From the NCBI GenBank assembly GCA_963840455.1, contig CAWIYV010000010.1, forward strand, positions 128,001 through 192,000: 64,000 nt of DNA, in the 5' to 3' direction. A model generated the notes under the pieces. The model did not search any database. It saw only the letters and a list, made by a program, of their open reading frames with translations, and had not been told where the DNA came from. How positions within the stretch are numbered: position 1 is the stretch's first letter; every line of letters starts with the position of its first letter. This DNA comes from Nitrospirota bacterium. GTDB lineage: Bacteria; Nitrospirota; UBA9217. A program made the position numbers and the translations under genes. Below are positions 1-64,000 of this stretch, in pieces.

Positions 1-762
1 CTGAGGGCATTTTCTCTGGAATTTCGAGTCCACCGGCACAGGCTCCGCCTTGATCTCGACCTTCTGCTCGCCGCCCTCCTTCTGCTTGCCGGGGGCGTCG
101 CTTTTCACGGGAACCTTCTGAGGGCTCGTCTCCTCGGCACGCGGATTTGGCTGCTGTGCAGGCAGGGTCTGCGGTGCGGCAGTCGAGCCCGGTTGCACGG
201 CCGAAGCTTCCGCGGGAAGCTCCTCCACCTTCTTATTGAGAGCTGCTATCTCCGCCCCAATGTTCGCAAAGAGCTCCTTCACGGTCTTCTCGACGAGCGC
301 CAGGTACTTTCCTCGCACCGCAATGCCGGCCTGTATCAACTGTTCTTCGCTCTCGAGCTGCGCTATCCGCGCACGCAGGTTCGCCATCTCGCCTTTCAAC
401 ATCTGAGACCTGGCTTCCATCGCCTGCAGCTCGCCGTCCCAGCCAGCGTGGGAGGGCATAAGGCCCTTCTCGAGGACCTTCAGCTCCTCAAACTGGCTGT
501 TCATGGCATTGATGACCTCCTGCCGGCCCAACTTCGAGGTCGTGGACAATGCTTTGAGCGCGGCCTGATACCGCTGCTGCTCGTCAGGGATGATCGCGCG
601 GAACGACTCCAGGAGCCCTTGGAATCTTCCGGACATGGTCTCTCCACTTTGGACCACTTTTCGTATCTCTTCGCCGACATTCCGGATCCTGAAGTAAAGA
701 TCTTCGCCTTCAACCGGTCTTGCATAGAGTTCAGTAAAGATCTGGGAAAAGTTCTTGCTCAT
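1..762 (-). CDS. hypothetical coiled-coil protein, runs off the left edge; possible C-terminal zinc ribbon
   Basis: Not in the ORF track. Manual translation from ATG 762 (GGAGAA RBS) is open to base 1: MSKNFSQIFTELYARPVEG...KGEMANLRARIAQLESEE...KFQRKCPQ. Confidence 0.7.
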   Translation of the reverse strand, partial: MSKNFSQIFTELYARPVEGEDLYFRIRNVGEEIRKVVQSGETMSGRFQGLLESFRAIIPDEQQRYQAALKALSTTSKLGRQEVINAMNSQFEELKVLEKGLMPSHAGWDGELQAMEARSQMLKGEMANLRARIAQLESEEQLIQAGIAVRGKYLALVEKTVKELFANIGAEIAALNKKVEELPAEASAVQPGSTAAPQTLPAQQPNPRAEETSPQKVPVKSDAPGKQKEGGEQKVEIKAEPVPVDSKFQRKCPQ

Positions 763-917
763 GCTGTTCTCCGCTTAGCTCCTTCATGCTCTCGTGCTTC
801 AAACTCTGACTTTTTATATTATACACCCTCTCTGCCCGTTGAGAAAAGGGCATCTCCTGAAGGCGCTTGCGTGCCAGGCTCTCTTTATTGACGTTAAGAG
901 AGCGCCTCATTGAGATA

Positions 918-1078
918 TTGAAGCTCCCTGCAGCATGCTGCAGGGAATCGCTCGCCCCTGGATTTAAGCTCCCTAAAGCAAAAGGCATGGAGCTTCGATC
1001 CTCAAGGAACTATTGTTATTCTAATCGCTCGCTAGCCCCACTGCAGGCTACGGGGAATGCGCTCGCTCCTGGATTCAA
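918..1078 (+). mobile_element. palindromic repeat element, locus 1 (IS200/IS605 PATE/MITE-like; one short and one full unit)
   Basis: TTGAAGCTCCCTGCAGCATGCTGCAGGG ... GCGCTCGCTCCTGGATTCAA; homologous to 8657, 17695, 27239 and 52674. Confidence 0.7.
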
Positions 1079-1184
1079 CTCCATCGAGGGAGGTTCAGGC
1101 CGAACTGGAATACCCGGGCTCCAAAGGCTTCCCGCTGGTTTCGAGCGTACTATAACTTCGGCAAAATGGCAATCGAAGAAACAG

Positions 1185-1217
1185 AAAGGCCGGAGAGCAT
1201 CTTTCTCCGGCCTTTGA
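1185..1217. terminator. intrinsic terminator, copy of the groEL terminator
   Basis: AAAGGCCGGAGAG-cat-CTTTCTCCGGCCTTT hairpin. Confidence 0.65.
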
Positions 1218-1677
1218 CTTGACAGGTTAATCGCTTCGCAACGAGTGCAGCAACGGCTTATGTAATCCGCGAAAAGTTATGCAACATAGGAAACAACATC
1301 CCCAAGATGCCCTCCCCACAACAATTCTGATAACGCGGAGTAAAGAATTAAGGGCCTGATCCCAGAAATTTCCGAGTGACAGATTGGTAGATGAACAACT
1401 TTCCAGTTTTCCGGGTCTGCCCCTCTACTGTCTTGGACCCTCAGTTGTCTGGTATGATGATCCTCCATGCGGGAAGTAATAACCCTTTAGCAGTACTGTT
1501 ATTGATAAAACCTAGCCCCAACCGGTTCTAGTGCACTAAATGCATCAACGTCCCCTATGTTTCCCCGGCGAGTTTTCGCATGTCCTTACCTGCCCTTACA
1601 TCCGACGCTGCTGTACTATGCAGCGACCTCAACTGAATTATAGCAGGAAAGACCGGAGTGATATTCGCTCAGCCCCA

Positions 1678-1706
1678 TTGACAATTCTGCAGGCTGGTGT
1701 TAGCAT
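1678..1706 (+). promoter_or_regulatory. putative sigma70 promoter upstream of the riboswitch
   Basis: TTGACA at 1678 followed by TAGCAT/TATAAA-like -10 candidates. Confidence 0.4.
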
Positions 1707-1740
1707 ATAAATAAAGAGGGCTTATATTGTCCTCATTCAT

Positions 1741-1819
1741 CCCGAAAAGCCAAACCGTCCCTAGTGACGGCGCGGAAAGTCGCGGATCTTGAAGCAAAGA
1801 TAGCCGGATTGCCGAAGGG
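1741..1819 (+). ncRNA. GEMM-I (c-di-GMP-I / c-AMP-GMP class) riboswitch
   Basis: GCCAAACCGTC...GACGGCGCGGAAAGTCGCGGATCT...AGATAGCCGGATTGCCGAA matches the GEMM-I layout; in the 5' UTR of the 1980 gene. Confidence 0.75.
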
Positions 1820-1979
1820 TGAATGACTTCGTGCCGCGGCTATTGCTGTTTCTGTCCCCAAGGCTCGGGCAGGAGCAAGGCGGAGCACGGTTTACGGTGG
1901 GACCACATCACGGCGATGGTGACGGAAGGCCGTGTGCCCCACAGGTACTCTCACTGTTTAGAAAGAAAGGAGAACTACC

Positions 1980-2528
1980 ATGGCAAAGCAGGAAGGCAAA
2001 ATAGACATAGAGAAGATCATGGAGATCTACAAGAAGGTGGGAACTCCCGGCGAGCCTCATAAACTGCTGGCGAAGCTGGAGGGAAGCTGGACCACCAGGA
2101 CCAAGGGTTGGCTGGAAGGCAAGCCGGCCATGGAATCGATTGGCACCTGCGAACAGAAGCTGGTCCTTGACGGGCATTATCTGCAGCAGGTCTATACCGG
2201 CGATATGATGGGACAGCCCTTCAGCGGCATCAACCTCCTGGGGTACAACAACCATACGAAGAAGTATGAGTCGGTCTGGCTCGATTCGATGAGCACCGCC
2301 ATTTACTTTTTCGTTGGCCCTGCAAGCTCGGATGGCAGGACCATTACCCAGGAATGCAGCTATGACGATCCTGTCAGAGGCCCCAGCGTCTGGCGCAGCG
2401 TGACCAGGATCAAGGATGACAAGACCCTGGAGTTTGAGATGTTCATTATTCCCAGGGGAGGAAAGGAAGAGAAGATGATGGAGATGACGGTTAGCCGGAA
2501 GGAAGTCGTCGCCCGCAAGGCAGCGTAG
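1980..2528 (+). CDS. DUF1579-like protein
   Basis: GTPGEPHKLLAKLEGSW...GYNNHTKKYESVWLDSMST; AAGGAG RBS. Confidence 0.8.
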   Translation: MAKQEGKIDIEKIMEIYKKVGTPGEPHKLLAKLEGSWTTRTKGWLEGKPAMESIGTCEQKLVLDGHYLQQVYTGDMMGQPFSGINLLGYNNHTKKYESVWLDSMSTAIYFFVGPASSDGRTITQECSYDDPVRGPSVWRSVTRIKDDKTLEFEMFIIPRGGKEEKMMEMTVSRKEVVARKAA

Positions 2529-2569
2529 GGCGGACTGACAGCGTCCTGCGTCATGCGATGGAGGTCAGT

Positions 2570-2881
2570 ATGGCAACAGCAAAGAACATAAGCAAGAGCA
2601 TATGCGATGAGACCTATTCTGAGCTTGTAAATGTGAAAGACAAGATCGTTGCATTGCGCAGCCACCTTGTCCGTAACTATGCAGGCGAAGAGAAGATCCT
2701 GGGGGTCTACGAGCGTCACCTCTCTGAACTGGTCGACCAGATCGAGTGGAAACTTCAGATCATGTCCCATTCCTGCGCCTATGACTGGAAAGGCTCGAAT
2801 GAGTATGAAGAGAATTCCGTATCGGTCGGTCCGGCAGAAAAGGACGAGGAAGATTTCTCCCCTGGATACCTTGGCGGATAG
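2570..2881 (+). CDS. hypothetical protein
   Basis: GGAGG RBS; helical 103-aa ORF ending FSPGYLGG. Confidence 0.65.
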   Translation: MATAKNISKSICDETYSELVNVKDKIVALRSHLVRNYAGEEKILGVYERHLSELVDQIEWKLQIMSHSCAYDWKGSNEYEENSVSVGPAEKDEEDFSPGYLGG

Positions 2882-2899
2882 CGGGTGCTTCGCATCTGC

Positions 2900-2969
2900 A
2901 AAGGAAGAGAAGATGATGGAGATGGCGGTTAGCCGAAAGGAAGCCGCCGCTCGCAAGGCAGCAGAGGGT
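2900..2969 (+). repeat. diverged direct repeat of the 3' end of the DUF1579 gene (2462-2531)
   Basis: AAAGGAAGAGAAGATGATGGAGATG(A/G)CGGTTAGCCG...GCAAGGCAGC present at both sites. Confidence 0.85.
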
Positions 2970-2996
2970 GCCTTATACCCTCTGGTTGCCCCCAGC

Positions 2997-3135
2997 AAAA
3001 TAAGGCCGGTGAGATTGTTCTCTCCGGCCTTTGATTTGTTTTTCGTGATTCGATATGGCTTGGTACATCCCGCAGCTCCTGCCACCGAACATCAACGATG
3101 TACAACAAGTCAATAAGTCAGGCCCGATCCCAAAA
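2997..3135 (-). repeat. degenerate groEL 3'-end and terminator copy with adjacent REP-like motif
   Basis: Hairpin AAGGCCGGTGAGATTGTTCTCTCCGGCCTT, then GGCTTGGTACATCCCGC (compare groEL end GGCTTAGTACATCCCGC), then CAACAAGTCAATAAGTCAGGCC. Confidence 0.65.
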
Positions 3136-3308
3136 TGTCTCAACAGCGCCCCTTCTGGCGCCATAGCTACAGAATCAAGCCCGACCGTGCCCCCCACGCA
3201 GATATCATGGTATTATGACAGACCTCACTTGGTTAATTCACCTACTAATCACGCTAGGCCAGAACGACACTTCTCCCTAATCCCTTGATATCCGATGAAA
3301 TGTGGTTA

Positions 3309-3324
3309 TGGCACGGCATATGCA
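3309..3324 (+). promoter_or_regulatory. putative sigma54 promoter
   Basis: TGGCACGGCATATGCA fits GG-N10-GC, about 40 bp before ATG 3363. Confidence 0.55.
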
Positions 3325-3362
3325 AAAAACTAATCATAAAGTCGCAGAAGAAGGGGAAAAAT

Positions 3363-3566
3363 ATGAACAACGAGTTGATAGCACAAGAGAGGGAACAGGA
3401 GCGAGAGATCATGAGCATCCTGCTTAGCAGCTCACTCTATGGAGAGAGGTCGGCGGCTGAGCGAGAACAGTTGTTGCGCTATCTTGTTAACTCGTATAAC
3501 CAACCGCGATTAGGAGAGAATTGCCGGGCCCATCTCAGAGCGGTCCGATCCGCGTCAGGGTTGTGA
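3363..3566 (+). CDS. small hypothetical protein
   Basis: AAGGGG RBS and sigma54-like site; MNNELIAQEREQEREIMSILLSSSLY. Confidence 0.55.
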   Translation: MNNELIAQEREQEREIMSILLSSSLYGERSAAEREQLLRYLVNSYNQPRLGENCRAHLRAVRSASGL

Positions 3567-4072
3567 TAGACGGCGAGATCAGGACCGGATTTGAGAAGCG
3601 AGCACATGCGAAGCGCTCTCACGTAATGACGGATAGCCTTGTGGACATACTGTCCATCAGTGCTCACGGGCCCGTGTTTCTTTCATGAATGCTTCCTGGA
3701 GTTGGTCGCAGGAGGGGAAGTGTCGAAGGCGACCGATGAGTGAACTGCTGACTACACCTAGGTAACCGCGGGCATCAAAACGGCCAACAAGTCAACGAAC
3801 CAATCCTGACTCTCTATCGTTCCAGACAAAGCGACGCACTTCAACAAGTCACAGTAATTCGTTAAATGCATCAACGTCCACTAGCAGTCCTGACTTTTTT
3901 CATTTTTCTCCCCCCTCGATCTTATGTTTAAGTACTCTTGTCCAAAATAGATTTTGGATTTATTGATTGAGGAAAAACCTCCAAGGGGGCAAATCGTTTT
4001 TGGCCAGCCAGATTCACACATGAGGAGGGTGGACTTGAGCCTCTTGGTTCTATCCGATGGGCACAGGATGAT

Positions 4073-4903
4073 TTAGAACCCCGCTGCCTTCATTTCCTCC
4101 TGCGTCCGCTCCCAGTAGGGTTTCTCGAAATAGAACTTCGCCTTCTTTTCATCGGCATACACGAAGTTGTGCCGGAAGTATCGATAAACCGCGTCTTGCA
4201 GCGTGGGATCATGGATGACGAATCTTTTCTCAGCCTTGTATTGGTCCAGGAGCTTCCGGTACGCGTCGATAGGCTCCCATCCTGCCTGCTGAAAGATGAT
4301 GCGGCCGCCAAATTCGCGAAAGAGCGCCTGGTTCACCTTCCACTGCTTCACCCACACGGCGGCTACCCGCTGCTCGGAGGCCTGCCACATCTTTTCACGG
4401 CCAGGCTCTTTCCGCTCCTGCTCTATCCGGGTATCGTGGTCGCGCAGGCTGTTCAGGGTATCGAGGTACTGCTGCGCCTGCTGGCGACGTGTCTCGGTGA
4501 TGCCCGGCGACCTGAGCTCGGCGATCAGCTCTTCCCGCTGCTTCTCGCGCCGGACCTTGTCCCTGGCCATGAACTTTTTCTGTTGCCTGATCTGCGAATC
4601 GATCTCCGCAGGCGTGGGCTCGATCTTCCGCTTCCGAGTGTAATCGCTAAAGACCGCTGACCATATCGTCGTCCGCAAGGCCTCTTCCCGCATGCGCTGT
4701 CGCCATGCCTGGTGATCGGCAGGCAAAAGCTTCGCTTTTTGCTCCACGTCCGCCTTCGGGGGAACGAGGTCATCTTCGTAGACGGCTTTGCCGAGAACGT
4801 CCGCAACGGGTTTACGTATGGCTGTATTGGCAGCAGAGAGGGTTGATGGTGTGAACCAGAGGGAGAAGGAAAGGAGAACGATAATGGAAGAATAAGATGG
4901 CAT
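4073..4903 (-). CDS. exported hypothetical protein (SurA N-terminal-like helical)
   Basis: Signal peptide followed by VADVLGKAVYEDDL and a helical body. Confidence 0.65.
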   Translation of the reverse strand: MPSYSSIIVLLSFSLWFTPSTLSAANTAIRKPVADVLGKAVYEDDLVPPKADVEQKAKLLPADHQAWRQRMREEALRTTIWSAVFSDYTRKRKIEPTPAEIDSQIRQQKKFMARDKVRREKQREELIAELRSPGITETRRQQAQQYLDTLNSLRDHDTRIEQERKEPGREKMWQASEQRVAAVWVKQWKVNQALFREFGGRIIFQQAGWEPIDAYRKLLDQYKAEKRFVIHDPTLQDAVYRYFRHNFVYADEKKAKFYFEKPYWERTQEEMKAAGF

Positions 4904-4956
4904 TGTGGTTTTCAGGAAATACTAGTAATAATGAGGTCTGACGTCCGGCCGCTCCC

Positions 4957-5565
4957 CTACGATGGTAGGAACCGGCGAGTCGTTTCCACATATGCCAAAC
5001 AGCGTTCGACACAGGCTTCCAGGCGCTCCCTGCCTGTATCAATGATAAGATGCTCTACGGCTATGGGATCGGCCTTTTCCTTCAGATCCGAATATAATGT
5101 GTAGGTCCTGTTGCCGGCCGGATGCGCGCCGATGAGCCGGGCGCTGTCAAGCCGATGTTCTGCAACGGCGTCATCACAGATGCATTCAACGATGACGGGT
5201 CTGCAATGCGAAGATTCGGCCCGCGAAAGGAGCTGATTTACCTGGTACGACCGGGTAAACGTTCTTCCATCGATAATAATGGTTCGCTCCGGATCCGTTT
5301 TCAGGACCTGTTCCGCTATAAGAAAGATGACCTCCATGCAGAGGTCATCCTGTTCGCGGGAATAATCGGTCGCCTCCCCGGGAAACAGCCTCGCGCGAAT
5401 GTCATCCTTGTTGAGCACCAGTGCATGCAGGCGTTTCGCGAGTTCTGCGGCAATGGTGCTCTTGCCGGTCCCGGGCAGTCCGGCCATGGCAAGCAGCAGC
5501 CGGGTGCAAACGGGGTCAGACGCGATGTTGTCGTTATTTCTTCCGTCCCGGATTAAAGGCGACAT
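4957..5565 (-). CDS. P-loop kinase / AAA_33-family ATPase
   Basis: Walker A GLPGTGKST, IIIDG motif; start uncertain. Confidence 0.8.
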   Translation of the reverse strand: MSPLIRDGRNNDNIASDPVCTRLLLAMAGLPGTGKSTIAAELAKRLHALVLNKDDIRARLFPGEATDYSREQDDLCMEVIFLIAEQVLKTDPERTIIIDGRTFTRSYQVNQLLSRAESSHCRPVIVECICDDAVAEHRLDSARLIGAHPAGNRTYTLYSDLKEKADPIAVEHLIIDTGRERLEACVERCLAYVETTRRFLPS

Positions 5566-5688
5566 TGACAGGATCCTGATGAACAGAGAATACTACCGCT
5601 GCCTCTCTGAGTCAATGGGGGAGCGGCTTGCGTAGAGGCGATACCCGTAGGCCTGAAGGGGTCGGGCCGATACAGTTTAGGGAATCAT

Positions 5689-5741
5689 TGGGGTCACTTC
5701 TCGAACCTTGACATATTTGTCAATTATCAAGAAACGACCCC
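5689..5741. repeat. REP-doublet-like inverted repeat
   Basis: GGGGTCACTTCTCGA-ACCTTGACATATTTGTCAATTA-TCAAGAAACGACCCC imperfect palindrome. Confidence 0.5.
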
Positions 5742-5759
5742 TTTACTTCTCTTTCTCGG

Positions 5760-6578
5760 TCAGAAATACCAGGTGAAGTTGACGTAGCTGGCCAGGTCGG
5801 TCAGATCGTACCGGTACCGCTCGTCCTCGTAGGATGGGCCCGCTGCGGTCACCGTGAGGCCCCAGTTACGGTACCGGGCCTCCAGCATGAGGCTGGCGGC
5901 GAATTTCAGGCCATAGTCTCCGTTCGAGATCGCGACCGGCGTTGTGTTCGCCGGATAATCCAGGATGATGGAACCGTCGTATTTGGCCGCACCCAGGCCT
6001 GCCCCGACGCCCAGCCGCACGTAGGCGCCCCGTCGACCATGTTCGCCTAACTGATAGAAGACCGTCGGTACAACATATGCGACCCTGCCCCGCACGCGGG
6101 TGCCGACGTCCTGGTACACGTTCTTCGCCACTTCCTGCTGGTCCATGTTGAAGGTGGTGTAATTGAACAGGAATGCGTAGCCGAAGCGGGTGCTGCGAAT
6201 GAACGACGGCCGGGTGCTGTAACTGATGAAGTAGGCCTCTTCGTCCCGCTGGGATATCTTGCCCGAAGCATTCGTGCTCTTGTCGGTGACGCGCAGGTCT
6301 GCCTGTCGCGTCCCGATCCCGACGGTCAGGCTCGCGCCGTTGTACAGGTAGTCCCATAGCCATTTCCAGAACGTGGTCGGACCGGACCGTTTCTCCGGCG
6401 CGACAGCCCCGGGTGTGGCGGATAACCCGGAACTGACCTGGGAAATAACGTGGCCCGCCTGACGGGGCTGTTCCGCACGAACGTGTCCGGAGCTCACGGT
6501 CAGGAGCGCAAGGACCGCGGCGCAGAGCATGCCGGATTGTATTCGCACGGACCATGCACGAGGAGTGCGGTAGATCAT
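5760..6578 (-). CDS. putative outer-membrane beta-barrel protein
   Basis: Signal peptide, amphipathic beta strands, C-terminal YVNFTWYF. Confidence 0.7.
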   Translation of the reverse strand: MIYRTPRAWSVRIQSGMLCAAVLALLTVSSGHVRAEQPRQAGHVISQVSSGLSATPGAVAPEKRSGPTTFWKWLWDYLYNGASLTVGIGTRQADLRVTDKSTNASGKISQRDEEAYFISYSTRPSFIRSTRFGYAFLFNYTTFNMDQQEVAKNVYQDVGTRVRGRVAYVVPTVFYQLGEHGRRGAYVRLGVGAGLGAAKYDGSIILDYPANTTPVAISNGDYGLKFAASLMLEARYRNWGLTVTAAGPSYEDERYRYDLTDLASYVNFTWYF

Positions 6579-6679
6579 GACCGGAGGGTAGCAGGAGGGA
6601 GAAGGAATGTCAACGGGAAGCACTATCCCTCCCGGAGCACCCCATGAAGGTCATTAGAATTAAATGACAAGTTTGGAAA

Positions 6680-6800
6680 CAAAAAGGCCGGAGAGACTTT
6701 CTCTCCGGCCTTCCAAATTCTTTCGTAACTAAACTGCTTCTTAGAACATCCCGTCGCCCATGCCGCCGGGCATTCCGCCCCCCTTCTCCTCGGGCAGTAC
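6680..6800 (-). repeat. degenerate groEL 3'-end and terminator copy
   Basis: Minus strand reads [18 protein letters not shown] versus real Gro[30 protein letters not shown]; same GGCCGGAGAG hairpin. Confidence 0.85.
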
Positions 6801-6909
6801 CATACAGGGGGACGTTGTTGTTGATACTGCATAAGCGCGCCTAAGCGGCGCAACGCGTGCAAACAACGTCCCCGTCGTGCTCTCGGTGATCCTTGGCGAG
6901 ATTCGTCGG

Positions 6910-7233
6910 TCAATGGACGGAAATTACGCAGTTATTGGTTCCGAACGGATTGGGAACCAATTCCGAGCATTTCTGGTCCGACGCCCACGCCCCATCGACG
7001 AAGTACTTGTACTCGTACTTCCCTGGCGGCAATTTCAATTTGATCCTCCAGGTCCCGTCCTTCTCTTTTTTCATGGGCGTTGAACTCGTATCCCATGCAT
7101 TGAACTTTCCCGCGATGCAGACCGTCTTGGCTTCCGGCGCACGGCAGGTAAACTCTACCTCATGCGTGGCTTCGGTCATCTGCGGCCCGATGAGGGACCC
7201 GCTCCTCTTCTTGACAACGTCTAACACTGCCAT
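6910..7233 (-). CDS. glycogen-binding (CBM48 / isoamylase early-set) domain protein
   Basis: APEAKTVCIAGKFNAW...GKYEYKYFVDGAW...NPFGTNN; AGGAGG RBS. Confidence 0.85.
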   Translation of the reverse strand: MAVLDVVKKRSGSLIGPQMTEATHEVEFTCRAPEAKTVCIAGKFNAWDTSSTPMKKEKDGTWRIKLKLPPGKYEYKYFVDGAWASDQKCSELVPNPFGTNNCVISVH

Positions 7234-7267
7234 ATCAGTTACCTCCTGTTCGTGATTGTGAACTCCC

Positions 7268-8149
7268 CTACGCTGCCTTTGCCACCTTGCTCTTCCACTC
7301 CGTGGCGATCTCCTTGACGAAAGCGTCAAAGGTCCGGGGCTTGTGCTCAAGGAGCATCTGCGTCTTTTCGAGGTCTTCCTTGGAGGCGATCATCCCCTTC
7401 TCCTGGAAGAACTCGTACATAATGCGCATCTCGGGGACCATGAACTCCGGCATCAGGTTCTTCACCTTTTCTCCCCAGGCGTCCAGGTCGTCCCCGCTGT
7501 AGCGGACCTCCCGTCCCAGGTGCTTGGTGTAGACCCTGGCGGTCCCATCGCCGGTCAGGGTATCGGGTCCGTGAACCGCATACGTCTGGCTTTCGTAACC
7601 GGACCTCATGAGCGCGTTGACCGCACAGTCTGCGATGTCGCGCACATCGACCCGGTTCAGCCCCTTCCCGCCGATGGGCTGGGGATAGACGCTGTACTGC
7701 ATGATCGCGGACCGCAACCCCAGGTCGTTCTGGAAGAAGTTGTTCGGCCGCAGGATCGCGTAGGCGATCTTCGACTCCTTGATGGCCTTCTCCACCGGGA
7801 GCTTGCTCCGGAAGTGCGGTATCTTTTCCGATCCTTCGGGCATGAAGACCGACAGGTAGACGATCTTCTTGACCTTGGCCGCCTTTGCCGCGGAAACGGC
7901 AGCAAGCCCTTCATCGGTTTCGCTCAGTCCCACCGTGTTCAGCAGGAACAGGCTGTCGATGCCTTCGAATGCCTTGGGGAGCGTCTCGGGATCATCCAGG
8001 TCCGCCTTGTACCCTTCCACGCCCTTTGGCAGCTTCTTCAGTTTTTCCGGGGAATGGCTCATGACCCGGACCTTCACTCCCTCCTTCATCAGGCCGGCCA
8101 CCACCATGCTTCCGACCGTACCTGTTCCACCTATGACGAGTGTCTTCAT
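7268..8149 (-). CDS. NmrA-family NAD(P)-binding protein
   Basis: GGTGTVG Rossmann motif, LRPNNFFQN, VDVRDIA. Confidence 0.88.
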   Translation of the reverse strand: MKTLVIGGTGTVGSMVVAGLMKEGVKVRVMSHSPEKLKKLPKGVEGYKADLDDPETLPKAFEGIDSLFLLNTVGLSETDEGLAAVSAAKAAKVKKIVYLSVFMPEGSEKIPHFRSKLPVEKAIKESKIAYAILRPNNFFQNDLGLRSAIMQYSVYPQPIGGKGLNRVDVRDIADCAVNALMRSGYESQTYAVHGPDTLTGDGTARVYTKHLGREVRYSGDDLDAWGEKVKNLMPEFMVPEMRIMYEFFQEKGMIASKEDLEKTQMLLEHKPRTFDAFVKEIATEWKSKVAKAA

Positions 8150-8656
8150 ACCGTACCTCCTGCCGCTGCTCACCGGAAGTCTTCATATTATGTGTTATGT
8201 AATCGAGTTGGACGAGAAGATGCTTACGTGAGGGGACTCTTTAAGTCTCGCACCGATTGGGCAGGAAGTCAATGGCGCCGCAAAATATAGTGTCTATTAG
8301 TACTACACTCATAGCGCTGACGAATGCGCTTGGGAAAAGGCAGCGGCTTCAGTTTTATGCTTTTTCGATCAGATCAATCCCTTTCGAACTTTCCAAGCGG
8401 GCGACCGAGCGAAGCGATCAGGACCTTTGACGCAGAAGAAGCGGATTTAAACGACTGATAAAGGCTGCAGGATCTTAGACACTGAGGACCTGAAGAATCT
8501 TGGAATAAAGAGAGGGACGTCAGGTCTTTTCATTCATAGCTTATGTCAGTGTCCACAGTGTCAAAACCGTTCAACGGCTTTGGGAACAGCATTTCCTACG
8601 TTGCTTTGCTAATGGTTCTTCAGAATCATAGCGGGGAAGACTTAATTATGGAGATA

Positions 8657-8816
8657 TTGAAGCTCCCTGAAGCAAGGTGCAGGGAATCTTCGATCCTCAA
8701 GGAAGTGCTATTTATTCTAATCGCTTGCTAATCCCCTGCACTCGCGGTTCCACTCGTAAACGCTGGGGGCAAGACCCCGCAGCAAGCTACGGGAATGCGC
8801 TCGCTCCTGGATTCAG
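8657..8816 (+). mobile_element. palindromic repeat element, locus 2
   Basis: TTGAAGCTCCCTG...GATCCTCAAGG...CTAATCGCT...CCCCGCAGCAAGCTACGGGAATGCGCTCGCTCCTGGATTCAG. Confidence 0.7.
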
Positions 8817-8857
8817 TTACGCCGAGGAAGATTAAAGGGGAGATGGCAATCGAAGAA

Positions 8858-9004
8858 ACAAAAAGGCCGGAGAGCTTGCTCTCTCCGGCCTTTGATTTGC
8901 TACTCGTGTTTCGGTACGACTTGATACATCCCGCCGCCCAAGCCACCCATTCCGCCGGGCATCGTGAAAGGCCAACAAGTCAATAAGTCAAGCCTGGCCC
9001 CAAA
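8858..9004 (-). repeat. degenerate groEL 3'-end and terminator copy with adjacent REP-like motif
   Basis: Minus strand reads MPGGMGGLGGGMY; hairpin AAAAAGGCCGGAGAG-CTTG-CTCTCTCCGGCCTTT; then CAACAAGTCAATAAGTCAAGCCTGGCCCC. Confidence 0.8.
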
Positions 9005-9010
9005 CTATCC

Positions 9011-9742
9011 TTAGTTCTTTTCCGGCGGTGAATCAGGTGCGTAGGTTGCCTGTATGAGCCGATACCAGACGCTGTCCACTTCCTCTCTCGTTCGCAGGAT
9101 GTACCCCTCGTTGCTGATCGTCGGGAAGAACTCATTGCCCCTCTCCCGCTCCTGAGCGGCAATAATCTTCATCATCTTGATCTGTTCATAGCAATCATCC
9201 ATAGTCAGCCCATGACCGCACCCCAGCAAATGATACCCCTCATGCACCGCTGTGCTCTCCGGATCGGCGAAGCTCAACAGCTGGTTGAGTGAACCCAACT
9301 CGACGACTGCGAAGCCCCGTGTAAATGTTTGTCCCTCAACAACGCCTAATACTTCGGGCATGATGATCCCCCAGAAAAAATCACCCGTATGTCTCCCTGC
9401 TAGACCGAAGATCCGGTCGCATGGAGGAACGAGAGGCATGTTCATGACGCCGACAAGCTGGGTACTGGACCAAAAGCCCGGCCTGTCCCACGGTGCGAGC
9501 CATGGGTACGTTACCTCTATGCCGTATAGTCGCAGCTCCTCTTGGAGTGCCGCCTTGATCTCATCCGTCCGCTCCTGGGAAATCTCCCGGTCCTTCAGGA
9601 GGCACACCCGCATTGTCGCTGGGGAGCCAAAATCGATCTCTCCCCTTTTCGCCGCGTCAGGAACACCGATGGTCGTACATCCCATGACCATTGCGGTGGT
9701 CGCGAGACAGAGCAAGCGGAGCATGACGGGGAACGTCTTCAT
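9011..9742 (-). CDS. lipoprotein with zinc-metallopeptidase motif
   Basis: Lipobox-like VMGC; HEGYHLLGCGH fits HExxHxxGxxH. Confidence 0.7.
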   Translation of the reverse strand: MKTFPVMLRLLCLATTAMVMGCTTIGVPDAAKRGEIDFGSPATMRVCLLKDREISQERTDEIKAALQEELRLYGIEVTYPWLAPWDRPGFWSSTQLVGVMNMPLVPPCDRIFGLAGRHTGDFFWGIIMPEVLGVVEGQTFTRGFAVVELGSLNQLLSFADPESTAVHEGYHLLGCGHGLTMDDCYEQIKMMKIIAAQERERGNEFFPTISNEGYILRTREEVDSVWYRLIQATYAPDSPPEKN

Positions 9743-9743
9743 A

Positions 9744-10964
9744 TCATTGCCCCCCAGGCCCATCGCTCACGATCTGACCGCGCAGCGCTGATACGGCAGA
9801 AGTGAGTTGACGATCGATCGAGATGTCGTCGTGTTCCCACAGCTTATGTGAATGGATCCTCCGGAAAACGGCCTCTTTCTCCAGGGCCGATAGTTCGATC
9901 GTCTCATGGGGTTGTATTCCACTGTTTTCGATCGGCTCTCCGGACGCCGTCTTAATATAATGCGTCCGTATGACGAGAAGCGATCCGTCCTTAAGCTGAA
10001 AACCCGCCCTCACTTCGCCGTTGCCTGCGGTCTTTTCCCCGATGAGAAGAGCGCGCTTCTGATCGCGCAGCGCAGCCGCGAACATTTCAGCACCTGATGA
10101 CGTAGTTTCGTTAATAAGGACTGCCAGGGGAAGATCGGGATAGTGCGTCCACCCGTCTGACGTAAAGGTGAGGTCCCGCTCCGGGGTCCGACCGCTCAGC
10201 CGGCCTATGTGGGTGCCCCGTTCAAGAAAGAGCTGGACGGTTTTGGCCGCGGAGTCAACATCGTAGCTGACGTCCCTCAGATCTATGATCAGTCCCCGCA
10301 TGTTCTCCCGCAGAAGGTGTTTCACTGCACTTTTCACTTCCTCAGGGGCTTGTGCATTGAATGATCTTATCCGGAGATAGCCGATGTTCTTTTCAATGAA
10401 CTGCTCGGCGACCGGGGGCTCCCAGTCGAGGACGCCCCGGGTTATCGTGAGCTCCCTCGTTTCGCCCCCCGCGCCTGCGATCGTTACGTCGACATTGGAT
10501 CCGGGAGCGCCTTGGAGGCCTGCAATGACCATCATCGCCGAGTGCCCGTTGACGGGTTCATTGTCTATTTTGATGATCCTGTCGCCCCGCTTCAGCCCCG
10601 CACGGCGCGCTGGCGAATCCTCGATGAGCGCCTCTATCCTTGTTTCGCCATTCTTCACTCTTATGGCAATTCCGATCCCTGCCCGGAATGGATTATTGAT
10701 CTGGACAACCCTTTTCCAGCTGAGCCATTCTGCTGACGGTCCAAGCTGCGCCAGAAGCGAACCGACCTCGGGCCGTTTGCCGACATCGAGGGTGACTCCT
10801 TTTCCTGCCGCGTCGATGCAGTTCTCCTCAATAATGCTCCGTGCTTGATCAAAGACTGCGGATAGCTGCTGGGGAGGATAGGTCCTAGGATATTTGGCCG
10901 CGCAGCCGGAGACTGCAAGGATGACAGCGCAGGCCGACAATAGGGGAAAAACAATCTTCAGCAT
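9744..10964 (-). CDS. S41-family peptidase lipoprotein with PDZ domain
   Basis: AVSGC lipobox, GIGI PDZ motif, IGYLRIRSF, LIIDLR, TSSGAEMFA. Confidence 0.85.
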   Translation of the reverse strand: MLKIVFPLLSACAVILAVSGCAAKYPRTYPPQQLSAVFDQARSIIEENCIDAAGKGVTLDVGKRPEVGSLLAQLGPSAEWLSWKRVVQINNPFRAGIGIAIRVKNGETRIEALIEDSPARRAGLKRGDRIIKIDNEPVNGHSAMMVIAGLQGAPGSNVDVTIAGAGGETRELTITRGVLDWEPPVAEQFIEKNIGYLRIRSFNAQAPEEVKSAVKHLLRENMRGLIIDLRDVSYDVDSAAKTVQLFLERGTHIGRLSGRTPERDLTFTSDGWTHYPDLPLAVLINETTSSGAEMFAAALRDQKRALLIGEKTAGNGEVRAGFQLKDGSLLVIRTHYIKTASGEPIENSGIQPHETIELSALEKEAVFRRIHSHKLWEHDDISIDRQLTSAVSALRGQIVSDGPGGQ

Positions 10965-11117
10965 TTTCTGGTCAGGGTTGAACCGGGTCAGACTTGATTC
11001 TGGAGTTATTGCTATTGAATACAATAAGCGCAACGTACAGGAAAGAACTGCCGCACTGCTTCTTCCGATGCTGTGAGAATATCGAAATTGGCTTGGCGAG
11101 TCAACGAAAGAATAAAA

Positions 11118-11150
11118 GGAAAGGCCGGAGATATCTCTCTCCGGCCTTTC
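11118..11150 (-). terminator. htpG terminator, related to the groEL terminator
   Basis: GAAAGGCCGGAGA-TATCTC-TCTCCGGCCTTTC. Confidence 0.7.
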
Positions 11151-11176
11151 AGTGATTCATCATTCGCGCTGATCAA

Positions 11177-13093
11177 TCACGCCGCATCCTTGCCCTTCAC
11201 ACCCCCCGTCATGAGTTTCGCCATGGACCGGGCAAAGGCCGCCGGGTCCTTGATCTTCGAACCCTCGAGCAGCAAGGATTGGTTGTACAGAAGATCGATG
11301 TATTCCTGCACCTGTTCCTCTGCCCCGCTCGTGAGCATGCTGTTCATGGTCTCGAACACCGGGTGACCTGGATTGATCTCCAGGATCCGCTTCTGGTCAG
11401 GGACATCCTGGCCCATGGACTTGAGCAACTTCTCCATCTGCGGGTCGAGCCCGCCCTCGTCCGCCACCAGGCAGCTTGCCGAGTCCGTGAGCCTGCCGGA
11501 CAATCGCACGTCCTTCACCTCGTCCTTGAGCCGCTCTTTGAACTTCGCAAGCAGCTTCTCGAACTTGCCCTTCTGCGCTTCCTTCTCCGAATCCGTCGTC
11601 TTATCCAGGCTCACATCGCCCTTAACCACGTTCTTGATCTTCTTGCCCTTATACTCTCCAAGGTCCAGCATGATCAGGTCGTCGATGTCGTCGGTCAGGC
11701 AGAGGACCTCATAGCCTTTCGTGCGGAAAGCCTCGAGGTAGGGCGACTGCAGGATGTTCTCGTCAGGCCTGCCGGTGATGTAGTAGATCGCGTCCTGGGC
11801 GATCGGCATGTCCCGAACATAGTCGGACAGGGTCGTGTACTTCCCTGCTTCGGTCTTGGTCGAAGAGAACAGCAGAAGATCGGCGATCTCTTCCTTCCTG
11901 CTGACATCGAAGTGGATGCCTTCCTTCAGCACCCTGCCAAACTCCTTGTGCAGCTTCTCGTAGGCAGATGCATCGTCCTTCTTCATCTCCGCGAGGGCGT
12001 CCAGCACCTTCTTGGTGATGCTCTTCCTGATCACCGCCATGTGCCGGTTGTTCTGCAGTATTTCGCGCGACACGTTCAGTGGCAGGTCGGACGAATCCAC
12101 CACGCCGCGCACGAAGCGCAGGTACTCGGGCATCAGCTCAGCACAGTGGTCCATGATCTGCACGCGCTTCACATAGAGCATCGGCCCGATCTTGAAGTCC
12201 CGGTACAGGATACCGTAGGGCGCATGCTGCGGGATGTAGAGCAGGGCCGTGAACTCCGACGTACCCTCTGCTCGGTAGTGGATCACCTTCGCAGGGTCGG
12301 TATAGTCGTGGGACACATGCTTGTAGAAGTCGTTGTACTCTTCCGGTTTGATCTCCGACGGGTCCTTGAGCCAGATCGCCTTGCGGGCGTTCAGGGTCTC
12401 TTCTTCGGTCGTCTTGATTCTCTTTTCCTTGTCAGCGGGGTCTTCCTTTTCCCGCGTCACGTCCATGACCACCGGATGCTCGATGTAGTCCGAGTATTTC
12501 TTAACAACGTCGCGGATCTCCCACTCTTCGAGATACTTCTTATCGTCGTCCCTGAGGTGCAGCACAACGTCAGTGCCCGGCTTCTCCCTCGTAGCGTCAT
12601 CGATGGTATAGGTCCCGTCAGCGGTCGATTCCCACTTGATCGCCTTGTTCGTCTTCTCCGTCGCCTTGCGCGAGATCACGGTCACCCGGTCTGCCACCAT
12701 GTAGGATGAATAGAACCCCACGCCGAACTGGCCGATGAGTCCCGGCTTGTCCTTCTGATTCGCGTCCTTGAGCGCCTGCATGAACTCCCTCGTGCCGGAG
12801 TGGGCGATGGTCCCGAGCTCGGCAACAGCCTCTTCCTTTGTCAGGCCGATGCCGTTGTCATTGATCGTGAGGGTGCCAGCTACCTTGTCCGGGACGATCT
12901 TGATCTTCCACTCCCCGCAGGCTTCCGTTATTTCCTTGTTCGTCAGGGACTCGTGGCGCGCCTTGTCGATGGCGTCCGAGGCGTTCGAGATCAGCTCGCG
13001 CAGGAATATCTCCTTGTGCGAATAGAGGGAGTGGATCATCAGGTTCAGCAGCTCTTTTACTTCGGTCTTGAACTCCATTTTCTCAACGGCCAT
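11177..13093 (-). CDS. htpG: molecular chaperone HtpG (Hsp90)
   Basis: YSHKEIFLRELISNASDA, IGQFGVGFYS, DLPLNVSREILQ. Confidence 0.97.
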   Translation of the reverse strand: MAVEKMEFKTEVKELLNLMIHSLYSHKEIFLRELISNASDAIDKARHESLTNKEITEACGEWKIKIVPDKVAGTLTINDNGIGLTKEEAVAELGTIAHSGTREFMQALKDANQKDKPGLIGQFGVGFYSSYMVADRVTVISRKATEKTNKAIKWESTADGTYTIDDATREKPGTDVVLHLRDDDKKYLEEWEIRDVVKKYSDYIEHPVVMDVTREKEDPADKEKRIKTTEEETLNARKAIWLKDPSEIKPEEYNDFYKHVSHDYTDPAKVIHYRAEGTSEFTALLYIPQHAPYGILYRDFKIGPMLYVKRVQIMDHCAELMPEYLRFVRGVVDSSDLPLNVSREILQNNRHMAVIRKSITKKVLDALAEMKKDDASAYEKLHKEFGRVLKEGIHFDVSRKEEIADLLLFSSTKTEAGKYTTLSDYVRDMPIAQDAIYYITGRPDENILQSPYLEAFRTKGYEVLCLTDDIDDLIMLDLGEYKGKKIKNVVKGDVSLDKTTDSEKEAQKGKFEKLLAKFKERLKDEVKDVRLSGRLTDSASCLVADEGGLDPQMEKLLKSMGQDVPDQKRILEINPGHPVFETMNSMLTSGAEEQVQEYIDLLYNQSLLLEGSKIKDPAAFARSMAKLMTGGVKGKDAA

Positions 13094-13648
13094 GGTTCAC
13101 CTCGTGAAAAGAATAGAACATTCTCAATCGGGTCTTTGACACTGAAGAAGCAACGGTACCGAAATCGTTTCTCTGATAATGACGCAGAAAAAGAACAGGA
13201 TCTCTTTTTTGCACCTCTCCTTCGCGTCCTGAATGAAATTCTTGACCTTTCTAAGGCCACGTCCGCTCGCCCGCGCAAATTCGGCCTGTGGCCTCTGACA
13301 TGCGCGTTCGCCCCAAGGGGATGCTGCCTTTGGCCAAGACGGGTGCCCAAGAATTTCATAGGGCCGCTCCGGGGAAGTGCGGGGTTTGGGTAAAGACTTG
13401 GATATTTTCTTTTCGCTTTTCCAAAAGCCCCTGCATCCCGTGAACAGTACCGCGCACAAGCATGCGGAAGCATTTATGACCAGTGCTATCACAAGGCCAA
13501 GCAGACATGGCCGAGCTTGTCGTCCGGGCGAGGGGAAGTGCTGCTATGCTCGAACAGCTCTCTAGCTCCGACCGGCATTGCATGCCTGCGCGGACTGTGA
13601 GCCGGGGTGCAGAAAAAACTAGATTCTTTTGATAATGTATGTTGAGAG

Positions 13649-13680
13649 AAAAAGGCCGGAGAGATTGCTCTCTCCGGCCT
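13649..13680 (-). terminator. groEL intrinsic terminator
   Basis: AGGCCGGAGAG hairpin with T-run on the minus strand, about 30 bp after the stop. Confidence 0.75.
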
Positions 13681-13709
13681 CGATAATGATACGTTGCTTC
13701 GCGAATGGC

Positions 13710-15363
<1,654 letters not shown>

Positions 15364-15465
15364 ATTCATTTCCTCCTTAGGGAACTTTGTTTAAATAAAT
15401 GTCGCTTGCAGGCTTACAGGCGTGTTCGCTTGCCAGCTTGCTCGCTTGTCAGCGCTACTGCATTT

Positions 15466-15732
15466 CTATACCAGGATCCCGAGGACGTCCTCTTCCTTGA
15501 TGATCAGGTACTCCTTGTTGTCGATGTTGATCTTGGAGCCCGAATACCGGTCGAACAGGATCTTGTCGCCCACCTTCAGCGCCTTCACCTCATCGCCCGC
15601 GGCCTCCACCTTGCCGCTCTGCGGCTTTTCCTTGGCGCTGTCGGGGATGTACAGACCGCCCGCAGTCTTCTCCAGCTCCTCGGTGTAGCTCACGAACACC
15701 CGGTCCTTCAACGGCTTGAATTTAACACTCAT
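15466..15732 (-). CDS. groES: co-chaperonin GroES
   Basis: FKPLKDRV, TAGGLYIPDSAKEKPQ; directly upstream of groEL. Confidence 0.96.
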   Translation of the reverse strand: MSVKFKPLKDRVFVSYTEELEKTAGGLYIPDSAKEKPQSGKVEAAGDEVKALKVGDKILFDRYSGSKINIDNKEYLIIKEEDVLGILV

Positions 15733-15772
15733 ACGCTCAACTCCTTTCTGAAATAGTAATAAGGTCAGGTGA

Positions 15773-15799
15773 TTAGCACTCGTTTTTCGAGAGTGCTAA
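15773..15799. promoter_or_regulatory. CIRCE element (HrcA operator)
   Basis: Exact TTAGCACTC-N9-GAGTGCTAA upstream of groES. Confidence 0.95.
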
Positions 15800-15984
15800 T
15801 ATATTCCGTCGCGAGAAAAAAATCAAGAAAAAAATTATCAATCATGAAGGCTGACTGCTAAATTATAACATATGCGCTAACTATTTGTTATATAGATGTT
15901 TTATCAATCTAATTCCTTGCGAACAGCTAAATCTTGCAGAGTCGAGCGGGGATCTGGTCAAGCTTGTAAAGCAGTCCCATACGA

Positions 15985-16148
15985 AAATTTCAGTCGGGCG
16001 ACCGAGTCCGAGGGTGAAGCATTTCGGATGTCCGAGCTCGGAGAGCGAATTTCCGAAATGTACCGAGGACGACCGAGTACGGCGGTGAAAAATTTTCGTC
16101 GGGTGTCCTTCTTGGGGCACCTTTCTTGGGCACGCAAGATAGGTGACA
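15985..16148 (+). repeat. structured intergenic element (MITE-like or ncRNA)
   Basis: Nested inverted repeats ACGAAAATTT/AAATTTTCGT and CATTTCGGA/TCCGAAATG, plus CACCTTTCTTG...CAAGATAGGTG hairpin. Confidence 0.4.
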
Positions 16149-16178
16149 ATACACGCTATGCATGTACTCTGTGCCAAT

Positions 16179-16209
16179 AAAAAAAGGCAGGGCTCAAAGC
16201 CCTGCCTTT
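16179..16209 (-). terminator. ctpA terminator
   Basis: AAAGGCAGGGCT-TTG-AGCCCTGCCTTTTTTT on the minus strand. Confidence 0.8.
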
Positions 16210-16235
16210 CATGGTAATCGGTGTACCTGGTTCAG

Positions 16236-17627
16236 CTACTTCGCTTTTTCTTTCTCCTCCGCCACCGGCGCCGGCTTGGCCGGAAGGTTCTTGAAGATGT
16301 CCCCCGTTTTCAGGAGTTCCATGGCCCTCTGGAGCTGGATATCGTCCTTGTCGTCCTTGGGTACCGCCTCCATCACGAACTCGTCCTCGCTCTTTCCCTT
16401 GCTTTCCTTCGGCTTCGCCTCCGGCTCCTTGACCGTCTCGTTCTTCAAGTGGCGCTCAAGGTCCTTCTCGCGGACGATCATATGCGCCGACTCGCCGTCC
16501 TTCACTTCCTTGACCTTCGGGAGCTTCACCTCGATGTCCGGCGCAATGCCCACGTTCTGGATGGAGCGGCCGCTGGGCGTGTAATACTTCGCCGTGGTGA
16601 GACGCATGCCCGTGTTCCCGTCGAGGGGGAACACGGTCTGGACCGAGCCCTTGCCGAATGTCTGGGTCCCGATGATGACGGCGCGCTTCGAATCCTGCAG
16701 CGCGCCCGCCACGATCTCCGAGGCGCTGGCCGAGCCCGTGTTCACGAGCACTACCACCGGGTAGTCGCGGACCATCACGCCGCCTGTGGCGAGGAAGTCC
16801 TTCCGGTCGTCCTTCCTTCGGCCCTGGATGTATACCACCAGCTTGTCCTTGGGCAGGAACAAGCTGCTCACGTCCACCGAGGAGTCGAGGAGCCCGCCCG
16901 GGTTGTTCCGCATATCGAGCACCAGCCGCTTCATGCCCTTCTCCTCGAGCTTCTTCAGCGCCTTGTCCACGTCCTTGGCCGTCAGGCCCTGGAACTGGAT
17001 GATCTTCACGTACCCGATGTCTCCCTCGAGCATCCGGGACTTCACGCTCTGGACCTTGATGACGTCGCGGGTGATGGTAACGTCCTTCGGCTTGTCCCAG
17101 CCTTCGCGGAAGAGCAGCAGGGTCACCTGGGTGCCCTTAGGGCCGCGCATCCGGTCCACGGCGTCCTCGATGCTCATGTCCTTGGTCCACTCGTCGTTGA
17201 TCTTCAGGATCTTGTCGCCGGCCGCGATGCCGGCGCGGTCGGCCGGCGTGTCTTCGATGGGCGAGATGACCGTGAGCTGCTGGTTCTTGATGCCGATCTG
17301 GATGCCGACGCCCTGGAATTCGCCCTTGATGTCCATATTGATCTCCTTGAACGCCCGCTCGGACATGTAGGACGAGTGGGGGTCGAGGCTGGAGATCATG
17401 CCGCGGATGGCTCCCTGAATGAGGTCCTTGGTGTTGGGTTCCTCCACATAATTGCTCTTGATGAGCTCGAGTGCCCGCGTAAAGGCCCTGAGGTCGTCGT
17501 ACGTATCGGACTTGGCGTGGGCCGCCTGGTGTCCGACCACGAACCCGGTCGTGAACAGCGTGATCGTGCCGATGACCAGCAGGATCAGCAGCGTGACCAG
17601 GAATCGTTTCTTGTTGATCTTGATCAT
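16236..17627 (-). CDS. ctpA: carboxyl-terminal processing protease (S41A)
   Basis: LDPHSSY, PDZ, DMRNNPGG, SASASEIVAGALQD, TFGKGSVQ. Confidence 0.92.
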   Translation of the reverse strand: MIKINKKRFLVTLLILLVIGTITLFTTGFVVGHQAAHAKSDTYDDLRAFTRALELIKSNYVEEPNTKDLIQGAIRGMISSLDPHSSYMSERAFKEINMDIKGEFQGVGIQIGIKNQQLTVISPIEDTPADRAGIAAGDKILKINDEWTKDMSIEDAVDRMRGPKGTQVTLLLFREGWDKPKDVTITRDVIKVQSVKSRMLEGDIGYVKIIQFQGLTAKDVDKALKKLEEKGMKRLVLDMRNNPGGLLDSSVDVSSLFLPKDKLVVYIQGRRKDDRKDFLATGGVMVRDYPVVVLVNTGSASASEIVAGALQDSKRAVIIGTQTFGKGSVQTVFPLDGNTGMRLTTAKYYTPSGRSIQNVGIAPDIEVKLPKVKEVKDGESAHMIVREKDLERHLKNETVKEPEAKPKESKGKSEDEFVMEAVPKDDKDDIQLQRAMELLKTGDIFKNLPAKPAPVAEEKEKAK

Positions 17628-17694
17628 TTCGTTCTCCTCCGTGTACAGCTTCATTCTCATCTCCTTGTTCGGGAAATCGTTCTATAATACCACA

Positions 17695-17968
17695 TTGAAG
17701 CACCCTACAGCAAGCTGCAGGGTGGCTTCGATCCTCTCCTCAGGGTGGGTGTTTATCCTAATCGCTCGCTAGCCCCCTGCACTCGCCGTTCCACTCGTAA
17801 ACGCTGGGGGCAAGACCCCGAAACAAACAGCGGAGAATGCGCCCGCTCCTGGATTTAAGCTCCCTGAAGATTGCTGCATGGAGCTTCGATCCTCAAGGTA
17901 GTATGTTTTATTCTAATCGCTCGCTAACCCCGAAACAAACAGCAGGGAATGCGCTCGCTCCTGGATTC
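17695..17968 (+). mobile_element. palindromic repeat element, locus 3 (two tandem units)
   Basis: Units joined at CTGGATTTAAGCTCCC. Confidence 0.7.
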
Positions 17969-17970
17969 GT

Positions 17971-19146
17971 CTACCGTTTTGCCAGCCACAGGAGGGGGTC
18001 CTCCGCCTCGCCGTTCCGCCGGACCTCGAAATAGAGCTTGGTCCCCTTGAGGCTCCCTGTGTCCCCGGCAAGGCCGACCACCTGGCCCCGCGTAACACGG
18101 TCCCCTCCCCCGACCCTGAGCTGCGAAAGATGCCCATAGAGCGTATACAGCCCCTCGCCATGGTCGATGATGACGAGCCTGCCGTATCCCTTGTACCAGT
18201 CGGCGAAGACCACCTGGCCGTCATGCACTGCCCGCACCTCATCTCCCGTGCGCGCCTCGATGTCGATCCCGCGGCGGAAGATCGCGGTGCCGAACTGCGG
18301 ATGGCGCTGCGAGCCGAAGCGGGTCAGGACCGGCCCGTTCACCGGCCAGGGGAACCGGTTCCGGTCCGCCGACGCCGGAACAGTATCGTGGACAGGCGCC
18401 TTTTTCCTGGCGGTCTTCTTCTCCCGCTCCGCCAGGCGGATCATGGCCCAGAGGTTCGATGACGACTCCTCGAGGTCCCTCAAGGTCGCCTCGTAGACGG
18501 TCTTCTCCTGCTTCACCGAGCCGAGGATCTCTCCCTTCTTCCTGCGCTGGGACTCGAGGGAGACGCGCTTCTTCTCCACGGCCTCCCGCCGGGCGAGGAT
18601 CTCGCCCGCGCGGTCCCGCACCTCTCGCTCGCGGCTGGCCAGGCGCTCCAAGACTGCGCCGTACTCGCGGATCATCCGCTTGTCGCGCTCGGCAATGATC
18701 CCCAGGTAGCGCACCCGCCGGTAAGCCGACGTGAAGTTGTCCGACGAAAGGACCGCCAGCGCGTAGCCGCCGGTCCTGCTCATCTTGTAGAGCGCCCGGA
18801 GCCGCGCCGCGTAGAGCTGCTTAAGCCGCGCGAGCTCCTGATTGGTCGCCGTGTTGCTCTGTTCGATCTCCGCAAGCGCGGCCTCAGCCTCGCGGAGCTT
18901 CCTCCGCTGGTCCGCAAGCTGGGCGCTCCCGGCCTGGATCTCGCGGTCGATCTTCTCCAGCTCGGAAAGGATTGAACGCTCGCGTTTATCGACGTGCTGG
19001 AGCTTCTGCTTCTTCTCCTGCATCTCCTTCTTGATGCGCTGGAGTTCCTGATGCTTTTCCTGGCTGTCCTCGGCGCGCACGGCCCCCGCTATTGCCAGGA
19101 ACAGAGCGAGAAGGACCGGGACAGCTATGAGCGATCGTCGTGTCAT
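17971..19146 (-). CDS. envC: murein hydrolase activator EnvC (coiled coil plus degenerate M23 domain)
   Basis: WPVNG...GYGRLVIIDHG...LYFEVRRNG; follows ftsEX. Confidence 0.88.
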   Translation of the reverse strand: MTRRSLIAVPVLLALFLAIAGAVRAEDSQEKHQELQRIKKEMQEKKQKLQHVDKRERSILSELEKIDREIQAGSAQLADQRRKLREAEAALAEIEQSNTATNQELARLKQLYAARLRALYKMSRTGGYALAVLSSDNFTSAYRRVRYLGIIAERDKRMIREYGAVLERLASREREVRDRAGEILARREAVEKKRVSLESQRRKKGEILGSVKQEKTVYEATLRDLEESSSNLWAMIRLAEREKKTARKKAPVHDTVPASADRNRFPWPVNGPVLTRFGSQRHPQFGTAIFRRGIDIEARTGDEVRAVHDGQVVFADWYKGYGRLVIIDHGEGLYTLYGHLSQLRVGGGDRVTRGQVVGLAGDTGSLKGTKLYFEVRRNGEAEDPLLWLAKR

Positions 19147-19443
19147 GACCGGGGTGGAAAGAAGGCGCTATTCAACGCAGATGGACGCTGATAACGTATG
19201 ATATCTATGAAACAGCAAACCTTGTTTCACCGCAGAGATCGCTGAGCACACAGAGAAAATCCTGGGCTTACTGTTATTAATTTATACAACGATCCGCCTC
19301 TATCTGTTTTAACGATCTCATCCGCCTTGATCTGTGTCCAAAAAGAGTTAAGAACCTATCTGTATTCATCTGTGGTTATTTAAGGATTATGACGCTACCT
19401 CTGCGTCCTCTGCGTTGAAAGGGTCCTTATCGTTCCACCTCGC

Positions 19444-20331
19444 CTACTCCAGGAACTTGTTCACTGACACGAGGCCTCCCGCGAAACCGAGCGCCCCGCC
19501 GCCCCCGATCATGTATGTGATCACCGGGGTCGGCAGGAAGAGCAGCCCGCCGGGGCCCGACAGGAACAGCACGATCTCCCGGGGCAGGGCGTGGAACAGG
19601 CCCGCCAGGATGCCCACCGCAAGGGAGGTCCCGAGGACCGCCACCAGCATGCCCTCCACGAGGAAGGGACCCATGATGAACCATCGCGTCGCGCCGATCC
19701 ACTGCATCAGTTCGATCTCCTGACCGCGGGAGTAGAGCGCAAGCCGCACGGAGTTGGATATGATGAAGACAACGGTGACGCCCAGCAGGACCGCCAGGGT
19801 GATCCCGCCGTAGGTCACGAGCTTGAGCAGCCGGTCCAGCACCTCGACGCCCTGCCGGCCGTAGGAAACATCCTCAACGCCGTAAAGCTTCCCGATCTTC
19901 TTCGTCAGGGCCTCTATCTTGGCAGCGTCGGCGTACTTGGCGTCCACGGTGATCTCGTAGGAGTCGGGCAGGGGATTTTCACCCAGCCCCTCCATGAGTG
20001 CTTCCTGCCCCTTCAATTCCTTCTTGAGGAGCGCCAGCGCACCTTCCTTCGAGAGGAAGACCGCCTGCTTCACCCCGGGCTCCGCCTTGATCCGCGTGAG
20101 AAGGTAATCCTGCTCCTGCGGCGTCAGGCCGCCCTTCAGGAAGACCGAGACCTCGAGCCGCTCGCCCATGGCGCTGACGGCGGCCTGCAGGTTCAGGAAC
20201 ACGACGAGAAAGAACCCGACGATCAGCATGGCCATGCTGATCGTGCCCATGGCCAGCAGGTTCACCAGGCTGTTGGACCTCAGCCCGTGGTACGCCTCAA
20301 TGACATAATAGACCGGTCCGTAGCCTCTCAT
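19444..20331 (-). CDS. ftsX: cell division permease FtsX
   Basis: ENPLPDS, EIELMQWIGATRWFIMGPFLVEG, four TM segments. Confidence 0.93.
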   Translation of the reverse strand: MRGYGPVYYVIEAYHGLRSNSLVNLLAMGTISMAMLIVGFFLVVFLNLQAAVSAMGERLEVSVFLKGGLTPQEQDYLLTRIKAEPGVKQAVFLSKEGALALLKKELKGQEALMEGLGENPLPDSYEITVDAKYADAAKIEALTKKIGKLYGVEDVSYGRQGVEVLDRLLKLVTYGGITLAVLLGVTVVFIISNSVRLALYSRGQEIELMQWIGATRWFIMGPFLVEGMLVAVLGTSLAVGILAGLFHALPREIVLFLSGPGGLLFLPTPVITYMIGGGGALGFAGGLVSVNKFLE

Positions 20332-21035
20332 CGCATCGAAGGCTCCTGTTTGGGGGCGGTGGGGCTCATCACCGGATCCTTGGTGTCGCTCACGATCTTG
20401 CCGCGCTCCATGGCCACAATGCGGCGCTGCATCTTCTGCACCGTCTCCCAGTCGTGCGTCGCCACGAGCACCGTTGTCCCCTTCATGTTGATTTCCTTGA
20501 AGAGCCGGAACACCTCCTGGCCGGCCTGGGGATCCAGGTTGCCCGTGGGCTCGTCTGCCAGCAGGATCTGGGGCTCGTTCACCAGGGCGCGGGCGATGGC
20601 AACGCGCTGCTGCTCGCCGCCCGACAGCTTGAGCGGCGTCAGATGGTCCTTCTTGTCCATCCCCACCTTCTTGAGCGACAGGAGGGCCCGGCGCTCGATG
20701 TCGCCGTAGGGAGTCCCGATGACCTTGAGGGCCAACGCGATGTTCTGGAACACGGTCTTATGCGGGAGCAGCTTGTAGTCCTGGAACACGAATCCCATGT
20801 TGCGGCGGAGGTAGGGAATGCTGGAGGTGCTGAGCCGGAAGGTGTTCATGCCCTGGATGATGATCTGGCCTTCGTCGGCATGCTCGGCGCAGAAGAGGAT
20901 CTTGAGGAGCGTGGTCTTGCCCGCGCCGCTGGGGCCGGTGACGAACACGAACTCGCCCTTGTCCACGCTGACGGTGATCTCACGCAGGGCGGGGATGCCT
21001 TCGTAGTATTTGCTGACCCGGTAGAGATGGATCAT
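20328..21035 (-). CDS. ftsE: cell division ATP-binding protein FtsE
   Basis: GPSGAGKTT, VFQDYKLL, LSGGEQQRVAIARA; overlaps ftsX start. Confidence 0.95.
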   Translation of the reverse strand: MIHLYRVSKYYEGIPALREITVSVDKGEFVFVTGPSGAGKTTLLKILFCAEHADEGQIIIQGMNTFRLSTSSIPYLRRNMGFVFQDYKLLPHKTVFQNIALALKVIGTPYGDIERRALLSLKKVGMDKKDHLTPLKLSGGEQQRVAIARALVNEPQILLADEPTGNLDPQAGQEVFRLFKEINMKGTTVLVATHDWETVQKMQRRIVAMERGKIVSDTKDPVMSPTAPKQEPSMR

Positions 21036-21145
21036 AATGAAACAGTTTCGAATGCCGAATATCGAAATCCTAAATGATGTTCCGAATGATCCGTCCCCTT
21101 GGACCTATGATCATCTGGGTCAATTTCGGATCTCGCTATTCGTGC

Positions 21146-22105
21146 TCAGGATCTCCGCTCCTTTTTCTTGATCGCTTCCTTGACGCCCGCGCACAGGTCG
21201 GCCGCCGAAAGCTTGTAGTGCGCCAGCAGCCCCTCGGATTCGCCGGAGGTGCCGAACTGGTCCTTGACGCCGATACGCACGAGGCTCGCCGGCGTGGCTT
21301 CCGCCAGGACCTCGGCTACGGCGCTGCCCAGTCCGCCGATGATGGAGTGCTCTTCCGCGGTGACGATGGCGCCGCAGCGCTTCGCCGCGGCCTTGACCGC
21401 TCCCTCGTCCAGCGGCTTGATAGTGGACATATTGATGACGCCCGCGTCGATGCCTTCGGCCAGGAGCGCTTCCCGCGCCTTCAGCGCCTCGGCGACCATG
21501 ATGCCCGTCGCGATGATCGCCGCGTCCCTGCCCTCATGGAAGACGTGGGCTTTCCCGATCCGGAACTGATAGTCCGGCCCGAAGAGGACCGGCACCTTGT
21601 TCCTGCCGGTGCGCACATAGCAGGGCCCCTTATGCTCGGCCACGGCCTCGATAGCAAGCGTCGTTTCCACACCGTCGGCCGGGACGATGACCGTCATATG
21701 CGGCAGAACCCGCATCACCGCGATGTCCTCGAGGGACTGGTGGGACCCGCCGTCCTCGCCCACGGTGACGCCGGCGTGGCTGGCGACGATCTTCACGCTC
21801 AGGTTCGGATAGCAGATGGACTGCCGGATCTGCTCCCAGGCCCTGCCTGTGGCGAAGACCGCGAAGGTGCTCGCGAAAGGCAGTTTCCCGCCGATGGCAA
21901 GCCCTGCCGCAGTGCCCATCATGTCCTGTTCGGCTATGCCGATGTTGAAGAACCGTTCGGGGAAGGCCTTGGCGAACTTGGAGGTCTTCGTGGAGCCGGA
22001 AAGGTCCGCGTCCAGCACCACCACGTCGTTCCGCTTCTTCCCGAGGGCCACCAGTGCGTCCCCGTATGCGTCTCTTGTTGCGATCTTCTGTTGTGTCTGG
22101 CTCAC
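21146..22105 (-). CDS. transketolase, C-terminal subunit
   Basis: ATRDAYG, GIAEQDM, GEDGGSHQ, EEHSIIGGLG. Confidence 0.93.
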   Translation of the reverse strand: MSQTQQKIATRDAYGDALVALGKKRNDVVVLDADLSGSTKTSKFAKAFPERFFNIGIAEQDMMGTAAGLAIGGKLPFASTFAVFATGRAWEQIRQSICYPNLSVKIVASHAGVTVGEDGGSHQSLEDIAVMRVLPHMTVIVPADGVETTLAIEAVAEHKGPCYVRTGRNKVPVLFGPDYQFRIGKAHVFHEGRDAAIIATGIMVAEALKAREALLAEGIDAGVINMSTIKPLDEGAVKAAAKRCGAIVTAEEHSIIGGLGSAVAEVLAEATPASLVRIGVKDQFGTSGESEGLLAHYKLSAADLCAGVKEAIKKKERRS

Positions 22106-22201
22106 ATTGCCTCCCGCGCGATTTCGGATTGCGGTTTGCGGATTTCGGATTTTGAGGACCGCCGTTCAATCAGCAATCTGCAATCTACAATCCGCAATTG
22201 T

Positions 22202-23041
22202 TTACTTACAGACTGCTCCATCCAGCTCTTTCAGCGCGATCTCGAGCTCTTCCTTCGACGGTGTGGTGCCGTGGAACTCGACCTTGCCTTCGAACACCTT
22301 CGAGCCTTTGCCCTTCACCGTGCGGCAGACGATGGCCGTGGGCTTGCCCTTCACGGTCTCGGCCTTGTCGAGGGCGGCTACGATCTGGGCCATGTCATGG
22401 CCGTCAATGTCCTGAACGTCCCAGCCGAAGGCCCGCCACTTGTCGGCGATGGGCTCCACGCCCATGACCTTCGCCACGGGCCCGTCGATCTGGAGCCCGT
22501 TGTTGTCCACGAGGATGCAGAGGTTGTCGAGCTTGTAGTGGGCCCCGGTCATGGCCGCTTCCCAGATCTGCCCTTCCTGCAGTTCACCGTCGCCCAGTAC
22601 CGCGTACACCCGGTTCGTCGCCTTGTCGAGCTTGTGGGCGAGTGCGATGCCGCAGGCCACGGACAGCCCCTGGCCCAGGGAGCCCGTGGAGATCTCCACG
22701 CCCGGCAGATACTTGCTGTCCGGATGGCCCTGGAGCCGCGACCCCAGCTTGCGGAGCGTGCAGAGCTCGGCGGTGTCGATGAAGCCGGCGTGTGCCAGCG
22801 TGGTATACAGGACCGGCGCGGCGTGCCCCTTGGAGAGGATGAAATAGTCGCGCCCCTTCCAGTCCGGCTTCTTGGGATCGTACTTCATCTTGTAAAAATA
22901 GAGCGCCGTCATGATGTCCGTGGCCGACAGGCTCCCGCCGGTGTGGCCCGAGCCGCACCCGTGCAGCATCTTCAGGATGTCTATGCGCATCCGGCGCGCG
23001 CGGTCCTTCAGGGCCTGCATCTGTGCCTCGTTCACTGCCAT
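22202..23041 (-). CDS. transketolase, N-terminal subunit
   Basis: SGHTGGSLS, LSKGHAAP, TGSLGQG, GDGELQEG ThDP motif. Confidence 0.93.
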   Translation of the reverse strand: MAVNEAQMQALKDRARRMRIDILKMLHGCGSGHTGGSLSATDIMTALYFYKMKYDPKKPDWKGRDYFILSKGHAAPVLYTTLAHAGFIDTAELCTLRKLGSRLQGHPDSKYLPGVEISTGSLGQGLSVACGIALAHKLDKATNRVYAVLGDGELQEGQIWEAAMTGAHYKLDNLCILVDNNGLQIDGPVAKVMGVEPIADKWRAFGWDVQDIDGHDMAQIVAALDKAETVKGKPTAIVCRTVKGKGSKVFEGKVEFHGTTPSKEELEIALKELDGAVCK

Positions 23042-23178
23042 GGATCGAACCTCCCGGGGAAAAGATGTATCGAAAATAATGCGAACGGAAACTGTTTCGT
23101 TTCGGAGCTGCTGTGTATCAGGCTGGTAGGGTGAGGTTCCTGACTCCTGCCTTCTTCTTTCTTTTTATTTCTGAACAA

Positions 23179-23604
23179 TCACTTCTTCGATATGTCTTCC
23201 TGCTCCAGGAACTCAAGGATGATATCGTCGAGGCTCTTCTCTTTGATCTCCTCCGGCTTGGAGGGAGGAGGCGGGGTTTTCTTGACTTCCTGCGCAGGTG
23301 CCGGCGCCGCTTTCGCCGGCGCTGCAGGCGCTTCCGCAGGCGGGGCGTTGACGTTCGTCTCGAGCTTGCCCTGCATCAGGTCGCGGATCATCTGCTTGTG
23401 CTGCTCCATCATGAGCTCGCGCACCACATCGTCGAGGCAGTCGGCCCGCAGGATGTCGGCATAGCTCGTCTTCCTCCGGGCCAGGATGGCCCCTTGACGG
23501 TACATCAGCGAGGTAATGTAAGGATTGTTATGCCCCCCGTCCTCGGTCTGACAATGGTAGACCTGCCCCTCGAACTTGAAGTCCGTATTATAACCCGTCA
23601 GCAT
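23179..23604 (-). CDS. hypothetical protein
   Basis: Likely start MLTGYNTDFKFEGQVYHCQTED; Pro/Ala linker; C-terminal KSLDDIILEFL. Confidence 0.75.
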   Translation of the reverse strand: MLTGYNTDFKFEGQVYHCQTEDGGHNNPYITSLMYRQGAILARRKTSYADILRADCLDDVVRELMMEQHKQMIRDLMQGKLETNVNAPPAEAPAAPAKAAPAPAQEVKKTPPPPSKPEEIKEKSLDDIILEFLEQEDISKK

Positions 23605-23689
23605 AGCCGGAACATTATACTGGTACACCCTTGAAGTTGCAAGCCTTTTCCCTTGACAGGGACTGCTGGTGATGTTACTTTGTGGCCGT

Positions 23690-23776
23690 GCCGGCGTGGT
23701 GAAACTGGTAGACGCAGAGGACTCAAAATCCTCCGGGGGCAACTCCATGTCGGTTCGATTCCGACCGCCGGCACCA
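23690..23776 (+). tRNA. tRNA-Leu (CAA)
   Basis: GCCGGCG/CGCCGGC acceptor stem, anticodon loop CT-CAA-AA, long variable arm, GGTTCGATTCC T-arm, encoded CCA. Confidence 0.96.
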
Positions 23777-23931
23777 ATTATAATCTCTGAAAGATCGGCT
23801 ATCAAGCCGATCTTGTTTTGTTTTCCCCGCGGTTGGGATCGAACAAGGGGGCATGGGGGAAGGCTTCCCCCAAAGGCATCGGGGGAGCCCACGAGGGGGC
23901 CGGCCCTCCTCGTGAAGCAAGGCGCGCGTGA

Positions 23932-23954
23932 GATTCCGACCGCCGGCACCAATT
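23932..23954 (+). repeat. duplicated tRNA-Leu 3' end (att-like direct repeat)
   Basis: GATTCCGACCGCCGGCACCAATT identical to 23757-23779; followed by a similar AAAGATCGG...CCGATCTT hairpin. Confidence 0.9.
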
Positions 23955-24127
23955 TATTATAAAGATCGGTTTCCTTGCCGATCTTTTTTCTTTTTCCAAG
24001 GTCGGAACCGAACAAGGGGGCAAGGGGGGAAGGTTCCTATGCAGCGGGGGAGTTCACGAGGGTGCTTGGCTCAACTGCTTTCTGCTTGTCGTCACCCGTC
24101 CCAAAACAATCACTCTTTCTGCCTAGG

Positions 24128-26275
24128 TCATTTATTGAACGTAGCTTTAACTGACCGTGCTGCGGTCATGGTCACCGTACAGGTCCCTGTGCCGGAACAC
24201 CCTTCGCCTGACCAACCGGTGAATGTCGAGGGTGGTGTGGTGCTGGAATCCGCAGTTGCGGTAAGGGTGACCAGCGTATTGTAGTTATAGGTTGCTGTTC
24301 CTTTGAGGCCGGTCTTGTCCCAGGTGAGCGCCCCAGGGTTCACCTCAACAGTACCAGTTCCTTTCCCGCTCTTCGTGACCGTGAGTTTATACGTGCGGAG
24401 CGTGAACGTGGCTTTTACGTTCCGTGCCGTGGTCATGGTCACCTTACAGGTCCCTGTGCCAGTGCACCCTTCGCCGGACCAACCGGCGAATATTGATCCT
24501 GGATCAGCAGTTGCGGTCAGGGTAACCACCGTGCCGAAAACAGTATAGGTTGCCGTGCCTGTGCTTTCGTTCCAGGCAAGTGTCCCGGTGCTCGCGGACA
24601 CCATACCACTGCCTGTGCCGTCCCTGGTGACCGTTAAGAGATAGGAGTTATACATAAAAGTGGCCGTGACATTCCGCGCTACGGTCATGAGTACCTTACA
24701 GGTCCCTGTGCCGGTGCACCCTTCGCCGGACCAGCCGGCGAATGTTGATCCTGGATCAGCAGTTGCGATCAGGGTAACCTCCGTGCCGAAAATAGCATAG
24801 GCTGCCGTGCCTGTGTTGCCGTTCCAGGTAAAGGTCCCCGTATCCGCGGAGACGATGCCGCTTCCCGTGCCGGCTCTGGTGACCGTAAGGGAATAGGTGC
24901 TGCTGAGCGTAAAGGTGGCCGTGACGTTCCGCGCTGTGGTCATGGTCACCTCACAGGGACCTGTGCCGGTGCACCCTTCGCCGGACCAGCCGTCGAACGT
25001 CGATCCCTCCGAGACTGCCGCGGTAAGAGTGACTGGCGTGCCGTAATCAGTATACGTTACCGTGCCTACGTTATTGGTCCAGGTTAGCGTCCCTGTGCTC
25101 ACTGACACAATACCGCTGCCCGTCCCGGCCTTCGTAACCATCAAGATAGGTGGTTCAGTCTTGAAGCTCCAGGAGTAGCCTTGCGAAGAGTTAGGAACGA
25201 GCAGGTTGCCCGAATCATCCCTGATCCCTGGGCCTTGCGTGTTCGTACTCAAGGTGACCACGTAATCAGTCGCGTATTTCAAACGGTTCGCGGCTGTAAA
25301 TATGGCAGTGGCGCCGCTGATGACCGATACCTGCCCCGGAACAAGCTCTCCCGACTGTTTCTCCGTGAGCAGGAAGGTGGATGGTGTAATGGAGCTCTCC
25401 AACATCGTCTCATTGAATACCGCAACGACCGGGGCATAGACGGACACGTTCGTTGCGAAATCCGCTGGAGTAATGGACACCACCGTGGGCGGCACGATGT
25501 CCTGAGACGACATCCGAGTAGTGAATTCCCACGTATAGGAGTTGCCCCACAGGGGATGGTTTCCCGCGAGGTCGGTAAGGCTGTCGGATATCATTACCGT
25601 ATAGGTTGTCGAGTCGTCCAATTGATCGGCCGGGGCAAAAATCACTGTTCTTCCGTCGTCGAACAATTCGATGCTACCGGCAACAGTGGTTGTGCCCGTG
25701 CTGACGGTAAGCGGTGATGGTGTGGCCGATATGGTGGACGCGAGCATAGGTTCGGTGAACGTTACCTTTATCGTCGTGTTCACGCTAATGTCAACAGCTC
25801 CGCGCTCGGGGGTCGTTTTTGATACGTCAGGCGCTGTACAATCTCCCTGCACTCCCGTGGTAAAAGTAAGTGTCATGGGATACCGCATGGCATTGCCTGC
25901 AATGTCCTGCACGCCCGTGGTTATCTTAAGAACATAGACCGTGAGTACCTGTAATGGTGACCGAGCTTTAAGAATTATGGTCGAACCAGCATAGGTAATA
26001 TCCCCTTCAACAGGAGTGTCGGTCATTGCATCACGGACCGAGATTGTTTCGTTCGTAACAGATGCGGGATCAATAATTTCGCTAAAGGCGATCGTGATTG
26101 CCGTGTTGATGTCGTTATTCAGAGACTGGTTATCAGGAATAGTAGAAAGGATCATCGGCGGATCGTAGTCTTCTTTGGGCGGCGGCGCCTGTCTCCCGCA
26201 GCTAACTGAAATAAGGACTGAGAGGAGGAATAAGTTTATTATGAAGGATCTATTTCGTGTAATCCACTGGCGCAT
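24128..26275 (-). CDS. surface lipoprotein with three Ig-like (Big_5-type) domains and four InlB B-repeat-like domains
   Basis: Lipobox SVSC; PPxVxxTxP...FSE/FTE/FNE repeats; four copies of LTATAD..STFxGWSGEGCxGTGxCxVTMT. Confidence 0.85.
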   Translation of the reverse strand: MRQWITRNRSFIINLFLLSVLISVSCGRQAPPPKEDYDPPMILSTIPDNQSLNNDINTAITIAFSEIIDPASVTNETISVRDAMTDTPVEGDITYAGSTIILKARSPLQVLTVYVLKITTGVQDIAGNAMRYPMTLTFTTGVQGDCTAPDVSKTTPERGAVDISVNTTIKVTFTEPMLASTISATPSPLTVSTGTTTVAGSIELFDDGRTVIFAPADQLDDSTTYTVMISDSLTDLAGNHPLWGNSYTWEFTTRMSSQDIVPPTVVSITPADFATNVSVYAPVVAVFNETMLESSITPSTFLLTEKQSGELVPGQVSVISGATAIFTAANRLKYATDYVVTLSTNTQGPGIRDDSGNLLVPNSSQGYSWSFKTEPPILMVTKAGTGSGIVSVSTGTLTWTNNVGTVTYTDYGTPVTLTAAVSEGSTFDGWSGEGCTGTGPCEVTMTTARNVTATFTLSSTYSLTVTRAGTGSGIVSADTGTFTWNGNTGTAAYAIFGTEVTLIATADPGSTFAGWSGEGCTGTGTCKVLMTVARNVTATFMYNSYLLTVTRDGTGSGMVSASTGTLAWNESTGTATYTVFGTVVTLTATADPGSIFAGWSGEGCTGTGTCKVTMTTARNVKATFTLRTYKLTVTKSGKGTGTVEVNPGALTWDKTGLKGTATYNYNTLVTLTATADSSTTPPSTFTGWSGEGCSGTGTCTVTMTAARSVKATFNK

Positions 26276-26536
26276 GATATCAGAACCTCGATGAATGATA
26301 ACTTAGAAGAAGAAACGATCGGGCAACAGTCGACACATGAGCACTTCCTTTGATTCCCTTGTTAAGTCGAAGAAATTTTAGGGTTTTTTATGGCGACCCC
26401 ATCCTGACCCTTTCCCGATCAATGTATATATGCTTCAATCAGTCATTCAGCATCTCGGCGCGCAACTGGATTTTGCAACCTTGCTTGCGGCGAGCAGGAA
26501 GGATCTAGTATAAATTATACCCTATGAGATAGAACT

Positions 26537-26709
26537 ATGCGTTATTTCAAGCAACTATAATTGCGAGAATTCCGCCGCCAATCTGACGCCAAGTCCGCAA
26601 CTTCTCTCCGCCAGCCCTCCAGCGGCCGATCGGTTGGAGCACTGGGCAACAGTCACGTTAGTGCTCATATATCGTGTGTGAGGCCAATCGACCTCCGGTC
26701 TAACAGCAG
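26537..26709 (-). pseudogene. degraded winged-HTH (DtxR-like) fragment, copy 1
   Basis: Homologous to 36065-36236; TVAQCSNRSAAGGLAERSCGLGVRL. Confidence 0.4.
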
Positions 26710-26765
26710 GATATGTCCACTCTCCTCCTCGGACAGTCAGCCATATCAGCTGACCAAACATCTCC

Positions 26766-26980
26766 GAAAGATCGGTCTATCATGCCGATCTTTATTATTT
26801 CAGACGGTCGGAATCGGACAGGGGGCCGGGAGGAAAGGTTCCCCGAATACAGCGGAGGAGCCCATGAGGGGGGCTTGGCCTTGCCCTTACCCGGACCCTC
26901 TCCCGGGACGGGAGAGGGACTAGCGGGAAAGGATGGGTTTATTGAAGCAAAGCGCGTGAGATCCCGTCTACACGCACCGA
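26766..26980 (+). repeat. third, diverged tRNA-linked repeat unit
   Basis: AAAGATCGG...CCGATCTT hairpin, GGAGCCCATGAGGGGG, and GAAGCAAAGCGCGTGAGATCCCG...GCACC as in 23790-23951. Confidence 0.7.
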
Positions 26981-27235
26981 TTTGTTTTCAATAGTTTCCG
27001 ACCGTACTTCCTTGGACTCTTCTTCCTTAACCTATCCGACATCGTGTCTAAAATATGCCTGTGGATGCGATTGGGTCTTTCTTGCACTTCTTTGTGGAGG
27101 GTGATAATCGTCTCTGCGGCTGTTCTGAGGTAGGCTTTATTGATAATAGAGCAACGATCAATGAGCAAGCGTGTCTTCTGCCCTGAGAACATCATAGCCA
27201 CCTTCTCAGGCACACCCGCATGTATCATCCTTAAA
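26968..27235 (-). pseudogene. tyrosine integrase C-terminal remnant
   Basis: AGVPEKVAMMFSGQKTRLLIDRC resembles box II GVPxxVAMxxSGHKTxxxxxRY with the catalytic H and Y lost; upstream part replaced by the repeat array. Confidence 0.7.
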
Positions 27236-27238
27236 GAA

Positions 27239-27620
27239 TTGAAGCTCCCTGCAGCAAGCCGCAGGGATCTACGATCCTCAAGGTAGTACGTTTATCCTAA
27301 TTGCTCGCTAACTCCCTGCACTCGCGGTTCCGCTCGTAAACGCTGGGGGCAAGACCCCGCAACAAGCTGCGGCGATGCGCTCGCTCCTGGATTTAAGCTC
27401 CCTGAAGAGTGCTGCATGGAGCTTCGATCCTCAAGGAAGCATGTTTTATCCTAATCGCTCGCTAACTCCGAAACAAACAGCGGGGCATGCGCTCGCTCCT
27501 GGATTTAAGCTCCCTGAAGAGTGCTGCATGGAGCTTCGATCCTCAAGGAAGCATGTTTTATCCTAATCGCTCGCTAACTCCGAAACAAACAGCGGAGCAT
27601 GCGCTCGCTCCTGGATTCAC
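27239..27620 (+). mobile_element. palindromic repeat element, locus 4 (three tandem units; last two near-identical, 112-bp period)
   Basis: GGATT junctions at 27389, 27501 and 27613. Confidence 0.75.
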
Positions 27621-27671
27621 ATACCGGGACGAGCACTTCTGAACGTATCCTCCGCACCACGAAAATATTCT

Positions 27672-28850
27672 TTACCAAACCTTCCCGGCAAGCGAGCGTA
27701 TGCGCTCCAGGGCCTGCTCCAGCCGGTCATCGGGTACGGTGAGCGATAGACGGATGTAGCCTTCGCCATACTGACCGTATGCGGTGCCGGGCGTCACGAG
27801 AACTCCTGCATCGTCCAGAAGCCGTTCCGCGCAATCCAGCGATGTCCGGCCATGAGGCACGGGGATCCAGAGATAGAATGTCCCGTCGCCGGGTCTCACG
27901 GGCACGCCCATCGCGGCAAAGGCGCGGAGCACCGTATCGCGCCGTCTCCGGTAGATGGCAAGCATCTTGTCTATTTCGCCGTCGCCGTCATCCATGGCCT
28001 TGATGCTGGCCAGCTGAATGGCGTTGAAGATGCCGGATGTCGTGTTCTCCTTGCACCGGCACATGGCCTGGATGATCTTCTCGGCGCCCACGGCCATGCC
28101 GATGCGCCAGCCCGTCATATTGTAGGCCTTGCTGAGGGAGTTGAACTCCACACAGATGTCCTTGGCGTCTGGGGCCTGCATGAGGCTCAGTCGCCGCCCG
28201 GGTGAAAAGACGATCTCGCTGTAGGGATTGTCGTTCATCAGCAGGATGCCGTGCGTCTTCGCCCAGGCCACCAGCCGCGTGAAGAAGTCCTTGTCCGCGC
28301 AGGCGCCCGTCGGGTTGTTGGGGTAATTGAGGAAAAAGGCCTTTGCCTTCCGGCAGACCGTTTCCGGGATCTCCTCGAAGGCAGGCAGGAACCCGTTCTT
28401 CTCGAGCAGCGGGACCTCGTAGGCCTCGGCGCCAGCCATCAGGATGTTCGCCCGGTAGGCCGGGTACCCGGGGTTCGTGACGATCACGATGTCTCCGGGG
28501 TTGACGGTGGCCATGATGAAGTGATGGATGCCTTCCTTTAAGCCGTTCAGGGCGAGCACCTCGGTCTCGGGATCGAGCTGCACCGCATACTTCCTTCCGT
28601 ACCAGCGCGAAACCGCCTCCCGAAAAACGCGCATGCCTCTGTGCTCGTCCGTCGGATACTGGTGGTTCGCCGGATCGAGAACGGCTTCCCGCAGCGCTTC
28701 GATGATGTACGCAGGTGTCGGCTCGACCGGGTCCCCGATTGCGAGGGAGATGAGGTCCACGCCCTCTGCCTGGGCCTTCCTGATCTTGTCGCGCAGCTGC
28801 ATGAACAGGTACGTGGGTATATTCTTGAGGCGGTCAGCAAGGATGTCCAT
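27672..28850 (-). CDS. class I/II PLP aminotransferase, LL-diaminopimelate aminotransferase-like
   Basis: LNYPNNPTG, EFNSLSKAYNMTGWRIG. Confidence 0.85.
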   Translation of the reverse strand: MDILADRLKNIPTYLFMQLRDKIRKAQAEGVDLISLAIGDPVEPTPAYIIEALREAVLDPANHQYPTDEHRGMRVFREAVSRWYGRKYAVQLDPETEVLALNGLKEGIHHFIMATVNPGDIVIVTNPGYPAYRANILMAGAEAYEVPLLEKNGFLPAFEEIPETVCRKAKAFFLNYPNNPTGACADKDFFTRLVAWAKTHGILLMNDNPYSEIVFSPGRRLSLMQAPDAKDICVEFNSLSKAYNMTGWRIGMAVGAEKIIQAMCRCKENTTSGIFNAIQLASIKAMDDGDGEIDKMLAIYRRRRDTVLRAFAAMGVPVRPGDGTFYLWIPVPHGRTSLDCAERLLDDAGVLVTPGTAYGQYGEGYIRLSLTVPDDRLEQALERIRSLAGKVW

Positions 28851-28999
28851 AGAACACCGCGTTCCCTTTCACCTTTTCCCTATTAACCGGGAAAAAATTC
28901 CGACAGGGGACAGGATAAAATCGTCCAACTACAAATATTTTCAGGACCTCATCCTGTCAATCCTGATAATCCTGTTATCCTGTCAATTGGTTGGATCTT

Positions 29000-30256
29000 T
29001 TATGATTCCTGCGCCCATGCCCGGATGGCCGCTCCCAGCCGCCTGATGCTCTTCTCCCTGATCACCGGATAGACGCAGATCTCCAGGATCGAGGCTTCTC
29101 TCGGGCCGCCCTGGCCATGCGGGGTGCCGCCCTGCCCGCGGAAGGGCTCGAGCCGGGAACAGTCGGACATATCCGTGTTCTTGGTGTCGAATCCCTCTTT
29201 GAGCAGATAAGCGCGCAGATCGTTCCGCTTTGCGGGCTCTACGGTCAGGGGGTAGTAGACGTAGATGTGGTCGCCCGTGGCCGAGGACGGCACGCCGATC
29301 TTCGTTATCCCCTCCAGGCTTTCAGTGAGGACCCGGGCGTTGCGCCGCGCGCCTTCGTTGAAGGCGTCGATCCGGTCGAGTTGAATGAGGCCGATGGCTG
29401 CCTGCAGGTTCGCCAGCCGGTATACCCGGGGGTTCGATGCAGCAAAGGTGCTCAGGAGCTCGTCGCCGACCTCCGAGTCCATGAGCGGCTGGCCCAGGAG
29501 AAGCTTCAGCCGAAGGGCCGGGTACACGGTCACGCCGAAGACCTCGGGCCGGGTGAGAAGCCACAGGATCCAGATGAAGGCAGCCTTTTTCAGGACCGTC
29601 CCCGCGGCGGGCATGGGGGCATTGGCAAGGACATCCCTGGCCCGCTTCGCGATCCCTTCATCGGACGTGGCGATGGCGCCGCCGCCGAAGCAGGGCATGT
29701 TCTTGCCCTCGGCAAAGCTGTAGATCCCGAGGTCGCCGAATGTCCCCACAGAGCGTCCAGCCACGCGGACTCCCAGGGCGTGGGCGCAGTCTTCCATCAG
29801 GCGGATGTTCCGCTTCTTCGCCAGTTCGGCGATCTCCCGGATCGGGCAGGGCAGCCCGAACAGATGGGTCGCCAGGACCGCGCCGGTCCGTTCATTGATC
29901 AGGGGCTCGATCTGCTTCGGCCCGGAATTGAAGGTCACCGGGTCCACGTCACAGAATACCGGCTTGTAGCCCAGCAACTTTGCGACCATGGGCATGACCG
30001 GAAAGGTGAAGGCCGGAAAGATGATCTCTTTTCCTTTTTCCAGTCCCAGCGACTCCAGGGCCAGCTGAAAGGCGGACCTGCCTGACGCGGCCCCGAACAC
30101 ATACCGCGCGCCCAGCCAGGCGCTGAACTTCCCGGGAAATGCCTCCAGCGCCGGCCCTTCCTGAGCAGTGTTGCCCAGTGCGCTGCTGATGAGCGTGCGA
30201 AGCGCTCCCGGCGGAAGGTTGACACATCGTCGCGGGATGGTTCCGATGATCGCCAT
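29000..30256 (-). CDS. DegT/DnrJ/EryC1/StrS-family sugar aminotransferase
   Basis: SGRSAF, THLFG, EDCAHALG, SFAEGKNM (PLP lysine). Confidence 0.88.
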   Translation of the reverse strand: MAIIGTIPRRCVNLPPGALRTLISSALGNTAQEGPALEAFPGKFSAWLGARYVFGAASGRSAFQLALESLGLEKGKEIIFPAFTFPVMPMVAKLLGYKPVFCDVDPVTFNSGPKQIEPLINERTGAVLATHLFGLPCPIREIAELAKKRNIRLMEDCAHALGVRVAGRSVGTFGDLGIYSFAEGKNMPCFGGGAIATSDEGIAKRARDVLANAPMPAAGTVLKKAAFIWILWLLTRPEVFGVTVYPALRLKLLLGQPLMDSEVGDELLSTFAASNPRVYRLANLQAAIGLIQLDRIDAFNEGARRNARVLTESLEGITKIGVPSSATGDHIYVYYPLTVEPAKRNDLRAYLLKEGFDTKNTDMSDCSRLEPFRGQGGTPHGQGGPREASILEICVYPVIREKSIRRLGAAIRAWAQES

Positions 30257-30279
30257 GCTTGTCGTTCTCCTTGGATGGA

Positions 30280-31698
30280 TCAGAATATCTTTCTGATGCC
30301 CAGAAGGCTCCAGAAAATGTTCGGGTTATGAAGATAAAACAGCCCATATCGCCGCAGATGGCGAAGGGCGAACCGCGGCCGGAACAGGTAGCGTTTGTAG
30401 AAGCTCGAACGCAGCTTCACCAGCTCGTCGGGCGACACGGCCGCCAATGAAAGGAGCGGGCGGGCGTAGTGGTAGAGCTGCTTGGAGACGGACTCGTCCA
30501 GCTGGTCCTTGTACAGGTCCCAGGCCTGCGAGCCGGGGTAGGGCGTGTAGAAGTGGACCTGGATGCTGTCGGAATCGAGCTCCAGCGCCAGCTGGATCGT
30601 CTGTTCGATCTCTTCCCGAGTCTCCGTGGGGTTGCCGATCACGTAGTAGGCGTTCGTGCCGATGCCCAGGTCCCGGGTCCAGCCGAAGGTCTGGCGGCAG
30701 AGCCCGGCCCAGGGACGGTCAACGCCCTGCTTATGCATGGCCTTGATGATCCGCTCGCTGCCCGACTCCACGCCGAGGCCGAGCATGGAGCAGCCGGCCT
30801 TCTTCATGAGGACCAGCAGGTCGTAGTTCAGCTCGTCCACGCGCACCCGCGCCATCCAGGGCATGTTCGATCCGCGCCTGATCAGCTCTTCGCAGAGGGA
30901 CTGCATGAACTTCCGGTTCGCCGAGAAACTGTCATCCTGGAACGAGCAGATGTTGACGCCCTGTTTGGCCAGGTGCTCCATCTCGTCGGCCACGCTGGCG
31001 GCAGAGCGGCTGCGCAGGCGCTTCCCGGTGCTGACGCGCATCACTTCGCTGCAGAACATGCAGCTGTGGGGGCAGCCCCGCGTGGCGATGAGATACCCCC
31101 AGACCACGCGGCGCGGGACCTGCACCGGAAAGATGGACTGATAGGCCGTCAGTTCCTCCTGCGTATAGGAAGGAAAGGCCAGGCCGTCCGGCTCCTCGAC
31201 CAGGAAGCGCTTGCCGTCGTCAAAATATTTTTGATAATCAGCTTTCCATGTCGTGGTTGCGGTTCCCCCGGCGCACATCCGGTCGAAGAGCCGAAAGAAC
31301 TCCTGCTCCGGCTCTCCCAGCAGGATGGCGTCATATTTTTGCGTTTGTTCCCGCGCCCGGTCGCGGTGGTGGTAAAAGCCCTGGCCGATCCCGACGATCA
31401 GCGGCGGATGATCGCGGGCCTTCAGGCTGTTCACATACTCGTCGGCAACGTCGATGTCGAAGCTCGACGCGGACAGGACGACCAGGTCGGGCCGGACCGA
31501 CGCCGTATGGTCAAGCAGGCCCGGGACGCTCATCGGCCTGATCCAGCAGTCCAGGAGACGGACCACAAGGTCGCGGTGCTGCTCCAGTCCTGCTTGAATG
31601 CACTTGAGCGCGTACGGCGGGTCGAAGAACTGCGGGTGTTCCACGTCCTTGTCCACGGAGGAACTGACGCGGATCAACAGAACGGTTCGGATGTTCAA
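30280..31698 (-). CDS. B12-binding-domain radical SAM protein
   Basis: TRGCPHSCMFC, GVESGS, IGNPTET, FYTPYPGS. Confidence 0.88.
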   Translation of the reverse strand: MNIRTVLLIRVSSSVDKDVEHPQFFDPPYALKCIQAGLEQHRDLVVRLLDCWIRPMSVPGLLDHTASVRPDLVVLSASSFDIDVADEYVNSLKARDHPPLIVGIGQGFYHHRDRAREQTQKYDAILLGEPEQEFFRLFDRMCAGGTATTTWKADYQKYFDDGKRFLVEEPDGLAFPSYTQEELTAYQSIFPVQVPRRVVWGYLIATRGCPHSCMFCSEVMRVSTGKRLRSRSAASVADEMEHLAKQGVNICSFQDDSFSANRKFMQSLCEELIRRGSNMPWMARVRVDELNYDLLVLMKKAGCSMLGLGVESGSERIIKAMHKQGVDRPWAGLCRQTFGWTRDLGIGTNAYYVIGNPTETREEIEQTIQLALELDSDSIQVHFYTPYPGSQAWDLYKDQLDESVSKQLYHYARPLLSLAAVSPDELVKLRSSFYKRYLFRPRFALRHLRRYGLFYLHNPNIFWSLLGIRKIF

Positions 31699-32762
31699 GG
31701 TGCCATCTCCTTTTCTCCGGCCGTTGTACCGAGCGGGTCATCGCCGATGTCGGGATGGTCCCGCCAGGTCCGGAGGCCGATCGTCCTCCTGAACATCCAG
31801 ACAAGGAAGCCCAGGACGATATGCAGCCAGAAATCGATGAAGCGGTTCACGACGGTCAGGGAAACGGCGAGCGGCGAAGCGACGCCGACGAGCCGCAATG
31901 AGCCGAAGAGGGTCAATTCCACGGCGCCGGCCCCTGAAGGCGTAAAGGGAAAGACGGTGGCGATCACGGGGATCGTCATGAGGAACACCGCCTCCCCTGC
32001 ACCAGGCTGCAGACCGAAGGCCCGGAGGAGCAGAAATATCCACAAGCTCTCCAGCGCCCAGATGACCGTGGTCAGGAGCAGCACGGGCATGATCTCAGCC
32101 GGCTCCGGCAGCATGCCCGTCTGGAATGCGCTGATCCTGTGGCGCACAATCTCGGGCACCCACGAGGGCACCGCCCGCTTCAGCACGATGAAGACGACGA
32201 TGACCGCGGTGGCTGCTACGGCGAAGAGGCAGGCAATGATCAGCGCCCAGATCACCGGCCGCGGCATGTTGGCGGCAAAGAGATTCCACGATGCGGCCGC
32301 AGCCAGGAAAAGCACCATCCAAGCGTCCACGGTGCGCTGAAAGACGATCGATCCGAGGGCAGCGGAACGGCGGACCCCGCAGTTGATCCTGGCAAGGTGG
32401 GCGGCGTAGATGTCTCCCAGCTTCGCCGGCACCATATTGTCCACGAACAGGAAAAAGAACGCGAGCAGGCCGTATCGCCCGTTGCCGCACCGTCCCGGTA
32501 TATGTTGTAGGCATCGCCTCCACCGCGCCCCGCGCACCGGATAGGTGGCATAGTGCGACAGCGCGGCAAGAAGCAGGAGCTGTTTGTCGCTGGCAGCGAC
32601 CTCCCGCCATACCTGCGCCAGGTCCACGTACGAGGCCAGGAGCGCGAAGACCGCCACGGTAACCGCGATGCTGAGGAAGGTGTGCCAGCCCCAGAGCTTT
32701 GGGCCAGCCCCTTCAGCGGGGAGAACAGGGTTCTGTTGCTCTTCAAGCGGTGAAATATTCAT
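31695..32762 (-). CDS. lysylphosphatidylglycerol synthase TM / flippase-like membrane protein
   Basis: RGARW, NMVPAKLGD, PFTPSGAGAVE, many TM segments. Confidence 0.82.
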   Translation of the reverse strand: MNISPLEEQQNPVLPAEGAGPKLWGWHTFLSIAVTVAVFALLASYVDLAQVWREVAASDKQLLLLAALSHYATYPVRGARWRRCLQHIPGRCGNGRYGLLAFFFLFVDNMVPAKLGDIYAAHLARINCGVRRSAALGSIVFQRTVDAWMVLFLAAAASWNLFAANMPRPVIWALIIACLFAVAATAVIVVFIVLKRAVPSWVPEIVRHRISAFQTGMLPEPAEIMPVLLLTTVIWALESLWIFLLLRAFGLQPGAGEAVFLMTIPVIATVFPFTPSGAGAVELTLFGSLRLVGVASPLAVSLTVVNRFIDFWLHIVLGFLVWMFRRTIGLRTWRDHPDIGDDPLGTTAGEKEMAP

Positions 32763-32800
32763 CGTATGTCCCTGATTTCAGCAGCACCGTTTCCCATGAA

Positions 32801-34484
32801 TCATCGGTCCGGACTGCCGGAAATGAGCAGTCTGTTTCCTTCCTCGTCAATGATGCGGGATACCGCGGCGACCTTCGGGAACTTCGCATACTTTTCCCGC
32901 TCGATGACGCAGAGGGTCTTTTTGTTCGAGGCCAGATAAGCAAGCAACTGTTCTTCCGTATGCAGAACCGTTGCCCGCCGGTTCGTGTAAAAGAGCGCTG
33001 AGTCCCAGAGCCTCCAAAAGAAGACCAGCGGTTCCCCGGGGGGAAGCGCACTGTCCATTTCCTTCGCCAGGGTCCTGGTCGAACGATAGGGGTCCATAAT
33101 AGGGGCATAGGCGGTGATGAAGAAGAGCATCCCAACGACGAACGTCGCTGCCAGGGCCGAAAAGGAGGACCAATACTTCCGGGTAAGGAAGAAAAGAAGC
33201 GCGATGAAAAGGATCGACGGTCAACGCGATCAACAGTCCGCTCATGTCCTGGAGGCTCATACCGTAGAGCGTCTGCAGTTTCCTGGCCTCCGGGCGTTTT
33301 ACCATGATATATATTGTTGCGGCAAGGAACAAAACGGGCAGCGGCGCAAGTGACCAGCCGATGCCCTTGCGCAGACCGGCGGCCGTGGTTGTCATCATTT
33401 CGTGCCACAGCCTGCCGACCAAGAGGGCAACGGCAGGAAATGCCGGAAGGATATAGGTAGCCAGCTTGGAGTTCGCAGCCGAGAAAAAAAGGAAGATGAC
33501 GGAAAACCAGAGGAGCAGGAAAAGTACGCCGTCGTCCAGGTTCCTGAGCCCCTGCCTGAGGGGCCGGACCACGGCCAGAGGAACGAAGAACGACCAGGGC
33601 AGCATTCCGCCCAGGAGCACTGGAACATAGTAATAGAAGTGTTCGGGATGATGGGCCTGCACCTTGGACAGGAAGTTCCCAAAATTCTGCTTCAGAAAAA
33701 AGTACGAGGCATAATCCTCATTTCTGATGCTGATGAGCACGTACCAGGGCGCAGCCACAGCGAGAAAAACGAGCGCGCCCCAACCCAAGGACATCTCTTT
33801 CAGGAAGGCCAGCCTGCCCTTTACCAGGAGAAAGAGGCCGATGATCAGGCCGGGCAGCAGAAGCCCGATAGGGCCCTTGGCCAGAACGGCAAAGCCGAGG
33901 GATGCGTAGAACAGGACGAGGTTGACACCGCGCCGGTGTCCGGTGCTGAAAGCGATGAAAAAGAACGATAGGGCGAGGGTGATGAAAAAAGCGAGCGAAA
34001 TGTCGTGCATGACCGACCGGGACAGAACAATGAACTCCGGGCCGGTGGCCAGTACCACACCTCCCAGCAGACCGGCACGGGGCCCGAACAGCCGCCTTCC
34101 GAGCAGATAGGTCACGAGGACCGTACCGAGCCCGAGGAGCGCGGCAGGCATCCGGGCTGCAAACTCCGTGAACCCGAAGACGAGGAATGACAGCGCTGCA
34201 AACCAGTTGAAGAGCACGGTCTTGTCGTAGAAATTTTTCCCGTTCACCCGCGTCGTGACCCAGTCGCCGGAGAGCACCATGTCTTTCGACGTCGAAGCAT
34301 GCATTCCCTCGTCAACATCCCACAGGGGATGACTGCCCAGCTGGAAGAAGAACACAACCAGGCAAAGAACGCAGAGAACGAGGATCGCATAATATTCCTC
34401 TTTCCCGAACTGCTGACCGGTCATGTCACCGGGCTGCGGGGCGTGCCCGGTCAGGACAGGGTCCTTTTCAAACGTAAACGTCAT
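32801..34484 (-). CDS. ArnT-like GT-C glycosyltransferase (frameshift near 33220)
   Basis: PLWDVDEG, EFAARMP, LAKGPIG, SKLATYILP; C-terminal part continues in ORF 32801..33130. Confidence 0.85.
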
Positions 34485-35731
34485 AGCGCTGCTCCTTGCA
34501 CACTGCCCCCGCCGGCACCATCAAGCATCGGACGCAGCATGCCGAAGACCCGCTCGGGGGTGATGACCTGAAGACAGACATTGTCCTTGCACGCGGTCTT
34601 GCGGTGGTTTGCCGCAGAGACACAGGGAGAACATGCCAGCCCGGCGTAGATCGGCGTGGTGTTGCCGAGCGGACAGTAGAGCTTCGGTGTCTCGGGGCCA
34701 AAAAAGACGAACACCGGCATGTCGGTCACCGAGGCAAAGTGCGGTGGCCCTGAATCGTTGCTCAGCATGAAGATGCTTACCGCGTAGAGGGCCGGGAGCT
34801 CAGCGAGGCTCGTCTGCCCCGCAAAGTTGATGCAGCGCGCGCTCGCGGCGCCCGCCTGTATGGCCTCGAGCCATGCATGGTCGCTCCTCCCACCGGTCAG
34901 CAGGATGATAACGTCCGGATAACGGTCCAGAATGGTCCTGGCCAGGGTAATATAATATTCCCGCGGCCAGCGCCGGATCGGCAGCAGGTCCGACGCGTTT
35001 GCGTTGAACAGCACGATCCGGTGCCGCGCGGCGTCATAGACCGGGCAGGCCTCCCTGATCTTCCGCCGTATCGCTTCCCTGTCAGGCCCGCTGATCGCGA
35101 TCTTAGGCAGCCCGACCTCCTCGTCGGAGATGAACGTCTTGGACATCGGGAACTCGTCGTCGTCTGCCTTCAGGGCGTTCCCCAGAGCGATGAAGTTTTT
35201 CGACATGTGGAGGTGAGGATTGTAGACCACTTTGTGCGTCAGAAAGTTCCCTCGATAAAGCCCCTCGTTATGGAACGCATGGAACCCGACGGTGCGCCGC
35301 GCGCCGGAAAATCCCGTGAGCAGGGCCGTGAACCGTGAAAAGAGCTCCATGTCGATGACCGTATCGATCCGGCTACGGCGCGTCCAGAACAGGAATGCCA
35401 CAGCGTCGGATGCGAGCCGCAGGAACGAGCTGTCGTCTATCGTGAAGACGTTCTCCGCGGGGACCGTGCCCAGGAGCTCGAGGCTCTGCCGGTTTTTTTT
35501 AAAAATAGCAAAAAAGATATCGGCTTTCAGGTCCCGCTTCAGCATGCGCATGGCCGGATCCGCCAGGATCGTGCTCCCCATTTCTGAGAGTTCCATGAGA
35601 ACGATATTCTTCGGGCCCACGTCTCTCGTGTGCGAAGCGAAAAGCCCAATCAGCTTCCGGACAAGCGTCCCCGCAAAACACAACGGCACACCGAGAAAAT
35701 AGTCCACTTTTCGCATGGTGTCGACGTTCAT
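34481..35731 (-). CDS. GT9-family (heptosyltransferase-like) glycosyltransferase
   Basis: ELSEMGS, RRWP, NFAGQTSL, SNDSGPPHFA, FFGP. Confidence 0.88.
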   Translation of the reverse strand: MNVDTMRKVDYFLGVPLCFAGTLVRKLIGLFASHTRDVGPKNIVLMELSEMGSTILADPAMRMLKRDLKADIFFAIFKKNRQSLELLGTVPAENVFTIDDSSFLRLASDAVAFLFWTRRSRIDTVIDMELFSRFTALLTGFSGARRTVGFHAFHNEGLYRGNFLTHKVVYNPHLHMSKNFIALGNALKADDDEFPMSKTFISDEEVGLPKIAISGPDREAIRRKIREACPVYDAARHRIVLFNANASDLLPIRRWPREYYITLARTILDRYPDVIILLTGGRSDHAWLEAIQAGAASARCINFAGQTSLAELPALYAVSIFMLSNDSGPPHFASVTDMPVFVFFGPETPKLYCPLGNTTPIYAGLACSPCVSAANHRKTACKDNVCLQVITPERVFGMLRPMLDGAGGGSVQGAAL

Positions 35732-36064
35732 GATCCGCTCCTTCTGCGGGGCACCTAGCTGCCAGGGTGGTACCGACCCTTCCTCCACGTACCCGCTTGG
35801 GGGGCGCTGGTCTACGGTGCATAACGACCGCCACCCCTTGGCGATGTGAACGTCAATGAAATCTGGCTGTTCGGATTTCGGGTGTTATTTCCGACCGCTC
35901 ACTTACACGAGCATTAATCTTTGTCATGATCGGTTTTACGGGGATGGGATCTGCCTTACCTGCCAAGCTGTCATCATGACTCTGCCAGGATATGAGCCAA
36001 GCCAAAATATTTGAACATCTATTCCCTATTCGTAAGGACCGGTCAGACATTATGAGAGATAATG

Positions 36065-36236
36065 ATGCGTTTTTCAAGCCAGAAATATTACACCCATCAT
36101 CCGCAGTCAACCTGACGCCATGCCCGTAATGTAGCTCCACCGGTCCCAGCTCAGCCAATCGGTTGAAGCACTGGACGACAGTCATGCTCGCGCTCATCCA
36201 CCATCTCGACCTGATCGATCTCCGGTCGAACAGCAG
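36065..36236 (-). pseudogene. degraded winged-HTH (DtxR-like) fragment, copy 2
   Basis: TVVQCFNRLAELGPVELHYGHGVRLTAD; homologous to 26537-26709. Confidence 0.45.
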
Positions 36237-36246
36237 CGGCCATCTT

Positions 36247-36468
36247 CTAGCTCCTGCGAGTCGCACTGCTGCCGGAAAACCGTAAGCTGACCGGCACGTC
36301 GCTGGCTCGGATGAAATCCACTTTACCCACCGCGAGCCCGATGGGCGGCATGATCACGTCGCTCACAAGCGAGCTCACGATCTTCCCGAAAACCCCGCCG
36401 ATGATGACCGCAACTGCCAGGTCGAGCACGTTTCCTCGCATGACGAATGCCTTAAACTCCTTGAGCAT
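36247..36468 (-). pseudogene. mscL: truncated large-conductance mechanosensitive channel
   Basis: [25 protein letters not shown]...DVIMPPIG; similarity stops near 36312, TM2 and C-terminus absent. Confidence 0.85.
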
Positions 36469-36513
36469 GGCAATTTTCCTTTCTCGTACCGGCCGCGCGA
36501 GGACAGGCTCTGC

Positions 36514-37599
36514 TTAGATCGTCCGCGCGTCGGCCTTTCGTTGTTCCATGAGCAGCGCGAATACATGGTCGAGCATCTCCTCGCGCTTATCCTGCAAAAG
36601 GTCTTCGTGACGCGCCTCTGCTCCCCTTGGGGCAGGCGCCTGCACGTCGGCCCGGAACTCAGAGATAAGCGCGACGAGGGCGCGCTCGATCTGCGCAAAT
36701 GATTCATTATCGCGGCCCGCGTCGGCCTTCTTCGCCCGTTCGGCCCTGCCGATCAGCTCCGTGAGCAGGGCAGCGTGTTTCTTTGCGTGTTCGGAGAAGC
36801 CTTCGTAGATCCCCCTGACGATGCGCACGTCACCCAGCACCAGCTGGGTCAACCGCTGTGACAGCTGTGCCACCTCGGCCTTCACCGATTCAAGATACTC
36901 AGTCGTGATCGCCCCCATCTGTCGCCGCTCCCGCACCTCGTCCTTGAAGTGCGCCTTGAGGTCCTCGATCAGCTGCTCCGTCTTTTTCCCTCCGATCTTG
37001 AGATCCCTGAGGGTCGCGATGGCGTCCTCGCACAGCTGCTGGATCTTCACGATGTTATCGCGCACGTAGGAAGCGATGTGGCAGAGCTCACTGGTGAGCA
37101 TATGCCGCTGTTTGCTGAGGGCCTCCAGGTCCCTTTTCCGCTGTTCGATCAGGGTCTGGAGCCGGGCGATCTTCTGCTGATCGTCCTTCTTCTTCGAGTT
37201 GAGCCTGTTCACCTCTTCCTCGGCAGACCGGACGAACTTCTCCGGCTTGATGAAGTCGAGCTGCAGGAGCTGATGGAGGTGGTACGTGTACTCCTCGATC
37301 GCAATCCGGAGCGCGGGCCTAAAGAACCGCGTGTGGGACAGCACGCCCAGCAGCATCCGTTCGCTGGGGTCCACGCGCACCAGGCCGTGCACGAGCCCCT
37401 GCTCGTACGCTGCCACACGTTCCAGGGAGCCTGCGAAGACCGCCAGTTCATCCTGGTGCGTCTCTGTCCTACCGGGTAAGCGCTTTGACCGGAGGAAGGT
37501 CGCGAGATCGGCTGCGCCAGGCTGGAGCGACTCGTTCGATTTGAACCGTAGTCCGAAGATGGAAGTATCCATGGTGTGCTTGGTCGGAGAAGGGCTCAT
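36514..37599 (-). CDS. hypothetical coiled-coil protein
   Basis: 361-aa helical ORF immediately downstream of the macrodomain gene. Confidence 0.7.
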
Positions 37600-37602
37600 C
37601 GC

Positions 37603-38147
37603 TCATGCGATGAGCTCGATCTCCTTCTTGAACAGGCCATATGCCTCATTGTCGGTGATGCAGAACTCGACCAGCTGCAGTGACGTTCTTGCGGCTCCCT
37701 TGAGGAATGCCGCGGTCTCGCCCACGATGATCTTTGCGCACCGGTCCTTGGGGAAGCCGAAGATGCCGGCGCTGATGGCAGGAACCGAGAGGCTGTGGAG
37801 CCCTTTTCCGACGCGAGCCTCAGCACGCTGGTGATGGCGCGTTTCAGCTTGTTGTCCTCGTCCCCCTCGCCCATCCTCGGCCCCACGGCGTGAATGACCT
37901 GGCGCGCCTTGAGCTTCCCCGCGGAGGTCATGGCAGCGCTCCCGACGGGAACGAAGCCGATCGCGTCGCTCTCCTCTTGGATGACCTGTCCGCCCTTCCG
38001 CACGATGGCGCCGGCCACGCCGCCGCCGTGCTGGAGCCGGCTGTTCGCGGCGTTCACGATGGCGTCGACGTCGCGCTCCGTGAGGTCCGCCGATACGAGC
38101 CGGAGGACTGCGCTGCCGATCGCTCTCTCAAGAGGCTCCCTGTCCAT
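37603..38147 (-). CDS. macrodomain (ADP-ribose-binding) protein (frameshift near 37797)
   Basis: [28 protein letters not shown]; shifted frame gives [12 protein letters not shown]. Confidence 0.88.
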
Positions 38148-38253
38148 GTCCGCTCGCTCCCCGAACAGACTTTGATCTCACCGACGAGTTGAACTTGATG
38201 AGCGGTGCGTTGCGCTGCGCCATGACTGCAGCACCTGATCTCACACAAAAAAA

Positions 38254-39027
38254 TTACGTCGGTCTGAGGCCTTTTGTGACCTCTTCCCCGATGAACTGCC
38301 GGAGCAATTCCTTATCCTCGGGCGCGATCCTGATGAACCGGATCCCCATGCCGGGCTCTCCGAACGTTCCCTCGCCAAATCCATGACTGTGGAGGACCAC
38401 GGCTTCCAGAGAAATGGTCCTGTCTTTGACGATGATCTGCATGGTAATCGGTGCATTCATGGGGAGGATCTTAAGCGTCCGCACGTACATGCCGGCCTCC
38501 GACATCACGGCTGCGCACAGACCCTGCGTGCCGCAGTCCAGTGGTGTGTTGTCTATGGTCATGGGCAGCCGGGTGTAGATGCGGATATGCTCGCGAGGGC
38601 GCTTGTTTTCACCCGGCCTGTCCTCGATCGCCAACTGAACGGCGTGGAAGAGTTCCTCAGCCTGGACAGGCTTCCTGATGCAGAAGGCTGCTCCGGCCTC
38701 GCGGCATGACTTCTCGGTTTCCGGGGACATATCCATCGTCTTGATAATCACGGGGACTGCGGCCATCCTAGGATCCAGCCTGAATCGCCGCATGAGGTCG
38801 AAGCCGCTTATTCCCGGAGGCAGTTCCACGATGAAGAGAGCCGGCAGGGCGATCCGCGCCATCGCTTGGGCCTCGTCAACGGTCATGGCTGTACAGACCT
38901 TGTAGGAGAACCGTTGAAGGAGCATGGATGTGTAAAAGAGATCGCCGGCGTCTCTGTCCACGACCATGAGAAAGCGGATGCTACCCCCAGTATTTCCGGG
39001 GTTTTTTGATGTTACATCGAGAACCAT
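38254..39027 (-). CDS. receiver-like domain plus PilZ domain protein
   Basis: N-terminal REC-like fold with KPV; REHIR and GMGIRF PilZ-like motifs. Confidence 0.78.
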   Translation of the reverse strand: MVLDVTSKNPGNTGGSIRFLMVVDRDAGDLFYTSMLLQRFSYKVCTAMTVDEAQAMARIALPALFIVELPPGISGFDLMRRFRLDPRMAAVPVIIKTMDMSPETEKSCREAGAAFCIRKPVQAEELFHAVQLAIEDRPGENKRPREHIRIYTRLPMTIDNTPLDCGTQGLCAAVMSEAGMYVRTLKILPMNAPITMQIIVKDRTISLEAVVLHSHGFGEGTFGEPGMGIRFIRIAPEDKELLRQFIGEEVTKGLRPT

Positions 39028-39083
39028 GTCGTTCGCACCTCACTGCTTGCTTTTCCGCCTAGGTTTTCTTGTCCACCATTTCC

Positions 39084-40709
39084 TTATTCTTCCTTCTTCT
39101 GGAACCTTGCCTGGAGCTCCTCGAACGCCGTCATGGCCGCAGTGGAGCCCTGGGCGACAGCGACCACGATCTGCTTCGGGCTGCCGGTGATGTCGCCGGC
39201 CGCATATACATGGGGCAGGGACGTCCGCATCGTGGCGAGGTCGGTCTTGATGTAGCCCTGGTCGTCGAGCTCCACGCCCAGCTGTTTGGCGATCTCGTTG
39301 TTCGGGATGTAGCCGATGGCGACGAACACGCCGTCCACGGTCATCCCCACCGCCGTTCCCGCCTTCTTGTCCTCGATCTTGATGGACCGCACGACCTTGT
39401 CGCCGTGGATCTCTTTCACCTCGCTGTTCCAGAGCACCGGAATGCCCGTCTGCCTAAGGCTTTCCTGGAGCCGCGCCTCGGCCCTGAGGGCGTCCCGCCT
39501 ATGGACCAGGGTCACCTGCGCGCCGAGGTTATGGAGATAGAGCGCGTCCGTCACCGCCGTGTTCCCGCCGCCGACTACGACCACCTTCTTGCCGTCCTTG
39601 AAGAAGTACCCGTCGCAGGTGGCGCAGTAGCTCACGCCCCTGCCGTAGAACTTCTGGGTGCCGGCCGCGTCAAGCGCCCGGTTGCCCACGCCCGTGGCGA
39701 TGAGGAGCGCTTTGGTGATGTAGAGGGCATGGTTCGTCTTGAGGTGGATCAGGCCATCCTGGTCGTCGCGGGTCGCCTCGGTCACGTATTCGCCGATGTG
39801 GACCTCGGAATACTGGGACGCCTGCTGGGCGATGAGGTCCACCAGGCTCTTGCCGCCGATGCGCATGAATCCCGGGTAGTTCTCGACCACGGGCGTGATG
39901 GCCACCTGGCCGCCGAGATTGCTCTTCTCAACGACGATGCAGTCAAGACCCGCGCGGGTCGCATAGATGGCCGCCGTAAGCCCCGCGGGCCCGCCACCGA
40001 CAATGACCAGGTCCTTCTTCACGGGCTCGCCCGAGATCTGGGTGGACGCAACCACCGGCTCCTTGAGCGTGAGCAGGGACTCGACGAACAGCGGCTCGGG
40101 CTGGAGCCCGGCGCCGGTGAAAATGGTGTTCACGAAGGTCTGGGGGACGCTCAGCGACCCGAGGCTCTCGGCAAGGTCATGGTTCTCATAGATCTCGATG
40201 GCATCGGCCGAAATGAGATCCGGCCTGACCACAGCTGCGGAGAAGGCCGCGAGGACCTGCTGGGGACAGTAGGGGCAGGTGGGACTGATGAAGACCTGGA
40301 TGTCGCGCTTATCGCGAAGTTCTGCGAGCCGCCTGGCCGCTTCCTCCGACAGCACGGTCTTCGCTGTTGACACCATCATGATGGCGACCAGCAGGGATTT
40401 GCCCTCCTCGCCCAGCGGTGCGCCGGTGTAGCGGATGCGGTACTTGTCCGGAGCGATCAGCACCGAGGGCGATCGGGTCACTCCCCGCTTTTGCGCCTGC
40501 GCGTCGCCGATGGCATGGAAGGAGACCTTCAGCTTGTCGGACAGCCCTGCCAAGGTCCGGAAGAGGGAGACAGCGGCATCGTTGAACTTGTCATTGATAC
40601 CGGCCAGGGTGAAGACCTCGACGGGCACGGGGTCCTTCAGCTGGCTGAGAAAGGTCTCGCGGATCACGTTCTTGACATCGTCAGGGATTAGTTCTTCTTG
40701 TTCGGCCAT
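39084..40709 (-). CDS. thioredoxin reductase fused to an AhpF-like N-terminal thioredoxin domain
   Basis: CPYC, GGGPAG, GVSYCATCDG, GGGNTA, YAAGD. Confidence 0.9.
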   Translation of the reverse strand: MAEQEELIPDDVKNVIRETFLSQLKDPVPVEVFTLAGINDKFNDAAVSLFRTLAGLSDKLKVSFHAIGDAQAQKRGVTRSPSVLIAPDKYRIRYTGAPLGEEGKSLLVAIMMVSTAKTVLSEEAARRLAELRDKRDIQVFISPTCPYCPQQVLAAFSAAVVRPDLISADAIEIYENHDLAESLGSLSVPQTFVNTIFTGAGLQPEPLFVESLLTLKEPVVASTQISGEPVKKDLVIVGGGPAGLTAAIYATRAGLDCIVVEKSNLGGQVAITPVVENYPGFMRIGGKSLVDLIAQQASQYSEVHIGEYVTEATRDDQDGLIHLKTNHALYITKALLIATGVGNRALDAAGTQKFYGRGVSYCATCDGYFFKDGKKVVVVGGGNTAVTDALYLHNLGAQVTLVHRRDALRAEARLQESLRQTGIPVLWNSEVKEIHGDKVVRSIKIEDKKAGTAVGMTVDGVFVAIGYIPNNEIAKQLGVELDDQGYIKTDLATMRTSLPHVYAAGDITGSPKQIVVAVAQGSTAAMTAFEELQARFQKKEE

Positions 40710-40848
40710 GGGTTCTCCCGTGATCTATGATACGATCGGCACGCAATGGGGTAACAGGGTCGAGGGGCCGGGGTCATGGGTCAAGCAAAACATTTTCAGA
40801 CCGGAGCGTCTCCCGCCTGACCCCTTACGCTTCACGACAGAGGGTAAC

Positions 40849-41406
40849 TTACTTTATCCGGTTCGATATGGCCTTGAACTCCGGCGTGCCGGCAACGCCC
40901 AGGATCTGGAACAGGACCGTTTCGGTGTTGGTCAGCACACCCCCGGCATCGCGGATGAGCTCCAGCCCGGAACGCCAGTTCGCCTTGGTGCGGGAGCACG
41001 CGGCATCGGTCACGAGATGGACATCGAAGCCCGCCTTAATGAGTCCAAGGCTGGTCTGGAGCACGCAGATGTGGGTCTCCATGCCGGTGACGATGATCTT
41101 CTTCTTCCCCAGCCGCTTCATCTGCTCGTTGAAAGATGCCTCGCCGCAGCAGTTGAATGAGACCTTCTCTATGGGCAGGTAGGCAGGCAGGGCCGATTGG
41201 ATCTCGGGCAACGTCTTCCCGAGTCCCTTCGGGTACTGCTCGGTAACCACGACCGGGATGTTCAGCATCTTGGCCAGCTCGACCAGGTGCAGGGTGTTCC
41301 TGACCACCATCTCTTTCTTGTCCATCACCACGGCAAGCCGCTCCTGGATGTCGATGATCAGGAGCGCCGCGTTGTTCCTGTCGAGCATGTACTTGTCCAC
41401 TGCCAT
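40849..41406 (-). CDS. isochorismatase-family hydrolase
   Basis: IIDIQERL, TEQYPKGLG, GMETHICVLQT. Confidence 0.9.
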   Translation of the reverse strand: MAVDKYMLDRNNAALLIIDIQERLAVVMDKKEMVVRNTLHLVELAKMLNIPVVVTEQYPKGLGKTLPEIQSALPAYLPIEKVSFNCCGEASFNEQMKRLGKKKIIVTGMETHICVLQTSLGLIKAGFDVHLVTDAACSRTKANWRSGLELIRDAGGVLTNTETVLFQILGVAGTPEFKAISNRIK

Positions 41407-41490
41407 GCTTTTCCTCCCTGTTATAAATTGACTACAGAATCACAGATCCGCACTCGTCACTCCGCGCTTCAGACGGCATCCTGCCGTCGC

Positions 41491-41706
41491 TCACACCCCT
41501 CAGGACCCGCCGTAGCCGACCGTCACCTTGCCTCCCTCGACGATCACCGGTACATTGCGCCTGCCCTGGGAGTACTTTAGCATCTCGTCGAGCTTAGCGG
41601 CGTCATGCTTCACATCAACGTAGTCCGCCTTGTCGCCGTAGGCCTCACGGGCCTTGTCGGTGTACGGTCAGCCCGATTTCCCGTAGATCGTTACCTTGTC
41701 CGCCAT
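41491..41706 (-). CDS. glutaredoxin-like selenoprotein (UXX-star type) with two in-frame UGA codons
   Basis: Manual translation MADKVTIYGKSG(U)PYTDKAREAYG...RRNVPVIVEGGKVTVGYGGS(U)GV*; RBS; a hairpin follows each UGA. Confidence 0.85.
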
Positions 41707-41831
41707 GTTCAGGCCCCCTTTTCCCGATGGTCTTTCCCGAACCGTTCTGATAAAATTGTATCATAGTAGCCTGGAAGCACCAAATTAATTTCTTTTATAT
41801 CCACGACATAGGAACAAATCTCTTTTCGTTC

Positions 41832-42440
41832 ATGTCTAATATTCCAGCTAACATCGTGGACGATGATGCGGCCCTGGTCGCGTTGGCCCAACAGGGCGAC
41901 CTGTCCGCATTTGAGGTGCTTGTGGCAAGACACCAGAAGCGGATGCTGAACATCGCATTACGTATCATCGGCGAATATGAAGATGCCTGCGAGGTGACGC
42001 AGGACGCTTTCGTCTCTGCATACAGGAACCTTAATGGCTTCCGGGCGGAAGCGAAATTCTCGACCTGGCTCACCGCCATTGCCGTGAACCTGTCGAAGAA
42101 CCGCCTGAAGCGGGTGATCATCAGGCAGAAGAGGGAACCCGTGTCGCTCGACGCGCCGATCCGGACGGACGATGGTGAGGTGATGCCTGACCCGCCATCA
42201 AAGGAACCGTCGGTGCTCGACCGAATGGAGAGGCAGGATGTGAAGCGGGCGGTCCAGGACTGCATCCAGGCCCTGGAACCAGACTTCCGCGAGGTGCTGG
42301 TGCTGCGGGATATGCAGGACTTCTCGTATGATGAGATCGGAGGCATGCTGAAGGTCGCGGCGGGCACCGTGAAATCCCGGCTGTTCCGCGCGCGGGAGTC
42401 GGTGAAGGAGTGCCTGAAGAAGGCGATGGGAAGCTTTTGA
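41832..42440 (+). CDS. ECF sigma-70 factor
   Basis: DACEVTQDAF, FSTWL, YDEIG...GTVKSRLFRAR. Confidence 0.93.
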   Translation: MSNIPANIVDDDAALVALAQQGDLSAFEVLVARHQKRMLNIALRIIGEYEDACEVTQDAFVSAYRNLNGFRAEAKFSTWLTAIAVNLSKNRLKRVIIRQKREPVSLDAPIRTDDGEVMPDPPSKEPSVLDRMERQDVKRAVQDCIQALEPDFREVLVLRDMQDFSYDEIGGMLKVAAGTVKSRLFRARESVKECLKKAMGSF

Positions 42441-42632
42441 TGACAGGAAGAGAGACAGATCAAACACCCGAACCGCGAAGGCGCGAAGGACGCGAAGGAA
42501 ATCTAGTTCAACATCCATGCATTGAATGCTGCAGTGAACCTAGCTATTATTTTAACTGAAAGAATGAGCCTTGCCTTTCTCGCGCTCGTCGCGCCTTCGC
42601 GGTGAGATGATGCTTCCTAAAAGGTGGTAGAT

Positions 42633-43712
42633 ATGGACCACAACGAAATTCGCCATAAGCTGTCGGAATACATCGACGGCGCAGTCACGCCGCAGGAGCG
42701 CTCTGCTATCGACGAGCATCTCAAGACCTGCACGACCTGTTCCGATGCCCTGGCCGAGCTACAGAAAACCATCGAGCAGGTAAAGCAGATCGAAGAGGTC
42801 GAAGCGCCGGCCTGGATGACCCAGAAGATCATGGCGAACCTACGGGCAGAGGCTGAAGGGAAGAAGGGTTTATTCAGCCGGCTGTTCTATCCCCTTGCCG
42901 TGAAGCTGCCGATCCAGGCAGCCGCCGTGCTCTTCCTGACAGTCACTGTCTACTATATATATAGCAGTATGCATCCTGCTGATACATATACGGGGGCACC
43001 CATGGGTCGGCTCGCGAAACAGGAGGCGCCGGCTAAAGCACAGGACGCTGCCAAACGCAGGGTGCCAGAAATCTCTGCAGAGCGGGAGAAGAAGGTCGAA
43101 CAGGAACCTGGTTACAAATCCCTCGATATGAAATACGAATACGAGAAGCCCGCGCCGCCGGTACCGGCTTCTCCCGAAGCAGGGATCATGACTGCCCGCG
43201 ATGAATCAGCTGCATCAGCGCCGGCAAAACGCACCGCAGAGGAGCCGGCAAAGGACAAGTATTCCCTTGAGAAACGCGCCATGGCCCCGGGGGCGGCTGC
43301 ACCGTCAATGATGGCGGAGCAGGCAGCACCGAAAGCAGGCGCTGTCCAGCATCCCGAAGCCGAACGGAAAGCACTATCCGGTAAAGGACAGGACAGGAGC
43401 ACTCTCTCAACGGACCGTGAGGCTGATGCTCTGCTTGATATCACCGAGCATTTCGCAAAGAACGATCTCCCCGAGAACATGAAGGTAAGGGGCCTGCGCT
43501 ATGCCTCCCGGAAATTCGAGAAGGACCTCGCGGACCTCCGGTGGATGCAGGTGACGAACGCTTATCGGTCCAGGCCCTGCATCAACAGATATGTGGTAGA
43601 TGTCGACCTTTCAGGGAGACCGTCAAAGTACCTCTACTGCTATGACCACTCCCGCATCACGCTCCTTGGTGTCTTCGAGCTCAACAACGGCACCTGGTCT
43701 GAAATAAAATAA
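42633..43712 (+). CDS. anti-sigma factor with zinc-finger (zf-HC2) domain
   Basis: LSEYIDG...HLKTCTTC (HxxxCxxC), one TM; follows the ECF sigma. Confidence 0.85.
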   Translation: MDHNEIRHKLSEYIDGAVTPQERSAIDEHLKTCTTCSDALAELQKTIEQVKQIEEVEAPAWMTQKIMANLRAEAEGKKGLFSRLFYPLAVKLPIQAAAVLFLTVTVYYIYSSMHPADTYTGAPMGRLAKQEAPAKAQDAAKRRVPEISAEREKKVEQEPGYKSLDMKYEYEKPAPPVPASPEAGIMTARDESAASAPAKRTAEEPAKDKYSLEKRAMAPGAAAPSMMAEQAAPKAGAVQHPEAERKALSGKGQDRSTLSTDREADALLDITEHFAKNDLPENMKVRGLRYASRKFEKDLADLRWMQVTNAYRSRPCINRYVVDVDLSGRPSKYLYCYDHSRITLLGVFELNNGTWSEIK

Positions 43713-43817
43713 CCCCGCACGGGAACTTTTCCGGAACCTCCATTGTCCAATGCCCAGAAGCGGGAAACTGGCAGCACCCGCAATATCGGGCAGAGCCCGG
43801 ACAACAGGAGGTTCCCT

Positions 43818-45266
43818 ATGGTTACCCGGTCCATCGCATCCTTCGCAGCAGCATCCCTGCTCTTGAGCAGCACCATCTTCGCCGCACCGCCGAGCCATGA
43901 CAAGCTGCAGGCCGTGACCAGCACCCTCGATGACCAGCAGTCCGTCAGCCTCACTATCTACAACACGAACCTCGGCCTCGTGAAGGATCAGCGGCAGCTC
44001 AAGCTGCCCAAGGGCGTCAATGAGCTGCGGTTCATGGGCGTTGCCTCCCAGATCATTCCTACGAGCGTGCACATCAAGTCCCTGGTCAACTCCGACAGTC
44101 TGCTCGTGCTGGAGCAGAACTACGAGTACGACCTCCTGAACCCGCAGAAGCTCCTTGACAAGTATGTGGGCAAGGAGGTGAAGCTCTTCACGAAGAATCC
44201 CTATACGGAGCGGGAAGAGGTCGTGACCGCGACGCTCTTGTCGAACAACGGCGGCCCGATCTTCAAGATCGGCGATGAGATCACCTACGGCCATCCCGGA
44301 CGTGTCATCTTCCCGGGCGTGCCCGTGGACCTGATGGCAAAACCAACGCTTGTCTGGCTTGCCGAGAACAATCTTCTGAACGGTCAGAAGATCGAGGCGT
44401 CGTACCTGACGAACGGCATCAACTGGCGATCGGACTATGTCGTCACCCTGAACGACAAGGACGACAAAGCGGACCTCGCGGGCTGGGTGACCATCGACAA
44501 TAAAAGCGGTACGACCTATCGGAACGCGAAGCTCAAGCTCGTGGCTGGTGACGTGAACCGGGTGAAGGACGAGTTGGAGTACAAACGCGGGATGCTGCAG
44601 GTCGCAGAGATGGCCGCAAAGGCGGCTGCGCCGCAGTTCAAGGAGGAATCGTTCTTCGAATACCACATCTACACGCTCCATCGACCGGCCACGGTGAAGG
44701 ACAACCAGACCAAGCAGATCAGCCTGGTCCAGGCGGACACCATCGCGGTGAAGAAGGAGCTCCTGTACCGCGGCGCGAGCTACTATTACCGCAGCCGCTA
44801 TGGCGAGGCCATGTCGAACCAGAAGGTCGGCGTGTTCGTGGAGATCGAGAACCGCGAGAAGAACCACCTGGGCATCCCGCTGCCCAAGGGAACCGTGCGC
44901 GTCTACAAGCAGGACAGCAGCGGAAGCCTGCAGTTCGTGGGCGAGGACTCGATCGACCACACGCCGAAGGACGAGAAGGTGCGCATCAAGCTCGGCGATG
45001 CCTTTGACGTGGTGGGCACCCGGAAACAGACCGACTGGAAGAAGATCGCCTATGACACGTACGAAGCGGCCTTTGAGATCTCTCTCCGGAACCACAAGAA
45101 TGAGGACGTGGTGGTGAAGGTCGTCGAGCCGATCCCCGGAGACTGGAAGATGCTCTCGGCGACCCACGAGTTCACGAAGAGCGAAGCGTTCACCGCCGAG
45201 TTCCAGGTGCCGGTTCTGAAGGATGGGGAGACGAAGGTGAGCTACCGGGTGAGGATGAGATATTAG
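43818..45266 (+). CDS. DUF4139-like exported protein
   Basis: Signal peptide, LTIYNTNLGLV, EQNYEYDL, LPKGTVRVY. Confidence 0.82.
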   Translation: MVTRSIASFAAASLLLSSTIFAAPPSHDKLQAVTSTLDDQQSVSLTIYNTNLGLVKDQRQLKLPKGVNELRFMGVASQIIPTSVHIKSLVNSDSLLVLEQNYEYDLLNPQKLLDKYVGKEVKLFTKNPYTEREEVVTATLLSNNGGPIFKIGDEITYGHPGRVIFPGVPVDLMAKPTLVWLAENNLLNGQKIEASYLTNGINWRSDYVVTLNDKDDKADLAGWVTIDNKSGTTYRNAKLKLVAGDVNRVKDELEYKRGMLQVAEMAAKAAAPQFKEESFFEYHIYTLHRPATVKDNQTKQISLVQADTIAVKKELLYRGASYYYRSRYGEAMSNQKVGVFVEIENREKNHLGIPLPKGTVRVYKQDSSGSLQFVGEDSIDHTPKDEKVRIKLGDAFDVVGTRKQTDWKKIAYDTYEAAFEISLRNHKNEDVVVKVVEPIPGDWKMLSATHEFTKSEAFTAEFQVPVLKDGETKVSYRVRMRY

Positions 45267-45353
45267 AAAAGCAGGAGATAGAGGTCAGGGCCAGGGGCCA
45301 GAGACAGAAGAAACAGCTGTATACTTCTCACCCCTGACTTCTCACCGCCTCTA

Positions 45354-46421
45354 TTACATCCACTTCTTCCTCCGGAAATAAAAGTACATGCCGACGCCGA
45401 TGGAGGCCATGATGAACCAGATGAAGTAGTATCCGTACTTCCATTCCAGCTCGGGCATGTGTTTGAAGTTCATGCCATACACGCCGGCGATGAAGGTGAG
45501 CGGCATGAAGATAGTGGCGATGATGGTCAGGACCTTCATGATAGCGTTCAGCTTGTTGCTGACGCTGGCAAGGTAAATGCCGATCATCTCAGACAGGATC
45601 TCGCGGAAGATCTCGACCGTGTCGATGGCCTGCACAACGTGGTCGTAGACATCCCGCAGATAGGGCACCGTGGAGTCCCTGATGAGCGTGGTCTCGCGCC
45701 GCGTCAGGGCGCCTGCAAGTTCGCGCACAGGCCAGATGGCCCTGTGCAGGAGCAGCAGCTCGCGCTTCAGACTGTAGATCATCTTGGCCGTGCTTTCCGA
45801 AGGCTCGGCGATCAGCTGGTCCTCGGCAAGGTCCACCTTCTCGCCGAACTTCTCGAGCACGATGAAGTAATTATCCACGATGGCGTCGAGGAGAGCATAG
45901 GCAAGATAGTCGGCGTCCATCTTCCGGATCTTGCCTTTGCCCGTCCGGATGCGTTCCCGGATGGGGCTGAACACGTCGCCCTCGATGCCCTCCTGGAAGG
46001 AAAGCACAAAGTTCGATCCCAGGATGAGGCTTATCTGCTCAGAAACGATTGCGCCGTTCTTCGGGTCCGGGGACAGCATCTTGAGCACAACGTAGATATA
46101 GTCGCCGAAGTCCTCGGTCTTGGGCCGCTGGTCCGTGCTCATGATGTCCTCCATCACCAGCCGGTGCAGGCCGAAGCACTCGCCGAGCTTTTCGAGGATC
46201 CGGGCGTCGTGCACGCCCTCGACATTGACCCAGGTGACCGTGGGCTTGTCGCGGTACGGGATGCACTGATCGACCGTGGTGAGCTCCTGTTCAGCGACCT
46301 GCTGATCGTCGTAGTCCATGACCGAGATCTTGATTACGCCACCTTTCAGGTCGCCGGTGTACACCAGTGATTCGGCGGGAAGACCCGCTTTTTTTGTTCT
46401 TTTTTTCGTTATGAATCGCAT
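45354..46421 (-). CDS. corA: magnesium/cobalt transporter CorA
   Basis: QRPK, PLTFIAGVYGMNFKHMPEL, C-terminal KKWM. Confidence 0.95.
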   Translation of the reverse strand: MRFITKKRTKKAGLPAESLVYTGDLKGGVIKISVMDYDDQQVAEQELTTVDQCIPYRDKPTVTWVNVEGVHDARILEKLGECFGLHRLVMEDIMSTDQRPKTEDFGDYIYVVLKMLSPDPKNGAIVSEQISLILGSNFVLSFQEGIEGDVFSPIRERIRTGKGKIRKMDADYLAYALLDAIVDNYFIVLEKFGEKVDLAEDQLIAEPSESTAKMIYSLKRELLLLHRAIWPVRELAGALTRRETTLIRDSTVPYLRDVYDHVVQAIDTVEIFREILSEMIGIYLASVSNKLNAIMKVLTIIATIFMPLTFIAGVYGMNFKHMPELEWKYGYYFIWFIMASIGVGMYFYFRRKKWM

Positions 46422-46435
46422 GGTTCTGGCACCGG

Positions 46436-47290
46436 TCACTGGAACTCTGCCAGCGTCCTTTCGAGCTTCGACCTGTCGAACTGCTCCAGCTTCACCAGCG
46501 GTTTCCCGCCGAGGACCGGAAGGCGCTCTTCGAAGGTCGGCCGGTCGTGCCGATAGATGATGCCGAGCGGAATGCGGTCGCCCCACTCCAGCGCCTTTTC
46601 AAATGCTTTGACGCGGTCTGTCGGATCATGTTCCGGACCAACCTTGTAGACCCGCTGGCGGTACCAGTCGTAGGTGTTCACCTTATTGAAGGACACGCAG
46701 GGCTGGAGGATGTCCACGAGCGAGAACCCCTTGTGGTTGACCGCCGCCTTCACGATGCCCTTCAGGTGCTCCGTATCGCCGGCAAAGGCCCTGGCCGCGA
46801 AGCTGCAGTCCAGCGCCACCGCGAGCGCCATGGGATTGAACTGGCCGGAGATCACGCCGAATGGCACGTTCTTCGTCACCATGCCCTCGCCCGTCGTAGG
46901 CGACGGTTGGCCCTTGGTCAGCCCGTAGATCTGGTTGTCATGGATGAAGATATTGATGTTGATGTTCCTGCGTATCGCTGCCATCAAGTGGTTGCCGCCC
47001 TCGCCATAGCAGTCTCCGTCGCCGGTCGTGACGATCACGGGCATCTCGTGGTTCGCCAGCCGGATGCCTGTGGCGACCGGAAGCGCCCGTCCGTGCAGGC
47101 CGTTGAAGGTGTTTCCTTTCGTGTAATGAGGGAACTTCGCCGCCTGGCCGATGCCGGACACAAGCATATAGCGATGGGGCTCGATGCCCAGCTCCGCCAT
47201 GGCGTCCTTGAACGTCTTCAGGATGGGGAAGTTCCCGCACCCCGGGCACCACTCAGGGACCAATCCTCGATATTCCTCTGATGTCGGCAT
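46436..47290 (-). CDS. 2-oxoacid:ferredoxin oxidoreductase beta subunit
   Basis: WCPGCGN, LHGRALP, GDGD, YGLTKGQ. Confidence 0.93.
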   Translation of the reverse strand: MPTSEEYRGLVPEWCPGCGNFPILKTFKDAMAELGIEPHRYMLVSGIGQAAKFPHYTKGNTFNGLHGRALPVATGIRLANHEMPVIVTTGDGDCYGEGGNHLMAAIRRNININIFIHDNQIYGLTKGQPSPTTGEGMVTKNVPFGVISGQFNPMALAVALDCSFAARAFAGDTEHLKGIVKAAVNHKGFSLVDILQPCVSFNKVNTYDWYRQRVYKVGPEHDPTDRVKAFEKALEWGDRIPLGIIYRHDRPTFEERLPVLGGKPLVKLEQFDRSKLERTLAEFQ

Positions 47291-47411
47291 AGTGCTCTCC
47301 TCGAGAAAATCTGAAAACGCCTTAACAAATGTAAAAAATCCTTCCCGCGGTGCCCTATTACTTGGCTCACGGTATTCTTCGTGCTGCCAGACCTGTTCCG
47401 ATCTTTGCTCC

Positions 47412-49142
47412 TTATGGCTTCTTGATCATCCCTTTCAGGTTCTCCACCAGCGATTCCACGGTGAAGGGCCTGCCGTCGTACTTGTTGAGCAGGGCACCAA
47501 ACTCGTAGCCCGTCTCGGTCTTCATCAGCCGCGCGAATTGGCCCGTGGCATTCTGCTCGACGCAGATAGTGAGCCTCGCGCCTTTAAGCAGCCCCAGGTA
47601 GTCGAGCTTCTCCGTGCCCGGGAAAGGATAGATCTCGCCGAAATGGAGCATGGCGACGCCGTAGGACCTCGACAGCTCGTCAACAGCCTCGCGCAGAAGA
47701 CCGTACAGCGAGCCCCATCCGGCGATCACGATGTCAGGGCCGTGTTCCCCGTACAGGAATGGCGGCGCGATCTCCTCCTGCATGTGCGGCAGCTTCGAGA
47801 ACATCCTCTTCTCCACCATCTTGATGCGAATATTTGCGTCTTCCGTGATGTGGCCGTCCTCACCGTGCTCGTCGCTGTCAGTCACCACCAGGTGCCGTGC
47901 GTCACCCGGCACGGCCAGCGGGCTCACGCCGTTCGAACTGTAGGCGTGGCGCTGGTAGCTTGCCAGCTTCTGGAACGCATCTCCCCGGAGGCGGTAGTCA
48001 GTGTTCCGGATCCTCTCCAGGTCGAACCCGCGGGAGGTCCACTGCGTGTCAGCAAGATAGGTGTCGAAAAGAACGAAGGCCGGGACCTGGTATTTCTCGG
48101 TAAGGTCAAAGGCCTTGTTGGTCAGGAAGAAGGCCTGCTCGGGCGTGCCAGGCGCGAAGATGAACCGGGGGAACTCACCATGCCCTGCATGAAGCGCCAT
48201 GTGGAGGTCTGCCTGCTCCGTTTTGGTCGGGAGGCCCGTGGCAGGGCCCGGCCGCTGGCCCAGGGCGATCACGACCGGTGTCTCGGTCATCGCGGCAAGG
48301 GATACCCCCTCCACCATGAGCGCGAACCCGCCGCCGGAAGTCCCGGTCATGGCGCGCACGCCCGCGAAGGACGCGCCGAGGGCCATGTTGATGGCAGCGA
48401 TCTCGTCCTCGGCCTGCTCCACCACAATGCTGTATTCCTGCTCCTTTCCCGCCAGGTAGTTCATGATGCCGGTGGAAGGCGTCATGGGGTAGGCTGAGTA
48501 GAACTTCACGCCTGACGCCAGGGCGCCTAGGGCGATTGACTCGGATCCTCCCACCAGCATGCGCGGTCCGGCCTTGTCGTCAACATTGACGGCAAAGTTG
48601 CACTTGAGGCAGCCCTTGATCGCATGGTCGTACCCGGCTAGCGCTGCGTTCCGGTTCGCCGTGACAACCTTCTCGCCTTTTTTCCTGAAGATCTCGTCGA
48701 TGATCCCCATCAGGAAGCCGAGGTCCATGTTTAGCATGCCGAGCACCGCGCCGGTGGCAACGGTGTTTGCCATGATCTTGTCGCCGCCGTGCTCTGTGGC
48801 GAGCCTGGAGAAGGGAATATCGAGGAACGCCTGCTTGTCGTGCTTCTCCTTGAGCGTGTCCGCATCGTAGATGATCTGGCCCCGTGGCGTGAGTTCGTGC
48901 TCGTGGAGCTGGATGCTTTCCTTATCAAGGGCCACGATGATGTCAACCGCCTCCTTCGGCGCCATGACCGGCTGGTCAGCGAAGCGGACCTGGTAGTAGT
49001 TATGGCCGCCGCGCACGCGGGACTCGTAGTCCTGGTTCGTGAAGACATGGAACCCGGCGCGGGCGAATACATGGCCCAGTGTATCGCCGATCGTCTGGAT
49101 GCCCTGACCCGCCTCACCGCCGATCTTGATCGTATAGTCCAT
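47412..49142 (-). CDS. 2-oxoacid:ferredoxin oxidoreductase alpha (gamma-alpha fused) subunit
   Basis: GGEAGQG, YPMTPS, QAEDEIAA, QRPGPATGLPT. Confidence 0.93.
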   Translation of the reverse strand: MDYTIKIGGEAGQGIQTIGDTLGHVFARAGFHVFTNQDYESRVRGGHNYYQVRFADQPVMAPKEAVDIIVALDKESIQLHEHELTPRGQIIYDADTLKEKHDKQAFLDIPFSRLATEHGGDKIMANTVATGAVLGMLNMDLGFLMGIIDEIFRKKGEKVVTANRNAALAGYDHAIKGCLKCNFAVNVDDKAGPRMLVGGSESIALGALASGVKFYSAYPMTPSTGIMNYLAGKEQEYSIVVEQAEDEIAAINMALGASFAGVRAMTGTSGGGFALMVEGVSLAAMTETPVVIALGQRPGPATGLPTKTEQADLHMALHAGHGEFPRFIFAPGTPEQAFFLTNKAFDLTEKYQVPAFVLFDTYLADTQWTSRGFDLERIRNTDYRLRGDAFQKLASYQRHAYSSNGVSPLAVPGDARHLVVTDSDEHGEDGHITEDANIRIKMVEKRMFSKLPHMQEEIAPPFLYGEHGPDIVIAGWGSLYGLLREAVDELSRSYGVAMLHFGEIYPFPGTEKLDYLGLLKGARLTICVEQNATGQFARLMKTETGYEFGALLNKYDGRPFTVESLVENLKGMIKKP

Positions 49143-49368
49143 AGGTCAGCCTCTTTTTAGCCGCGAATTTACACCCATTGGCAAGAACGAAAAACTGAGA
49201 AACTAACGGCAAACCTTCTCACTGCAGAGGACGCAGAGGAGATCAAAACAAGAAAAGGATAATGCAGGAAAATATCATTGAGGCAACAGCTTTTTCCTAC
49301 CTTCCTAACATCCTATCCTCGTACCATCATCAAGCGGTGAATATCGTTTTGCCACGCTTGAATGCCGC

Positions 49369-49710
49369 TTATTCAATCTCTTCCAGCTTCAGCTCCCTGC
49401 TTCCGAGCAGATGGGCGAGGAGCGCGAAACCGCCGCAGGGCGCTGCTGTGCCGCCGCTCAACACGAAATCACAGTCCGCCTCGCGGAACGCGCAGGCTGT
49501 GCACACGCGGGCCTTCAATCCCTCAAGGGTGCGCGCGTCCGGCTTCACCGAGATCCCGGGTCTTTCCTGGGACAGTTGCCTGCCTTTCTTGATGAGCCCA
49601 TGGACCACAACGAAACCCTGGCATTCGAGATCTTCATTCCTGCCCGGTTTGTAGTATTGGCAGAAGTTAACGCAGAGCGTTGTGTCCTTTTTTGCTCTTT
49701 TTCGAGACAT
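49369..49710 (-). CDS. Cys-rich hypothetical protein
   Basis: CVNFC...C...CTAC....DC...PCGG (7 Cys); TATAAT lies 6 nt before the ATG. Confidence 0.7.
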   Translation of the reverse strand: MSRKRAKKDTTLCVNFCQYYKPGRNEDLECQGFVVVHGLIKKGRQLSQERPGISVKPDARTLEGLKARVCTACAFREADCDFVLSGGTAAPCGGFALLAHLLGSRELKLEEIE

Positions 49711-49758
49711 GGGCATATTATAACAAAAAATCTAAGAACCATCGTGTATAATTGACTC

Positions 49759-50901
49759 ATGGGCTTTCATCTCACCAGACAGACAGCTCTCAAGTGGCTC
49801 GAAGCACCCTCGGTGTACCAGATCGCCCGGGACGAGGTCTATGAACTGGACGATGATTCCTTCCGCTTCCTCACCTCCTGTGCCTCCGAGGAAGGATGCG
49901 ACAATCGGGACAGCGCCTTCATCGACTACTGCCTTGAGGAGGGTCTTTTGACGCGGGAAAAGGTCGTGCTCAAGCGTCCGCACCTCAAACCTTCTCCGGA
50001 CCCTTCGCTCCGCTATCTTGAGCTGCAGCTGACCAGCCGCTGCAATCTCCGCTGCAGGCACTGTTACATCGGCGACGACACGCCCCGGGAGCTGAGCTCG
50101 GTCCAGGTCCGGGCGGTGTTGAAGGAGTTCGAGGAGATGCAGGGCCTGCGTGTGCTGCTCACCGGCGGCGAGCCCCTCCTCCACTCCCGGTTCGATGAGA
50201 TCAACGAGATGCTCCCCGACTTGTTCCTCAGGAAGGTCCTGTTCACCAACGGCGTCCTGCTCAAGAAGGACGTGCTGAATCGCCTCAAGGTCCACGAGAT
50301 CCAGGTGAGCATCGATGGTATGGCGGCAGCGCACGACGCCCTTCGCGGCGCCGGTACATGGGACGTCGCGCTCGACGCTGTGCGACGCGCCCTGGACGCC
50401 GGATTCGAGGTCTCGGTCTCGACCATGGTCCATGCCGGGAATCTCGGCGATTTCGATCCCATGGAAAAGCTCTTTAAATCACTCGGCATCAAGGACTGGA
50501 CCGTCGACGTGCCCTGCACCGCAGGGAGGCTGAGGGACAACCGTGAGCTGACGGTCAGTCCCGAGGTGGGCGGAAAATATCTCGGCTACGGATATGGCGG
50601 CGGGATGCACGCCACGGGACCGGGGTATGCCTGCGGCCTGCATCTCATGGCCGTACTGCCCGACGGCACCGCAGCGAAGTGCACCTTCTATGGGGACCGG
50701 TCAGTCGGCACCATCGGCGAGGGGCTTCATACCTGCTGGCAGCGCATCCGTCCCGTCAGGCTCGATAGCCTCGATTGCAGGTGCGAATATCTCGAAGCCT
50801 GCCGCGGCGGATGCCGGTACCGCGCAGAGCTCCTGAAAAATCCCCAAGGGAGGGACCTGTACCGCTGTTCGCTCTATGGGGTCATTGACAAAGCAGGATA
50901 G
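49759..50901 (+). CDS. radical SAM/SPASM enzyme with N-terminal extension (putative RRE); candidate peptide maturase
   Basis: CNLRCRHC, TGGEP, C-terminal CG...PDG...C...C-C..C.GGC...C SPASM-type cysteines. Confidence 0.88.
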   Translation: MGFHLTRQTALKWLEAPSVYQIARDEVYELDDDSFRFLTSCASEEGCDNRDSAFIDYCLEEGLLTREKVVLKRPHLKPSPDPSLRYLELQLTSRCNLRCRHCYIGDDTPRELSSVQVRAVLKEFEEMQGLRVLLTGGEPLLHSRFDEINEMLPDLFLRKVLFTNGVLLKKDVLNRLKVHEIQVSIDGMAAAHDALRGAGTWDVALDAVRRALDAGFEVSVSTMVHAGNLGDFDPMEKLFKSLGIKDWTVDVPCTAGRLRDNRELTVSPEVGGKYLGYGYGGGMHATGPGYACGLHLMAVLPDGTAAKCTFYGDRSVGTIGEGLHTCWQRIRPVRLDSLDCRCEYLEACRGGCRYRAELLKNPQGRDLYRCSLYGVIDKAG

Positions 50902-50913
50902 AATTGTTACTAT
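50885..50913 (+). promoter_or_regulatory. sigma70 promoter for the small peptide gene
   Basis: TTGACA-N17-TACTAT overlapping the radical SAM stop region. Confidence 0.7.
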
Positions 50914-50941
50914 TCAATCAATGATGAAAGGAGGAGGCACC

Positions 50942-51004
50942 ATGTCCATTAAAAAGGTAGCAAAGACCGCGGCAACGACGTGCAAGTGCAAAAGCTCCTG
51001 CTAG
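50942..51004 (+). CDS. 20-aa Cys-rich peptide, putative RiPP precursor
   Basis: MSIKKVAKTAATTCKCKSSC*; strong RBS AAAGGAGGAGG; promoter before and terminator after. Confidence 0.75.
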   Translation: MSIKKVAKTAATTCKCKSSC

Positions 51005-51035
51005 CAGCACGCGACATCGCGCTCCAAACAATACG

Positions 51036-51071
51036 AGCTCGGGAATATCTTCCCGAGCTCTTGTTTTTTTC
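51036..51071 (+). terminator. intrinsic terminator after the peptide gene
   Basis: GAGCTCGGGAA-TATC-TTCCCGAGCTC followed by TTGTTTTTTTT. Confidence 0.85.
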
Positions 51072-51078
51072 TGACATG

Positions 51079-51235
51079 AATGGGGCTGCGGGAGCCGTCA
51101 CCGCCCACCATCGTCGACGAGCCGTAGGGAGAGCCCCCGGTGATCTCGCCGACGGTAATCTGCCGCTGCTCCGAAGCGGTAGATATGGCCGTACATGCTG
51201 TAGAGGGCGACTTGGACCTTCGCCTTGTCCGTCAT
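51079..51235 (-). pseudogene. wrbA: internally deleted WrbA-like NAD(P)H:quinone oxidoreductase remnant
   Basis: N-terminal KVQVALYSMYGHIYR joined out of frame to the late motif EITGGSPYGSSTMVGGDGSR. Confidence 0.7.
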
Positions 51236-51507
51236 GCCACCTTCCTCCCGAACTCCTCCCGCGCCTCGAAGTTCCCTACGAACTGGTCCACCTTGATGCC
51301 GAGGTGCAGGCAGCGGATGTTGTTCATGCAGTCATCGGCATCGCTCTTGTCTATCTGGGTGACGAGCTCCTGCTTCCCCCGCTTGAACTTCAGGATGTAG
51401 GCGTTCTTCTCTTCGCTGAAGGTGAGGCCCACGCTCACCTTGTGCTTCTCGACGTCGGGATACATCTCCCGTATCTTTTCCTTTAATGCTACATTAGTGT
51501 ACTTCAT
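51232..51507 (-). CDS. hypothetical protein
   Basis: 91-aa ORF with GAGGGG RBS; MYPDVEKH...DADDCMNNIRCLHLG. Confidence 0.75.
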   Translation of the reverse strand: MKYTNVALKEKIREMYPDVEKHKVSVGLTFSEEKNAYILKFKRGKQELVTQIDKSDADDCMNNIRCLHLGIKVDQFVGNFEAREEFGRKVA

Positions 51508-51622
51508 AGAAATCCCCCTCTCTTTTCATGCGCGATAGCACGCGCACATCGGTGCCCCGCTCCGCCATTCGTTATTATCCTGCTTTCGCGAAGCGAAATC
51601 CGCGGTCTGCTCATTTCGTTCC

Positions 51623-52108
51623 TTATCCCTCGATGACACCCCGCTCCTCCCAGAGGAACCAGTTACCTGTATCCGAGAGATGACTGTAGGTGTTCGCAAA
51701 GATCTCGTAGTGCTGCCGCTCTTCCTCGATCAACCTCGTGAACAGGGCCTTCTCCTTGTCCGTTTTGGCCGTTGCGAGTGACTTGCGGTAGAACTTTTCT
51801 CCTTCCTTTTCCATCTCCATGGCGATCTTGAAAGCATCGAGCTCGTCCTTGCTTGCCGCCACTTTTTTCATCATCGTGTCCTTCATGGACTCGAAGACCG
51901 TCTTGACCTTGCCCATGGGGCTCACGTCATCAATTTTGATGTTCATGCCCCTGATGAGGTCCGAGATCATGGTCAGGTGGCGTTTTTCATCCTCCGTGAT
52001 GCTAAGAAACATCTTCTTTCCGGCCTCATAGCCTGTTTTTCCGGCAGCCTCGGTGTAGAATTTGATGGCATCGGTCTCCATTTTCCTGGCCACTTCAAGT
52101 GCGTTCAT
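51623..52108 (-). CDS. ferritin-like / rubrerythrin-family protein
   Basis: Duplicated E...FY...EExxH di-iron pattern (EDEKRH, EEERQH). Confidence 0.85.
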   Translation of the reverse strand: MNALEVARKMETDAIKFYTEAAGKTGYEAGKKMFLSITEDEKRHLTMISDLIRGMNIKIDDVSPMGKVKTVFESMKDTMMKKVAASKDELDAFKIAMEMEKEGEKFYRKSLATAKTDKEKALFTRLIEEERQHYEIFANTYSHLSDTGNWFLWEERGVIEG

Positions 52109-52327
52109 GCTGCCCTCCTTTGTTTTATGACGCGATTTCGAAAAAATATACCAATAAATACAAAGCGTTATTTGCTATAAAAGACCTATCATGTCCTTGA
52201 TCTCTTGACCTGACCCTATTATAGCATACAATTTCAAGGAGTTGAAAGGAAAATCGGTTAAAAGTTGTCCCTTATCATGAAGAGCTTTCGGGAAGGTAGA
52301 ACGAGAATAGGGATCGAGAAAGTTTTT

Positions 52328-52657
52328 TTATATTTGCTGGACAAGGGTAAAGGATGCCTTGATGAAGCAAATGCCCTGGGGAAGTTTGCAGTTGCCGGCC
52401 TTCTTTTGTCCCGAGGGGTCCGTAGGGCCCTGAAGCGCTGACAGGCCAGCCCGGATCCCGGCCAGCATGCCGACGAACTCGGGGGTGAGCGCCTTGAGCG
52501 CATTGGCATTCTCGGCTTCGAGCTTCGCGAGGTTCTCCCGGGCGGCTTTCAGCGTGTTCGCGTAGGCGCTGCAGACTCTGCAGTAGGGATCTTTCTGCTG
52601 GTTCCTGAATACACCGAGCAGGAAGTGGTATCCGCGGACCTGGTTCATGAGCTCCAT
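52328..52657 (-). CDS. hypothetical protein with four Cys
   Basis: DPYCRVC and GNCKLPQGIC; GAGGAGG RBS. Confidence 0.7.
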   Translation of the reverse strand: MELMNQVRGYHFLLGVFRNQQKDPYCRVCSAYANTLKAARENLAKLEAENANALKALTPEFVGMLAGIRAGLSALQGPTDPSGQKKAGNCKLPQGICFIKASFTLVQQI

Positions 52658-52673
52658 GTCGCCTCCTCAGCTG

Positions 52674-52787
52674 TTGAAGCTCCCTGCAGCAGGCTGCAGG
52701 GAATTTTGGACCCAGGGTAGTATGTTCATACAAATCGCTCGCAAACCGCTCAGCAAACTGCGAGGAAAGCGCTTGCACTGGCTTCAA
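52674..52787 (+). mobile_element. palindromic repeat element, locus 5 (diverged single unit)
   Basis: TTGAAGCTCCCTGCAGCAGGCTGCAGGGAAT...AATCGCTCGC...GCTTCAA. Confidence 0.65.
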
Positions 52788-52956
52788 AGTGGTTGAACAC
52801 GGTGCTGTCCAACCGTTCATTCTTCTGTACCGGAAAACATACTCTTATTGATGGGACCTCTTGGAAACATTGTTTTCTTATAGTGCGGGATAAGCTGGAA
52901 ATGTCAAGGTGTCAGAACTCGGCGTCCGAAATTTAACGGGGTTTGGGACCGCTTGT

Positions 52957-53577
52957 TCACCACTCCAGGCTCAGCAGTGCAAGGATGCCGGAGGCCGCGA
53001 TGATCGTGCCGGAGATCCGGTTCACCCAGACCAGTTGGTGGGCCTGGAAGCGTTTGCGGTAAAGGCTGAAGAGCCCGACGAGAAAGAGCCACCAGATTGC
53101 CGAGCCCAGGAACACGCCCAGGATCAGGACCCCGGCGGACAGGACACTGCCCCTGGTGCCGGCAAGCCCGAAACCGGCGAAGACTGCGGCGAAGGACAGG
53201 ATCGTCATAGGGTTGGTGAGGGTGAGGAAGAAGGTCGAGGTGTACATACCTGCATAGTGCCGGGCGGACCGCGGTAGGTCGGTCTTCTTCACGGTTTTGG
53301 CCAGGAACGCCTTGACGCCCAGGAACAGCAGCAGACCGCCCCCGATCAGCCGGAGGGAGGACTGATGGCCGACGAGGAACGCGGAAATGAAGGTCAGGCC
53401 GAAGGCCGCGATGAACCCGTAGATGGCGTCGGCCGTTGCCGCGCCCATGCCGGAGAAGAATCCGGCCCTGCGGCCGTGCATCAACGTACGGCGCGCGCAC
53501 AGGACGCCTATGGGCCCTACAGGCGCCGCTATCACGAACCCAATGATGAGGCCCTTAAGAAAAAATACGGTGTCCAT
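52957..53577 (-). CDS. LysE-family exporter
   Basis: APVGP, GAATAD, TLTNPMT, hydrophobic. Confidence 0.9.
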   Translation of the reverse strand: MDTVFFLKGLIIGFVIAAPVGPIGVLCARRTLMHGRRAGFFSGMGAATADAIYGFIAAFGLTFISAFLVGHQSSLRLIGGGLLLFLGVKAFLAKTVKKTDLPRSARHYAGMYTSTFFLTLTNPMTILSFAAVFAGFGLAGTRGSVLSAGVLILGVFLGSAIWWLFLVGLFSLYRKRFQAHQLVWVNRISGTIIAASGILALLSLEW

Positions 53578-53651
53578 AGAATTGTGGGCCTCATTCTACT
53601 GAATTCGGGCATGCTTTTGCAAGGAATTTTGCCTTTCTCTGCCCAGGGTGA

Positions 53652-53667
53652 TATGATTTACCTCATA
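53652..53667. promoter_or_regulatory. CRP/FNR-family-like palindromic site
   Basis: TATGA-N6-TCATA upstream of the Fe-S protein gene. Confidence 0.35.
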
Positions 53668-53733
53668 CCGCCAGCCCTGCCAATGAGGTAGAGTATGAAC
53701 AGTGAACGAACATTCGGACCGAGGAGGTTTACC

Positions 53734-54198
53734 ATGAAGAACGAAAAGAACGAGGGATGCCCGTCCTGTGCATCAGTGGCAATGGCCGAGCCGTCTGTTG
53801 TCGGCGATGAGGTAAAAAGACTGTCCCACTGGCCGATCCAGCTCAAGCTCATCGGCACGATCGCGCCGTTCCTGAACAACGCCGACTTGCTGGTGGCGGC
53901 GGACTGTACCGCCTTCGCCACGCCGTATTTCCACTCCGAGTTCCTGAAGGACCATAAGGTCCTGATCGGGTGCCCGAAGCTCGACGACGGCATGCAGTAC
54001 GTGGAGAAGTTCACCCAGATCTTCAGCACCACACCCATCAAGAGCCTCACGGTCCTCAGGATGGAAGTGCCCTGCTGCGGCGGGATGACCATGATCCTGA
54101 AAGAGGCCCTAAAGAGGTCGGGCAAGAACATCCCCTTCACCGAAACCGTCATTAGTGTGAAAGGCGACAAGCTCTCGGAGAAGACCGTCACCCTGTGA
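53734..54198 (+). CDS. Cys-rich iron-sulfur cluster-binding protein
   Basis: WPIQL, AADC, GCPKLD, MEVPCCGG. Confidence 0.8.
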   Translation: MKNEKNEGCPSCASVAMAEPSVVGDEVKRLSHWPIQLKLIGTIAPFLNNADLLVAADCTAFATPYFHSEFLKDHKVLIGCPKLDDGMQYVEKFTQIFSTTPIKSLTVLRMEVPCCGGMTMILKEALKRSGKNIPFTETVISVKGDKLSEKTVTL

Positions 54199-54395
54199 CT
54201 GGTCGGATCGGGCGTGCAGAAACTCGGCCTGCAAAATAAAATTAATAACCCTTGACTTCCTGATGCCGAAGTGGCATTATGCAGTCTAGAAGTTCCGGAT
54301 GTTCTTGTAGGGAAACCGCAAAGACAGATCCACTTTGCGGTATTTTTTTTGTCCTTATCCGTCGCTTCAATTCATCAAGAAGGAGGTAGCTCACC

Positions 54396-54596
54396 ATGGA
54401 AACAGGTACGGTTAAGTGGTTCAATGATGCCAAAGGTTTTGGATTCATTACCCGCGAAACAGGCGCTGACGTGTTCGTGCATTTCGGCGACATTCAGGAT
54501 AGCGGCTTCAAGTCGCTGGCCGAAGGCCAGCAGGTGCAGTTCGACGTTGTCGACTCGCCCAAGGGCGCCAAGGCAGCCAATGTCGTAAAGCTCTAA
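54396..54596 (+). CDS. cold-shock protein
   Basis: [21 protein letters not shown]. Confidence 0.96.
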
Positions 54597-54616
54597 GCGA
54601 ACGCTTATAACTTTGA

Positions 54617-54647
54617 CAGGCCCTGATCATTCAGGGCCTGTTTTTTT
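54617..54647 (+). terminator. intrinsic terminator
   Basis: CAGGCCCTGA-TCAT-TCAGGGCCTG followed by a T-run. Confidence 0.85.
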
Positions 54648-54995
54648 GCCCGCTCACCATTCCTTCCCGCCTTCTTCCCCCGTAAGGAAATGCATATCGA
54701 TGATCCCTGCTGTGATCGCTTAAGGATCTTCACAAAAAAACTGTCAGCGCCAGATTGGTGCTGCTTCAGAAGACCCTAGCACTGCATCGATCAGCGTGAA
54801 TCCAGACGCGAGCGCCACTCCCGCACCAGCGAGATCAGCGAGCGATCATGATGACGGAACTGCCTTGAGGATATCCGTTCTCCGGCACCCTGTTGGATCA
54901 AATGCGAGATAATAGCTGTTGACATAAGTTGCAGGCCCTATTATTCTCTACTCACGTTGGAGATATCCGGGTCAAGATCGAGTACACTCATTCCT

Positions 54996-56273
54996 ATGAA
55001 CGATAAAATCGCGATCATCGGCGGAGGGATAGCCGGCTTAACAGCGGCGTACTTGCTTCATGACAAGTACGATATCACACTGTTTGAACGGTCCGACAGA
55101 TTAGGGGGCAATGCCTATACCGTAACGACCCCCGACGGTGAAGAGTCGGATATTGCCACTGCGGCCTTTGGAGGATCCTCGTACAAGAACGTTCTACGAC
55201 TGTTCAGAAAATTGGATATTGATACGATACGGTCCTTCCGGATGAAGCCCTGCGAAATTTCAGGCCCCGGTGCAAGTTTTTTCGATCTTGATACAAAAAA
55301 AGGCCTGTTTTTAACACCCAAGCTCAGGGGTCTGTTCGCCCAGAATTTTGCGCTGCTCAGGCCGGATCGCGTCAAAAGTATTCTGCAGCTAATGTCCGGA
55401 TTGACGAGAGGACACGCACTGTCGCGGCAGGGAGACCTTGAAGGCCTCACCCTGGAAGAGGCACTGAAGAAGATCCCGCCGTTGCGGGGCGATGCAAAGT
55501 TGATGCTCATATGCTGTCTGTGCCTGATGTCATCCATGCACTGTAGTGATGTTCTGGATGCTCCTGCCGCCTTTTGCTTCGCAAAGCTGAAAAAATATCA
55601 TGACCTCATGCCTCCCGGGGCGCTGTTTTCCGTCCGTTTTGCGAAGAACGGCACGAAGAGTTATGTGCGCGCATTAGCCGCCCATATTCAGGAGGCGATC
55701 GTCCTGCATGCGAAGATCAGGGCGGTCAGGCGGCAGGATGCCCGGGTGCAGCTGCGTATGGACGACGGAAAGGAACTGCTCTTTGACAAGGTCGTCTTTG
55801 CCTGTAATGCCGATCAGGCGCTGGCATTGCTGGAGGGACCGACGGATGATGAGAAAAGACTGCTGGGCGCCTGGAAATACACCGAGGGCAGGATCATTGT
55901 CCATACCGATCACTCGCGGTTCCCGAAACGGGACCTGATGGAAGGATATACGTTCCTGTATCAGGCCAAGGGCAGATACATCGAAACGTCCGTCAGCGGC
56001 TCCTTGCGAGCCTTGCCCGGCGTATCAAAAAAGAGCGACCTGATCAGCACGCAGCATCCCAATTTTCCGATCGCGAAGGACCACCAGGTGTTCGAAAAGG
56101 TCTTCAGGACGCCGATATTCGATTTCCGGTCTTGCGCGACCATACCTGAATTGCCGTCCTTGAACGGGGTGAGGAACAGCTACTATTGCGGCAGCCATTT
56201 CGGGTTTGGCCTGCATGAAGATGCGGTCACTTCCGCTATCGAGGTAGTCCGAACGTTGGGCGTCGATTTCTGA
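54996..56273 (+). CDS. FAD-dependent oxidoreductase (amine-oxidase-like)
   Basis: IIGGGIAGL, ERSDRLGG, CGSHFGFGLHEDAVTSA. Confidence 0.85.
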   Translation: MNDKIAIIGGGIAGLTAAYLLHDKYDITLFERSDRLGGNAYTVTTPDGEESDIATAAFGGSSYKNVLRLFRKLDIDTIRSFRMKPCEISGPGASFFDLDTKKGLFLTPKLRGLFAQNFALLRPDRVKSILQLMSGLTRGHALSRQGDLEGLTLEEALKKIPPLRGDAKLMLICCLCLMSSMHCSDVLDAPAAFCFAKLKKYHDLMPPGALFSVRFAKNGTKSYVRALAAHIQEAIVLHAKIRAVRRQDARVQLRMDDGKELLFDKVVFACNADQALALLEGPTDDEKRLLGAWKYTEGRIIVHTDHSRFPKRDLMEGYTFLYQAKGRYIETSVSGSLRALPGVSKKSDLISTQHPNFPIAKDHQVFEKVFRTPIFDFRSCATIPELPSLNGVRNSYYCGSHFGFGLHEDAVTSAIEVVRTLGVDF

Positions 56274-56429
56274 CTGGTTTTTCCAATAGGTCGCTGCGCC
56301 GTTTCTCGACCGGAGGCGGATTCCGGCCCCGGCATCCGGTCCTGACCGATGTCGCCCGCCCTTTTCATGGTCAATACCGTAGACGCATAATAATTGAAAT
56401 ACAAAATATTCGAGTGTTATACTGACCCT

Positions 56430-58596
56430 ATGGAACGGCGATACTCTCCTGAAGAACACCTTTTGAAATTGACCCAGGACTGGCTCGGCACCGTGCTCAT
56501 TATCGGCGCCATCCTCTTTCCCGCCCTGCAGTTCATGGACTTGTTCGTATCACCGGACAAGTTCATGCGGTTCATGCTGTACCGGCTGGTCATTTCCTTC
56601 ATTTTCGTCATCCTCTACTATGTCAACCGGCTGAAGCGGGGCAAGGCCTACCAGTACGGCATCGCCTCGGTCGCCACCACCCTCTGCGCGATCACCATCG
56701 AGCTCGCCGTGCTCGAGAGCGGCGGCCAGAACTCGTCCTACTACGCCGCGATGATCATCCTGGCGATCTGCGGCCTGGGCTTCGTCCCGGTCAGCATGTC
56801 CGTAGCGTTCATCCTGGTGGGGATCGTCTACGGCATCTATGTTGTACCGATCCTGCTCACCGAGACGATCACCGCCGGCATGTTCGTCAGCAACAATGCC
56901 TTCCTGATATCGTCGTTCGTCATGGGGCTTCTCCTCCGCTACAACCACCAAAAACTCCTGGTTGCGGAGCTGCAGCTCCGGGCAGAGCTTTCCGAGGAAA
57001 AAAATAAACTGGAGCTTTATTCCCTCAAGCTCAAGGACCAGGTCTCTGAAAAGACGGGAGAGCTTGACGATATCGGAACAGAAATACCGCGCCTTGTTCG
57101 ATAATGCGACCGACGGCATAGCCGTTCTCGACCGCAACGGGAACATTACGGACGTGAACCAGCAATTCAGTGCGCTCCATGGCTTTGCGCGGGGGTCGAT
57201 CATCGGCACCAATATCAGGCGCCTCATGGTCGGTCTTGTCGAAGAAGAATACGATGCACGGCACAACCGGATCCTGAAGGGAGAGTCCCTTCTCTACGAG
57301 GCGGAACACTTTCGGAAGGACGGAAGCACCGTACAACTGGAGATCAGCGCCCGGGCGATCGATATCGGCGGGATGGTGCATATCCAGTCCTTCCACCGGG
57401 ATATTACGGAAAAAAAACAGCTCCAGGAACAGGCCATCCAGTCGCAGAAGATGGAATCCATGGGGGTGCTCGCAGGCGGCATTGCGCATGATTTTAACAA
57501 TACCCTGACGGCGATCCTCGGTCATACCGAAGTGCTGCGGCGGCGCATTCGTTCCGACGAGTTCGGGTTGAGGAGGATCAAGACGATCGAGGAAGCCGCA
57601 AAACGTTCCGGGCTCATGGTCTCAAAGCTCTTGAGCTTCGCCCGCAAGGAATCCCTGGAACTGATCCCGACAGACCTGAACATGGTCGTGATGGACACCA
57701 CGGAACTGCTCGGCCGGGCTTTTATCGATCGGAACATCACGGTGAAGGTCGAAACCGAGACTGACCTGCCGGCAGTCACCGGAGACAGCATCCATCTTGA
57801 GCAGGTCATCACGAACTTGGCGATGAACGCGATGGATGCCATGCCCGGAGGCGGCACACTGACGATCACGACCTCGACCATGGAGATCCGCGCGCCTTCG
57901 TCCCCGATACGTCCTTTCCTGGCGCCCGGCAAGTACGCGGTCCTCTCGGTGGCGGATACGGGGACCGGGATCCCTCCGGAGGTCAGGAGCCGCATATTCG
58001 AGCCCTTCTTCACAACGAAGCCGGTCGGCAGGGGGACCGGCCTGGGACTGGCCATGGTATACGGTATCGTGAAAAGCCACCAGGGAGAGATCTGGGTACG
58101 GAGCGAGCCGGGGATCGGAACGACCTTCGAGATCTACATCCCGTCCCTGGACAGGCCTGCCGCAGTTCACCGGGCGTTCGAGGGCGATCCACTCTTCGAA
58201 GCGGCAGGGAGCGAGTGCGTGCTCATCGTGGACGATGAGCAGGACGTATTGTCCTATATCAAAGACACCCTCGATTCCCATGGATATAAGACCTTTGCCA
58301 CGGACAGCCCTGTGTACGCGCAGGAACTGTTCCAGGAGATGTCGGACGACATTGATCTGGTCATAACGGATATGATTATGCCGCTCCTAAACGGTGCTGA
58401 ATTGGCGAGACAGTTCAAAGCGGCACGTAAGGACGTCAAGGTGATCGGCATTTCAGGCTTCAGCGGCGGATCGGTCGCCAGCGCGGCGAAAGACCTTGAT
58501 GCACTCATCAAAAAGCCGTTCGATGGCGCAAAACTGCTGACCTCGGTCCGGTCGGTGCTCGATGCACGAGGGAATAGCCGGTTGCCTCGGGAGTGA
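56430..58596 (+). CDS. membrane hybrid sensor kinase, TM-PAS-HisKA-HATPase-REC (frameshift near 57063)
   Basis: ORFs 56394..57104 and 56962..58596 join; GGIAHDFNN, FFTTK, GTGLGL, VDDE. Confidence 0.88.
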
Positions 58597-58655
58597 GCCC
58601 CCCCTTGTTTCACCCTTTTTCCCCTGACAAGGCATGATTACGAAGGAGCGCCTTT

Positions 58656-60857
58656 ATGCTCAAGAATCTCCTGCTTATCACACCGCCCTTCACCCAGTTG
58701 AACACGACCTACCCGGCAACGCCTTACCTCAAAGGCTTCTTGAAATTGCATGGCTACAGGGTATTTCAGGCAGACCTGGGCATCGAGTTGATCAATAGAA
58801 TATTTTCCCGGGAAGGGTTCCAAGGACTGTTCGCCTCGGCGGGCCATAGCGACAAACAGCTCTCGCAGAACTCGCTCCGGATCATGCGCAATGAACAGTA
58901 CTATCTCCGAACCGTGGACCACGTGATGAGCTTCCTGCAGTACCGTGACAATACGCCTGCCCGGCTCATCTGCAGTGATAATTTTCTGCCGAGGGCTTCG
59001 CGCTTCGATCAATTGCCCGACCTGGAATGGTCCTTCGGAACCATGGGCGTGAACGACCAGGCCCGGTTCCTGGCCACCTTATATATTGAGGATGTGGGCG
59101 ACCTCATCAAGGAGGCCATAACGCCCTACTTTGGCTTCAGCCGCTATGCGGAAAAACTGGGGATATCGGCCCATTCTTTTGCTTCCCTTGACGCAGCCCT
59201 GCAGCAGCCCGAAAATATCATCGAGGCCTGGATGCTTGACCTGCTGAAAGGGCACATCGAGCAGCATCGTCCCGATGTCACGGGGATCACCATCCCCTTT
59301 CCCGGAAATCTGTATGCAGGATTGAGGTGCGGTCAATGCATCAAGAAGAATTATCCTTACCTGAAGATCATCGCAGGCGGTGGGTTCGTGAACACCGAGC
59401 TTCGTGAATTGTCAGAACCCGCGGTCTTTAACTACGTGGACCATATAACCCTTGACGACGGCGAACTCCCTTTCCTGAACATTCTGAAATTCCTTCGCGG
59501 TGACATTGAGCCGTGCGACCTCAGGAGGACCTTCATGAGGGTTGGCGGTGAAGTGCGGTATTTCGACAATGACGCGGAAAAGGACCCTTCCCTTGCCGAG
59601 ACCGGCTGTCCGGACTATTCGGACCTGCCATCGGACAAGTATCTCTCGCTCATTGAGGTAGCAAATCCCATGCACCGCCTGTGGTCCGACGGACGATGGA
59701 ACAAGCTCACCATCGCCCATGGCTGCTACTGGCATCAATGCTCCTTCTGTGACACCACCCTCGATTACATACAGCGCTATGCGAGCGCGCCGGCCAGCGT
59801 GCTGGTCGACAGGATCGAGCAGGTGATCGCCCAAACCGGCCAGACAGGCTTTCATTTTGTCGATGAGGCCGCCCCCCCTGCGGTGTTGAAGGAACTGGCT
59901 CTGGAACTGCTGAGGCGAGAGGTTGGCATCTCCTGGTGGGTGAACATCCGCTTTGAAAGCGCCTTTAGCCGGGACCTCTGCAGGCTCCTGGCAGCATCAG
60001 GCTGCATTGCCGTGACCGGCGGCCTGGAAGCGGCCTCTGACCGGATATTGAAGCTCATGAACAAGGGCGTGACCGTCAAGCAAGCGGCGCAAGCGTGCCG
60101 CAATTTCAGCGAAGCAGGCATCATGGTCCACGCCTATCTGATGTATGGATTCCCCACGCAGACCGAGCAGGAGACCATCGACGCCCTTGAGATCGTGCGC
60201 CAGTTCTTCCGAGAGGAGCTCATCCAATCCGCGTTCTGGCATCAGTTCACCGCTACCGTTCACAGTGATGTAGGAAGGAACCCGGAGAAATACCAGTGTA
60301 GGATCAACGGACGCCCTGCCGGCACGTTCGCCAGGAACGATCTCGTGCACGAAGACCCCACGGGCTGCAACCATCAGGCTTATGCACAGGGCCTGAAAAA
60401 AGCAGCGTACAACTTCATGCACGGCCTCGGCACGGACCTGCCGGTCAAAACATGGTTCGACTTCAAGGTCCCCGCGGCCTCAATAAAAAGAAGTTACGTG
60501 CAGCAGGCGATAAACGAGAAGCCTGCTGTCGAGGGTGAATTGATGAGGTCCAGGATGGTCTGGATCGAGAACCTGCCGCACTCCCTGCAGATCGATCCGG
60601 CGAAGAAGAGGAATAAAGCTGGGGAAGATAAATTTGTTTTTTATTCCAAGACGGAAACGTTCACGCTGTCGACGACCGGCGAGTTCGGGGTATGGTTGAA
60701 CGCCGTGCTCAGCAGGTCCTCCCTGCAGCATTCGACATTCATGACCCTCGAAGAGCTCAAGCCGGAATATGAGAAACAATTCTCCTCGGCCTTTGGAACT
60801 TTTCTGAGGTCGAGGGAATGGAAGACCTTGCGGGAAAAGGGATTGCTGCTGATCTGA
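58656..60857 (+). CDS. B12-binding-domain radical SAM protein
   Basis: PPFTQLNTTYP, AHGCYWHQCSFCD, HAYLMYGFP. Confidence 0.88.
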   Translation: MLKNLLLITPPFTQLNTTYPATPYLKGFLKLHGYRVFQADLGIELINRIFSREGFQGLFASAGHSDKQLSQNSLRIMRNEQYYLRTVDHVMSFLQYRDNTPARLICSDNFLPRASRFDQLPDLEWSFGTMGVNDQARFLATLYIEDVGDLIKEAITPYFGFSRYAEKLGISAHSFASLDAALQQPENIIEAWMLDLLKGHIEQHRPDVTGITIPFPGNLYAGLRCGQCIKKNYPYLKIIAGGGFVNTELRELSEPAVFNYVDHITLDDGELPFLNILKFLRGDIEPCDLRRTFMRVGGEVRYFDNDAEKDPSLAETGCPDYSDLPSDKYLSLIEVANPMHRLWSDGRWNKLTIAHGCYWHQCSFCDTTLDYIQRYASAPASVLVDRIEQVIAQTGQTGFHFVDEAAPPAVLKELALELLRREVGISWWVNIRFESAFSRDLCRLLAASGCIAVTGGLEAASDRILKLMNKGVTVKQAAQACRNFSEAGIMVHAYLMYGFPTQTEQETIDALEIVRQFFREELIQSAFWHQFTATVHSDVGRNPEKYQCRINGRPAGTFARNDLVHEDPTGCNHQAYAQGLKKAAYNFMHGLGTDLPVKTWFDFKVPAASIKRSYVQQAINEKPAVEGELMRSRMVWIENLPHSLQIDPAKKRNKAGEDKFVFYSKTETFTLSTTGEFGVWLNAVLSRSSLQHSTFMTLEELKPEYEKQFSSAFGTFLRSREWKTLREKGLLLI

Positions 60858-60869
60858 TCCCGGATGCTG

Positions 60870-61922
60870 TTAGCGCCAGAAATCCCGGCAGGCCCTATCC
60901 AGGAAATTCCCCGCTCTGAAGGTCGCATCATTCGCGACTGCGACCGCGGCTATGCCTGTATCCTGGTAGATCCTCATCTCTCCGTGAAACCCGCCGCCGC
61001 CCCCCTCCTTATAAAAATAGTGTTTCCCCTTTGCCCTGCCGACATGCCAGCCAAGGGTCATAGGAACAGGTTTTCCGCAATTGTTCTTCTGCTGCTGGTA
61101 AAAGAGATCTTTTATTTCCCGGCCAAACAGGACCGACCGGGCCTTCAGCTGGTCCTGAAGAAAGACTGCGACAGCGCGCCCCGATGCCACGAGCCCGCCG
61201 TAAGCCGGCCCGTTAAGATAGTGGTCCTTGATATGGAACCAGCGGCCCTCATAGGAACCGAAGAAACGGCGTTCCATGAGCAGCGATTTAATGAGGTTCG
61301 TGAAAGAATACTTCGGGATGTATCCTTTGGCATGATGAGTTGGGGTCGGGACCACAAAGCCGATCTCCGATGAATGCAATCCCAGCCGGCCAAAGATGTT
61401 CTTCTCCATGTAGACTTCAAATGTCATATCGCTCACCTGCTCGATGACCCTGCCCAGAATCCAGTAGGCAATGTTCGAGTAGCCGTACTTTTTTCCCGGC
61501 GCAAAGTCCGGTTTTCCGTGGACCTTCAGCACCGCATCCAGCGCGGCATGTTCGTCAAATTGCGGATGCTCTGCCGCCAGGTGGACCCATTTGAGCGGGA
61601 CTGGATTGGGAATTCCCGACGTCTGGGAAAGCAGGTGCCGGATTGTCACTGCATCGCCGTACGGGGTGTGCGGGACATAATGCCGGAAAGGGGCGTCCAG
61701 GTCAACCTCCCCCCCCTCGACAAGCTGCAGGACTGCAGCAGCGGTGAAGGTCTTGGTCATGGAGTAGAGCATTGTCGTGGTGTCGGGCTCCATCCTTTTC
61801 CTTCCTGCGACATCTGCCCAGCCGCCGGCGTGTTCAAAGAGCGACCTCTCGGCATCCACCAGCACGCATTGAATGCCCGGTACACCTAAATGCCCTATCA
61901 TGTCCTCGATGGATTCTCTCAT
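60870..61922 (-). CDS. serine hydrolase, beta-lactamase family
   Basis: SMTK (SxxK), LLSQTSG, YSN; start overlaps the truC stop. Confidence 0.88.
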   Translation of the reverse strand: MRESIEDMIGHLGVPGIQCVLVDAERSLFEHAGGWADVAGRKRMEPDTTTMLYSMTKTFTAAAVLQLVEGGEVDLDAPFRHYVPHTPYGDAVTIRHLLSQTSGIPNPVPLKWVHLAAEHPQFDEHAALDAVLKVHGKPDFAPGKKYGYSNIAYWILGRVIEQVSDMTFEVYMEKNIFGRLGLHSSEIGFVVPTPTHHAKGYIPKYSFTNLIKSLLMERRFFGSYEGRWFHIKDHYLNGPAYGGLVASGRAVAVFLQDQLKARSVLFGREIKDLFYQQQKNNCGKPVPMTLGWHVGRAKGKHYFYKEGGGGGFHGEMRIYQDTGIAAVAVANDATFRAGNFLDRACRDFWR

Positions 61923-62671
61923 ATGATGGCACGAGACCCGGTCGCGTCCAGGTTTTGCCATTGCAGTGCCTCCAGAAGATCGTTAAAGACATTATCCAGA
62001 GGAGCTTCAATGGTCAACAGCAGGCCGGCGTAAGGATGAACGAACTCGATCTCCCGTGCATGCAGCAGCAAGCGATGGCAATCGAACTGCTTTCGGAAAA
62101 AGTCATTATGCTTTCCGTCGCCAAAGGCAGTATCGCCGATGACCGGGTGAAAGATATGCTTCAGGTGGCGTCGTATCTGGTGGTTGCGGCCGGTGAGAGG
62201 CGACGCCTTGATGAGAGAATAGCGTGCCGTGGCGTAGCGGCCCACAGGATAGGGCAGTTCAACTGCCGCTAAGCGTCGATATTCGGTTACCGACTCTTTC
62301 CCGGGCTTGTCCCTGTCCGCGTTCTGGTCGATCATCCTGTCCCATTGGTCCTTGAGGGGATGATCGATGCGTTCGAATTCCTCGGTGAACCCCCGTACCA
62401 CTGCTAGATAGGACTTGCCGACCGTTCCGTCAGTAAAGGACTGCGTCATGCGCCGGGCGGTCTCTTTGTCCAGAGCGAACAGCAGGACCCCTGACGTGGC
62501 CTTATCGAGACGGTGGAAGGGGTAGACCCACTGCCCCAACTGGTTCCGGACGATGTGCATGGCATTTTCCGTTTCATGCCGGTCAAGGTTGGTGCGATGG
62601 ACCAGAAGGCCCGCGGGCTTGTTGACCGCGACCAGGTGTTCGTCCTGATAGAGTATGGGTAGGGATATCAT
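61919..62671 (-). CDS. truC: tRNA pseudouridine synthase C (RluA family)
   Basis: NKPAGLLVHR, HRLDKATSG, GRYATARYSL, TGRNHQIRRH. Confidence 0.85.
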   Translation of the reverse strand: MISLPILYQDEHLVAVNKPAGLLVHRTNLDRHETENAMHIVRNQLGQWVYPFHRLDKATSGVLLFALDKETARRMTQSFTDGTVGKSYLAVVRGFTEEFERIDHPLKDQWDRMIDQNADRDKPGKESVTEYRRLAAVELPYPVGRYATARYSLIKASPLTGRNHQIRRHLKHIFHPVIGDTAFGDGKHNDFFRKQFDCHRLLLHAREIEFVHPYAGLLLTIEAPLDNVFNDLLEALQWQNLDATGSRAII

Positions 62672-62755
62672 ACGGAATTTTCTCACGGCAACGTCATCGT
62701 TTCAAGATGTTTTAGCGCAGAGGATGCGAAGCGCAGAGATGACTCAACTACATGA

Positions 62756-63442
62756 TCAGCCTGCAGACTTGTCGGCCCTGTTCTTGCGGAACAATACAAC
62801 ATCATCATCAGGGATGATCAGGTCCGCATTCCATGCGGCGGCCAGCCAGGCAAAGGCCGCAGGAGAGAAAAAGCAGACATGCGTGAGATCGTTCTTATAA
62901 TACCAGCGGGGGAATGCGGCAGGTTCTGCAGCGAATTTTGTCATAATGCCCAGCCAGCCTCCGCACTTCAGGCAGGTCCACAGCCGATCAAGCTCCTTCC
63001 TGGGCTCACGCAGATGCTCCACCACCTCCGAGGCGGTTATGAAGTCGTATTGCAGGTCCAGCGCTGCGGGAGCATGCTCGTAATACTGGTCGAAGATCAT
63101 CATGGAATGCCCGACCTCTTCGAACATCCGGGAAAGCGTTGGCTCGGGACCTGAGCCGAAATCCAGGCCGCTGCTTCCTGGGGCCAGACGCTGCTTAAGG
63201 GGAATGAACAGGCGGCCTAAAAAACGGCGATAATCGGCATTGCCAGGAGAGTTCTGGTGCAGGTCGTACCGCTTCTTTTCGTCCTCTGCGGACAGGAACT
63301 GAGAGGGAGGAACGAATACCAGGCTGCACACTGTGCAGCGCAGGTAGTTCCGGCGCTTGTCCGTGGAGAATTCGCTGACGCCATGTGCCCGGCATAACGG
63401 GCAGGCGATCGTTTCAAGATTTATTCCCGATGAATATCTCAA
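62756..63442 (-). CDS. class I SAM-dependent methyltransferase with N-terminal zinc ribbon
   Basis: CPLC...CTVC, LDFGSG, EVVEH, DLTHVCFF. Confidence 0.87.
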   Translation of the reverse strand: MRYSSGINLETIACPLCRAHGVSEFSTDKRRNYLRCTVCSLVFVPPSQFLSAEDEKKRYDLHQNSPGNADYRRFLGRLFIPLKQRLAPGSSGLDFGSGPEPTLSRMFEEVGHSMMIFDQYYEHAPAALDLQYDFITASEVVEHLREPRKELDRLWTCLKCGGWLGIMTKFAAEPAAFPRWYYKNDLTHVCFFSPAAFAWLAAAWNADLIIPDDDVVLFRKNRADKSAG

Positions 63443-63525
63443 TGATCAATTCTGACCTCTTGCCATCGCTGCTCTGCATGATCTCGGAGCGGAATAGTAA
63501 TAAAACGCATCCGCGATCGCGGGAA

Positions 63526-64000
63526 CTATGGACAGCCCGGTCCTGATCTGCGCGACTGAGCTTCGACAAAATCGACCAGCAGCTGCTTGACCTCGGGAGC
63601 GACGTCCGTGAACATCAGTCCGTAGTGATAGCCCCCTTCTCCTGAAGTCTGTTGAGTGATCCTGACGATCTTGGCTGACGTCTGTATCCTTGTCGCATCG
63701 GAAAGATGGAACTGGCAGTACAACCGCGTGCCTTCAGCAATACGTTTTCTGGTCTCGATCAACATTCCCGTTGTGCTGATGTTCCGGGTGCGGCAGTAGA
63801 ACGCCTCGTTTCCGAAAAGGCCATCTACGGTCACGCCCGCAAGAACACGGATCGTCTCCCGGACGGCAATATCGAGGAGCTGCTGGGCCTTTGCCATGAA
63901 CAGGACGGGATGGAGCGGCTCGAGCAGTACCGCGTTCACCCTGCACCGCGAGCTTGCCTCGATCGCTTTTGGATCGTTCGCGCAGGACATAATGATCGAG
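63526..64000 (-). CDS. PilZ-domain protein (5' end beyond the window, probably with a receiver-like domain)
   Basis: RETIR, NISTTGM, YGLMF; similar architecture to 38254..39027. Confidence 0.75.
   Translation of the reverse strand, partial: SIIMSCANDPKAIEASSRCRVNAVLLEPLHPVLFMAKAQQLLDIAVRETIRVLAGVTVDGLFGNEAFYCRTRNISTTGMLIETRKRIAEGTRLYCQFHLSDATRIQTSAKIVRITQQTSGEGGYHYGLMFTDVAPEVKQLLVDFVEAQSRRSGPGCP

Follow-up and report, generated by a model that had tools for sequence, protein, structure and literature searches.

Radical SAM/SPASM peptide maturases are a major source of new peptide chemistry. Sactipeptides carry a bond from a Cys sulfur to an acceptor residue's alpha-carbon, and ranthipeptides one to its beta- or gamma-carbon. 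The ranthipeptide system CteB/CteA (SCIFF type; PDB 5wgg, 5why), in which SCIFF precursors have about 45 aa and six Cys, and the sactipeptide system SkfB/SkfA (PDB 6efn) share a layout with an N-terminal domain for peptide recognition, a radical SAM core and a SPASM region with twin clusters, and act on Cys-rich precursors. SuiB/SuiA makes the Lys-Trp crosslink of streptide (PDB 5v1q, 5v1s, 5v1t). PqqE/PqqD/PqqA and MftC/MftB/MftA are housekeeping-like systems without an exporter that combine a short conserved precursor with an RRE-dependent SPASM enzyme; the core residues are Glu and Tyr in PQQ and Val-Tyr in mycofactocin. In a 2026 study of Methanococcus voltae, the SPASM enzyme CrpC, with a predicted RRE, is reported to install ranthionine crosslinks on the adjacently encoded Cys-rich substrate CrpA, its N-terminal domains aiding substrate engagement (PMC13692751).

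The locus studied here lies in a window of 64,000 nucleotides, the whole stretch of DNA that was analysed, from a Nitrospirota bacterium (contig CAWIYV010000010.1). A sequence-only reading of this window had proposed a candidate new RiPP system formed by a SPASM radical SAM enzyme and a 20-aa peptide. The present analysis points to an undescribed three-part peptide-maturation system (Table 1), and the whole proposal, including chemistry, accessory role and retention of the product, is given a probability of about 0.6.

Table 1. Features of the locus, with positions counted in the window
Feature	Position	Strand	Remarks
Accessory Cys-rich protein P0124	49369..49716	-	115 aa; divergent from the enzyme gene
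Radical SAM/SPASM enzyme gene	49759..50901	+	380 aa
RRE-like N-terminal domain	49759..49998	+	Enzyme residues 1-80; four short strands, then two helices in the structure model
Radical SAM core	50008..50553	+	PF04055, 77.7 bits (cutoff 29.5), residues 90-224
CX3CX2C motif	50041..50064	+	C95, C99, C102; inside the radical SAM core
SPASM region	50632..50868	+	Seven invariant Cys: C292, C308, C340, C342, C348, C352, C370
Promoter-like site	50885..50913	+	TTGACA-17-TACTAT; 10/12 matches, TG before the -10
Shine-Dalgarno site	50927..50937	+	AAAGGAGGAGG; ends 4 nt 5' of the ATG
Precursor peptide gene	50942..51004	+	20 aa, MSIKKVAKTAATTCKCKSSC; conserved ORF
Intrinsic terminator	51035..51070	+	11-bp GC-rich hairpin (51035..51060), then T-run TTGTTTTTTT

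The enzyme and its N-terminal domain

The enzyme belongs to the radical SAM superfamily, with a CX3CX2C motif and a PF04055 match above the gathering score, and to the SPASM subfamily, with seven Cys and a TIGR04085 score of 32.5 bits (cutoff 27) when its C-terminal 113 aa (residues 268-380) were scanned alone. This assignment had already been made from the sequence, and is strengthened by an alignment of 70 relatives in which C95, C99, C102 and all seven SPASM Cys are unchanged. The SPASM motif is CX9-15GX4C ... CX2CX5CX3C ... C. In the enzyme the spacing is C292-x15-C308 after G-x4-C, then C340-x-C342-x5-C348-x3-C352, then C370, so that the first pair of the second block is separated by one residue and not two. 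PF13186 was undetected in the enzyme itself and present in 17 of the 70 relatives. Two auxiliary [4Fe-4S] clusters are expected in the SPASM region.

In a profile search of the PDB, SkfB ranked first (8.6e-40), followed by PqqE (1.1e-32), CteB (1.2e-29), anSME and SuiB. The structure model (pLDDT 94.4) was compared by fold using VIA, giving Z 26.6 for SuiB (rmsd 4.0, 356 aligned residues, residues 2..375 of the model against 1..439 of the chain), 26.2 for SkfB and 24.3 for CteB; the alignments with SuiB, SkfB and anSME extend to about residue 377. Every named maturase model in NCBIfam scored below its curated cutoff, including ScmE (86.7 of 400 bits), AhbD (87.1/500), MftC (80.8/265), GeoRSP (66.2/400), ACGX (65.1/400), the sactipeptide-maturase models StsB (60.8/625), SkfB (59.6/300) and AlbA (56.1/850), and the geopeptide maturase (13.5/400). 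Six distant members of the enzyme family were likewise under every NCBIfam cutoff.

The extension of about 80 aa ahead of the radical SAM core, described from the sequence as a probable RRE, is present in the model of the whole enzyme, where it forms strands at residues 3-5, 9-13, 17-21 and 26-29 and helices at 32-41 and 52-60. An RRE identity is suggested by models only: the superposition on SuiB begins at enzyme residue 2 and so includes the RRE of that protein, and the peptide was modelled onto the domain, but the expected sequence match is missing, Pfam PqqD (PF05402) being absent from the enzyme at E<=0.1, with only 2 of 70 relatives giving a match (best E 2.3e-4). In 13 orthologues D25 and Y28 do not vary, and E29 and D31 hardly do.

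A complex model suggests that the leader of the peptide binds this RRE-like domain. An ipSAE of 0.79 was obtained for peptide and enzyme, against 0.07 for the best control. This passes a mark that 58 of 80 solved complexes attain, as do 2 of 110 mismatched pairs, in a calibration whose conditions differ from those of this run, made with custom alignments and three chains. The input was a 42-residue in-frame reading, namely 22 non-native residues plus the native peptide; runs share at least 43% of contacts, with a partner pLDDT of only 45-48. The closest modelled contacts place enzyme residues 26-31 and 54-61 against I3-V6 of the peptide. Overall, native peptide residues 1-11, 13 and 14 would touch enzyme residues 18-19, 25-31, 33-34, 37, 54-61, 248, 278-286 and 352. 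Leader-RRE complexes have already been solved experimentally, so the pass may reflect mere likeness to them. The three-chain model did not bring the peptide into any confident contact with the Cys-rich protein, an absence from which no inference can be drawn.

A conserved gene of 20 codons

The small ORF had been reported below the cutoff of the gene caller, with a ribosome-binding site, a promoter and a terminator of its own, and each of these elements was found where it had been placed. Its ATG (50942) follows the enzyme stop (50901) after a gap of 40 nt, and it forms the last 20 residues of a longer in-frame reading. The basic, leader-like N-terminal half and the Cys-rich end noted earlier are both kept in homologues, as x-I-[KR]-K-[VI]-x-[KR] and as a core [TLMI]-C-K-C-K-x-[ST]-C followed directly by the stop.

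The peptide ORF is a real gene under purifying selection. Among 76 distinct homologous ORF sequences, entropy at codon positions 1, 2 and 3 is 0.42, 0.35 and 1.24, the third position thus being about three times more variable than the first two, and I3, K5, T13, C14, C16, K17, S19 and C20 are invariant despite synonymous changes. Start codons (ATG 70, GTG 4, TTG 2) and stop codons (TGA 32, TAA 30, TAG 14) vary, and a Shine-Dalgarno core at -20..-4, the sole conserved stretch upstream, was found in 76 of 76. An ORF under the length limits of gene callers, with no counterpart among 15 billion predicted proteins, might be taken for a chance frame, or its conservation for that of a non-coding RNA or regulatory element; the variation at codon position 3, the synonymous changes, the three starts and three stops, and the universal Shine-Dalgarno core leave this reading a negligible probability.

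The promoter-like site overlaps the final codons of the enzyme. A TGnTAnnnT sequence 25-160 nt upstream of the peptide ATG was present in 78 of 98 distinct loci, compared with 12.5 +/- 3.5 in shuffles, although part of this signal falls on codons conserved in the enzyme (...YGII). A similar hairpin and T-run occurs within 80 nt downstream in 79 of the 98 (13.7 in shuffles). As a separate observation, metatranscriptome contigs of X15 (50875..51025) and X16 (50760..50985), both from a single study, span the peptide gene; being contigs from RNA libraries, they show neither transcription, nor strand, nor level, and carry no weight here.

Assignment to a named family had been considered doubtful from the start, and the searches agree with this. 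None of six peptide variants occurs in the collection of 15 billion predicted proteins, the peptide has no NCBIfam match at E<=10, and no Pfam peptide family describes the system. When geopeptide, SCIFF and Scm models were considered, none reached its cutoff for the enzyme and none matched the peptide. Literature searches with CKCKSSC, five variants, and CKCK together with radical SAM returned no relevant publication, and nothing was found for Thermodesulfovibrio with radical SAM and RiPP, or with SPASM; the supplementary lists of large RiPP atlases may contain the family. To judge by the entries listed, matches to ranthipeptide together with Nitrospir were BGC surveys only.

Linkage, distribution and a third component

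The conserved short Cys-rich ORF expected by the sequence-only reading in the flanks of enzyme homologues was found there. Three partly overlapping sets of loci were inspected. The same 20-codon ORF lies on the enzyme strand beside 21 of 26 relatives' loci, with one more cut by a contig end; of 80 species-representative loci, 69 have it downstream and on the strand of the enzyme; and among 23 metagenome loci it is present in 19, being downstream on the enzyme strand in 17. Such recurrence far exceeds chance expectation. It is missing from the examined flanks of L122, L123, L125, L132 and eleven other loci, and may sit elsewhere in these, as in G027, where a stand-alone peptide gene adjoins superoxide dismutase and ferritin-like ORFs. 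Two distinct linked gene orders were found, the second (L112, L113) reading peptide, Cys-rich protein, enzyme.

Across 201 genomes of the phylum, the enzyme was detected in 85, the peptide motif in 83 and both in 80, counts that come from related genomes and therefore overstate independence. Of the 83 motif-bearing genomes, 80 have the enzyme and one of the other three is a false match; a reversed peptide pattern, used as control, gave 2 matches. Five enzyme-bearing genomes lack the peptide motif, G034 and G120 being contig-end cases, while G006 and G010 keep the enzyme and have neither peptide nor Cys-rich protein. Presence follows families in all-or-none blocks: all three parts are missing from families f9 (0/28) and f10 (0/28), and each is present in 10 of 10 genomes of family f16 although unlinked there. 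In G081 the enzyme, peptide and Cys-rich genes lie at 855, 1000 and 1056 kb. Most positive genomes contain the peptide motif once, and the enzyme and the Cys-rich protein likewise once each. The system is inherited vertically, usually in single copy, in anaerobic Nitrospirota.

The Cys-rich protein is a third conserved component, overlooked in the earlier reading. Its gene is upstream of and divergent from the enzyme in 63 of 80 loci, and it was found in 80 of the 201 genomes, 77 of which also have the enzyme (77 of 85 enzyme-bearing genomes). Eight enzyme-bearing genomes have no Cys-rich protein detectable at E<=1e-8, four of them (G030, G043, G086, G092) still having enzyme and peptide; the accessory is thus either not universal or diverged. 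Its invariant residues C15, C19, C32, C72, C75, C82 and C94 fall in the motif C-x3-C-x-[YF]-[YF]-K ... C-x2-C-x-F ... D-C-D-F ... P-C-G-G, and as a domain it probably binds metal or Fe-S. It matches no Pfam or NCBIfam family, its model is helical (pLDDT 80.4), and a Foldseek search of the PDB returned nothing at E<=0.001. In a wide VIA search, an asparaginyl ligase proenzyme was the top match with a Z of only 4.4, and no fold was assigned.

Over its full length, P0124 can be aligned to the N-terminal parts of P0135 (E 5e-14) and P0134 (E 4e-14), proteins of about 500 aa whose N-terminal 115 aa or so are homologous to the entire Cys-rich protein. Fifteen protein clusters of this length, one named Desulfomonile sp., carry this region together with PF04055; they are known as predicted proteins only, and for the P0135 cluster some callers give 400 aa. 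These fusions came from a region search; a search for longer proteins with the Cys-rich alignment, which is weak as chance word matches crowd out relatives, gave none. Fusion to the enzyme N-terminus means that the Cys-rich protein fits a domain better than a substrate. Where the Cys-rich gene is unlinked, translations of its neighbours show a 104-aa ORF (G036, G185) or ferritin-like and oxidoreductase-like ORFs (G200). A role for it as a link between an oxidoreductase and the enzyme was considered and dropped; the unlinked genes share no common partner.

Peptide and enzyme are unlinked in f16, f4, G167, G182 and G193, and the contexts of unlinked peptide genes vary (DUF2148/TPR; superoxide dismutase and ferritin-like ORFs; a Cu-type P-type ATPase), with no common partner. 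Loss of linkage in these lineages, together with the promoter and terminator of the peptide gene, could be expected if the peptide were an unmodified, independent small protein, for instance thiol- or metal-binding, with the enzyme acting on the Cys-rich protein or on a small molecule and adjacency reflecting shared history or regulation; the CrpC report, in which a SPASM enzyme crosslinks the Cys-rich protein CrpA (PMC13692751), offers a parallel. Nevertheless, such a reading is improbable in view of the tight co-occurrence (80/85 and 80/83 genomes), the two different linked gene orders, the model that sets the conserved leader on the RRE-like domain, and the fusion of the Cys-rich protein to the enzyme N-terminus in some lineages. 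That the peptide is instead a substrate of the enzyme is considered very probable.

Recurrent neighbours of the loci are rubrerythrin (51/80) and the alpha subunit of a 2-oxoacid:ferredoxin oxidoreductase (38/80). No protease, exporter or immunity gene recurs. The lack of an adjacent protease or exporter noted previously holds, save for a LysE-type exporter 2 kb from the locus, which recurs in just 11 of 80. This bears on whether the product might be an antimicrobial or signalling RiPP that is secreted, in the manner of classical sactipeptides or ranthipeptides. SkfB and CteB, the characterised enzymes nearest to this one, make peptides of that kind, and a precursor with its own promoter and terminator resembles many RiPP precursors; yet no conserved exporter, leader peptidase or immunity gene is nearby, the core is invariant and not diversified, inheritance is vertical and usually single-copy, and 20 aa leave scant room for a cleaved leader. 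Secretion is therefore a highly improbable outcome, slightly more so than an unmodified peptide.

The same observations give more room to a product that serves as a housekeeping prosthetic peptide, a precursor of a peptide-derived cofactor, or an intracellular metal- or cluster-binding peptide, a reading that does not conflict with the maturation mechanism. Even where the enzymes share as little as about 43% identity, the core does not change and the peptide almost always has 20 aa; each part mostly occurs once per genome, in family blocks; protease, exporter and immunity genes do not recur; the neighbours are redox proteins, including those of the stand-alone gene in G027; and PqqE is the second-best PDB sequence match. 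On the other hand, known peptide-derived cofactors need a peptidase, an oxidase or the like, none of which is conserved at these loci, no dependent enzyme family emerged, the redox neighbours may be synteny inherited among relatives, and the MftC and PqqE family models score far under their cutoffs. A product of this kind is accordingly seen as rather unlikely. Its most specific form, in which the CKCK peptide would be, or give rise to, a new peptide-derived prosthetic group or metal/Fe-S cofactor in Thermodesulfovibrio-type Nitrospirota and Desulfomonile, made by an RRE-SPASM enzyme with a seven-Cys domain of unseen fold, is unlikely to a somewhat greater degree; if true, it would join PQQ and mycofactocin as another example.

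Proposed mechanism and comparison with known systems

In the proposed maturation system, the 20-aa precursor would be made from its own small transcription unit, and I3-K4-K5-V6 would form a strand beside, and paired with, the acidic DExYELD strand in the RRE-like domain, delivering the C-K-C-K-x-S/T-C core into the radical SAM active site. The enzyme would cleave SAM and then take a hydrogen from a core residue, and the two SPASM clusters would be used in making intramolecular crosslinks. These may be thioethers joining Cys sulfur to carbon, as in sactionine or ranthionine links, the likeliest chemistry to consider; this is a guess from the nearest characterised relatives, among which are also enzymes forming C-C bonds (PqqE, SuiB) and an oxidase (anSME). 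A thioether is accordingly put forward tentatively, at slightly less than even odds. The 115-aa seven-Cys protein would be an obligate accessory that docks on the enzyme or gives it electrons, and the product would presumably remain inside the cell; the sequence-only reading had suggested an intracellular or metal-binding product.

With CteB/CteA and SkfB/SkfA the present system shares its domain layout and a Cys-rich precursor. It differs from them in the peptide, which is unrelated and has 20 aa, three Cys and a C-terminal Cys, and in its vertical inheritance in Nitrospirota; we know of no counterpart of the seven-Cys accessory in either system. This accessory, tied to the enzyme by fusion and co-occurrence, is a new domain with no family or fold match. 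Over the whole length, with the RRE, SuiB gives the best fold match, but identity is 14-16%, the peptide here has no Trp, and the chemistry is probably different. CrpC/CrpA differs from the system in its reported substrate, a Cys-rich protein and not a 20-mer (PMC13692751).

The peptide is among the smallest candidate precursors, and at just 20 codons its gene kept the candidate substrate of this maturase family hidden. Its clear division into leader (IKKV) and core (CKCKxSC) should make it simple to study by co-expression and mass spectrometry. A parallel exists with PQQ and mycofactocin, which likewise have a short conserved precursor, an RRE-dependent SPASM enzyme, no exporter and a housekeeping-like character; here, in contrast, no peptidase or downstream tailoring gene is conserved, and the core consists of Cys, Lys and Ser. 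With a distribution that looks housekeeping-like and not warfare-like, the system may provide sulfate reducers and related anaerobes with a new peptide cofactor or metal carrier.

A conserved peptide gene beside the enzyme

Re-reading of the DNA confirmed every position of the sequence-only reading, i.e., those of the radical SAM/SPASM enzyme (P0001), the small ORF, and its Shine-Dalgarno (SD) site, promoter, and terminator. The peptide ATG lies 40 nt after the enzyme stop.

Features of the window locus and its flanks
Feature	Position	Strand	Remarks
2-oxoacid:acceptor oxidoreductase, alpha + beta subunits	46436..49142	-	directly downstream of Cys-rich gene, same strand
Cys-rich protein (P0124)	49369..49716	-	115 aa; divergent from enzyme; invariant C15, C19, C32, C72, C75, C82, C94
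TATAAT 5' of enzyme	49747..49752		ends 6 nt 5' of enzyme ATG (region 49745..49761)
Enzyme ORF (P0001)	49759..50901	+	380 aa; C95-x3-C99-x2-C102
Promoter-like site TTGACA-17-TACTAT	50885..50913	+	pattern scan, 10/12 matches; TG before -10
Peptide ORF	50942..51004	+	ATG at 50942; 20 codons; MSIKKVAKTAATTCKCKSSC
SD site of peptide gene	ends 4 nt 5' of ATG 50942	+	AAAGGAGGAGG
Hairpin, 11 bp, then T-run	51035..51060	+	pattern scan
Hypothetical protein (P0123)	51232..51507	-	91 aa; convergent with peptide gene; downstream in 32/80 loci
Rubrerythrin-type ferritin-like gene	51623..52108	-	other flank of system

Homologous loci were gathered in three sets that overlap in part and include some identical contigs: a search of 41 related genomes (L001-L020) with further regions (L021-L029), the best 80 of 504 relatives in species-representative genomes (L032-L111), and a scan of metagenomes that used distant members of the family as seeds (L112-L137). 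The conserved short Cys-rich ORF expected beside enzyme homologues was indeed found on the enzyme strand in 21 of 26 relatives' loci (one further locus is cut by the contig end), in 69 of the 80 representative loci, and in 19 of 23 metagenome loci (17 downstream, 2 upstream). In 3 of the 11 representative loci lacking it, the contig ends less than 300 nt from the enzyme.

Among 76 distinct nucleotide versions of the ORF, entropy at codon positions 1, 2, and 3 was 0.42, 0.35, and 1.24, start codons were ATG (70), GTG (4), or TTG (2), all three stop codons were used (32/30/14), and an SD core, the sole conserved upstream stretch, preceded every version (76/76). Judged by this sequence pattern, the small ORF is a gene. 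Its product has 20 residues in all loci read, except in genomes G081 and G119 (19 residues counted from methionine), with the consensus M-x-I-[KR]-K-[VI]-x-[KR]-x-x-x-x-[TLMI]-C-K-C-K-x-[ST]-C. A hairpin with T-run follows it in 79 of 98 distinct loci (shuffles 13.7). At 25-160 nt upstream of it, 78 of 98 carry a TGnTAnnnT motif (shuffles 12.5 +/- 3.5); this motif partly overlaps the conserved codons that end the enzyme gene and so is not a wholly separate line of evidence. Six peptide variants were sought in a collection of 15 billion proteins and all were absent, and therefore the peptide has been overlooked by gene callers.

The enzyme ATG has no SD site, which together with the placement of the TATAAT suggests a leaderless mRNA; the pattern scan called no promoter here because no -35 element matches.

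The enzyme and its modelled recognition of the peptide

The Pfam scan of the enzyme returned PF04055 only. The SPASM-type cysteines read from the sequence were borne out: the C-terminal 113 aa scanned alone passed TIGR04085 (32.5 bits vs cutoff 27), and all of 70 relatives keep the seven Cys of the C-terminal part. Against solved structures, SkfB, PqqE, CteB, anSME, and SuiB ranked first with the family profile. The AlphaFold model (pLDDT 94.4, pTM 0.92) superposes over residues 2..375 on SuiB (Z 26.6, rmsd 4.0, 356 aligned), covering the SuiB N-terminal domain, as well as on SkfB (Z 26.2) and CteB (Z 24.3). The ~80-aa N-terminal extension, previously proposed to be a PqqD-like RiPP recognition element (RRE), is modelled as four short strands and two helices. 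The proposal fits the modelled superposition on SuiB; by sequence, the Pfam PqqD model misses these 80 residues and matches only 2 of 70 relatives, so that the RRE assignment rests on models.

A three-chain model of the enzyme, the Cys-rich protein, and a 42-residue in-frame reading containing the peptide gave an ipSAE of 0.79 (best control 0.07). In the calibration, 58 of 80 solved complexes attain this ipSAE mark, as do 2 of 110 mismatched pairs; the present model departs from the calibration in its 22 non-native residues, author-built alignments, and three chains. Since similar leader-RRE complexes are already solved, the pass indicates likeness, not proof. Runs share at least 43% of contacts, with partner pLDDT of 45-48. 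The tightest predicted contacts join the native I3-K4-K5-V6 to enzyme residues 26-31 and helix residues 34, 54, 57, 58, and 61. Among 13 orthologues, two residues of the domain never vary (D25, Y28) and two others hardly do (E29, D31); thus, the peptide stretch that is most conserved, and basic, would meet the domain stretch that is most conserved, and acidic. Other modelled contacts (248, 278-286, 352) run towards the catalytic barrel and SPASM region. By analogy with the enzyme's relatives, SAM-dependent hydrogen abstraction would take place within the CKCKxSC core, and the auxiliary clusters would then assist in forming a crosslink, most likely a thioether.

A Cys-rich third component and its distribution

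The Cys-rich protein matched nothing in Pfam or NCBIfam; its atlas neighbours are unnamed clusters, most common in Nitrospirota and Thermodesulfobacteriota, and its helical model (pLDDT 80.4) matched no solved fold. The gene is upstream of and divergent from the enzyme in 63 of the 80 representative loci (best 80 of 504).

The phylum was sampled evenly with one set of 201 genomes. The enzyme (E<=1e-60) was detected in 85 of them, the peptide, by its C-terminal DNA motif, in 83 (a single match in most; 2 hits for a reversed control pattern), and the Cys-rich protein (E<=1e-8) in 80. Enzyme and peptide co-occur in 80 genomes and enzyme and Cys-rich protein in 77, counts that overstate independence because the genomes are relatives. 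All three parts occur in families f16 (10/10) and f11 (12/13), and none in f9 (0/28), f10 (0/28), and f8 (0/11). G006 and G010 keep the enzyme and lack both other parts; G030, G043, G086, and G092 have enzyme and peptide, with the Cys-rich protein undetected at this threshold.

Stronger arguments than these counts come from gene-order change, fusion, and unlinked retention. The order in metagenome loci L112 and L113 is peptide, Cys-rich protein, enzyme, with adjacent or overlapping ORFs. Over its full length, the Cys-rich protein can be aligned with the N-terminal part of ~500-aa enzymes (E 5e-14 and 4e-14), and a region search yielded 15 clusters of such fusions, all with PF04055 and one named Desulfomonile sp.; these are known from predicted proteins alone, one cluster being 400 aa by some gene callers vs 505. 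Some lineages, f16 and f4 among them, have the three genes scattered on the chromosome and retain them all. Metal or Fe-S binding is the probable function of the Cys-rich protein, which would act on or with the enzyme.

G042, G050, and G178 have two motif matches each, including CKCKESC variants in the first two; the second matches are possibly peptide paralogues. One G178 match ends in TGG in place of a stop codon; the G168 match is false because it ends in TGG. Locus L037, one of the best 80 and titled Betaproteobacteria bacterium MAG281, carries an enzyme 68% identical to that of the window, with peptide and Cys-rich gene as in Nitrospirota loci; mis-binning or mislabelling of the contig is the probable cause.

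Product role and relation to known maturases

In agreement with the earlier remark that no protease or exporter is adjacent, genes for proteases, exporters, or immunity are not recurrent neighbours in the 80 representative loci (best 80 of 504), LysE being found in 11. Recurrent neighbours are rubrerythrin (51/80), the 2-oxoacid:ferredoxin oxidoreductase alpha subunit (38/80), and the 91-aa hypothetical protein, which has no Pfam or NCBIfam family and falls in a cluster of 90 members whose sole name is "hypothetical protein". The recurrence of the first two may be inherited synteny. This neighbourhood, the invariance of the core, and the vertical, usually single-copy inheritance favour an intracellular role over an antibiotic one. 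The boldest reading, a cofactor-like or metal-binding product, we regard as unlikely.

L112 has, upstream of its operon, a second, shorter radical SAM/SPASM gene (1413..2354, +; 313 aa) and a PDZ-containing M50 site-2 protease (4..1152, +), an arrangement absent from the other loci seen; a tRNA-like stretch lies 3' of the operon.

NCBIfam comparison left the enzyme near no cutoff (top ~87 bits against 400-500), with six distant members likewise far below. On these profile scores, the CKCK peptide/enzyme system is outside every named family tested, in keeping with a precursor that the sequence-only reading could not assign to one; a literature search found no papers on it, and a large RiPP atlas may still list the family. 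CteB, SkfB, SuiB, PqqE, and MftC are RRE-dependent SPASM maturases, and the system described here would work like them.
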